Assembly (NCBI GenBank): GCA_964442035.1
Contig: CAYTWZ010000002.1
Span: forward strand, 2,211-31,173
Direction: 5' to 3'
Source: an uncultured Oscillospiraceae bacterium
GTDB taxonomy: Bacteria; Bacillota; Clostridia; UMGS1883
DNA: 28,963 nucleotides
Shown: in pieces, positions 1-28,963 of the stretch
How the letters are laid out: every line of letters starts with the position of its first letter
Position numbering within the stretch: the first letter of the stretch is position 1
The notes under the pieces: model-generated
The model's database searches: none
What the model saw: the letters and a program-made list of their open reading frames with translations, nothing else
Told to the model about the DNA's origin: nothing
Translations under genes and position numbers: made by a program

Positions 1-15
1 TTAAAAATATATCAG

Positions 16-46
16 AAAAAAGCAGTCCCTTAGGGATTGCTTTTTT
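16..46 (+). terminator. Intrinsic terminator hairpin (AAAAAGCAGTCCC-TTAG-GGATTGCTTTTTT) ending an upstream plus-strand transcript that lies outside the window.
   Basis: GC-containing stem of about 8 bp with one G-U pair. It is extended by an A6/T6 flank and followed by a T6 tract at 41-46. Confidence 0.5.
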
Positions 47-108
47 CATTGATATATGGTAAAATATTCATAATGAACATCACAAAACAAAGACAGCGGG
101 GAGAACAG

Positions 109-816
109 ATGGAGAACACGCTTAAGGTCATAGCCAGAATACACACCGATTTTCCCGAAAAATTCGGTATACCACGCCAAAGCGGACTTGTGCCGGAAGT
201 AGAGGGACGTATCGTTTTTGAACCGTCGTTCAGAAATCCTCAGGCTCTCTTGGGCATTGAGGAGTATTCCCATATTTGGCTGTTGTGGGACTTTTCCCTT
301 GCGCATACTGAGGATTTCCGCCCTACTGTGTACCCTCCCCGGCTTGGGGGTAAGGTGAAAAAGGGCGTTTTTGCCACAAGGTCACCGTATCGGCCCAATT
401 CAATAGGACTGTCCTGCGTCAGGCTGGAAAGGGTGGAGCATGGGCTTGAGGGCCCTGTCCTTGCGGTAAGCGGGGCGGATATGCTGGACGGAACACCAAT
501 ATATGACATCAAACCGTATCTCCCTTATGCGGACAGCCGCCCGGAGGCATCAGGCGGCTTTGGACAGGAGCATATGAATGACGCGATAGCTGTGGACTTT
601 CCTCCGGATATGCTTGAGCTTTTGCCCCAAAGCAAGCGCTCCGCGGCACTTAAGGTGCTGGGACAGGACCCCAGAGCGGCATATAACAAGGGCGATGGCT
701 ATGTTTACGGAATGGAGTTTGCGGGCTTTGATATACGCTTCAGGGTAAAGGACGGACTTCTGACAGTATGCGGAGTTGTGGAAAGCACTCATGGGCAGTG
801 GGATAAGATCAAGTGA
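109..816 (+). CDS. tsaA: tRNA (adenine37-N6)-methyltransferase TsaA/TrmO (YaeB family) with C-terminal extension domain.
   Basis: The translation MENTLKVIARIHTDFPEKFGIPRQSG...HIWLLWDFS...GVFATRSPYRPN...GTPIYDIKPY matches the TsaA/YaeB family fold motifs. A GGGGAGAA RBS precedes the ATG at 109. The track ORF starts at 37, but the upstream Met codons lack an RBS. Confidence 0.8.
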   Translation: MENTLKVIARIHTDFPEKFGIPRQSGLVPEVEGRIVFEPSFRNPQALLGIEEYSHIWLLWDFSLAHTEDFRPTVYPPRLGGKVKKGVFATRSPYRPNSIGLSCVRLERVEHGLEGPVLAVSGADMLDGTPIYDIKPYLPYADSRPEASGGFGQEHMNDAIAVDFPPDMLELLPQSKRSAALKVLGQDPRAAYNKGDGYVYGMEFAGFDIRFRVKDGLLTVCGVVESTHGQWDKIK

Positions 817-820
817 GGTA

Positions 821-2200
821 ATGAATTTTATGATTGAAAAGCTTAAGGGTCTGTACAAGCAGTATCGGGAGCTTATTGCATATGTTATCGTTGGGGGAAT
901 GACTACAGCGGTCAATCTGGCGGTGTATTGGCTGGACAAGGAAATACTGGGCATCAGCCGCGATCCCAATGTGGTGATCGCGTGGATCGCATCGGTGATA
1001 TTTGCTTATTTTACAAATGCGCTGATCGTTTTCCGCAGCAAAAATACCGGCAGGATAAAGGAGTTTTTAAGGTTTGTGAGCAGCCGTTTGGCGTCGCTGG
1101 CGCTGGAGCTTGTGCTGATGAAGGTGTGCAATGACTTTATCGGTCTAGGAGAATGGTTGTCAAAGTACATTGTGGCAGTTGCTGTAATAGTCGCCAATTA
1201 TGTGTTGAGCAAGCTGTGGGTCTTTGCCAAACGGGAGACGGGGACTAAAAAAATGGGAAGCGCGGAAGATAAGGGCGTTATTCTTACAAAAAGCTGGGTG
1301 GTTTGCGCTCTGGCTTTTGTCTGCTGCGCACTTTGGGGCAGCGCCTTCCCTTGTGTAAAGATCGGCTACAGCCTGTTTGAAATATCGGCCTCCCACGTTG
1401 CGTCGCAGGTGCTTTTTGCCGGTGTGCGTTTCACTTTGGCGGGGGTGATGACCGTTATTATAGCCAGTATAGGGCAAAAACGACTTGTTTACCCCAAAAA
1501 CGCCGGAGAGGTAAGGGGAGTATTTAAGCTTTGTCTTTTTCAGACAGTTATACAGTATATTTTCTTTTACATAGGACTTGCCAGAACAGACGGGGTGAAA
1601 AGCTCCATCATTGAGGCATCCAACGTTTTTGTAGCCATACTTATTGCGGCGCTTGTATTTAAGATCGAAAAGCTGACAGCGGTCAAGGTGATAGGCTGCA
1701 TTGTGGGCTTTGCCGGAGTTGTGCTGATAAACTTAGGCAGCGGCGGCTTTGACGCCAGCATGAGCCTGCTGGGCGAGGGATGTATTTTCCTGTCTACGTT
1801 TTCCTATGCAATTTCCTCTGTGGTAATGAAGTCTTACTCCCAAAAATACGATACCGTGATGATGAGCGGGTGGCAGTTCCTTTTGGGCGGAGTGATACTT
1901 ACCTTGGCCGGACTTGCTTTTGGGGGAGGACTGCCGGTGGTATCATCTCAGGGACTGGCTATGCTTTTTTATCTGGCCTTTGTGTCGGCGGCGGCTTATT
2001 CACTTTGGGCGGTCCTGCTCAAGTACAATTCCGTGTCCAGAGTGTGCGTGTACGGCTTTATGAATCCTATATGCGGAGTTCTGCTTTCCACCTTGCTGCT
2101 TAATGAAAGGGGAAGCTTCGGACTTAAGGGACTTGTATCGCTGGCACTGGTTTGTATCGGCATATACATCGTAAACCGTCAGGAAGCAAAATTATGTTGA
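821..2200 (+). CDS. In-frame fusion of a GtrA-family small membrane protein (N-terminal, about 140 aa) and a 10-TM EamA/DMT-superfamily transporter (C-terminal).
   Basis: N-terminal KQYRELIAYVIVGGMTTAVNLAVYWL...KLWVFAKRE is GtrA-like. From MGSAEDKGVILTKSWVVCALAF onward there are two EamA-like repeats. No stop codon separates the domains. An internal GGGAGACGGGGA SD followed by ATG at 1253 lies just after an A7 tract. The start could alternatively be the ATG at 830. Confidence 0.6.
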   Translation: MNFMIEKLKGLYKQYRELIAYVIVGGMTTAVNLAVYWLDKEILGISRDPNVVIAWIASVIFAYFTNALIVFRSKNTGRIKEFLRFVSSRLASLALELVLMKVCNDFIGLGEWLSKYIVAVAVIVANYVLSKLWVFAKRETGTKKMGSAEDKGVILTKSWVVCALAFVCCALWGSAFPCVKIGYSLFEISASHVASQVLFAGVRFTLAGVMTVIIASIGQKRLVYPKNAGEVRGVFKLCLFQTVIQYIFFYIGLARTDGVKSSIIEASNVFVAILIAALVFKIEKLTAVKVIGCIVGFAGVVLINLGSGGFDASMSLLGEGCIFLSTFSYAISSVVMKSYSQKYDTVMMSGWQFLLGGVILTLAGLAFGGGLPVVSSQGLAMLFYLAFVSAAAYSLWAVLLKYNSVSRVCVYGFMNPICGVLLSTLLLNERGSFGLKGLVSLALVCIGIYIVNRQEAKLC

Positions 2201-2224
2201 CATTGGCGCGTTTTGGTGTATAAT
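2197..2224 (+). promoter_or_regulatory. Consensus sigma-A promoter for the cps-like operon: TTGACA-16 nt-TGTATAAT. The -35 overlaps the stop codon of the upstream gene.
   Basis: TTGACA at 2197-2202 and TATAAT at 2219-2224, preceded by TG. The downstream leader to the ATG at 2368 is about 135 nt. Confidence 0.6.
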
Positions 2225-2290
2225 TAAAGTAAGGGATTTTTGAATAATTTGCGCTTGCGGCTTAGAACAACTCTTGAGGTTATTTTACTT

Positions 2291-2362
2291 ACAATCAGCG
2301 TTTTAGAATTAATCAGGGCTTCCTTAGGATAAATTATAGGGAAAATTATTCCGGGAGATGAT
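2291..2362 (+). promoter_or_regulatory. Conserved leader block, copy A: ACAATCAGCGTTTTAGAATTAATCAGGGCTTCCTTAGGATAAATTAT...GGGAAAATTATTCCGGGAGA. It contains the AATCAG(N11)AATCAG motif.
   Basis: About 70 nt are homologous to 24603-24680 (GAATTAATCAGRGCTTCCTT is 19/20 identical, plus GGGAGAAAAATCTTATTCC/GGGAAAATTATTCC). The 25-nt core recurs at 24476-24508 on the minus strand and at 27708-27731. Confidence 0.5.
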
Positions 2363-2367
2363 AATTT

Positions 2368-3675
2368 ATGGATGAGTATATGGATGAACTTGACGAAACA
2401 ACTATTGATATAAAGAAAATATTTTTGGTTTTGTTTAAAAGTATGCCGGTGATACTTATTGTGACGCTTGTCTGCGGGGCTGCGGCCTATATTTACAGCA
2501 GCCGCTTCATGACTCCGGTATACTCTGCCCGGGTGCGTCTGTACGTAAACAATCAGCAGGGAGATTCGCAGAAAGTGCAGAACTCAGATATCGCAACGGC
2601 CAATTCCCTTGTGCACGGATATGTGGCAATGATAACTACTGACAAGGTACTTCAGGAGGTAGCCTCCAATATCAATCTGGACTATTCAGCCGAACAGCTG
2701 GCATCCATGATAAGCGCCGAGGGTATTGAGGACACGTCTGTGTTTGTGGTGACGGTTCGAAGCACCAACCCACAGCATGCCCAGCAGATCGCCAATGTTG
2801 TTGCAGAAACAGCACCTCCCCTTATACAGGATATCGTCAAGGGTAGCACTGAGATCATTGACCGGGCAAGCCTACCAAAAACACCGGACTCACCCAATGT
2901 TCTTAAGATCAGCCTTATCGGTATGATCATAGGCTTTGCCGCCGGGGTAGTCGGGGTACTTCTGAAGGACAAATTTGACGTTCGGGTCAAAAGCAGTGCC
3001 ATACTTACTGAAAAATTTGATCTGCCTGTGCTGTCTGAGGCCGATAGCTGCGCCGATGATCCTCTTGAGGGCGGCGAAGCCTACAAAAGGATCAATTCCG
3101 GCATTCGGTTTTCACTTCCAAGACGAAAATGCCGGGTTATTGGTGTAACAAGTGCTGTTAACGGTGAAGGAAAAAGTTTTACCGCATCCCGTATGGCTGC
3201 GGAAGCTGCCCGTGCAGGAAATAAAACCCTGCTTATAGATGGTGACATGAGTGGTCATGGCTTAGGTGCGGCATTTGGTTTTGACAAAGGTAATGGACTG
3301 AGCAATGTTATCGCCGGGGATGAGAACTGCGAAGCAGCGGCATTGCATACAGCTGTCAGCAAGAACCTTGATGTAATAACAGGGGGAGATATTCCGCCTA
3401 ATCCGGAGGAGCTGCTTGCCAGCCCCGAAATGAAGTCTATTGTTGAAGGCTATAGGAATGATTACAGCTATATTATAATAGACATGCCTCCCGTGTCTCG
3501 GCAGACAGCGGAAGCGGCAGCCTCTGCAATGGATGGGATAGTCATGGTGGTGCGCGCACGCAAAACCGGCGCTGATGTGATTTCCGATGCATTGAAGTGG
3601 CTTGCCGACGCGGGTGCAAAAAATCTTGGCTTTGTATTCAATGACCCTGTCAAAACCAATGATTTAAAAGGATAA
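2368..3675 (+). CDS. Fused polysaccharide co-polymerase (Wzz/CpsC-like) and BY-family tyrosine kinase (CpsD/Wzc-like). It lacks a C-terminal Tyr cluster.
   Basis: N-terminal Wzz/chain-length determinant domain with two TM segments (MPVILIVTLVCGAAAYIY...; ISLIGMIIGFAAGVVGVLL). Walker A GVTSAVNGEGKSF, Walker A' LLIDGDMSGHGL and Walker B YIIIDMPPV are present. The C-terminus ...FNDPVKTNDLKG contains no tyrosines. Confidence 0.8.
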   Translation: MDEYMDELDETTIDIKKIFLVLFKSMPVILIVTLVCGAAAYIYSSRFMTPVYSARVRLYVNNQQGDSQKVQNSDIATANSLVHGYVAMITTDKVLQEVASNINLDYSAEQLASMISAEGIEDTSVFVVTVRSTNPQHAQQIANVVAETAPPLIQDIVKGSTEIIDRASLPKTPDSPNVLKISLIGMIIGFAAGVVGVLLKDKFDVRVKSSAILTEKFDLPVLSEADSCADDPLEGGEAYKRINSGIRFSLPRRKCRVIGVTSAVNGEGKSFTASRMAAEAARAGNKTLLIDGDMSGHGLGAAFGFDKGNGLSNVIAGDENCEAAALHTAVSKNLDVITGGDIPPNPEELLASPEMKSIVEGYRNDYSYIIIDMPPVSRQTAEAAASAMDGIVMVVRARKTGADVISDALKWLADAGAKNLGFVFNDPVKTNDLKG

Positions 3676-3688
3676 AGTGAGGTACACT

Positions 3689-4417
3689 ATGGACTATAAG
3701 CTGATTGATTTTCATACACATATTCTGCCCGGCATTGACGATGGAAGCAAAAATGCGGAAACGTCGGTCAAAATGCTCAAAAGACTGGAAGAACAGGGTG
3801 TAAGCGATGTTGTACTAAGCTCCCACTTTTACGCCTCCCAGAACAGCATTGAGGAATTTGCACTCCGGCGAGAAAAAAGCCTCGGCCGTCTTTTGGAAGA
3901 GCTTGATAAGACTCCCGTAAATATCAGGCTTCACCTTGGGGCGGAGATATTGTTCATGGATTACATTGACCGGGTAGAGGGCCTTAGTGAGCTTGCCATA
4001 GGCAAAACCAAATATATTCTGTTGGAGATGCCCTTTGTCAAGTGGAGCGAAAGGATGCTGGGAACAGTCTACAAGGTCATAGGCAACGGCTACATTCCTG
4101 TTATTGCCCACTTTGAGCGCTACATTCCCATACAGGGAAAGCTGGATTATATATATGAGCTAAAACGTATGGGCTGCATACTTCAGATGAATGCCGGCAA
4201 TTTTAAAGGCTTTTTCCGGAAGGGGAAGGCGTTGAAGTTTTTTGAAGATAATACTGCATCGCTTTTAGGAACAGACTGCCACAATCTGGACAGCCGACCT
4301 CCCGAGCTGAAGGCGGCCTATGAAGCAATAGGCCAGAAGCTTGGGGAAGATGAACTTCGGCGCATAAGCGCTGTAGGGGAAAAAATCCTCGAAAATTCCC
4401 GGACAGTGTATAACTAA
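3689..4417 (+). CDS. CpsB/YwqE-type PHP-family protein-tyrosine phosphatase (manganese-dependent).
   Basis: The N-terminus MDYKLIDFHTHILPGIDDGSKN is the hallmark of CpsB. An AAGTGAGGT RBS lies 5 nt upstream of the ATG at 3689. The track ORF begins at an in-frame GTG at 3677. Confidence 0.8.
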   Translation: MDYKLIDFHTHILPGIDDGSKNAETSVKMLKRLEEQGVSDVVLSSHFYASQNSIEEFALRREKSLGRLLEELDKTPVNIRLHLGAEILFMDYIDRVEGLSELAIGKTKYILLEMPFVKWSERMLGTVYKVIGNGYIPVIAHFERYIPIQGKLDYIYELKRMGCILQMNAGNFKGFFRKGKALKFFEDNTASLLGTDCHNLDSRPPELKAAYEAIGQKLGEDELRRISAVGEKILENSRTVYN

Positions 4418-4525
4418 ACGAAAGATGTCCCCCGTTGGCGGGCGATCCTTTCGTTTTCGGGGAGATCAATCTCCCACCGAAAACGCCCCATGACGGGCTT
4501 TCAGCCCTTATTGAACTAAAAACAG
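4409..4525 (+). ncRNA. Candidate structured cis-regulatory RNA (riboswitch-like or intercistronic element), copy 1. It runs from the cpsB stop codon to just upstream of the RBS of the 4578 membrane-protein gene.
   Basis: Paralogous to 25391-25510, sharing TATAACTAAACGAAAGATGT, CCTTTCGTTTT(T)CGG, GGGA.ATCAATCTC, CGAAAACG/GAAACG and GGGCTTTCAGCCCTTATTG. Two mutually exclusive hairpins are possible: AAACGAAAG/CTTTCGTTT, and CGTTTTCGG/CCGAAAACG enclosing GGAGA-TCAA-TCTCC. A short GC hairpin followed by TTATTG follows. Confidence 0.5.
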
Positions 4526-4577
4526 GAGAACATTCGGTGGGAGAAAGGCTTTGTATTTTTAAAAGGAGGTATTTGAC

Positions 4578-5339
4578 ATGGGTGACGATTTTACCCTCAG
4601 TGACAAGCAAATTCGTGAAAACCGAAATCGGGAGTACCGCAAAGATCCGCCGGAGCTTATCTTAGTCATAATATGCGTGGCCGCTGTAGTGACGGGTGTG
4701 TTTTTCCCGGGGGAAATGTATGATTCGGTGTTTGGTACCGAGCTTATACTCAGCAATCTCATCCGCGTGTTCTTGGCTGTACTTGGTTTTATATTCGGAG
4801 TGCGAATTATTGTTCCTAACCATAAGATCACTTATATTTTTGGCGGAATAGTGATTCTTGTGTCCGTCATACTGGCCTTTTCTGCTACGCCTGAGGCCAT
4901 GATTGCGTTTGCGATGGGCTTCGCGTCTATGATCGTATCTGCGGCAAGACCGTCGGTGCTTGTAATTACGGCAGCTGCTGTGATACTTGTGGAAATAATA
5001 AAGCGGCTGTATATTATATTCGGCCCCGGACAAAAGGCTTCCCGTGGGGGAAAGGTATTGACCCGTGTATCTGCAATCTTGGGCGGGCTTTCCATATTTA
5101 TTGCGCTGCTGATGCCTATGGTCGATCAGGAGTATCCCGGCATGGCAACGGTCGTGCTTTGGATAGTTGGGCTGATATGCGCCGCCGGCGGGTTTATTAC
5201 AGGAGTTGTTGTAAAGCAGCCGTCATATAATACCGGGGACTGGCTCCGGCTCATAGCTTCAGCGGTGGGTATGGGAATACTGCTTTCCTGTATTACTACA
5301 ATATTCGGCCTCCCCGTGCTCGACTTTATGAGGTGGTAA
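4578..5339 (+). CDS. Polytopic membrane protein of unknown function (about 6 predicted TM helices).
   Basis: An AAAGGAGG RBS lies 8 nt upstream of the ATG. Hydrophobic segments are spread through the ORF and there is no recognisable family motif. It is preceded by leader element copy 1. Confidence 0.6.
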   Translation: MGDDFTLSDKQIRENRNREYRKDPPELILVIICVAAVVTGVFFPGEMYDSVFGTELILSNLIRVFLAVLGFIFGVRIIVPNHKITYIFGGIVILVSVILAFSATPEAMIAFAMGFASMIVSAARPSVLVITAAAVILVEIIKRLYIIFGPGQKASRGGKVLTRVSAILGGLSIFIALLMPMVDQEYPGMATVVLWIVGLICAAGGFITGVVVKQPSYNTGDWLRLIASAVGMGILLSCITTIFGLPVLDFMRW

Positions 5340-5427
5340 GGAATAATAAAAGACTTCCTTTCGGACTCTTGAGATAAGGTCTGAATTGAATACTAAAAAA
5401 CTTTGTTTATTAAGCCGCAAATGAACA

Positions 5428-5469
5428 GACCCCCAAAGGTTAGACCTGAAAATCTAACTTTTGGGGGTC
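5428..5469. terminator. Bidirectional hairpin (15-bp stem CCCCCAAAGGTTAGA / TCTAACTTTTGGGGG, 8-nt loop) between the convergent 4578 gene and ctpA.
   Basis: Near-perfect inverted repeat with one G-U pair. The U-tracts are weak on both strands. Confidence 0.5.
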
Positions 5470-5501
5470 ACGTCATCTGATAGGGAGTATTTTATTGCCT
5501 G

Positions 5502-7034
5502 TTATTTAAAATACGCCAGCGCTGTCTGCATCTGTATGTCAACTACCTTGTTCATATTGTATTCGTAGTCGTTCAGCGCCATGGCTGTGTAGAAATCTAC
5601 CTCACCGGTGATCTCGATTTCGCTGTACCGCTGGAATACCCTTACAGCCGCCTCAGTGCGGCTGTTGTATATTCCGTCCACTTCGCTGTCGGCCAGCAGC
5701 TTGAGGGCGTTAAGCCTTTGCTCCACCCCAAGCCTTGTGCTGTCGGACTCCAGCATGTCTGGGGCAAGTAATATGTCTGCAAAATCCTCCTCATTTACGG
5801 GAGAAACCTCGTTTTCAACCGCGTAATCCGGGGTAAGTCCTGTGCCGTGGATGCGCTGATCGGAGGGGCTGTAATATTCGCCTATCGTGAACTTCAGCCC
5901 GCTGCCTGTGGGGGTATGCATTATTACCTGCATACAGCCCTTGCCAAAGGTTTTGGTTCCCATCAGCTTTGCGGCATTGCGGCTTTGAAGAGCCATTGCC
6001 AGAAATTCGCTGGCGGATGCGGTGTTTTCGTTTACAAGCACCAGCATTTCGTAGCCCGGAGCGTTGTAGTTTTCGGAGTACAGATCCACATTGTTTGCTT
6101 CATCCCGATATTTGAGCTTGCCGATAATTCCGGCTGAGATCAGCTTACGGGCTACCTCAATGGCCGCGTCGATATCTCCGCCTCCGTTGTCCCTCAGATC
6201 GATTATAACATTGTTTATGCCCTGATTTTTGAGCTGGTCAATGTAGCCGTCAAAGTCCTCAGGCAGAGATGCGGTGAAGGAGTCAACATCGATGTAACCG
6301 ATTTTGCGCCCGGCCTCGTTTTCAATGATATCCATGGTGGAATGACTTTCGGTGACCTTTTGGCGTACAGCACGTACATACAAGAGCTCATCGCCGCGAA
6401 CAATGCCTATATCCACAAAGGTGCCTTCCTCGCCAATGATCAGCTCGCGTGTGGCGGCAGGCTCGTAATTGGAGGTGTCAACTCCGTCCACCGATACGAT
6501 CTGATCGCCTACCTGAATGCCGGCCATCTCGGCTGAGCTGCCGGAAAACACATTCTCGATAACTGTGCCGCCCTTTTGTATAGTCATAGTTACACCTATG
6601 CCGTAAAATGAGGCATTGTAGTAATCAAGCTGCTGGGAGTAGAGCTCGGGAGGGTAATACTCCGCATACTCATCCCCAAGGGTCTTTACCATAGTTTCAA
6701 GGGCAAGATCAATGTCAAACCGACCACCGTTGTCAATGGTGGCACAGATCACGTTGTAAAGCAGGTTTTCGTCAGACACTCCGTAATAGTAGTTGTCGGC
6801 CAAAAGGTGGGCGTAATCCCTGATAAGGTTCTTTTGGCGGAATGCGGAAAGGGCATTTTTGAGCTTGGGATTGTCACTCTCTATTTCTGTGCTTTCCGTA
6901 ATTGCTGGAGTATCCGCCTCGGCTTCTTCGGTAGCGGTAGGTGTGTTGACCTCCGTGCTTGCGGGGCTCTCGGCCAAGACAGGGGTAAAAATCAGCGTCA
7001 GCGCCAGCAGCAGTGATAAAAGTTTGTTTTTCAT
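5502..7034 (-). CDS. ctpA: S41-family C-terminal processing peptidase (CtpA/Prc-like). It has a signal peptide, a PDZ domain and a C-terminal peptidoglycan-binding-like domain.
   Basis: MKNKLLSLLLALTLIFTPVLA is a signal peptide. PDZ: GIGVTM...GSSAEMAGIQVGDQIVSVDG. Catalytic region: IIDLRDNGGG...TASASEFLAMAL...TFGKG. The C-terminal ...GVEQRLNALKLLA...AAVRVFQR resembles a PG-binding repeat. Confidence 0.8.
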   Translation of the reverse strand: MKNKLLSLLLALTLIFTPVLAESPASTEVNTPTATEEAEADTPAITESTEIESDNPKLKNALSAFRQKNLIRDYAHLLADNYYYGVSDENLLYNVICATIDNGGRFDIDLALETMVKTLGDEYAEYYPPELYSQQLDYYNASFYGIGVTMTIQKGGTVIENVFSGSSAEMAGIQVGDQIVSVDGVDTSNYEPAATRELIIGEEGTFVDIGIVRGDELLYVRAVRQKVTESHSTMDIIENEAGRKIGYIDVDSFTASLPEDFDGYIDQLKNQGINNVIIDLRDNGGGDIDAAIEVARKLISAGIIGKLKYRDEANNVDLYSENYNAPGYEMLVLVNENTASASEFLAMALQSRNAAKLMGTKTFGKGCMQVIMHTPTGSGLKFTIGEYYSPSDQRIHGTGLTPDYAVENEVSPVNEEDFADILLAPDMLESDSTRLGVEQRLNALKLLADSEVDGIYNSRTEAAVRVFQRYSEIEITGEVDFYTAMALNDYEYNMNKVVDIQMQTALAYFK

Positions 7035-7666
7035 GGCAGTTCCTTTCTGATGTGGCCATATATGGAGGCCAGAGCATTGTTAAGTAAAATATATCGAGCC
7101 ATGGCTAAAGGAGCATATCCGTCTCTTAGCCCTTCCCGGTCATAATATTCCGACGCCGCGGAAATGATTTCCTCCGGTTCATCCCAGCCCAAAGCCCACA
7201 AAAGCCTTTCGGCCTCAGAGGATATAAGCAAATTTGCGTCTTCCCGGCCGTCGGGGGGCGTTCCGTGGAGCTCAAGCATTTTTTTCAGCCTGTTATAAAT
7301 ATATATGTGCCTGAATTTCGGGTCAGACATCTCCGGCATAGGTAGCTCAGGCAGCTCCGCAGCAGGGCTCAGAGCTTCGGACAAAAAGCCCGTATCAGAG
7401 AAAAAGCTTACAAAGCCCTTCCCCGTATTTGCCGGGCGCAGACCCCCACGGGGCTCTATTGCTGTTACAAGATTCGCAGCGATTACCTCCGCACTCACAG
7501 ACAACTCCTTCGCAAGTACAAAGGCCGCCGTGACGGAAAAAGCCCCGTTGCTCCTATCCTTGGGACGTATTACGGAAAATTCGGGACAAAAGCCGTACAG
7601 CCTGAACGCGGCTTCCTCCGTGATGGAGCAGACCAGCCCCTTGCGGTTCTCTAAGGCCGCTTTCAC
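7031..7666 (-). CDS. Arginyl-tRNA-synthetase-derived mini-protein. It has the ArgRS N-terminal (Arg_tRNA_synt_N-like) domain fused directly to a DALR anticodon-binding domain and lacks the catalytic core.
   Basis: PKDRSNGAFSVTAAFVLAKELSVSAEVIAANL and GKGFVSFF parallel the ArgRS N-terminal motifs (P.d..GDy..n.Am.LAK; GPGFINFF). FRHIYIYNRLKKML...ASEYYDREGL...RYILLNNALASIYG parallels the DALR motifs (YmQYAytRvlSvfRK; aYLydLAglF..fY). There is no HIGH or KMSKS. ATGA overlaps on both sides link it to DUF1934 upstream and ctpA downstream. Confidence 0.55.
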   Translation of the reverse strand: MKAALENRKGLVCSITEEAAFRLYGFCPEFSVIRPKDRSNGAFSVTAAFVLAKELSVSAEVIAANLVTAIEPRGGLRPANTGKGFVSFFSDTGFLSEALSPAAELPELPMPEMSDPKFRHIYIYNRLKKMLELHGTPPDGREDANLLISSEAERLLWALGWDEPEEIISAASEYYDREGLRDGYAPLAMARYILLNNALASIYGHIRKELP

Positions 7667-8079
7667 GGGCGCACCTTTACACTCAGCAAATTGTGACTGT
7701 GAGAAATATTGTTGATGGAAAGATTGTAGTCTATATCCAGTTTTCCGCCGTCCTCATCCATGTTTACGGAAACGTCGTTGGCGGTTACGCTTACGGTGAG
7801 GTTGCCGAAAGGTGTTTCGTAGCAGCTTATGTGACACTGTCCCTTTTCAAAAACCATCCTCGTGTTTGCCTCACCGCTGCGGAGCATTGTTATTACTCCG
7901 TCAGGGGAAATCTTGAGGGTGGTGCTGCATTTTTCCCGGCCTATAAGCTCACCCTCAGGATAGTTGATGTAATATTTGCCGGACTTCTTATAAAAGTGTC
8001 CTTCTGTGCAGTAATTCATTTTGTCGGTGTCACCGCCGGCAGTGACATGTCCGTTGATCTCTACATATACCTGTTTCAT
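7663..8079 (-). CDS. DUF1934 (YwiB-like) small beta-barrel protein.
   Basis: MKQVYVEINGHV... is about 139 aa. GAGG RBS (gaggttaaacaaATG). The longer track ORF starting at 8136 would overlap murI. Confidence 0.55.
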   Translation of the reverse strand: MKQVYVEINGHVTAGGDTDKMNYCTEGHFYKKSGKYYINYPEGELIGREKCSTTLKISPDGVITMLRSGEANTRMVFEKGQCHISCYETPFGNLTVSVTANDVSVNMDEDGGKLDIDYNLSINNISHSHNLLSVKVRP

Positions 8080-8104
8080 TTGTTTAACCTCGCAAGTGTA
8101 TCCT

Positions 8105-8902
8105 TTAAAGTACGGTTCTGTGGACGCTGAGCTCAATTTCCCTGCCCAGAAACATCCCTCCCAGCTTTACAAAGCTTTCGGTGCTGTCAGAAACATAGAA
8201 CTCGTAGTGTCCCTTCTTATTTCCTTCGTTGAGCATGTTTTCTTCACTGAGTATCTTTTTGGTGTAGCAGGCTGCTTCACGGCCTGAGGATATGAGCTTT
8301 ACGTCTTCTCCCATTATATCACCGATCACCTTTTCAAGCAAGGGGTAATGTGTACATCCCAAGATAAGCGTATCCACGTTTTCCTTTTTAAGGGGAGTAA
8401 GGTAATCTCTGGCCACTATACGAGCCACCTCACTGTCAGCGTAGCCATTTTCCACAATGGGTACAAACATGGGGCATGCCGCGCTGAACACATGTACATC
8501 CGGCTCAAGCTGGCGGATTATCTGGGCATATTTATCGCTTTGGATAGTACCGGCAGTGCCGATTACACCGATATGGCCGTTTCTTGAACGCTTGATCGCC
8601 GCCCGGCAGGCGGGCTCAAGCACGCCGATGATCCTTACCCCCATGTCTCCAAGGTAGGGGAGGGCAACGCTGCTGGCAGTGCCGCAGGCGGCAAGTATAA
8701 TCTTGATGTTGTATTTAAGCAAAAAATTTACATCGTCCTTTGTGTAGCGTATAAGTGTTTCCCGGCTCCTGTTGCCATAGGGGACACGTCCCGTGTCTCC
8801 GAAGTATATTATATCCTCGCCGGGCAAAACGCTTATTAGCTGCTTGACAGAGGTCAGTCCGCCTAACCCGCTGTCAAAAACCCCGATAGGGCGATTGTCC
8901 AT
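8105..8902 (-). CDS. murI: Glutamate racemase.
   Basis: MDNRPIGVFDSGLGGLTSV..., the GCTHYP motif and ...AACGTAS... are present. A GGAGG RBS (aattatggaggaatttctATG) precedes the ATG at 8902. The track ORF is extended 5' without an RBS. Confidence 0.85.
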   Translation of the reverse strand: MDNRPIGVFDSGLGGLTSVKQLISVLPGEDIIYFGDTGRVPYGNRSRETLIRYTKDDVNFLLKYNIKIILAACGTASSVALPYLGDMGVRIIGVLEPACRAAIKRSRNGHIGVIGTAGTIQSDKYAQIIRQLEPDVHVFSAACPMFVPIVENGYADSEVARIVARDYLTPLKKENVDTLILGCTHYPLLEKVIGDIMGEDVKLISSGREAACYTKKILSEENMLNEGNKKGHYEFYVSDSTESFVKLGGMFLGREIELSVHRTVL

Positions 8903-9051
8903 AGAAATTCCTCCATAATTAATGATAGTGGTATTATTGAATCTCCCGCTGAAATCCTGAGGAGTGAGCGTCCCCTGCGCAGGTTGCAATCGTTCGCAAG
9001 ATCCATTTCAAGCAAGCTTGATGGAGCGTTGTTCCGATTTAAACCGGCAGA

Positions 9052-9930
9052 TCAATTTAAAACCAGCATTTTGTCCCAGTGCCTTTGACTGTGATTGCGA
9101 AAAAACACCGCCATAGCGCCGTTGTCATATATTTCCAAAAAAGCACTGCGTATGGCGTTGCCACGGCCCGTTTCAAGGCTGGAAATATTAATCTGGGTCA
9201 GCATGTGGTTATCTGTGCCGCATATTTGACGACCCCAGTCCTTGCCCGCCCATACACTGTCGCCTATGTGAGCATGACCGTAAAAATGTGCCCTGACGTT
9301 ATTTTGGATAGGCAGGAAGTTGCCCATATACTCTGTGGCCCGATTCCCTCCTGGATAGGAATAATGTCCGGCGGTAATTACATCCGCCATGTTGTCGCGC
9401 TTTGCCGCAATAGCCTGAAAATCTTCATATGTATACGGGTAACCGACACCAAATGCCCTTCCGTGGCAAAAATGCCAGCTTCCGTCCTCCGCCGCACAGT
9501 CCGCCAAAAAAAGAACATCTATGCTGCCGATCTTGTCCCAAAAGTAAAAGTCACTTACACGCTTGGTGGTTTTCCAGCCGTCGGAGACATGCGAGACTAC
9601 CATTTCACGGAATGGGAGCACGGCATCGCCGTGCTCCGATATATAGTCCATGTCGTGATTGCCCGGACAGTAGCATACCGGAACCTTCATTCGGAGAAAT
9701 ACCTCCTCCTGCATCCTTGCCATCTGCCAAAGCTTCCCAAGGTCAGCCCCTTCCACACTGTCACCAAGATACCATGCCTTTTCACAGGTCAGGCCCAGTG
9801 AAGCGATATCCTCCGCCGCAGTGTACATACAGCGGCGGCTCCGGTCAGGGTCATGCTGCTGTAGGTCACTTAAAAGCCATACTCGGTGCAGAACATGTTT
9901 CTTTGATTTTTCAAGAAAATATTCAATCAT
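9052..9930 (-). CDS. Calcineurin-like metallophosphoesterase.
   Basis: Metallophosphatase motifs: D-x-H context (LLSDLQQHD), GDSVEGAD, CPGNHD and GHAH. Confidence 0.6.
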   Translation of the reverse strand: MIEYFLEKSKKHVLHRVWLLSDLQQHDPDRSRRCMYTAAEDIASLGLTCEKAWYLGDSVEGADLGKLWQMARMQEEVFLRMKVPVCYCPGNHDMDYISEHGDAVLPFREMVVSHVSDGWKTTKRVSDFYFWDKIGSIDVLFLADCAAEDGSWHFCHGRAFGVGYPYTYEDFQAIAAKRDNMADVITAGHYSYPGGNRATEYMGNFLPIQNNVRAHFYGHAHIGDSVWAGKDWGRQICGTDNHMLTQINISSLETGRGNAIRSAFLEIYDNGAMAVFFRNHSQRHWDKMLVLN

Positions 9931-9951
9931 GCCGGGTATCCTTTCACAGAT

Positions 9952-11475
9952 TTATTTTACCAGACTTTCGCCGGTCATTTCCTTGGGCTGTTCTATGCCC
10001 ATAAGCTTGAGCATGGTGGGCGTGATGTCCGCAAGTCTGCCGCCCTCGCGGAGTGAACCGCAGTCCGCGCCTACAACGATGAAGGGAACAGGATTGGTAG
10101 TGTGGGCTGTGAAGGGAGCCTTGGTCACAGGGTCGATTAGCTGATCCGCGTTGCCGTGATCGGCAGTGATGCACACTATGCCGCTTTTTTTGAGTACAGC
10201 CTCAGTGACCTGACCAACGCAGTCGTCAACAGCCTCAACGGCCTTGATGGTTGCGGGGATTATTCCGGTATGGCCTACCATATCGCAGTTGGCGAAATTG
10301 AGAATGATAACATCAAACTTGTCAGCTTCGATTTCCTTTATGACTGCATCCTTGACCTCGTAGGCGCTCATTTCGGGCTTAAGATCAAAGGTCGGTACAT
10401 CTGGAGACTGGATAAGAATTCTTTCTTCCCCGGGGAACTGTTTTTCCTCGCCGCCGTTGAAGAAGAAGGTAACGTGGGCATACTTTTGGGTCTCGGCAAT
10501 TCTAAGCTGAGTAAGACCAAGCTTGCTTACATACTCGCCGAATGTCATTGTAAGGGCTTCGGGAGGATAGGCAACTGTTACGTTAGGCATGGAGGCATCA
10601 TACTGAGCCATGCACACAAAGTTGACGGGGAAGAATCCGCGCCTGCGCTCAAAACCGTCAAAATCCGGATCCACAAAGGCGCGGGTAATCTGACGTGCCC
10701 GGTCAGGACGGAAGTTGAAGCAGATAACGCTGTCACCTTCACTGATCATTCCGTCGCTGTCAACCACAGTGGGAAGCATAAACTCGTCGGTAACGCCATT
10801 TTTATAGGAGTTTTTGATGGCCTGTACAGGGTCATTCTCGCTGACGCCCTCACCAAGCACCATTGCATCGTATGCCTTGACTACACGATCCCAGGCTTTA
10901 TCACGATCCATAGCGTAGTAACGGCCTGCTACAGTGGCTACCCTGCCAATACCGATCTCAAACATTTTTTCAACCAGCTGTGCCATATAGCCCGCTCCAG
11001 AGGTCGGAGGTGTGTCACGTCCGTCCAGAAAAGCGTGTACATATACTTTTTTGACCCCAAGCTTTTTAGCCATGTCGATAAGACCGTAAAGGTGCTCGTT
11101 GTGACTGTGAACGCCTCCGTCAGAGAGAAGTCCGAACAGGTGAAGAGCCTTTCCGCTGTCGGCAGCGGCCTTCATGTTAGCCTTAAGGACACTGTTGTCC
11201 AGTATAGCGCCGTCCTTGATGTCCTTTGAAATTTTCACCAGCATCTGATATACAATACGTCCGGCGCCGATGTTGGTGTGTCCAACCTCACTGTTGCCCA
11301 TTTGTCCGTCGGGAAGGCCTACATCAAGGCCGCTGGCGGAAATTATGGTGTTGGGGCAGGTTGCCATATATCTGTCAAGGTTAGGCTTTTGTGCGGCCAT
11401 TACGCAGTTGCCCTCTTCATTGGGGTTGATGCCGTAGCCGTCCATTATAAGCAGAGCAATAGGTTTTTTAGGCAT
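9952..11475 (-). CDS. gpmI: 2,3-bisphosphoglycerate-independent phosphoglycerate mutase.
   Basis: MPKKPIALLIMDGYG..., SEVGHTNIGAGR and ...ITADHGNADQ... are typical of iPGM. A GGAGG RBS is present. Confidence 0.9.
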   Translation of the reverse strand: MPKKPIALLIMDGYGINPNEEGNCVMAAQKPNLDRYMATCPNTIISASGLDVGLPDGQMGNSEVGHTNIGAGRIVYQMLVKISKDIKDGAILDNSVLKANMKAAADSGKALHLFGLLSDGGVHSHNEHLYGLIDMAKKLGVKKVYVHAFLDGRDTPPTSGAGYMAQLVEKMFEIGIGRVATVAGRYYAMDRDKAWDRVVKAYDAMVLGEGVSENDPVQAIKNSYKNGVTDEFMLPTVVDSDGMISEGDSVICFNFRPDRARQITRAFVDPDFDGFERRRGFFPVNFVCMAQYDASMPNVTVAYPPEALTMTFGEYVSKLGLTQLRIAETQKYAHVTFFFNGGEEKQFPGEERILIQSPDVPTFDLKPEMSAYEVKDAVIKEIEADKFDVIILNFANCDMVGHTGIIPATIKAVEAVDDCVGQVTEAVLKKSGIVCITADHGNADQLIDPVTKAPFTAHTTNPVPFIVVGADCGSLREGGRLADITPTMLKLMGIEQPKEMTGESLVK

Positions 11476-11511
11476 TGTTATTACCTCCGTATCAATAGTG
11501 TTAATAGAACC

Positions 11512-11546
11512 AAAGGGGCGCTAAACGCCCCTTTTATTATTTTGTG
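11512..11546. terminator. GC-rich hairpin (AAAGGGGCG-CTAAA-CGCCCCTTT) with flanking T/A tracts in the tpiA-gpmI intergenic spacer.
   Basis: 9-bp stem with a 5-nt loop. A TTTTATTATTTT tract lies on the plus strand and TTTGGTTCTATT on the minus strand. It sits inside a co-directional glycolytic gene block, so it may be a partial terminator, a processing site or a stability element. Confidence 0.4.
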
Positions 11547-11550
11547 AAAT

Positions 11551-12303
11551 TTACTTTGCGGCTTCTGTGATCTGTGCAAAGTCAGCGGATTTGAGGGAGG
11601 CTCCGCCGATAAGTCCGCCGTCAATGTTGGGTTTTGCAAGCAGTTCGGCAGCGTTTTTGGCGTTCATGCTTCCGCCGTACTGGATGGTGATTTCGGCGGC
11701 TGTGGCCTGATCGTACAGTCCCTCAAGCACCTTGCGAATAGCGCCGCAGACCTCCTCAGCCTGATCGGCAGTAGCGGTCTTGCCTGTACCTATGGCCCAG
11801 ATAGGCTCATAGGCTACTACTACCTTCTTGGCATCATCAGCGCTTACACCGGAAAACGCCTTCTTGATCTGTATTGTGATAAGATCCATAGTGATACCGA
11901 CTTCTCTCTGGCCAAGGCTTTCACCTACGCAGAGAATGGGTATAAGGCCCTTTTCCAGCGCTTTCTTTACCTTCAGGTTGACGGTTTCGTCTGTCTCGGC
12001 AAAGTACTGGCGGCGCTCACTGTGGCCTATAATAACGTACTTGACGCCAAGGTCAATGAGCATGTCGGCGCTTACCTCGCCGGTATATGCGCCCTTGTCC
12101 TCAAAGTGGAGGTTTTCCGCGCCGATCTCTACGTGAGTGCCTTCCGCACCCTTAACTGCTTCGGCAAGGTTGACAAAGGGGGTGCAGCAAACAACTGTGC
12201 AGCTTGCGCCCTTGGTGGCCTCGGCCACTTCCTTGACATAAGCGCAGGTTTCGGAGGGAAGCTTGTTCATCTTCCAGTTTCCCGCAATTATATATTTACC
12301 CAT
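11551..12303 (-). CDS. tpiA: Triose-phosphate isomerase.
   Basis: MGKYIIAGNWKMN..., AYEPIWAIGTG and the catalytic H/E context are present. Confidence 0.9.
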   Translation of the reverse strand: MGKYIIAGNWKMNKLPSETCAYVKEVAEATKGASCTVVCCTPFVNLAEAVKGAEGTHVEIGAENLHFEDKGAYTGEVSADMLIDLGVKYVIIGHSERRQYFAETDETVNLKVKKALEKGLIPILCVGESLGQREVGITMDLITIQIKKAFSGVSADDAKKVVVAYEPIWAIGTGKTATADQAEEVCGAIRKVLEGLYDQATAAEITIQYGGSMNAKNAAELLAKPNIDGGLIGGASLKSADFAQITEAAK

Positions 12304-12324
12304 CTGAATTACTCCTTTTGCTGA

Positions 12325-13518
12325 TTACTTGTCATTGAGCGCCGCAATACCGGGAAGGTCCTTGCCCTCAAGGTACTCAAGGCTTGCACCGCCGCCTGTG
12401 GAAATATGGGTCATCTTGTCGCCAAGACCGGCCTGGTTTACAGCCGCAACGCTGTCACCGCCGCCGATAACTGTGGTAGCGCCCTCAAGTGCGGCAAGCA
12501 CCTGAGCGATAGCGTTTGTACCCTTTGCGAAGTTGGGCATTTCAAACACGCCCATTGGTCCGTTCCATACTACTGTCTTGGCGTCCTTAAGAACCTCTGT
12601 GAACAGCTCAACGGACTTGGGTCCGATGTCAAGTCCCTGCCAGCCGGCCTCGATGCCACCCTGAGGAACGACCTTGCTTTCGGTGTCGTTATCAAAATCC
12701 CTGCCCACAACCGTATCAACGGGAAGCACCAGCTTGTCGCCGGCCTTTTCCATCATCTTCTTGGCGTAGTCAACAAAATCAGCTTCAAGCAGGGAGTCGC
12801 CGACTTCCTCACCCATAGCCTTCATGAAAGTGTATGCCATGCCGCCGCCGATAATGAGCTTATCAACCTTGTCAAGCAGGTTCTCAATGACAGAGATCTT
12901 GCTGGAAACCTTACTGCCGCCAAGGATAGCTACCAAGGGACGTACAGGTGCGTTAACAGCGTTGCCAAGGTATTGGATCTCCTTCTGAATCAGGTAACCG
13001 GCAACAGCGGGCTGAAGATATTCCGTAACGCCAACGTTGGAGCAGTGTGCTCTGTGCGCTGTACCGAAAGCGTCGTTTACAAACATATCGGCAAGAGAAG
13101 CAAGCTCCTTGCTGAAGGCTTCAACATTCTTTGTTTCCTCAGCTCTGTAGCGGGTGTTTTCAAGGAGTACAACGTCTCCGTCCTGCATTTCAGCAACGGC
13201 TTTCTTCGCGTTTTCGCCTACAACATTGGCGTCAGCGGCAAATACAACAGGCTTGCCAAGCTTTTCACTGAGGCGCTCCGCCACAGGAGCAAGGGAAAGC
13301 TCGGGCTTAGGCTCGCCCTTGGGCTTGCCCAGATGAGAGCAAAGAATTACCTTTGCGCCGTTATTAATAAGATACTGGATAGTGGGAAGGGCAGCTACGA
13401 TTCTTGTCTCGTCTGTGATAGTGCCTTCCTTAAGGGGTACGTTAAAATCGCAACGTACAAGAACCCTTTTGCCCTTTACCTCAACATCCTCGATGGTCTT
13501 TTTGTTTGTCATGCTCAT
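12325..13518 (-). CDS. pgk: Phosphoglycerate kinase.
   Basis: ...[11 protein letters not shown]... and GGGASLE motifs are present. The ATG at 13518 is preceded by a GAGGTG RBS. The track start at 13527 is a GTG inside that RBS. Confidence 0.9.
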
Positions 13519-13600
13519 TTGAATCACCTCATAATTTATTTTTAAAAAATAACCAACAAATGTTATGGAACAATTTCCCGTGTCCCACTGTCACATATAT

Positions 13601-13653
13601 ATTATACCATCTTTTTAAGGAAATGCAAGAAAAAAATATACAAATTTGCATTT
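13601..13653 (-). promoter_or_regulatory. Putative pgk promoter (-10 TATAAT as the reverse complement of 13601-13606; -35 CTTGCA as the reverse complement of 13624-13629). The -35 overlaps an inverted repeat AAATGCAA-N17-TTGCATTT that is a candidate operator.
   Basis: Hexamers read from the sequence with a 17-nt spacer. The 8-bp perfect inverted repeat lies at 13621-13628 and 13646-13653. Confidence 0.35.
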
Positions 13654-13724
13654 AATTTACATAGCCTTTAATTCACTTTAATTTGCGTGATTTTTGACAT
13701 AGAATGTTCAGTTATACCATATGC

Positions 13725-13764
13725 GGCTAAGGGCAGCCGGCCGATTGCGGCCGACTGCCCTTAG
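13725..13764 (-). terminator. Strong hairpin (17-bp stem with one mismatch, GCTAAGGGCAGCCGGCC / GGCCGACTGCCCTTAGC) 12 nt downstream of the stop codon of the large surface-protein gene.
   Basis: Inverted repeat read directly from the sequence. There is no clear U-tract. Confidence 0.45.
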
Positions 13765-13775
13765 CAAGAGATCGG

Positions 13776-16700
13776 TTATTTGCTTACTGACGTCAATGCG
13801 CATGAGGATGAGCCTGAGTACGTGCCGCCGGTCACTATTCCGTATGGCTCTTTCCCCGTGAAAGCGCCACCTGTTACGCTCCCTCCGTAATTTAATGTGT
13901 ATGAGCCGCTTTTGATTTCAGGTGTTGATATAAATACCCATGCGTATGCTTTTGACGGTACATATGTCACAATTTCATCCCCGCTTGAATTTGTTAGCTT
14001 GAACGCCTTACCCGCTGATTGTGATGAAAAGCCGCCTGAACCGCCCCACATACCGCTGCCGGAGGAACTTGACGAAGTCACAACGTAATACTGCTTCGCG
14101 CTGTCGGGAGTTATCGCCATATCGGATGAACCTGCGCCAATTACAGTACCTCCTGTAATTGAAAGTGTGTCGCCGTTGTTATCGCCTATGTCAAACACGC
14201 CGTTCCCGCCGCTTGTGGGGCCGTTTACAAGAAGCGTACCGCCCGAAATTAGAGCGCTGCCGTTGCTGTCAAAGCCATCGCCCTCTGCTTCGATATAGAC
14301 CAGTCCGCCGGATATTTCAACATATCCGTATGTCGACGAATCCTCACCGCCCCAGTTGGGACCGCTGTTCCAGCCTTGATTGCCGCCGTTCCAGCCTTGA
14401 TTGCCGCCCGGCCCCGCTAAAAGCTCAACTGACAAAGCGGAAACGGTATCAATGTCATATGCGCTGTCTGTCGGCTTGTCGCCTGCCGCGTTTACACCGT
14501 CGTCAGAGGAAACGATTCTTGTTTCACCGCCTAAAACATATATATTTGCGGCTTCTATGCCTTCATAGCTCTTTGTAATATTTATATCGGCGTTATCGCT
14601 TATATAAAGATAGCTGTCGCCGTGTATCCCATCGTCGCCTGTGGCGGCGGTTATGCTTCCGCCGATTATGCGCACAGTATGGTTTGAATGAACGGCGTCA
14701 TCATAGGTGTTTATATTGAAAGTGCCGCCACTGATATAAACAAGGTTGCCGCCCTTTACGCCCTTACAGCTGCTCGCCGCCTCGGGATTGTTTGCCGAAA
14801 CGGTCTGGGGCGCACCGCCGTATGCGGTCAAATCAAATGTGCCGCCGGAAATATTTGTTATGTTCTCGCTTTGTATACAATCCTGCTGGGAATTTACAGT
14901 GATATTGCCGTCTGTAACAACAACATTTCCGGTCCCGCACTGTATTCCGTCCTCGCTACAGGTTATGTCAAGAGTTCCTCCGTTGATATCAATTTCACCC
15001 TCTACATAGGCGAGAACCGTTGCTCCGTCTGTGTCGTATATTACCTCATTTACTTGAATTCCCTCCAAGGCTTTGGTGATCGTTATATTTGCGCCGCTAC
15101 CTATTGTAATGTTTTTTACCGCTTTGATTCCGTCCTCACCGGCCGACGCGACAATTGTGCCGCCTGTGATCGCCACACAGCCATCGCCCTCGGCAGGCGT
15201 GCCACTTGTTAACGTCGTGTCCTCAAGGTATGCAATGCTCGAAGCATTAGCCTTGATAGCTTCACCCGCGGCGTTGATCGTTATGTCGCCGCCAGTGATC
15301 GTGAGAAGAGTATCAGCTTGTATGCCGTCCCCGTTTGATACAGTGCCGTCCGTGCCTGTTGTTGTTTTTGAGGTTATATTTATTGTGCCGCCGTTTATCG
15401 TAACAGAACCGCCGGAAACGTATTCATTTGTCAGCGCGTCAATTTCAGGATCCTGATCGGACTTGATTCCGTCTCCTCCGGAAACAACCGTTATCGAATT
15501 GTTTTTCTTTGTGATTTTTACGGATTGGTCACCCTTTATGCCGTTGTTTGCGGCAGTAACATTTAAATCGCAGACGCCAATTTCGATGTCGTTCTTACAG
15601 CGTATGCCGTTCCCGTAATCGGATATTGCGTTAAGCGTTCCCTCACCCTTTATTGTAAGGTCATTCTTGCTGTAAATTGCTGTTGTATCCCCGTCCGATG
15701 AAGCTGATCTGAATGTGCTTTCGTTTTCTGTGGGAACAAGTGTTACCGTTCCCTTTAAACCGTCAAACGCGTTCCCCGTTGTGCTTGTTACGCTTACACC
15801 GTCAAGATTGACGGTGATTAAATCTGTCTTTTCGGAGGAATTAACTATTATCTGTCCATCGTTTAATGTGCCCTCAACGGTATATTCTCCCGCCGCCGTA
15901 ATTGTAACGGCAGTTCCAGATACGGTTACATTTTCAATGCCATCGGCATTCACGCTGTCACCCATAAGATGTATTATTCCGTCACCCGCGGAAATTACGG
16001 GATCCTGTGGAGATTCCTCCTCAGTCGCTTTGGTGGTGACGGTAACAGTGATATCGCCTGTTATCTTGGTTATTCTGTATGTATTTTCCCCAAGCTCGGA
16101 GGGCAGCTTTAGATTTTTGTAATTTGTTGACGGGGTCACTTCAACAGATTCGATCTCGTAGCCCTCATCCGCGGTAATCTTAAAATTCACCTGTCCGTTG
16201 CCGGAGGTATCGATTTCGCCGGTGTCGCCGCTTCGCGCGTATGCCTCTGTAACAAACTGCTCATCGCCTGTAAACACCTGCGTGTCAGACACGGCTATTG
16301 ATGCGTGGGAATCGGTCTCAAATGTCGCTTTAAAGCCCTCCGCTGTCGTTGCCTTGGTGGTGACGGTAACAGTGATATCGCCTGTTATCTTGGTTATTCT
16401 GTATGTATTTTCCCCAAGCTCGGAGGGCAGCTTTAGATTTTTGTAATTTGTTGACGGGGTCACTTCAACAGATTCGATCTCGTAGCCCTCATCCGCGGTA
16501 ATCTTAAAATTCACCTGTCCGTTGCCGGAGGTATCGATTTCGCCGGTGTCGCCGCTTCGCGCGTATGCCTCTGTAACAAACTGCTCATCGCCTGTAAACA
16601 CCTGCGTGTCAGACACGGCTATTGATGCGTGGGAATCGGTTTCAAATGTTGCTTTAAAGCCCTCCACAGGAACAAACACATCACTTAGCGGCTCAAGGGT

Positions 16701-17033
16701 CAGTACGCCGTTTTCTGTTTTCCAGAAAAAAGCTTTTAAAACATCGCCGTCATCTTTTAATGTGCTGTTAAAGACAAGCGACTTGTTGCCGGTTCCGTTT
16801 GTTTCTTCGGATACCACAATGCCCTTGAGCTGCCCTAAAGAGTCATATACCGCAACAATTCCTTTCCCGCTTTCGTCTGAGCCTTTGCTTACGACCATTG
16901 ATATATTTCCGTTCTCGTCAATATCCAATGAGGTAATTGAGCAGGCAAGCTCTGCCGCCTCCGCGGCAATTGAAAAAACCATCAGCGATAAAACGATGAT
17001 AAAACATAGAACCTTTGTGGAAATGGATCTCAC
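13776..17033 (-). CDS. Large secreted right-handed parallel beta-helix (pectate-lyase-fold, possibly Cthe_2159-like carbohydrate-binding) surface protein with two tandem Ig-like domains.
   Basis: MRSISTKVLCFIIVLSLMVFSIAAEA is a signal peptide. There are two identical 108-aa repeats (EGFKATFETDSHASIAVSD...ITVTVTTKAT). Many beta-helix rungs follow (GGTINITS, DGIKA, GDGIQA, DDGIHG, DDGVNA). The C-terminus is Gly/Asn/Ser-rich (GGNQGWNGGNQGWN, SSSSSSGSGMWGGSGG). Confidence 0.6.
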   Translation of the reverse strand: MRSISTKVLCFIIVLSLMVFSIAAEAAELACSITSLDIDENGNISMVVSKGSDESGKGIVAVYDSLGQLKGIVVSEETNGTGNKSLVFNSTLKDDGDVLKAFFWKTENGVLTLEPLSDVFVPVEGFKATFETDSHASIAVSDTQVFTGDEQFVTEAYARSGDTGEIDTSGNGQVNFKITADEGYEIESVEVTPSTNYKNLKLPSELGENTYRITKITGDITVTVTTKATTAEGFKATFETDSHASIAVSDTQVFTGDEQFVTEAYARSGDTGEIDTSGNGQVNFKITADEGYEIESVEVTPSTNYKNLKLPSELGENTYRITKITGDITVTVTTKATEEESPQDPVISAGDGIIHLMGDSVNADGIENVTVSGTAVTITAAGEYTVEGTLNDGQIIVNSSEKTDLITVNLDGVSVTSTTGNAFDGLKGTVTLVPTENESTFRSASSDGDTTAIYSKNDLTIKGEGTLNAISDYGNGIRCKNDIEIGVCDLNVTAANNGIKGDQSVKITKKNNSITVVSGGDGIKSDQDPEIDALTNEYVSGGSVTINGGTINITSKTTTGTDGTVSNGDGIQADTLLTITGGDITINAAGEAIKANASSIAYLEDTTLTSGTPAEGDGCVAITGGTIVASAGEDGIKAVKNITIGSGANITITKALEGIQVNEVIYDTDGATVLAYVEGEIDINGGTLDITCSEDGIQCGTGNVVVTDGNITVNSQQDCIQSENITNISGGTFDLTAYGGAPQTVSANNPEAASSCKGVKGGNLVYISGGTFNINTYDDAVHSNHTVRIIGGSITAATGDDGIHGDSYLYISDNADINITKSYEGIEAANIYVLGGETRIVSSDDGVNAAGDKPTDSAYDIDTVSALSVELLAGPGGNQGWNGGNQGWNSGPNWGGEDSSTYGYVEISGGLVYIEAEGDGFDSNGSALISGGTLLVNGPTSGGNGVFDIGDNNGDTLSITGGTVIGAGSSDMAITPDSAKQYYVVTSSSSSGSGMWGGSGGFSSQSAGKAFKLTNSSGDEIVTYVPSKAYAWVFISTPEIKSGSYTLNYGGSVTGGAFTGKEPYGIVTGGTYSGSSSCALTSVSK
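16028..16676. repeat. Perfect or near-perfect 2 x 324-bp tandem direct repeat inside the surface-protein gene.
   Basis: The unit beginning TTGGTGGTGACGGTAACAGTGATATCGCC...GCTTTAAAGCCCTCC occurs at about 16030-16353 and again at 16354-16677, with about 2 mismatches. Plus-strand ORFs 16198-16446 and 16522-17145 mirror it. Confidence 0.85.
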
Positions 17034-17189
17034 TATTATTCCTCCTCTTTCTTTTTTATTTTATAATTATTTTTTTATTTATATTTATTTATCGACTATC
17101 ATTACCTGCGTTGACGTACTTGGGAGACATTATGCTACCGACTGAATAGTATTTCATTTGCTTAAATTATAACATGATTTGTAAAAAAG

Positions 17190-17203
17190 TCAACGCGCGT
17201 TGA
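17190..17203. promoter_or_regulatory. Perfect 14-bp palindrome TCAACGCGCGTTGA flanked by A/T runs, in the divergent promoter region between the surface-protein gene and potABCD. Candidate operator.
   Basis: Read directly. It is embedded in AAAAAAG-TCAACGCGCGTTGA-AAAAAAT. Confidence 0.35.
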
Positions 17204-17273
17204 AAAAATAATTTACAATTTACATCGGCGTAAAAGTGTATTAAAAATTATTTAAAAAAGATTTGAAAAACTC

Positions 17274-17302
17274 TTGACATTTGTGGAAAAACCATATACA
17301 AT
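17274..17302 (+). promoter_or_regulatory. Sigma-A promoter TTGACA-17 nt-TACAAT upstream of potA.
   Basis: TTGACA at 17274-17279 and TACAAT at 17297-17302. Confidence 0.5.
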
Positions 17303-17310
17303 ACACTTAT

Positions 17311-17366
17311 AAAAACGGTACGAGTGGCGGATTTGGCGTGCATAGTCCTCCACAGTACCGTTTTTT
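17311..17366 (+). terminator. Terminator-like hairpin with U6 tract in the potA 5' leader, immediately downstream of the predicted TSS. Candidate attenuator or very small RNA.
   Basis: AAAAACGGTACGAGTGG ... CCACAGTACCGTTTTTT: stem ACGGTAC..TGG / CCA..GTACCGT with a 22-nt loop, followed by TTTTTTATATT. A second small hairpin CCGCGG-TGCTTTT-CGCGG follows at 17372-17390. Confidence 0.45.
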
Positions 17367-17450
17367 ATATTCCGCGGTGCTTTTCGCGGAAAATCGTGAG
17401 GGAGCGCTACGATAATTGCACTTCGTAAAAATTAAAGGGGTGACGCAGTT

Positions 17451-18944
17451 GTGAAGGACAACAAAAACATTATCATCGAGCTGAAAAACGTCTCGAAACA
17501 TTACGGTCAGACTTATGCAGTAGAGGATTTTAACTTATACGTGAAGAAGGGTGAGTTCGTTACTTTCCTAGGGCCTTCGGGCTGCGGTAAGACCACTACG
17601 CTTCGTATGATCGCGGGCTTTGAAATGCCCACCGGGGGCGAGATACTGCTTAACGGCAAGAATATCGCCAATCTTCCTCCCTACCACCGTCCGGTAAACA
17701 CGGTGTTTCAGCGCTACGCTCTGTTTCCGCATCTGGACGTTTACGACAACATTGCCTTCGGCCTTAAGCTGAAGAAGATCAACGACGGCAACGGGAAGAA
17801 GCGCAAGCTTACCAATAAGGAGATCAGCGAAAAGGTCAGGGGAGCGCTAAAAATCGTTGACCTTGAGGAGTATGAGGACCGGGACATCGCCACACTGAGC
17901 GGCGGACAGCAGCAGCGCATTGCTATTGCCCGAGCTATCGTAAACGAGCCCGAGATACTTCTTCTGGACGAGCCTCTGGGTGCGCTGGATCTTAAGATGC
18001 GCAAGGATATGCAGCTGGAGCTTAAGGAAATGCACAAAAAGCTGGGTATCACGTTTATTTATGTTACACATGATCAGGAGGAGGCGCTTACTCTGTCGGA
18101 CACTATTGTGGTAATGAAGGACGGCATGATTCAGCAGATCGGCACGCCAGAGGGCATCTACAACGAACCGGCCAACGCCTTTGTGGCCGACTTCATTGGC
18201 GAAAGCAATATCTATAACGGCACAATGATTGACAAGCTTAAGGTTCGGTTTCTCGGTCATGTGTTTGAAGCCCTTGACGACTTTGACAAAAATGAAAAGG
18301 TGGATGTTGTGGTACGTCCCGAGGATATCCACCTTGTGCCTCCGGGAGAGGGAATGCTGGACGGCAAGCTTATCAGCAAGATATTTAAGGGTATACACTA
18401 TGAGTATACTATGATGGTGGGCCGCAATGAGGTGATCATTCAGGATACCCGGAACATGGATATCAACTGTGAAGCAGGTATAATAATCGAGCCTGACGGC
18501 ATACATATAATGAAAAAGGAGCTCACTGCCAACGTATATGATGACGCCTACATTGACAAAAACAACAATGTAGTTATTTCAGATTCCCACTTCCCCTGTG
18601 ATGTGACAAAGCTGGTAGAAGGCTCAACTCTTGACAGTGATGGCTATGTGGTTGGACCTGACGGTACGGTGTACGACTTTACCGATGCGGATGTAAAAGC
18701 CACCATCGGCCTTGCGGATGTGGAAATACTTGACAACGTGGATGAGGGCGCTGTTCAGGGCAATGTTGTGGAGATTATATACAAGGGCGACCACTATGTT
18801 CTCACTGTACGTACCGATGAGGATGAGGACTTTGTTCTGGGTACGGAATATACATATGACGAGGGAGACCGCGTGGGTATACGTGTAAAGCCCGAGCATA
18901 TCGGCCTTACTCTGAAGGGGGAGGCAAAGAAATATGCGAAATAA
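17451..18944 (+). CDS. potA: Spermidine/putrescine ABC transporter ATP-binding protein with an extended, duplicated C-terminal regulatory (TOBE-like) region.
   Basis: Walker A GPSGCGKTT, Q-loop, signature LSGGQQQRIAIARA, Walker B ILLLDEPLGALD and H-loop VTHDQ are present. GTG start with an AAAGGGGTGA RBS. At 497 aa it is about 120 aa longer than typical PotA. Confidence 0.85.
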   Translation: MKDNKNIIIELKNVSKHYGQTYAVEDFNLYVKKGEFVTFLGPSGCGKTTTLRMIAGFEMPTGGEILLNGKNIANLPPYHRPVNTVFQRYALFPHLDVYDNIAFGLKLKKINDGNGKKRKLTNKEISEKVRGALKIVDLEEYEDRDIATLSGGQQQRIAIARAIVNEPEILLLDEPLGALDLKMRKDMQLELKEMHKKLGITFIYVTHDQEEALTLSDTIVVMKDGMIQQIGTPEGIYNEPANAFVADFIGESNIYNGTMIDKLKVRFLGHVFEALDDFDKNEKVDVVVRPEDIHLVPPGEGMLDGKLISKIFKGIHYEYTMMVGRNEVIIQDTRNMDINCEAGIIIEPDGIHIMKKELTANVYDDAYIDKNNNVVISDSHFPCDVTKLVEGSTLDSDGYVVGPDGTVYDFTDADVKATIGLADVEILDNVDEGAVQGNVVEIIYKGDHYVLTVRTDEDEDFVLGTEYTYDEGDRVGIRVKPEHIGLTLKGEAKKYAK

Positions 18945-19737
18945 AAGTCTACGATTTCAGCGTAAATATCTTTCCATTCCTTATATGGTATTTATGGTCC
19001 TGTTTGTGGTGATACCATTAGTTCTGATCATTGCCTATGCCGCAACTGATCAGGGAGGGCAGCTTTCGGCGGAAAATCTGCTGTCCTTTTTCAGGGACAC
19101 CAACAATATTAATACCCTTATTATCAGCTTCTATATCGGCATCGGGAATACGGCTCTTTGCCTTTTGATAGGCTATCCTGTGGCTTTTCTTCTGGCTAAG
19201 AAGAATTTGGGCTTTACCATGGCTACGGTCCTGCTCTTTGTGATGCCAATGTGGATCAACTTTGTACTTCGTACGGCAGCTACAAGGGATCTGCTGTTCT
19301 GGTTAGGGCTCAATGGCGGTGAGCATCCTTACGTGGCTACAATGATAGGTATGGTATACAATTATCTGCCATTTACTATACTTCCCCTCTATACCACAAT
19401 GATAAAAATGGATCGAAGCCAGATCGAAGCCGGTTATGACCTGGGGGCTACTCCGGCGCAGGTGTTTGTGAAAAACATACTGCCCATGACCATGCCAGGT
19501 ATAGTTTCTGCGGCAACGATGGTTTTTATGCCCACTATGAGCAGCTACGTAATTTCCGACGTTATGGGTGAGAGAAAAATTTCCCTTATAGGCAACAGCA
19601 TTCAGTTGTACTTTGATCAGGGTCTGTGGCATATGGGCAGCCTTGTGGCGCTGGTAATGCTGGCAATTATACTTTTCGGCTCCTTCCTGACGCGTAATAT
19701 TAAGACTGACGACGATGCAAGAGGAGGGCTTTGGTAA
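18934..19737 (+). CDS. potB: Spermidine/putrescine ABC transporter permease.
   Basis: Six TM segments and the EAA-like loop ...IEAGYDLGATPAQVFVKNILPM. It overlaps potA by 11 nt. Confidence 0.8.
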   Translation: MRNKSLRFQRKYLSIPYMVFMVLFVVIPLVLIIAYAATDQGGQLSAENLLSFFRDTNNINTLIISFYIGIGNTALCLLIGYPVAFLLAKKNLGFTMATVLLFVMPMWINFVLRTAATRDLLFWLGLNGGEHPYVATMIGMVYNYLPFTILPLYTTMIKMDRSQIEAGYDLGATPAQVFVKNILPMTMPGIVSAATMVFMPTMSSYVISDVMGERKISLIGNSIQLYFDQGLWHMGSLVALVMLAIILFGSFLTRNIKTDDDARGGLW

Positions 19738-19738
19738 A

Positions 19739-20542
19739 ATGAAAAATTCCCGTTTTCTTGATTTTGTATCAAAGTTTTATGTTTATTTAGTGTTGCTGGT
19801 AATGTACGCGCCCATTCTGGTGCTGATTATTTTCAGCTTTACCAATACCAAGCTAATTGGCAGCTGGAACGGCTTCAGCCTGCATCTGTATTCGGCACTT
19901 TTCAAAAACAAGGAGATAGTAGGCGCGGCGGTAAATACCTTTGCAGTGGCCTTCTCCTCCGCGGCGGTTTCCACTGTGCTTGGTACGCTGGGGGCTATTG
20001 GTATTTTTTACAGCAGCAAGCGCAGCAAGGCTATTATGGAAGGCATTGGCCAGATACCGGTAATGAACGCCGAGATCGTCACCGCTCTTTCCCTGACAAT
20101 ACTGTTTGTATTCTGCGGCGTAAAGTTCAACTTTCTGACATTGCTTGTGGGCCATGTGGTTCTGACTATCCCGTTTGTGGTACTCAGCGTCCGTCCCAAG
20201 CTGACGCAGATGGATCCTAACGTCTATGAGGCGGCTCTTGATTTGGGAGCCACCCCAAATAAGGCGCTGATGAAGGTAGTAATGCCAGAAGTCATCCCCG
20301 GGGTGATCAGCGGCTTTATCCTTTCAGTCACCTTGAGTCTTGACGATTATATCATCACTGCCTTTACAAGGGATACCTCCTTCCAGACCCTGAGCACCTA
20401 CGTTTACGGTGTGACAAGCAAAAAGGGCACACTGCCCCCGTCTCTCAGGGCGCTTACCACTATTATAACCCTTCTTGCCATGGCTGTGCTCCTGGTGGCC
20501 AATCTTCGTAGCGGCGGCAAAGTAAAAAAGACAAGGCGCTAA
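19739..20542 (+). CDS. potC: Spermidine/putrescine ABC transporter permease.
   Basis: EAA loop ...YEAALDLGATPNKALMKVVMPE. The ATG at 19739 is preceded by a GAGGAGGG RBS. The track start at 19715 lies inside potB. Confidence 0.8.
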   Translation: MKNSRFLDFVSKFYVYLVLLVMYAPILVLIIFSFTNTKLIGSWNGFSLHLYSALFKNKEIVGAAVNTFAVAFSSAAVSTVLGTLGAIGIFYSSKRSKAIMEGIGQIPVMNAEIVTALSLTILFVFCGVKFNFLTLLVGHVVLTIPFVVLSVRPKLTQMDPNVYEAALDLGATPNKALMKVVMPEVIPGVISGFILSVTLSLDDYIITAFTRDTSFQTLSTYVYGVTSKKGTLPPSLRALTTIITLLAMAVLLVANLRSGGKVKKTRR

Positions 20543-20550
20543 GGGAGGTA

Positions 20551-21990
20551 ATGTATGAAATGAAAAGAATTATTGCCGCACTTATGGTGACTATGTTTTT
20601 TGCGTGTCTGCTGCCCTGTGCTTACGCTACAGGGGACGAGCAGGTGCTTCGGGTCTACAACTGGCAGGACTATATTAACGAGGGCCTTGACGACGATGGG
20701 GAAAAGGTGGATGACTCCGTTATTGAGCTGTGGGAGGCGGACTATTTTGAACGCACCGGCAAAAGAGTCAGGGTTCAGTATGACACCTTTGAGACCAACG
20801 AGACTATGCTGAACACCCTTCGCACCGGCAAGACTCAATATGATCTGGTCTGCCCTTCGGATTATATAATCCAGAAGATGCTTATCGAAACTCAAAGCGG
20901 TGTTGACGAAAACATCATGATTGAAAAATACGATCTTTCCAAAATGCCCAACTATAATGCCAACTGCTCTCCCTATATTCGGGATATATTTGACCGTTAC
21001 GGCTGGACAGATTACGCCGTTGGCTATATGTGGGGTAGCGTAGGTATAGTTTATAACCCCGAGACTGTCAGGGAGGAGGATGTAAAGACATGGGACATCC
21101 TCTGGAATCCTGACTACAAGAATAAGATTACCTGTAAAGATACCTCGCGTGACGCCTATGTAATAGGTCTGCTTAAGGTCTATGAGGATGAGCTGAGGGC
21201 CAACCGCGCCGCCTATGACAAGGGTGAGATCACCGGGGAGGAGCTTCAAAGGCGAACTCACCAAATCGTTAACCGGGTGGAGGATCAGGACATATACAAG
21301 GTCGAGGCTGCCCTAAAAGAAATGAAGGACAACATCTACGGCTTTGAGGCTGACAGCGGCAAGACTGATATTGTTTCCGGCAAAATTACCGCTAATGTTG
21401 CCTGGAGCGGCGATGCGGTCTACGCAATGGATCTTGCCGAGGAGGAGGACAACAAGTATCTCAACTATGTTGTTCCCGATGAAGGCAGCACTATCTGGTT
21501 TGACGGCTGGGTAATGCCGAAGGGAGCCAATGTGGAGCTGGCTCAGGACTTTGTAGACTTCCTTTGCCGTCCCGAAATCGCCGCCCGGAACGTGGAGTAC
21601 ATCGGTTATACCAGTGTGGTGGCCGGGGATGAACTGTTTGAGCTTGTATATGACTGGTACGGTGACAGTGATGGAGATATTGAGCATGACGTCAGCTATT
21701 TCTTTGACGGAACTCTTTCACCCCAAAACCTTACCGACGGCAGGGCCATTATCCGCACAAGTGAGGAAAACCGTCAGCTTATGGCCATGTACCCGGATAT
21801 GGACACATCCTTCCGTTGCGGCATAATGGAGGATTTCGGCTCTCAAAACGAGCAGGTTCTGAGGGCTTGGAGCCGTGTCAAGGGTACAAACCTTCCATTC
21901 GGAATGTATGTTGTTGCTATAGTGATAGTTGTGGGCGCTGCTGTCCTGTCAATACTGTATGGAGGAAAATACAAAAAAAGAAGAAGATAA
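20551..21990 (+). CDS. potD: Polyamine-binding extracellular solute-binding protein (PotD/PotF family) with an N-terminal signal peptide and an unusual C-terminal TM anchor.
   Basis: LRVYNWQDYI..., ...DLVCPSDY... and WSGDAVYAM are typical of PotD. The C-terminus is LPFGMYVVAIVIVVGAAVLSILYGGKYKKRRR. An alternative start is the ATG at 20560 (MKRIIAAL...). Confidence 0.75.
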   Translation: MYEMKRIIAALMVTMFFACLLPCAYATGDEQVLRVYNWQDYINEGLDDDGEKVDDSVIELWEADYFERTGKRVRVQYDTFETNETMLNTLRTGKTQYDLVCPSDYIIQKMLIETQSGVDENIMIEKYDLSKMPNYNANCSPYIRDIFDRYGWTDYAVGYMWGSVGIVYNPETVREEDVKTWDILWNPDYKNKITCKDTSRDAYVIGLLKVYEDELRANRAAYDKGEITGEELQRRTHQIVNRVEDQDIYKVEAALKEMKDNIYGFEADSGKTDIVSGKITANVAWSGDAVYAMDLAEEEDNKYLNYVVPDEGSTIWFDGWVMPKGANVELAQDFVDFLCRPEIAARNVEYIGYTSVVAGDELFELVYDWYGDSDGDIEHDVSYFFDGTLSPQNLTDGRAIIRTSEENRQLMAMYPDMDTSFRCGIMEDFGSQNEQVLRAWSRVKGTNLPFGMYVVAIVIVVGAAVLSILYGGKYKKRRR

Positions 21991-21994
21991 ACGC

Positions 21995-22025
21995 AAAAAT
22001 CCGGGACAATAAGCCCCGGATTTTT
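21995..22025. terminator. Bidirectional intrinsic terminator AAAAATCCGGG-ACAATAAGC-CCCGGATTTTT between potD and the convergent sugar-nucleotide gene.
   Basis: 11-bp stem including A/T arms. A T5 tract lies on the plus strand and an A5 tract on the other side, giving a U-tract for the minus strand. Confidence 0.7.
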
Positions 22026-22054
22026 GTGGGTCAGGGACTTTTACTTGGAGCCAT

Positions 22055-24451
22055 TCAATCCTCCAATATCTCGTCCACACACATATCCGCCAGCTCACGG
22101 GCGTATTCTTCACAGTACCCTTGGCTGGTTATATTTATGGAAGAGAAACCCTCCGATGGAGTCAGCAGTACCCAGCCCTTGTCAAAGCTCAGTTTTATAC
22201 CGTCGGTCAGATCCATAGGCTGGCTTTGATGACGGCTGTATATTTTGTTCATAGCTTGGGAGGTTTCGGCGCAGTCTACACCGGTGTGTATCATGTGGGT
22301 CTCGGGCAGACGGGCAAGAAGCTCGGACAATGAAGCGTTTTCGCTTTTCATAAAGTCAATCAGCTTGATCAGCGCGCCCACCGCATCAAAGGCGTAGATA
22401 AACTGGTCATACAGCATGGGGTCATCGGATTTGGTCAGCTCGCGCATAAGCTCCGGCGGAGAATTACGGGTGCGTACCACTACAGCACCGTATTTTTCAG
22501 CCAAAAGCTCAACTCCCGAAGGCGCTGATATCGGAACGTAGATTTTGGCGCCCCTGTGGGTATGCATTACAATCATAGCGGACAGAAGAGTGTATATATC
22601 ACGGCTGATTATTCTCCCGCTAATATCGATGAGGGTCAGTTCCTGACAGGACGGGTCGATAACAGCTCCCAGATCCGCGCCTTCTTCCTTTACGGCCTGG
22701 GCGATCTCATGAGGGCCTTTGTCAGAGGTCTCCACATGGCAGTTGAGATCATTGCCGGCGCTTTTCAGCAGACGCTTTGCCCAGTCGGAGCTGCCTCCTA
22801 CCAGCAACTTGTAGCCGAGGCTTTGCTTTTTAGTGGAGTTGATAAGGTTTTTGAGATAAAACAGCTTGTATTCAAAAAGGTACTCCGCATCCTTAATGTT
22901 TTCGCTGCTCCCCCGGGAAAAGTCCTCCAGTCGAAAGCTGCTTTTAAGCCTGTTCATCAGCTCGGACTGCGGGTCTGCACCGTTGGGACCTATGAGCTTG
23001 ATTTCTCCGTAGTCAGCTCCTCCCCGGGTATATACGTTTACCGCCGCACCGCCCCACAGCCGATGAAAGCGGACTCCGCTTCGGCTTACTGGAAGAGGCT
23101 GTTCCCCAAAGTCAAAGATTTTTGCTCCTGTGGAGAGCACTCCGCCGATGAAGGCGGATTTCAGCATTGCCGCCGCCGGTGAGCCGCTGTCGGATACGCC
23201 TACGCCGCAGCCATCCGCTGCTGTGCCAAAGGCTGCACCAAGGAGGGTCATTGTTTCGGGAGTTATTTCGCTGCCAAGCTCTCCCTGTACTCCGGCAGAG
23301 CTCCATATCCGTCCTCCCCCTACGCTACCCCATATAAGGTTGGAATGCTGCACGGTATCCGGAGGAAGCTCCTTATGTGGCCATATACGGACACCGGGCT
23401 TTACGGCACAGTTTTCACCTACCACGCTGCCGCTGCCTATCACTGCCTGCTCGTATACGGCGCTCCCGCGTTTAAGGACAGCTTCGCGGTCTATTACCGC
23501 ACCTCTAAGCTGAGCGTTTTCCTCCAGTCTGCATCCGTCAAGGGCAATGCCCCGCTTGATGCCGGATCCGGCACAGAGAGTGACCCCGCGGCCTATTACG
23601 CTGTAGGGCTCTACTCTGGAACCACGTAGGATACGGCTGCGCCCTCCGATAAATGCCGGCGGGCGCAGTACGGCTCCCTGCTGTATTTCGGCCCCGCTTT
23701 CAACCCAGATGCCCTCACTGTATTCCTCCGGCATGTTCAGCGCGGTTTTCCGATCAAGTATATCCCCGTGACAGCGGCGGTAGTCCCCAAGGCTCCCGAT
23801 GTTGCACCAGTATCCGCCGTGGGGCATACCGTATATACCGCGTTTGTCATTAAGCAAAACCGGAAATATGTCTCGTATCAGGTCAGTAAAAATTCCCTCG
23901 GGTATCAGTGTCAGCAGCTTAGGCGAGAGCACTCCCACTCCGCAGCTTATATATGAGGATGCAACAAGCCCCCAGTCCGTACTTTCGAACAGCCTGTTTA
24001 TCCGTCCTCCTTCTCCGATGGTCATTGTCGCCCGGTGAGGATATGGGGAGGCGGGTGCCAGCGCAATGGAGGCCAATGCTTTGCGGCTTTTGTGGAAACG
24101 AATAAGAGACGTAATGTCCATGTCCGTTATCACCGAGCCGCTCATTGCAACAAAGTCCCCATCTACAAAGTCCCAGGCGTTTTTTAACGCTCCGGCAGTA
24201 CCCAAGGGTGTATCTTCATTAAAATACGTCAGTCTAACTCCTAAGGCCGTACCGTCACCGAAAAATTCGCGTATTTTGCCTGCCATGTACCCTTCTGTTA
24301 CGGCAATTTCAGTTATGGCGTGCTTCTTCAGTAGCTTTATACAGTGCTCCATTATGGGCGCACCCATAATATTGAGCATAGGCTTTGGCCTGTCACAGGT
24401 GAGCGGCCTAAGCCGCGTGCCCTCGCCGCCGGCCAGAATTATAGCTTTCAC
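22055..24451 (-). CDS. Bifunctional sugar-1-phosphate nucleotidyltransferase (mannose-1-P guanylyltransferase-like N-terminus plus left-handed beta-helix) fused to a phosphohexomutase (phosphomannomutase/phosphoglucomutase) domain.
   Basis: N-terminal MKAIILAGGEGTRLRPLT...PLGTAGAL is the NTP-transferase signature. The middle region has hexapeptide-repeat-like segments. The C-terminal 350 aa have a PGM/PMM-like architecture. GTG start with an AAGGGGG RBS. Confidence 0.65.
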   Translation of the reverse strand: MKAIILAGGEGTRLRPLTCDRPKPMLNIMGAPIMEHCIKLLKKHAITEIAVTEGYMAGKIREFFGDGTALGVRLTYFNEDTPLGTAGALKNAWDFVDGDFVAMSGSVITDMDITSLIRFHKSRKALASIALAPASPYPHRATMTIGEGGRINRLFESTDWGLVASSYISCGVGVLSPKLLTLIPEGIFTDLIRDIFPVLLNDKRGIYGMPHGGYWCNIGSLGDYRRCHGDILDRKTALNMPEEYSEGIWVESGAEIQQGAVLRPPAFIGGRSRILRGSRVEPYSVIGRGVTLCAGSGIKRGIALDGCRLEENAQLRGAVIDREAVLKRGSAVYEQAVIGSGSVVGENCAVKPGVRIWPHKELPPDTVQHSNLIWGSVGGGRIWSSAGVQGELGSEITPETMTLLGAAFGTAADGCGVGVSDSGSPAAAMLKSAFIGGVLSTGAKIFDFGEQPLPVSRSGVRFHRLWGGAAVNVYTRGGADYGEIKLIGPNGADPQSELMNRLKSSFRLEDFSRGSSENIKDAEYLFEYKLFYLKNLINSTKKQSLGYKLLVGGSSDWAKRLLKSAGNDLNCHVETSDKGPHEIAQAVKEEGADLGAVIDPSCQELTLIDISGRIISRDIYTLLSAMIVMHTHRGAKIYVPISAPSGVELLAEKYGAVVVRTRNSPPELMRELTKSDDPMLYDQFIYAFDAVGALIKLIDFMKSENASLSELLARLPETHMIHTGVDCAETSQAMNKIYSRHQSQPMDLTDGIKLSFDKGWVLLTPSEGFSSINITSQGYCEEYARELADMCVDEILED

Positions 24452-24475
24452 CGTTGTTTCCCCCTTTTGTTTTCA

Positions 24476-24508
24476 GAAAACGCTGATTGATTCTAAAATG
24501 CTGATTGG
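24476..24508 (-). promoter_or_regulatory. Tandem motif CCAATCAGCATTTTAGAATCAATCAGCGTTTTC (minus-strand reading), 25-57 nt upstream of the GTG start of the sugar-nucleotide gene.
   Basis: Same 25-nt core as 2291-2315 and 27708-27731. AATCAGC(A/G)TTTT occurs twice with 17-nt spacing. Confidence 0.45.
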
Positions 24509-24602
24509 CGGGAAAATTTTTCTCGCAGTAAGGCAAAAAGCGCATGATTACTTGCTGTATTATGGGCTTCTTTAACCGAACTGCGGGGGAAATAACCGTC
24601 AA

Positions 24603-24680
24603 GCAGCGTTTTAAGCCGTAGACGTGAATTAATCAGAGCTTCCTTGATATTATTTGCCGGGAGAAAAATCTTATTCCAGG
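24603..24680 (+). promoter_or_regulatory. Conserved block, copy B: CAGCGTTTTA...GAATTAATCAGAGCTTCCTTGATATTATTTGCCGGGAGAAAAATCTTATTCC. It is homologous to the cps leader block at 2291-2362.
   Basis: Direct sequence comparison. An extra 11-12 nt is inserted relative to copy A. No ORF follows it. Confidence 0.45.
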
Positions 24681-24796
24681 AAAACTACGGATCCATACAT
24701 TTGATATAGTTCGGTTCCATCCATGCGATTTTTGCTTTAACTTTTTTGCCCGCAATCAAAAATACAAATAATACAAAAAAAATTACAAGATTGTTC

Positions 24797-24825
24797 TTGA
24801 CAATCATATGACCGTGTGATATAAT
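24797..24825 (+). promoter_or_regulatory. Consensus sigma-A promoter TTGACA-17 nt-TATAAT with extended -10 (TGaTATAAT) for the DUF1836-like/nfeD/flotillin operon.
   Basis: TTGACA at 24797-24802 and TATAAT at 24820-24825, with TG at 24817-24818. The AT-rich UP-like region 24740-24795 lies upstream. Confidence 0.65.
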
Positions 24826-24852
24826 CATATCATAAGCAAAGAGGGTGATCAG

Positions 24853-25395
24853 ATGTATGTGCTTCCCGGAACAAATATTGAAGTAGGGGAGCTGTCCTTT
24901 GACAGCGTTAATTCGCTGCTGAATTCAATTTTTCTCACAGGAGGACTGGTGCTTAGTCAGGTGGCAGGAATGACTGACTGTGCTCCACATGTGGTGCAGA
25001 ATTGGGTCAAAAGAGGGTTTGTTTCGCCGCCGGTGAACAAGAAATACAGCAAGCGGCAGTTTTGCAGAATAGCCTTTATCAACTTTTTGAAGGATGTGAT
25101 GCAGATCGACAAGGTCACGGCGCTGATGGAATATATTAATGGGGCGCTGGATGATGAAAGCGATGATCTGGTGGATGACTGTACGCTGTACTGCTACTTT
25201 GCTCAGGTAATAGGACAGCTGACGGACTTCCGCCGGGACACCATAGAGTCTGTGGTGGAAAAGTCGGTCTCCGGAGGAGGAGACAGCTATATCCAAGTCA
25301 GGCTCAAGGCCACACTTATAGTTATGGCCACCTCTTACGGAGCGGCAATGCTTCGAAGCAGGGTCAATTTGCTTATAAGTCAGTTGGATATATAA
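24853..25395 (+). CDS. Small cytoplasmic protein with a MerR-like N-terminal helix-turn-helix (DUF1836-like). Possible regulator of the downstream nfeD-flotillin genes.
   Basis: An AAAGAGGGTGA RBS precedes the ATG. LSQVAGMTDCAPHVVQNWVKRGFVSPP resembles a MerR-type HTH. I assign the DUF1836 family from memory only. Confidence 0.4.
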   Translation: MYVLPGTNIEVGELSFDSVNSLLNSIFLTGGLVLSQVAGMTDCAPHVVQNWVKRGFVSPPVNKKYSKRQFCRIAFINFLKDVMQIDKVTALMEYINGALDDESDDLVDDCTLYCYFAQVIGQLTDFRRDTIESVVEKSVSGGGDSYIQVRLKATLIVMATSYGAAMLRSRVNLLISQLDI

Positions 25396-25510
25396 CTAAA
25401 CGAAAGATGTTCCCGACTATATGGGCGGTGAGCGACCCTTTCGTTTTTCGGTGGGATATCAATCTCGAAACGTTGAAAGAGGGCTTTCAGCCCTTATTGG
25501 AAAAAAAGGG
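25391..25510 (+). ncRNA. Candidate structured cis-regulatory RNA, copy 2. It runs from the stop codon of the DUF1836-like gene to the nfeD RBS.
   Basis: Paralogous to 4409-4525, with identical blocks TATAACTAAACGAAAGATGT, CCTTTCGTTTTTCGG, ATCAATCTC and GGGCTTTCAGCCCTTATTG. Indels between the copies are not multiples of 3 (a 21-nt segment versus a 28-nt segment), so no conserved peptide is encoded. Confidence 0.5.
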
Positions 25511-25523
25511 GGTCAAGGGGATA

Positions 25524-26162
25524 ATGTTCATTGTGAATTGGTGGAATGCCATGACAGCGGCTCAGCACGGGTTTTTGTATGTAGCGGTTCCGGCTACTTT
25601 AGTACTGGTCATTCAGACACTGTTGCTGATGTTTGGCATAGGCGACAGTGACGGTGATGTGCCGGACGGGGATATTCCCGATGTGGATGTTGGCGATGGA
25701 AATTTTCAGGCGGTGGAGGATTTCTCCAACTGCGATGTTTCCGGTGACTTGGACGGTGATCTGAGGATATTTACGGTCAGGGGTATGGTTGCGTTTTTCT
25801 CGGTGTTTGGCTGGTCAGGCGCGGCAATACTCGGAGGCGGACTTCCGCTGTGGTTTTCCGTTGTGGGGGCTGTAGTGGCGGGAGCTGCCGCAATGCTGGC
25901 GGTGGCGTTTATCGTCAAGTTTGCCCTTAATCTTCAGCAGTCGGGCAATATCAATCCCCGCAATGCCGTGGGTAAGTCCGGAACGGTTTATATAACTGTT
26001 CCTCCGGCTCGAAGCGGCAGCGGAAAGGTCAATCTTGTGCTTCAGGAGCGCTACTCCGAAATGGAAGCTGTTACCGATGGAGAACAGCCAATTTCGCCCG
26101 GTCGTGAAGTAACTGTAGTTGGAACTACAACAATGGGAACACTTATAGTTAGGGAAAAGTAA
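25524..26162 (+). CDS. NfeD-family membrane protein (YuaF/YqeZ-like; N-terminal TM helices plus a C-terminal OB-fold), partner of flotillin.
   Basis: A GGGGTCAAGGGG RBS precedes the ATG at 25524 (MFIVNWW...). There are two or three TM segments, a long acidic linker (DSDGDVPDGDIPDVDVGDG) and a C-terminal GKSGTVYITVPP...GKVNLVLQERYSEMEAV...GREVTVVG NfeD-like beta-barrel. The track ORF start at 25407 would translate the leader element. Confidence 0.7.
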   Translation: MFIVNWWNAMTAAQHGFLYVAVPATLVLVIQTLLLMFGIGDSDGDVPDGDIPDVDVGDGNFQAVEDFSNCDVSGDLDGDLRIFTVRGMVAFFSVFGWSGAAILGGGLPLWFSVVGAVVAGAAAMLAVAFIVKFALNLQQSGNINPRNAVGKSGTVYITVPPARSGSGKVNLVLQERYSEMEAVTDGEQPISPGREVTVVGTTTMGTLIVREK

Positions 26163-26184
26163 AAAATAGGGGAGGAAAATTGTT

Positions 26185-27561
26185 ATGACTGTTTTAATTC
26201 TGATCTGCGTTATCGTTGTGCTGCTTTTGTCAACGATCATGCTCATCGTCAGCCGTTACCGCAAATGCCCCTCTGACAAGGTAATGGTCATCTACGGTAA
26301 GGTGGGGGCTAACAGCGACGGCACAAGCCGTAGCGCCAAGTGCATCCACGGCGGCGCGGCCTTTATCTGGCCGGTGATCCAGGCCTACGAATATCTGGAT
26401 CTTACGCCTATTTCCATAAGCGTTGATCTTAAAAACGCACTGTCACGGCAAAATATACGTATTGACGTACCAAGTCGCTTCACAGTAGGCATATCCACAG
26501 AAAACGGCATTATGCAGAATGCCGCCGAAAGGCTTTTGGGACTTAAGCTGTCCGAAATTCAGGAGCTTGCCAGGGATATCATATTCGGTCAGCTACGTCT
26601 TATCATTGCGACTATGGATATTGAGGAGATCAATACCGACCGTGATAAGTTCCTTGAGGCTGTGAGCCGCAATGTGGAAAGCGAGCTTAAAAAGATCGGT
26701 CTGCGTCTCATCAACGTAAACGTAACCGACATCACTGACGAAAGCGGATATATCGCTGCTCTTGGTAAGGAAGCGGCAGCCAAGGCCATCAACGATGCCA
26801 AGCAGTCCGTTGCGGAAAAGGATCGTGACGGCGCCATTGGTCAGGCCAACGCCCAGAGGGATCAGCGTATCTCCGTATCTGAAGCAAACAGCCTTGCCAT
26901 AACCGGTGAGAACGAGGCTCAGATAACCATTGCCAAGTCTAACGCTGTTCGCCGTGAGCAGGAGGCCGAAGCTCTTCGCAGGGCTACTGCCGCCGAAAAA
27001 ATTCAGGAGGCAAAAGCCCTTGAGGATGCCTACGGTGCCGAAAAAGAGGCCGAAATGGCCCGTGCCGCCAGAGAGCAGGCCACTCTTGAGGCTGATGTGC
27101 TCGTAAAGGCCGAGATCGAAAAGCGTCAGAAGGAAATCGCAGCCGCCGCCGAAGCGGAGCAGTTGCGTATTAAGGCACAAGGCGAGGCGGACGCCATATT
27201 TGCAAAAATGGCCGCCGAGGCAAAGGGTATGCAGGAAATTCTTACCAAGCAGGCGGAGGGCTTTGAAAAGATCGTTGCCGCCGCCGGAGGCAACGCATCC
27301 GATGCCATGAGGCTTATGCTTGCCGACAAGATGGAGGAGCTTATGCGCATACAGGTCGATGCCATCAAGAATATTAAGATCGACAAGGTCACTGTATGGG
27401 ACAACGGTAAGGAGGGCAATTCCACAGCCAACTTTATCAGCTCTATGGCTAAAGCTGTGCCTCCTATGAGCGAACTGTTCGACATGGCGGGCATGAAGCT
27501 GCCGGAGTATCTTGGCAAGAAAAAGGAAGCGCCCGCCGCCGACGCGGAAGCAGTGGGGTAA
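26185..27561 (+). CDS. Flotillin-like SPFH/band-7 protein (FloT/YuaG-type) with a long Ala/Glu-rich coiled-coil (EA-repeat) region.
   Basis: An N-terminal TM helix is followed by the SPFH domain (...QNIRIDVPSRFTVGIST...). The region REQEAEALRRATAAEKIQEAKALEDAYGAEKEAEMARAA... is typical of flotillin EA repeats. A GGGGAGGAAAA RBS is present. Confidence 0.8.
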   Translation: MTVLILICVIVVLLLSTIMLIVSRYRKCPSDKVMVIYGKVGANSDGTSRSAKCIHGGAAFIWPVIQAYEYLDLTPISISVDLKNALSRQNIRIDVPSRFTVGISTENGIMQNAAERLLGLKLSEIQELARDIIFGQLRLIIATMDIEEINTDRDKFLEAVSRNVESELKKIGLRLINVNVTDITDESGYIAALGKEAAAKAINDAKQSVAEKDRDGAIGQANAQRDQRISVSEANSLAITGENEAQITIAKSNAVRREQEAEALRRATAAEKIQEAKALEDAYGAEKEAEMARAAREQATLEADVLVKAEIEKRQKEIAAAAEAEQLRIKAQGEADAIFAKMAAEAKGMQEILTKQAEGFEKIVAAAGGNASDAMRLMLADKMEELMRIQVDAIKNIKIDKVTVWDNGKEGNSTANFISSMAKAVPPMSELFDMAGMKLPEYLGKKKEAPAADAEAVG

Positions 27562-27631
27562 AGCTGTAACCTAAGGAAACGCTGAATAATTTACGCCTAC
27601 GGTTTAAAACAAACCTTGGCGATTAATTCAC

Positions 27632-27661
27632 CGGCAGCTCGGTTAAAAAGCCGAGCTGCCG
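27632..27661 (+). terminator. Hairpin CGGCAGCTCGG-TTAAAAAG-CCGAGCTGCCG downstream of the flotillin gene.
   Basis: 11-bp perfect stem with no clear U-tract. A GAATTAATC motif in reverse orientation (GTGAATTAATCG) lies directly in front of it at 27616-27629. Confidence 0.4.
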
Positions 27662-27707
27662 CAAGTATTCATGTGCCTTTTGCCTTGCCTCGAAAAAATA
27701 TTCTTTG

Positions 27708-27731
27708 CCAATCAGCATTTTAAAATTAAAC
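27708..27731 (+). promoter_or_regulatory. Third copy of the CCAATCAGCATTTTAAAATTAAAC motif, placed about 20 nt upstream of the -35 of the LRR-protein promoter.
   Basis: The first 16 nt are identical to the minus-strand copy at 24476-24508. Confidence 0.4.
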
Positions 27732-27749
27732 AACGCTTCATTTAATATC

Positions 27750-27777
27750 TTGACAGGTCATCAAAATGTGATATAAT
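27750..27777 (+). promoter_or_regulatory. Consensus sigma-A promoter TTGACA-16 nt-TATAAT with extended -10 (TGTGATATAAT, identical to the promoter at 24797).
   Basis: TTGACA at 27750-27755 and TATAAT at 27772-27777. The leader contains the inverted repeat AATGATGAA...TTCATCATT at 27786-27838. Confidence 0.6.
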
Positions 27778-27862
27778 AAATGTTGAAATGATGAACGTAT
27801 CCCGTATTTGTTGAGCTTGCCTCATTCATCATTCTATCACTTTTTAGAAAGAAGGTTCTATG

Positions 27863-28963
27863 TATGAGCAAAGGAAAGCTTTTGCCGATACTGATGAGTC
27901 TGACAATGTTGGGCTCATCGGTCAGTATCCCCGTTTCCGCGGCGGAATACACCGACAATCAGATAGCGGACACGGTAGCCCGTGTAGCTGTGACGGAGAT
28001 TTTTGCCACGGATGTGAGCGAACCCTCTGAGGATGAATTTATTGCTCCTGCCGAAGATGTAGAAGAGAACGAGGCGGAAAAAGCGTCACAGGAGGATGCT
28101 TATGTCATGACAGACAGCGATGTTAAACTGTTCGCGGATTCATTGACATATGAAAACCTGCAATACGAAGTAAATGACGGCAATATTACAATAGTGGGCT
28201 GCAATGACGGTGTGGAAAGTATTGATATTCCCGCAACTATCGATGGGGAAGCAGTTACGAGTATTTCCGCTTACGCTTTCAGCGGACATTCAGATTTAAA
28301 AAAGCTCACCATACCGGAGGGAGTGACATATCTCGGGGCTTACTTTTTGACGGGAACAGCCGTAGAGAGGCTGACCATCCCCTCCACAGTGACGGAATCC
28401 GGGGGCAGCATCAACGGCGCGTTGGCCGGTTCCGCGGTTACAGAGCTGACCTTTGCGCCGGGCACGGTAAAAATTCCGAATAACATTTGCCGCAGCGATT
28501 CGCAGGGCAGTCTGCTTGAGATAGTCAATTTGCCGGACGGAGTGGAGACTATCGGAGATTGTGCTTTTACAAACGCCAAGAGCCTGACAAGGTGTGACCT
28601 CCCGGAGTCCGTTGTTACGATAGGAAATAACGCTTTTCAGAACTGCGTCAGTCTGGACGGCGAGATAAATATTCCCGCCAGTGTAAAAACTATCGGAGAT
28701 TACGCATTTGATGGCTGCAAAAGTATTACAAGCGTAAAAACCAACCTGAACACAAGCTCCGAGTGGGTAGGGACGGATAAAGTTTCCTTTTCAGCAACAA
28801 TTGGAAAGATGGCTTTCCGGAACTGCACTTCAATGAACGGTTTTGAGCTTGCCGCCAGCGTGAAAACGCTGAATAACTATGCGTTCGAGGGCTGCTCATC
28901 CCTGAGCGAGCTCACCATACCGGAGGGAGTGACATATCTCGGGGCTTACTTTTTGACGGGAAC
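27863..28963 (+). CDS. Secreted BspA-type leucine-rich-repeat surface protein, 5' partial. It runs off the window end.
   Basis: An AGAAAGAAGG RBS precedes the ATG. MSKGKLLPILMSLTMLGSSVSIPVSAAEY is a signal peptide. The repeated units are IPxxVxxIGxxAFxxCxxL. The DNA segment encoding LTIPEGVTYLGAYFLTG occurs twice exactly, at 28304-28353 and 28914-28963. Confidence 0.7.

Follow-up and report, generated by a model that had tools for sequence, protein, structure and literature searches.

A core-less arginyl-tRNA synthetase derivative in the argS slot of uncultured Clostridia, probably a maintained non-enzymatic binding module

Synthetase-derived proteins and ArgRS

Free-standing proteins derived from aminoacyl-tRNA synthetases include the Trbp111/CsaA/Arc1p-type tRNA-binding domain, AlaX, YbaK/ProX, HisZ and YadB (Glu-Q-RS). 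They are stand-alone homologs of synthetase parts with tRNA-related or regulatory roles, and the Trbp111/AlaX/HisZ-type proteins are mostly ancient paralog families and not the product of a recent in-place conversion of a native synthetase gene. To our knowledge none of them derives from arginyl-tRNA synthetase (ArgRS), and we know of none among them that fuses a D-loop-binding N-domain directly to an anticodon-binding domain. Synthetase derivatives that have lost catalysis are already known from HisZ, AlaX and Trbp111, as well as from the human 'catalytic nulls', which Lo et al. (Science 2014) reportedly described as splice variants that lack the catalytic domain and keep the non-catalytic ones.

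The protein described here, mini-ArgRS, is encoded on a stretch of 28,963 nucleotides (the window) from an uncultured Oscillospiraceae bacterium. It combines homology to the non-catalytic domains of a synthetase with the absence of the catalytic core, and to all appearances it is maintained as an independent gene. It follows the same principle as the human catalytic nulls, in which the catalytic domain is cut out precisely and the appended domains are retained as stable proteins with a non-translational role. The human forms arise by alternative splicing of a functional eukaryotic gene, whereas in mini-ArgRS a deletion has become fixed in a bacterial genome and the core-less form is the only copy at the locus. 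ArgRS itself is a class Ia enzyme comprising PF03485, PF00750 and PF05746. Mini-ArgRS has the same Add1 domain, in which most members of its family show the Phe-x-Asn A20 motif, and its DALR-type helices keep the (N/D)P-F-Y-R, LL-PEE-LL, FY and AR-L motifs. Also common to both are the chromosomal slot after DUF1934 and the way in which the two domains are predicted to be arranged relative to each other. It is set apart from ArgRS by the absence of a catalytic domain, a shortened DALR domain and a rate of evolution several times higher. In the literature searched there was no ArgRS-derived protein that has lost catalysis, no native bacterial synthetase gene converted in place and nothing on a core-less bacterial ArgRS.

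The locus and its derivation from argS

The gene and its surroundings comprise the following features, all on the minus strand:

7031..7666, minus strand: mini-ArgRS, a core-less ArgRS derivative of 211 aa with a GTG start; a listed ORF, PF03485 above cutoff
7352..7666, minus strand: Add1 domain of mini-ArgRS (ArgRS N-terminal, tRNA D-loop-binding), aa 1-105
7325..7366, minus strand: Pro-rich linker of mini-ArgRS, aa ~101-114, PAAELPELPMPEMS, in place of the ~325-residue catalytic core
7052..7324, minus strand: shortened DALR-type anticodon-binding domain of mini-ArgRS, aa 115-205, four helices
7663..7666, minus strand: GTGA overlap of the mini-ArgRS start codon and the DUF1934 stop codon, translational coupling
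7672..7678, minus strand: Shine-Dalgarno-like AAAGGTG for mini-ArgRS, 5 nt before the GTG start and within the end of DUF1934
7031..7034, minus strand: ATGA overlap of the S41 peptidase start codon and the mini-ArgRS stop codon, read from the sequence
7663..8079, minus strand: DUF1934/YwiB-like gene, 138 aa, ATG at 8079, PF09148 at E 1e-34
5502..7034, minus strand: S41 C-terminal processing peptidase, 510 aa, PDZ + Peptidase_S41 + PG_binding_1 (Pfam)
8105..8902, minus strand: murI (glutamate racemase), PF01177, upstream member of the conserved block

An initial annotation, made from the letters of the window, had placed an ArgRS-derived ORF at 7031-7666, and the 211 aa frame is found there on the minus strand with every motif quoted from it (PKDRSNGAFSVTAAFVLAKEL, GKGFVSFF, FRHIYIYNRLKKML, ASEYYDREGL and RYILLNNALAS). 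The two neighbours named at that time were also identified correctly, DUF1934 lying upstream and the S41 peptidase with its PDZ and PG_binding_1 domains downstream (TIGR00225, 229.6 bits; cutoff 218.6). An ATGA overlap had been claimed for both of them. The downstream overlap with the S41 gene is indeed ATGA, but the upstream one reads GTGA, as the GTG start codon occupies 7666-7664 and the TGA stop codon of DUF1934 occupies 7665-7663. The proposed translational coupling to both neighbours stands, each overlap being of 4 nt.

In the sister lineages (L016/L017, L018 and L019/L010) the block is arranged as (pgk-tpiA-gpmI-)murI-DUF1934-argS-S41 with an argS of 558-559 aa, which bears out the suggestion that the position after DUF1934 is the argS slot. 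The window and the loci L001, L002, L004-L009 and L013-L015 contain the same block with a gene of 199-214 aa in this slot. murI is syntenic in all loci, and the S41 gene in the mini lineages as well as in those with a full-length argS. Assemblies with the mini gene include GCA_947589005.1, GCA_051888075.1, that of the window and the MAGs to which contigs CANQRB010000001.1, CANRCD010000002.1, CANRJP010000013.1, JAFLUQ010000015.1 and CAZICW010000036.1 belong. The syntenic ArgRS also scores highest against the whole mini-ArgRS profile among the full-length ArgRS tested (72.5 bits). The 211-aa gene is almost certainly the positional ortholog of argS, derived from the native gene. The initial annotation had offered a deletion relic and a free-standing paralog as alternatives; each is half of the answer, an in-frame deletion of argS having later been kept as a free-standing protein. 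The 4-nt overlap with DUF1934 is kept in 11/11 loci, as ATGA in all others and as GTGA in the window, in contrast to the sister lineages where a gap of 18-59 nt without overlap separates DUF1934 from argS. The S41 start overlaps the mini-ArgRS stop in seven of the 11 loci and follows at a spacing of a few nucleotides in the remainder, and an AGGT-type (or GTG) purine-rich stretch occurs at the matching start-context site of the homologous mini loci.

In all likelihood an in-frame deletion took about 325 residues of the native argS, comprising the whole Rossmann-fold core, the HIGH-/KMSK-type motifs and the stem-contact region, and some 14 residues of Pro-rich linker took their place to join Add1 to the shortened DALR domain. 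The core-less product is incapable of arginine activation or tRNA charging, and its gene would still be translated in coupling with DUF1934 on the upstream side and the S41 protease on the downstream side. Arginylation would be left to another argS elsewhere in the genome. In tblastn searches with four full-length ArgRS queries no full-length argS was found in the window or in L001-L009, where only the mini N-domain was matched, and none is listed in the gene tables of L013-L015; these searches reached ±10 kb around each locus and absence within that range says little. No tRNA genes were detected in the window or in nine loci, neither a T-box nor any other Rfam family at the window locus, the sister loci or the loci of the parallel derivatives described below, and scans for promoters and terminators gave no signal over shuffled background.

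Domain content and selection

The two terminal ArgRS domains that had been recognised by eye are borne out, an Add1 domain at the N-terminus and, by profile comparison but not by Pfam, a DALR-derived domain at the C-terminus. The expected Pfam match to PF03485 was obtained at aa 29-89 (27.6 bits; cutoff 21.5), and the same domain is matched by 8/8 family members tested, with a best E-value of 1.5e-14. A profile of the mini family retrieves the N-domains of PDB ArgRS chains at E-values from 2.8e-8 to 3e-5, and nothing beyond the N-domain was matched among PDB sequences in either single-sequence or profile searches with mini-ArgRS. The NCBIfam argS equivalog models align to mini-ArgRS only at aa 32-102 and score below their full-length cutoffs (TIGR00456, 13.5 bits, cutoff 261.65; NF002447, 21.2 bits, cutoff 460). 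In Foldseek searches of the PDB with the structural model the top matches are all ArgRS, at 22-24 Å rmsd and a TM of about 0.4; the sequential alignment is unable to bridge the missing core and this result therefore supports the N-domain only. Roles for the residues of the tRNA A20 pocket have been assigned in ArgRS (PMC3956977; PMC8975779). All 18 mini sequences retain the stacking Phe/Tyr of the A20 motif and 17 of them the Asn, and the Pro and Gly of the tRNA pocket are invariant. In the mini-ArgRS family Met or Thr stands in place of pocket residue Ala78 (E. coli numbering), and in the window copy the pocket Asp and Asn are replaced by Ala and Ser.

The reported lack of a Rossmann core and of both signature motifs was confirmed, as Pfam finds no PF00750 in mini-ArgRS even at E<=10 and the protein contains no H-x-G-H/N (HIGH-like) or K/M-M/F-S-K/T (KMSK-like) string. 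Motif mapping against P0183, the ArgRS of a sister lineage, places an N-domain motif at residue 85 of P0183 and 81 of mini-ArgRS, and the start of the DALR domain, NPVFYVQYAHARI, at residues 434 and 115, respectively. P0183 residues ~105-430 are absent from mini-ArgRS, and the HMGN (~138) and MSKRTG (385) of P0183 have no counterpart. Having no catalytic domain and neither signature motif, mini-ArgRS cannot be an aminoacyl-tRNA ligase. An AF2 model predicts that its two domains pack against each other as in ArgRS, on an input alignment of only eight sequences and with three of the five models of low confidence (71, 52 and 45).

The C-terminal half is more divergent. A Pfam match to DALR_1 had been expected, but PF05746 does not match the window protein or seven homologs even at E<=10 (Pfam, NCBIfam). 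A profile built from the C-half of the mini family nevertheless matches 26/32 full-length ArgRS (E<0.1), with all but one of these 26 matches (25) within the last 150 aa; in the controls it matched 1/32 reversed and 0/160 shuffled sequences. Likewise, hhalign aligns aa 111-205 of mini-ArgRS to ArgRS columns 421-542 of 554 with a probability of 88.9% (E 2.4e-6), compared with 0.3% for the reversed alignment. A chance similarity of mini-ArgRS to ArgRS was rejected. The DALR domain is shorter by about 18 internal residues and by a few near its start and end, the terminal Met included. The net charge of the C-half is -6 to -11 in most mini members as opposed to -1 to -4 in the same region of the sister ArgRS, and this acidic character counts against strong binding of the anticodon loop. 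A metagenomic variant, P0004, is 11 residues short in the C-half.

Eighteen distinct mini sequences of 199-214 aa, 38-82% identical and at or near saturation at synonymous sites, are all intact, as are the ORFs of 11/11 loci. Twenty-one columns are invariant in the family and both halves are represented among them. The whole-gene dN/dS is 0.19 (CI 0.12-0.29) and 0.165 (CI 0.11-0.25) in two unsaturated pairs, with 0.16 for the N-half and 0.17-0.22 for the C-half, and is similar to that of the neighbouring S41 and murI genes. On these ratios mini-ArgRS is under purifying selection in at least 12 species-level lineages of uncultured Oscillospiraceae-like Clostridia. Its rate of evolution is far higher than that of ArgRS or of its neighbours in the block: between species whose Pgk is 89-92% identical its identity is 38-47%, whereas ArgRS homologues of 559 aa share about 80% identity with the sister-lineage enzyme. 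With both tRNA-binding end domains kept under selection, the gene looks like one that encodes a working non-enzymatic protein in this group of gut Clostridia, and that mini-ArgRS is a maintained and functional protein is very probable.

Parallel derivatives, rival explanations and the DUF1934 neighbour

Several further ArgRS-like proteins combine Add1 and DALR without a recognisable catalytic domain, namely WP_429083860.1 (339 aa), P0117 (279 aa), P0020 (366 aa), P0150 (369 aa) and P0034 (251 aa). Unlike mini-ArgRS they pass the Pfam cutoff for DALR_1, they differ from it in deletion boundaries and lengths, and each is nearer to full-length ArgRS than to the 211-aa family; they are therefore regarded as parallel, independent derivatives. 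Core-less N+DALR proteins, P0117 and P0107, directly follow murI-DUF1934 in other lineages, and the P0107 cluster includes WP_429083860.1 from the cultured Brassicibacter mesophilus, named 'DALR anticodon-binding domain-containing protein' in RefSeq. The sister lineages, with the full-length enzyme in the slot, and the 12 or more species in which purifying selection acts on the core-less form constitute a natural experiment. To it can be added these independent parallels, whose deletion boundaries differ and one of which comes from a culturable organism. The experiment implies that the pair of Add1 and anticodon domain may have a selectable role that is separate from tRNA charging and tied to DUF1934/YwiB, a common Bacillota protein adjoining argS.

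The ORF occupies the slot in which relatives have a full-length argS, it is the fastest-evolving gene of its block and variant P0004 has lost part of its C-half, all of which would suit a decaying pseudogene, that is a functionless remnant of a recent in-frame argS deletion which has not yet been disabled. The initial annotation had named a full-length argS in relatives together with frameshifts or stop codons in this copy as the mark of simple decay; the former is observed, but none of the 18 distinct mini sequences contains a frameshift or stop codon, which excludes simple decay. This divergence among intact sequences, a dN/dS of 0.17-0.19 with upper confidence limits of at most 0.29 and equal in both halves, the 21 invariant residues and the conserved start-codon overlap with its Shine-Dalgarno-like site led to the rejection of the pseudogene reading, which is highly improbable. 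Equally improbable is that the ORF is kept only to deliver ribosomes to the downstream S41 gene, with selection on translation and not on the protein. The 4-nt overlaps with both neighbours would be explained in this way, but selection for read-through would not restrict amino-acid change to about one sixth of synonymous change, it leaves the invariant residues and a two-domain structure that is predicted to fold with confidence unexplained, and the S41 start lies clear of the mini stop codon in 4/11 loci. Coupling as the only purpose of the gene is largely ruled out by its dN/dS.

The retention of both tRNA-recognition domains in an ArgRS-like mutual arrangement (AF2 model), the conservation of most A20-pocket residues and the absence of a full-length argS from all fetched sequence (±10 kb per locus) are compatible with a split ArgRS, in which mini-ArgRS provides recognition of the tRNA D-loop and anticodon in trans to a core encoded elsewhere. 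Such an arrangement is very unlikely, as an identity of 38-47% between species whose Pgk stays at 89-92%, with ArgRS homologues of the sister-lineage enzyme at about 80%, is unexpected for an essential component of translation, the DALR domain is shortened and acidified and no core-only ArgRS gene was observed within ±10 kb of each locus. A better case, though still rather an unlikely one, can be made for a protein-protein adaptor without tRNA contact, a scaffold that binds DUF1934, the S41 protease or another partner and may regulate it. The linkage of DUF1934 to argS is conserved in the sister lineages and DUF1934 has retained a dN/dS of 0.02-0.05 after the loss of the core; furthermore, the close coupling to DUF1934 through a 4-nt overlap is a derived feature of the mini lineage, independent core-less ArgRS derivatives also adjoin DUF1934, and the C-half is acidic. 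However, the neighbourhood was inherited from argS and says little about any newly acquired function, and a pure scaffold would not require the A20 pocket to be conserved as well as it is. The literature yielded no interaction between DUF1934 and ArgRS, and on the function of DUF1934 nothing beyond a speculative label of YwiB as a factor in RNA binding or editing (PMC3814617).

Taken as a whole, mini-ArgRS is likely to be a catalytic-null descendant of argS that is maintained, most likely as a non-enzymatic binding module. Judged from its ancestry, its likeliest role would be to bind tRNA(Arg) without catalysis, to act as a partner of DUF1934, or both. That it still binds tRNA(Arg) is a serious possibility that falls a little short of probable; the tRNA would be held via the D-loop pocket and the remnant anticodon domain. 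Also or instead, mini-ArgRS may provide a partner surface for the DUF1934 protein, which is persistently linked to ArgRS genes. This cooperation with DUF1934 does not exclude tRNA(Arg) binding and is put forward tentatively. More speculative, and on balance doubtful, is the idea that DUF1934 and the two tRNA-binding ArgRS domains form an aminoacylation-independent tRNA(Arg)-specific module. Such a module could be a sensor, could act by chaperoning or sequestering, or could hand off Arg-tRNA(Arg); it would be the part that selection retains each time a DUF1934-linked argS turns redundant. It would account for independent core excisions with differing boundaries in at least three Bacillota lineages that all keep Add1, DALR and the linkage to DUF1934, and it would give the widespread and uncharacterised DUF1934/YwiB family its first functional handle.

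The DUF1934 product of the window matches YwiB (PDB 1R0U) at an E-value of 8e-13. Its homologs are all 138-139 aa long, and the listed 157-aa ORF with a TTG start is accordingly too long. The search for these homologs went down to 57% identity, which sufficed to find the outgroup.

Gene order and junctions of the mini-ArgRS gene

Mini-ArgRS is a 211-aa derivative of arginyl-tRNA synthetase (ArgRS) without the catalytic core, and every locus that carries its gene shares the block pgk-tpiA-gpmI-(metallophosphoesterase)-murI-DUF1934-mini-S41. The gene and its junctions in the window are as follows.

7031-7666, minus strand: mini-ArgRS ORF, 211 aa (from the ORF list)
7666-7664, minus strand: GTG start, lying over the DUF1934 stop TGA at 7665-7663 as a GTGA overlap (read from the sequence)
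7033-7031, minus strand: TGA stop, lying over the downstream gene's ATG at 7034-7032 as an ATGA overlap (read from the sequence)
5 nt 5' of the GTG, minus strand: AAAGGTG, Shine-Dalgarno-like (read from the sequence)

The initial annotation named the neighbours as a DUF1934/YwiB-like gene upstream and ctpA downstream, and both identities are confirmed: the upstream product matches PF09148 (E 1e-34) and PDB 1R0U, 'protein ywiB' (E 8e-13), and the downstream product, which has PDZ and PG_binding_1 domains, is an S41 C-terminal processing peptidase (TIGR00225 229.6 bits, cutoff 218.6). It also placed an ATGA overlap at both junctions, which is correct for the downstream one; the upstream overlap is GTGA. 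The 4-nt overlap between the DUF1934 stop and the mini start is kept in 11 of 11 loci, and that between the mini stop and the S41 start in seven. DUF1934 is truly 138 aa long (start ATG 8079), like its homologs of 138-139 aa, and murI is placed from ATG 8902 in the window (homologs 265-268 aa). The mechanical ORF list over-extends both, DUF1934 to 157 aa from TTG 8136 (7663-8136) and murI to 294 aa from TTG 8989 (8105-8989). A 292-aa calcineurin-like metallophosphoesterase is encoded between gpmI and murI in most mini-carrying genomes (window 9052-9930), a position it does not hold in L007, another mini locus, or in the sister lineage of L016/L017.

Domain composition and the missing core

The N-half of the protein is the ArgRS N-terminal domain, Add1: PF03485 matches aa 29-89 with 27.6 bits (cutoff 21.5) and is matched by all eight family members tested (best E 1.5e-14), and in the PDB the family profile finds ten ArgRS chains, each by its N-domain (E 2.8e-8 to 3.3e-5). 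The C-half is unrecognised by Pfam, NCBIfam and PDB sequence searches. Three independent tests, on sequence profiles and a predicted fold, nevertheless identify it as probably a DALR anticodon-binding domain that has diverged. A profile built from just the C-half matches 26 of 32 full-length ArgRS at E<0.1, 11 of them at E<1e-3, with the best match inside the last 150 residues in 25 of the 26, and reversed and shuffled controls give 1/32 and 0/160 matches. With hhalign, aa 111-205 are co-linear with columns 421-542 of 554 in an alignment of 31 full-length ArgRS (88.9% probability, E 2.4e-6; reversed control 0.3%), with one 18-column and one 7-column deletion. In the AlphaFold2 model (pLDDT 92.9, pTM 0.86; two of five models confident, from an alignment of eight sequences) the N-domain is alpha/beta and four helices follow at the C-terminus. 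The DALR remnant still shows core motifs but lacks the C-terminal tail and roughly one helix, and it is markedly acidic (net charge -6 to -11 versus -1 to -4 in sister ArgRS).

Motifs of P0183, a syntenic sister-lineage ArgRS, and their mini-ArgRS counterparts (position in brackets)
GHGDY (41): SNGAF (39)
AGPGFINF (85): TGKGFVSF (81)
NPVFYVQYAHARI (434): DPKFRHIYIYNRL (115)
LLSTPEE (470): LLISSEAE (146)
FHSFYN (513): ASEYYD (171)
SKARLKL (530): AMARYIL (188)

Neither the HIGH-type HMGN (~138) nor the KMSK-type MSKRTG (385) of P0183 has a counterpart in this mapping. Together with the motif positions, this means that the Pro-rich linker PAAELPELPMPEMS stands in place of ~325 residues, the entire catalytic core. 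The NCBIfam argS equivalog models score 13-21 bits against cutoffs of 261-460. Because it has no catalytic domain and falls so far below these cutoffs, the protein fails the defining tests of an ArgRS and must not be annotated as 'arginine--tRNA ligase'.

Origin and maintenance

In the sister-lineage loci (L010/L019, L016/L017 and L018) the order is murI-DUF1934-argS-S41, with a normal argS of 558-559 aa (PF03485, PF00750 and PF05746) and a spacer of 18-59 nt after DUF1934; in L016 and L017 the shared block extends upstream to pgk-tpiA-gpmI. These lineages supply the most distant of the DUF1934 homologs found, which are 43-57% identical to that of the window. The 211-aa gene is the derived state, since the full-length gene occurs in two successively more distant outgroups, and among the full-length ArgRS tested the syntenic one has the highest whole-profile score (72.5 bits). 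It is the positional ortholog of argS, shortened by an in-frame deletion inside the gene, and this origin is well established. A search of 1.84 billion cluster representatives finds only five at E<1e-30, all of 206-212 aa; a gap in score from 132 down to 69 bits separates them from the first ordinary ArgRS N-domains. The carriers are six GTDB species, all uncultured Clostridia or Oscillospiraceae MAGs.

The initial annotation took this to be a maintained gene rather than random decay, a view borne out by ORFs that are intact in 11 of 11 loci (204-214 aa). The 18 distinct protein sequences, of 199-214 aa, are likewise all intact and share 21 invariant positions distributed across the N- and C-halves. 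In the two pairs with unsaturated synonymous sites, whole-gene dN/dS is 0.19 (95% bootstrap interval 0.12-0.29; dS 0.67) and 0.165 (0.11-0.25; dS 0.79), and the halves are alike (N-half 0.16, C-half 0.17-0.22). In the same pairs the neighbours give 0.10-0.14 (S41) and 0.14 (murI); DUF1934, measurable in one of them, gives 0.02-0.03 there and 0.05 in L004-L005, which are more diverged. Selective maintenance is thus well established. A frame open and constrained across such divergence is incompatible with a neutral remnant or pseudogene, and equally with an ORF kept only for coupling. Compared with a working synthetase the protein is still far less constrained: at 89-92% Pgk identity, family members share 38-47% identity with the window protein, whereas ArgRS homologues of 559 aa share ~80% with the sister-lineage enzyme. 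One family protein, P0004 (199 aa), is identical to that of L004 10001-10633 except for an in-frame gap of 11 residues (ASAAMEFYDRV) in the C-half, which is due either to natural indel variation or to assembly.

Inferred role and related core-less proteins

In general terms, mini-ArgRS is one of the synthetase-derived non-catalytic proteins. The closest concept is that of the human 'catalytic nulls', whereas the closest sequences are unstudied RefSeq 'DALR anticodon-binding domain-containing proteins'; a literature search for core-less bacterial ArgRS found no description. The protein cannot aminoacylate. It retains the two ArgRS parts that grip tRNA(Arg) at a distance from its acceptor end, and is best read as a non-catalytic binding module.

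A20, an identity nucleotide in the D-loop, is read by a Phe/Tyr...Asn/Gln motif of Add1 together with residues nearby; the E. coli set is F36, Q40, A78, F82 and N84, to which T. thermophilus adds a Pro (PMC3956977, PMC8975779). The stacking aromatic is present in 18 of 18 family sequences and the Asn in 17; the GDY Gly and the upstream Pro are invariant. Most members have Met in place of the small Ala78, and an almost invariant Lys takes the place of Pro80. The window copy is the outlier, with Asp to Ala at aa 42 (GD to GA) and Asn to Ser at aa 87 (GKGF-I/L-N-F to GKGFVSF), and may have moved further away from recognising the tRNA D-loop than the other members have.

Residual recognition of tRNA(Arg), mainly via the D-loop, is a plausible if tentative role that falls short of an even chance, and a role as docking partner of DUF1934 is nearly as likely; the two roles are compatible. 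Literature searches on DUF1934 function yielded only a speculative YwiB annotation as RNA-binding or editing-related. That mini-ArgRS is instead one part of a two-gene, split ArgRS is unlikely given its rate of change and its eroded DALR domain. Neither the 29-kb window nor the ±10 kb around each locus shows a full-length argS; as argS is essential, a working copy presumably lies elsewhere in the genome.

The representative search also returned five other proteins that lack a catalytic domain but have Pfam-significant Add1 and DALR_1: P0034 (251 aa), P0117 (279 aa), P0107 (339 aa), P0020 (366 aa) and P0150 (369 aa). Their core losses are independent events, because the deletion boundaries differ and each is nearer to full-length ArgRS than to the 211-aa family. 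Two of the genes directly follow murI-DUF1934.

L020 6001-6840 and L021 1802-2641: P0117 gene, 279 aa
L023 3633-4652 and L024 463-1482: P0107 gene, 339 aa

P0034 (L022) does not adjoin DUF1934. The P0107 cluster contains WP_429083860.1, a 'DALR anticodon-binding domain-containing protein' of the cultured Brassicibacter mesophilus (Tissierellales). Recurrent loss of the core with Add1 and DALR kept beside DUF1934 is the strongest hint of a selectable role for these two domains in their own right. L023 also carries, at a distance of a few kb from its core-less gene, two tandem c-di-GMP-I-type riboswitch aptamers (1194-1382; RF03167 63 bits, RF01051 62.7 bits) upstream of a transglutaminase-core gene.

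Elsewhere in the window, a 253-aa, apparently multi-pass membrane protein with no Pfam match (4578-5339, plus strand) is encoded convergently to the S41 gene and adjoins a capsule/chain-length cluster (Wzz/tyrosine-kinase-like, CpsB). The minus strand encodes a 1085-aa protein with three Cthe_2159 carbohydrate-binding stretches (13776-17033) and a 798-aa fusion of a nucleotidyl transferase, hexapeptide repeats and phosphoglucomutase/phosphomannomutase domain I (22055-24451).

Follow-up and report, generated by a model that had tools for sequence, protein, structure and literature searches.

A hairpin-rich intergenic element inserted at two stop codons in an uncultured Oscillospiraceae bacterium

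Genes at the locus and the start of the NfeD-like gene

The window is the whole stretch of DNA analysed here, 28,963 nucleotides from an uncultured Oscillospiraceae bacterium. On its forward strand, a DUF1836/MerR-like gene (24853..25395) encodes a protein of 180 aa that matches the Pfam families DUF1836 (E = 3e-13) and MerR_1 (E = 1.6e-5). Upstream of this gene lies a consensus sigma-70-type promoter (24797..24825, forward strand), TTGACA-17-TATAAT with an extended -10 TG, which agrees with the consensus at 12/12 positions. The next gene on the same strand (25524..26162) encodes an NfeD-like protein (YuaF/NfeD2-type) of 212 aa, called on the N-termini of its homologues, a Shine-Dalgarno sequence and a fold match. 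It is situated directly upstream of a flotillin-like Band_7/SPFH gene (26185..27561, forward strand; Pfam PF01145, E = 2e-27), from which it is separated by a gap of 22 nt, and this arrangement is common to relatives. The promoter at 24797 and the two flanks, a MerR-like DUF1836 gene and a flotillin gene, had been described in the first-pass annotation, and the promoter match and the Pfam matches to DUF1836, MerR_1 and Band_7 bear this out.

The longest open reading frame over the NfeD-like gene starts at 25407, inside the repeat element described below, and takes its ATG from the conserved ...AAAGATG... block at the 5' side of that element. This start would give the protein an N-terminal extension of 39 codons (25407..25523, forward strand). 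A total of 120 homologues, about 200-220 aa in length, cover only 84% of the long frame, and all aligned homologues begin at its residue 40, which is the ATG at 25524, with a conserved MFI..WWNAM. None of them carries the extra 39 residues. The earlier proposal that the longest frame falsely extends NfeD, with the real start at 25524, thus agrees with every homologue. The extension is spurious: its 39 codons result from translating repeat DNA, which relatives lack. Annotation by a longest-frame rule would give the NfeD-like protein 39 false residues.

The protein encoded at 25524-26162 has no Pfam match, PF01957 at its curated threshold included, and 7/22 homologues have weak matches to PF01957 (best E = 0.004). 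This result is consistent with the weak conservation reported for flotillin-associated NfeD2 (PMC2636767). The predicted model of the protein (mean pLDDT 75) consists of helices followed by five strands, and its C-terminal domain matches the NfeD soluble domains 3cp0, 2k14 (YuaF) and 3wwv with a probability of 1.00 and a target-normalised TM of 0.65-0.76. The model therefore has the architecture expected of NfeD, with a C-terminal OB-fold beta-barrel predicted after N-terminal membrane helices.

Two copies of an element inserted at stop codons

A repeat element of approximately 100-112 nt occurs in exactly two copies within the window, both on the forward strand. Copy 1 (4409..4517) lies at or after the stop codon of a CpsB-like gene (TAA 4415-4417). 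Copy 2 (25391..25503) lies at the end of the DUF1836 gene, in place of whose native stop codon it provides a new one (TAA 25393-25395). The second copy upstream of the NfeD gene had been noticed in the first reading of the sequence and is indeed present: positions 25391-25499 align with 4409-4513, including three blocks that are 100% identical, TATAACTAAACGAAAGATGT, CCTTTCGTTTT and GGGCTTTCAGCCCTTATTG. The copies share 89% identity over 100 aligned positions, with a further 20 gap columns; their ends are 100% conserved, and the interior is variable. A 19-mer of the element occurs exactly twice in the window even when 3 mismatches are allowed, and at least two matches were obtained in 0/100 shuffles. 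With a covariance model derived from the pair, copy 2 scores 134 bits and copy 1 scores 127 bits, and the rest of the window and 19 related loci (L001-L008, L013-L020) contain nothing above 14 bits. Each copy begins where the upstream gene ends, at its stop codon, and is extragenic and intercistronic or 3'-proximal, inside a string of co-directional genes and in the orientation of host transcription.

At the junction of the DUF1836 and NfeD-like genes (site 2), the same gene order, consisting of an NTP-transferase gene on the minus strand, DUF1836, NfeD-like and Band_7, is kept in four independent related lineages (L001/L002, L003-L007, L008 and L015). The spacer between the DUF1836 and NfeD-like genes measures 18-22 nt in these lineages and 128 nt here. 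Because the gene order is the same and the spacer is so much shorter in the relatives, the element at site 2 is, on this comparison, a lineage-specific insertion and not a conserved leader of flotillin operons. The closest relative, L008, is collinear with the window at 90-92% DNA identity and has 3 nt where 112 nt are found here (blastn, L008 1151/1155 against window 25391/25504). Where the inserted DNA begins, the last residue and the stop of the DUF1836 gene differ from those of this relative, ATG TGA in L008 and ATA TAA here. The native Shine-Dalgarno region of the NfeD-like gene, AAAAGGGGGTCAAGGG, is common to L008, and TATAACTAA, the conserved left sequence of the element, was not found in the empty sites of L008, L001 and L003.

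These findings bear on the proposal that the spacer is a conserved cis-regulatory leader RNA, riboswitch-like or an attenuator, which sets the expression of nfeD-flotillin relative to the DUF1836 regulator. The first-pass annotation had suggested such a structured leader and had named DUF1836-nfeD-floT synteny in relatives as a check. The relatives with the same gene order keep that order but not the spacer, which is 18-22 nt long and lacks the element; this is the outcome that the annotation itself had named as refuting. The empty orthologous sites in all syntenic relatives largely refute a conserved leader, which is now a very improbable explanation. Tempting as it is, the claim of a conserved cis-regulatory RNA in flotillin operons is unsupported, and the element is best explained as something other than a ligand- or stress-sensing leader.

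At site 1, copy 1 is found at the end of a CpsB/CapC-type phosphatase gene (3677..4417, forward strand; Pfam PF19567, E = 2e-48). The orthologous locus L013, the one relative with conserved downstream synteny on which this insertion rests and derived from the same metagenome assembly as L008, aligns collinearly with the window at 85-87% identity, except that about 99 nt (window 4419-4517) are missing from it. The gene downstream of copy 1 (4578..5339, forward strand), which encodes a product of 253 aa with no Pfam family, adjoins the CpsB gene in L013 too. The hydrophobic sequence of this 253-aa product gives it an apparent transmembrane character as judged by eye. More distant CpsB loci (L014, L018-L020) have other downstream genes and no element, and are not informative for site 1. 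Taken at the level of aligned loci, insertion is shown at both sites and is best explained by events that postdate the separation of this lineage from its closest sampled relative.

The junctions of the two copies differ. Copy 1 is flanked by a 7-nt direct repeat, AACTAAA (left 4412..4418, right 4514-4520, forward strand), which is expected about 0.02 times by chance and could be a target-site duplication; copy 2 has no counterpart. Together with two clean insertions, fully conserved ends around a variable interior and hairpins close to both ends, this repeat would suit a transposase-mobilised miniature element (a MITE or an IS200/IS605-derived palindrome-associated element) with its parent insertion sequence elsewhere in the genome. 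Such an origin is a tentative possibility. However, no terminal inverted repeats were detected in the element, since the best local match between its ends is 5 nt, a score equal to the shuffle mean and reached by 399-414 of 500 shuffles. In addition, no target duplication around copy 2 can be reconciled with the empty site; the one repeat at its junctions, TTGGA, is expected by chance and would eliminate the stop codon. An IS200/IS605 target would already stand in the empty site, whereas TATAACTAA is missing there, and no mobility gene was found in the window, including transposase (Y1-type among them), RAYT and TnpB genes. A transposition mechanism is unsupported because terminal inverted repeats, a consistent target duplication and a mobility gene in the window are all lacking.

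The left end of copy 2 invites another explanation. At site 1, TATAACTAA corresponds to the native last codons and stop of cpsB, where L013 reads TAC AGG TAA, and the same sequence stands on the left of copy 2. In that case no mobile family would be involved: illegitimate recombination, gene conversion or templated repair could have copied the element from one site to the other in a single ectopic event, in either direction, together with a few flanking bases. The substitution difference of 11% between the copies fits the flank divergence of 8-15% since the split from the L008/L013 organism, and no further copy was found in the collections searched. On the other hand, site 1 is itself an insertion, which leaves the origin of the first copy unexplained, and the alignments reveal no microhomology that fits the site-2 junctions. 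Two events exactly on stop codons suggest a targeting preference or strong selection, and the perfectly conserved end blocks suggest constraint. A single copying event is an unlikely account.

Predicted structure and searches for further copies

The consensus fold of the two copies contains three predicted hairpins. In copy 2, the variable inner hairpin of hairpin 1 (25398..25446, forward strand) is enclosed by an outer stem of AAACGAAAG and CUUUCGUUU (25398-25406 with 25438-25446). Folded alone, hairpin 1 reaches -18 kcal/mol (z = -2.3) and begins 3 nt past the stop codon; across both copies, hairpin 1 begins 0-3 nt past the upstream stop. Hairpin 2 of the consensus fold (25452..25467, forward strand) pairs GGGAU with AUCUC. 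Hairpin 3 (25481..25499, forward strand) is GGGCU-UUC-AGCCC followed by UUAUUG, is the same in both copies and has a predicted energy of -10.1 kcal/mol. The fold z-scores of the whole element are modest (copy 1, -3.5; copy 2, -2.4). The minus strand gives -4.1 and -0.6, respectively, and structure statistics do not discriminate the strand. Between the copies, 2/26 base pairs differ on both sides, and two sequences cannot show covariation.

Some of these features could be read in favour of a regulatory leader, such as the three hairpins and the two pairs changed on both sides. In the minimum-energy fold of copy 2, the C-rich GACCCUUU can pair with the native ribosome-binding region AAAGGGGGUC, and hairpin 1 and an extended hairpin 2 appear from the sequence to compete for CGUUU. 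Both copies also precede apparent membrane-protein genes, NfeD-like by its model and the 253-aa product by eye. However, the region that includes the ribosome-binding site of copy 2 has a z-score of only -1.9 to -2.0, and the terminator scan does not call hairpin 3, which has no proper U-tract. Copy 1 is predicted to form a different long-range helix, in which the native spacer segment TTCGGTGGGAGA (4533..4544, forward strand) is 12/12 complementary to 4470-4481 within the copy; L013 reads TTCGG--GGGAAA at the place of this segment. This pairing has no counterpart at copy 2, and neither long-range arrangement is common to both copies (z about -1.9 to -2.9). No Rfam family matches the element: Rfam 15 gave 0 matches at the gathering score and none relevant at E <= 1 over the whole window, and at E <= 10 the element region gave only spurious fragments of 11-15 bits (alphacoronavirus 5'UTR, Clostridiales-2 and SBRMV pseudoknot).

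The same hairpins could instead form a transcription-terminator or insulator module gained between cistrons, with hairpin 1 (A-tract and U-tract), hairpin 3 or both terminating. In hairpin 1, an A-rich and a U-rich arm enclose a G+C-rich inner hairpin (AAACGAAAG...CUUUCGUUUUU, -17 to -18 kcal/mol), hairpin 3 has a G+C-rich stem followed by UUAUUG, and both copies lie at the 3' end of a gene. Nevertheless, neither hairpin passes a simple terminator scan in either copy, and the U-tracts are interrupted. In addition, a strong terminator would silence nfeD-floT and the 253-aa gene, for which no separate promoter is evident. A dedicated terminator is distinctly unlikely, whereas hairpin 3, which is weakly terminator-like although the scan did not flag it, may have weak terminator activity according to its predicted fold.

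Further copies were sought in several collections. In the GTDB species genomes (genome_contigs), the exact pattern CTTTCGTTTT-N(25-55)-GGGCTTTCAGCCC had 3 matches, confined to the pattern blocks, in Hydrogenedentota, Prevotellaceae and Planctomycetaceae MAGs. In the JGI metagenome contigs (metagenome_contigs), ACGAAAGATG-N(55-85)-GGGCTTTCAGCCC had 1 chance match on a high-GC contig, and two exact patterns had 0 matches in viral_contigs; these scans require 19-24 specified bases to match and would miss diverged copies. No match to the element was found among plasmids and phages by blastn in distant mode. The concatenated six-frame peptides of both copies had no match at E <= 10 among 5.8 billion proteins, in a search of low sensitivity, as indels shift the frame between the copies.

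Other element classes were considered and rejected. A conserved small open reading frame does not fit, as the ATG of the 5' block opens a 22-codon frame in copy 1 and the long frame in copy 2, with peptides that bear no relation to each other. ARAGORN found no tRNA or tmRNA from which the element could derive. The sole candidate for an outward promoter, TTGGAA-17-GATAAT (9/12) at the copy 2 junction, would start inside nfeD and has no equivalent at copy 1. In an integron attC site, the two ends (R''/R', L''/L') form a single long imperfect hairpin; the ends of the element do not pair, and matches to the RYYYAAC/GTTRRRY core sites are only partial by eye. A diversity-generating retroelement repeat and a group II intron remnant were dropped by eye, with no reverse transcriptase or integrase nearby and unpaired ends. 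A ribozyme was also considered by eye, and no Rfam ribozyme matched.

Interpretation and comparison with known repeats

The element is, with considerable confidence, a lineage-restricted short interspersed intergenic repeat of the REP/BOX/RUP-like kind, non-coding, hairpin-rich and inserted at two operon-internal stop codons, although its status as a family rests on the thin base of two known copies. The element overwrites or abuts the native stop codon, and TAA is present in 2/3 of its reading frames; therefore, the upstream protein keeps its length. The position of the stop codon is preserved at both sites, and the downstream ribosome-binding site is left intact.

We infer that the element is co-transcribed within the operon mRNA, where the three hairpins would fold directly behind the stop codon. 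By analogy with REP/BIME, a passive effect is most likely, in which an intercistronic block of stem-loops would shield the upstream cistron from 3' decay, leak some termination or hinder terminating ribosomes. Expression would then tilt towards the upstream gene, and nfeD-flotillin would be uncoupled from the DUF1836 gene. Any such effect on operon expression is suggested by the likeness to characterized repeats.

A bolder and improbable extension is that the copies represent mobile, structured intercistronic modules of a family not yet described, in an uncultured Oscillospiraceae-like Clostridia lineage. Such a family might target junctions of stop codons and ribosome-binding sites in operons, bring stops in two frames, re-tune the ratio of upstream to downstream cistrons and spread without terminal inverted repeats, possibly via an RNA- or single-strand-DNA-mediated route. 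If the source genome has many copies at stop codons, the element would be a useful example of small repeats rewiring operon stoichiometry in gut or environmental Clostridia. What the locus itself offers is a modest case: a densely packed regulator-nfeD-flotillin operon has been split by a natural and recent insertion, and a sister lineage provides the "empty" allele with which it can be compared directly.

Among known systems, the cis-regulatory RNAs and riboswitches of Rfam 15 resemble the element in their position upstream of a gene and their several hairpins, but the element matches no family and is missing from orthologous loci. Correia elements, the MITEs of Neisseria, are co-transcribed intergenic insertions of approximately 100-150 nt that can bring terminator, promoter or processing signals. 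Their terminal inverted repeats of 26 nt and their TA duplication were looked for in the element, and neither was found. The BOX, RUP and SPRITE repeats of Streptococcus pneumoniae and the bcr repeats of the Bacillus cereus group are modular Firmicutes intergenic repeats of approximately 100-150 nt whose RNA is predicted to fold into stable structures. They are confined to single species or genera, lie between genes and sometimes alter the expression of neighbours. RUP is marked by terminal inverted repeats and a TA-type duplication and BOX by the module order boxA-B-C, whereas the element has none of these and no sequence relationship to these repeats.

REP units are single imperfect palindromes of approximately 20-40 nt, present in hundreds of copies and linked to RAYT transposases. 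In contrast, the element is approximately 105 nt long, has three hairpins and two known copies, is not accompanied by a RAYT gene in the window and has no sequence similarity to REP/BIME. REP elements influence both how stable the mRNA of the upstream gene is and how it is translated (PMC12306157). According to a statement in the same paper, which cites its ref. 17, REP hairpins located at most 15 nt from the stop codon stall ribosomes and lower translation. Like the element, the REP/BIME sequences of E. coli and other Proteobacteria are short, non-coding, hairpin-forming and intercistronic or 3'-proximal, and often lie a few bases past a stop codon. They are co-transcribed with operons, as the element probably is, and REP/BIME provide the best functional analogy for it.

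A two-copy repeat behind stop codons

The element occurs twice in the window. Copy 2 (25391-25503) has the stop codon of a 180-aa gene (24853-25395) on one side and the ATG at 25524 on the other, and it was paired with copy 1 (4409-4517), behind a CpsB-like gene, by a repeat scan and pairwise alignment. The copies share three identical blocks, namely TATAACTAAACGAAAGATGT (20 nt), CCTTTCGTTTT (11 nt), and GGGCTTTCAGCCCTTATTG (19 nt). Overall identity is 89% over 100 aligned positions, and every one of the 11 substitutions and 20 gap columns falls in the inner hairpin or linker. The 19-mer occurs exactly twice in the window with three mismatches permitted, and none of 100 shuffles gave at least two matches. 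For the 13-mer AAACGAAAGATGT, a search permitting two mismatches likewise gave just two matches, both of them perfect. A covariance model built from the two copies scored 134 and 127 bits on them, and the rest of the window and 19 related loci gave nothing above 14 bits. Therefore, the two-copy repeat is real and far beyond chance, and the first-pass annotation was right to call the 25391 region a second copy.

Contigs were fetched as relatives for five NfeD-like homologues. L001/L002 come from GCA_947630975.1 and an ENA assembly, L003-L007 and L015 from Logan, and L008, the closest relative at the copy 2 site (NfeD 91% identical), from GCA_037193305.1. The order NTP-transferase(-)/DUF1836/NfeD-like(/Band_7) is kept in all of these loci. 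The DUF1836-to-NfeD spacer is 128 nt in the window versus 18-22 nt in L001-L008 and L015. Window and L008 DNA align collinearly at 90-92% identity with a single break, where window 25392-25503 (112 nt) stands for L008 1152-1154 (GTG). The junction reads ...GGATATGTGAAAAGGGGGTCAAGGGTATAATG in L008 and ...GGATAT[ATAACTAAACG...CCCTTATTGGAA]AAAAGGGGGTCAAGGGGATAATG in the window. The insertion changed the last codon and stop of the DUF1836 gene from ATG TGA to ATA TAA, leaving the stop position and the native NfeD-like ribosome-binding region unaltered.

At the copy 1 site, the empty allele is known from one relative, L013, which belongs to the same metagenome assembly as L008. It has a CpsB orthologue of 91% identity and, 57 nt further on, the downstream gene found in the window. 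The two loci are collinear at 85-87% identity except for ~99 additional bases at window 4419-4517, immediately 3' of the TAA stop common to both. More distant CpsB loci (L014, L018-L020) have no element, and their downstream genes differ. Since collinear relatives lack it at both sites, the element is, by these comparisons, a lineage-specific insertion at each. The earlier reading of the spacer as a conserved structured leader controlling flotillin is not supported, as relatives with the same gene order do not conserve the spacer. Both insertions are unusually precise with respect to stop codons, and the element offers a tidy natural pair of filled and empty alleles.

In 185,579 species genomes and the JGI metagenomes, exact-pattern scans gave chance matches only. 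Scans of viral contigs, searches of plasmid and phage collections, and a six-frame peptide search against 5.8 billion proteins revealed no copy. A look-up of the window's own DUF1836 and CpsB proteins found no record of them. As no search gave a credible third copy, the element is considered rare and lineage-restricted in public data, where it is known from two copies and the scans have low sensitivity to diverged ones. Two chance matches in termite-gut-type MAGs (L010 3393-3445 and L011 237-305; Prevotellaceae, Planctomycetaceae) have TTTTCGCAGGGCGTTGCCCTGCGCTATT...GGGCTTTCAGCCC in common, which may be a separate repeat family across phyla or a binning artefact.

The NfeD-like gene and its neighbours

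The long ORF at 25407-26162 would start inside the element. Its best 120 homologues are ~200-220 aa long and cover 84% of it, and in an alignment of 21 homologues, all begin at residue 40 (MFI..WWNAM), which corresponds to the ATG at 25524. The 39 extra codons are repeat DNA translated. The ATG at 25407 falls within the conserved 5' block of the element, right behind GAAAG at an unusable spacing. The homologues thus bear out the proposal that the 39-codon extension is spurious and that translation starts at 25524.

The gene upstream of copy 2 matches DUF1836 (E = 3e-13) and MerR_1 (25.4 bits; cut-off 21.6 bits) in Pfam, and floT (26185-27561) is Band_7/SPFH, flotillin-like. A Pfam search down to E <= 1 gave no match for the NfeD-like gene itself, and just 7 of 22 members of its family weakly matched PF01957 NfeD (best E = 0.004). 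An AlphaFold model (32 homologues; mean pLDDT 75) has helices at the N-terminus followed by a five-stranded C-terminal domain. Its top three PDB matches are NfeD soluble domains (3cp0, B. subtilis YuaF 2k14, and PH1510-C 3wwv), each at probability 1.00 with a target-normalised TM of 0.65-0.76. In published work, flotillin (SPFH2) genes come with an NfeD2/YuaF partner of weak conservation (PMC2636767), and the modelled NfeD-like protein encoded beside floT fits this pairing. The promoter at 24797-24825 is a perfect TTGACA-17-TATAAT with an extended -10 TG (12/12). The proposed gene map (HTH gene, nfeD, and flotillin) is correct.

The DUF1836/MerR-like gene lies directly 5' of the NfeD-like and flotillin genes in L001-L008 and L015, and more loosely in L016/L017. 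The arrangement, with spacers of 18-22 nt, is kept across several Clostridia lineages and suggests that regulator, nfeD, and floT form a dedicated operon. Distant relatives have small ORFs and an LRR gene in among these genes. The literature searched contained no mention of DUF1836 together with flotillin or NfeD.

Other repeats and features in the window

The window is a housekeeping region (pgk-tpi-pgm, ABC transporter, S41 peptidase, trmO, and cps genes). It has another intergenic repeat, unrelated to the first and ~120-190 nt long, in three copies at 2225-2345 (+), 27567-27738 (+), and 24478-24665 (-), with the core AAGGAA.CTCTGAATAATTTACGCCTACGGCTTAAAACAA...GCAAGTAATCATG.GCTTTTTGCCTTAC...CGCCAATCAGCATTTTA and no Rfam match. 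For two of the copies, the site is the 5' leader of polysaccharide-related genes (the Wzz/cps operon and an NTP-transferase/phosphomutase gene), and the remaining one lies 3' of floT and 5' of a consensus-like promoter at ~27750, read by eye. The three copies may represent a common leader or regulatory region. Within ORF 13776-17033, which encodes a 1085-aa protein with Cthe_2159 carbohydrate-binding domains, a 300-nt unit is repeated at 16024-16647 (-) with 99% identity and a 324-nt period. A sub-threshold Rfam match to Chloroflexi-1 RNA at 13705-13778 (-), a G+C-rich hairpin just 5' of this gene (25 bits versus a gathering score of 80; E = 0.35), is probably noise. An exact 55-nt direct repeat (28303-28357 and 28909-28963, 606 nt apart) at the window end probably belongs to a repetitive coding region running past the edge.

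Predicted fold, ends, and kind of element

The consensus fold comprises three predicted hairpins. Hairpin 1 (AAACGAAAG/CUUUCGUUU) encloses a variable G+C-rich hairpin and begins 0-3 nt 3' of the stop codon, hairpin 2 is short, and hairpin 3 is GGGCU-UUC-AGCCC followed by UUAUUG. Both copies fold somewhat more stably than their shuffles (copy 1, z = -3.5; copy 2, z = -2.4). On the opposite strand, copy 1 is equally well folded (z = -4.1), whereas copy 2 is not (z = -0.6). A simple terminator scan called no hairpin of either copy, and an Rfam search matched the element to no family.

In copy 2, a C-rich stretch is predicted to pair with the native ribosome-binding region. In copy 1, TCTCCCACCGAA (4470-4481) is complementary at 12/12 positions to TTCGGTGGGAGA (4533-4544) in the native downstream spacer, where L013 has the differing TTCGG--GGGAAA. 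Co-evolution of the site-1 flank with the insert may explain this, or the complementary sequences may be related. The string TTCGGTGGGA of the copy 1 pairing segment forms the 5' arm of copy 2 hairpin 2 (25446-25455). Since the two pairings are not shared, they define no common switch. REP-type elements are co-transcribed intercistronic hairpins, and those <=15 nt from a stop codon are reported to stall terminating ribosomes and lower upstream-gene expression (PMC12306157). By analogy, the element would most likely act passively, as an RNA-stability barrier, a leaky terminator, or a hindrance to ribosomes, and would shift the ratio of upstream to downstream cistron.

No terminal inverted repeats were found, the best end-to-end match being 5 nt, the level of shuffled ends. 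Copy 1 is flanked by the 7-nt direct repeat AACTAAA (4412-4418 and 4514-4520; ~0.02 expected by chance). Both copies share the left 12 nt, TATAACTAAACG, which are clearly part of the insert at site 2. At site 1, TAT AAC TAA looks like the original end of cpsB, where L013 has TAC AGG TAA. On one reading, the 7-nt repeat is a duplication around an element CGAAAG...TTATTG, and copy 2 arose from copy 1, bringing 9 nt of its flank along. On the other, the element is TATAAC...TTATTG without duplication and the repeat around copy 1 is coincidental. The sole repeat flanking copy 2, TTGGA, is at chance level, and the stop codon would be lost if it were taken as a duplication.

The window holds no transposase, RAYT, or TnpB-like gene. 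Compared with known types, the element lacks the inverted repeats of a MITE, the single 20-40-nt palindrome with RAYT of a REP, the pre-existing target of an IS200/IS605 derivative, the pairing ends of an integron-type attC, and the proper U-tract of an intrinsic terminator. The element belongs to none of the curated cis-regulatory RNA families of Rfam. Its best placement is as a new orphan in the general short-interspersed-repeat class, outside any named family. It is ordinary in kind, a short interspersed intergenic repeat like the REP/BIME, BOX/RUP, bcr, and Correia elements.
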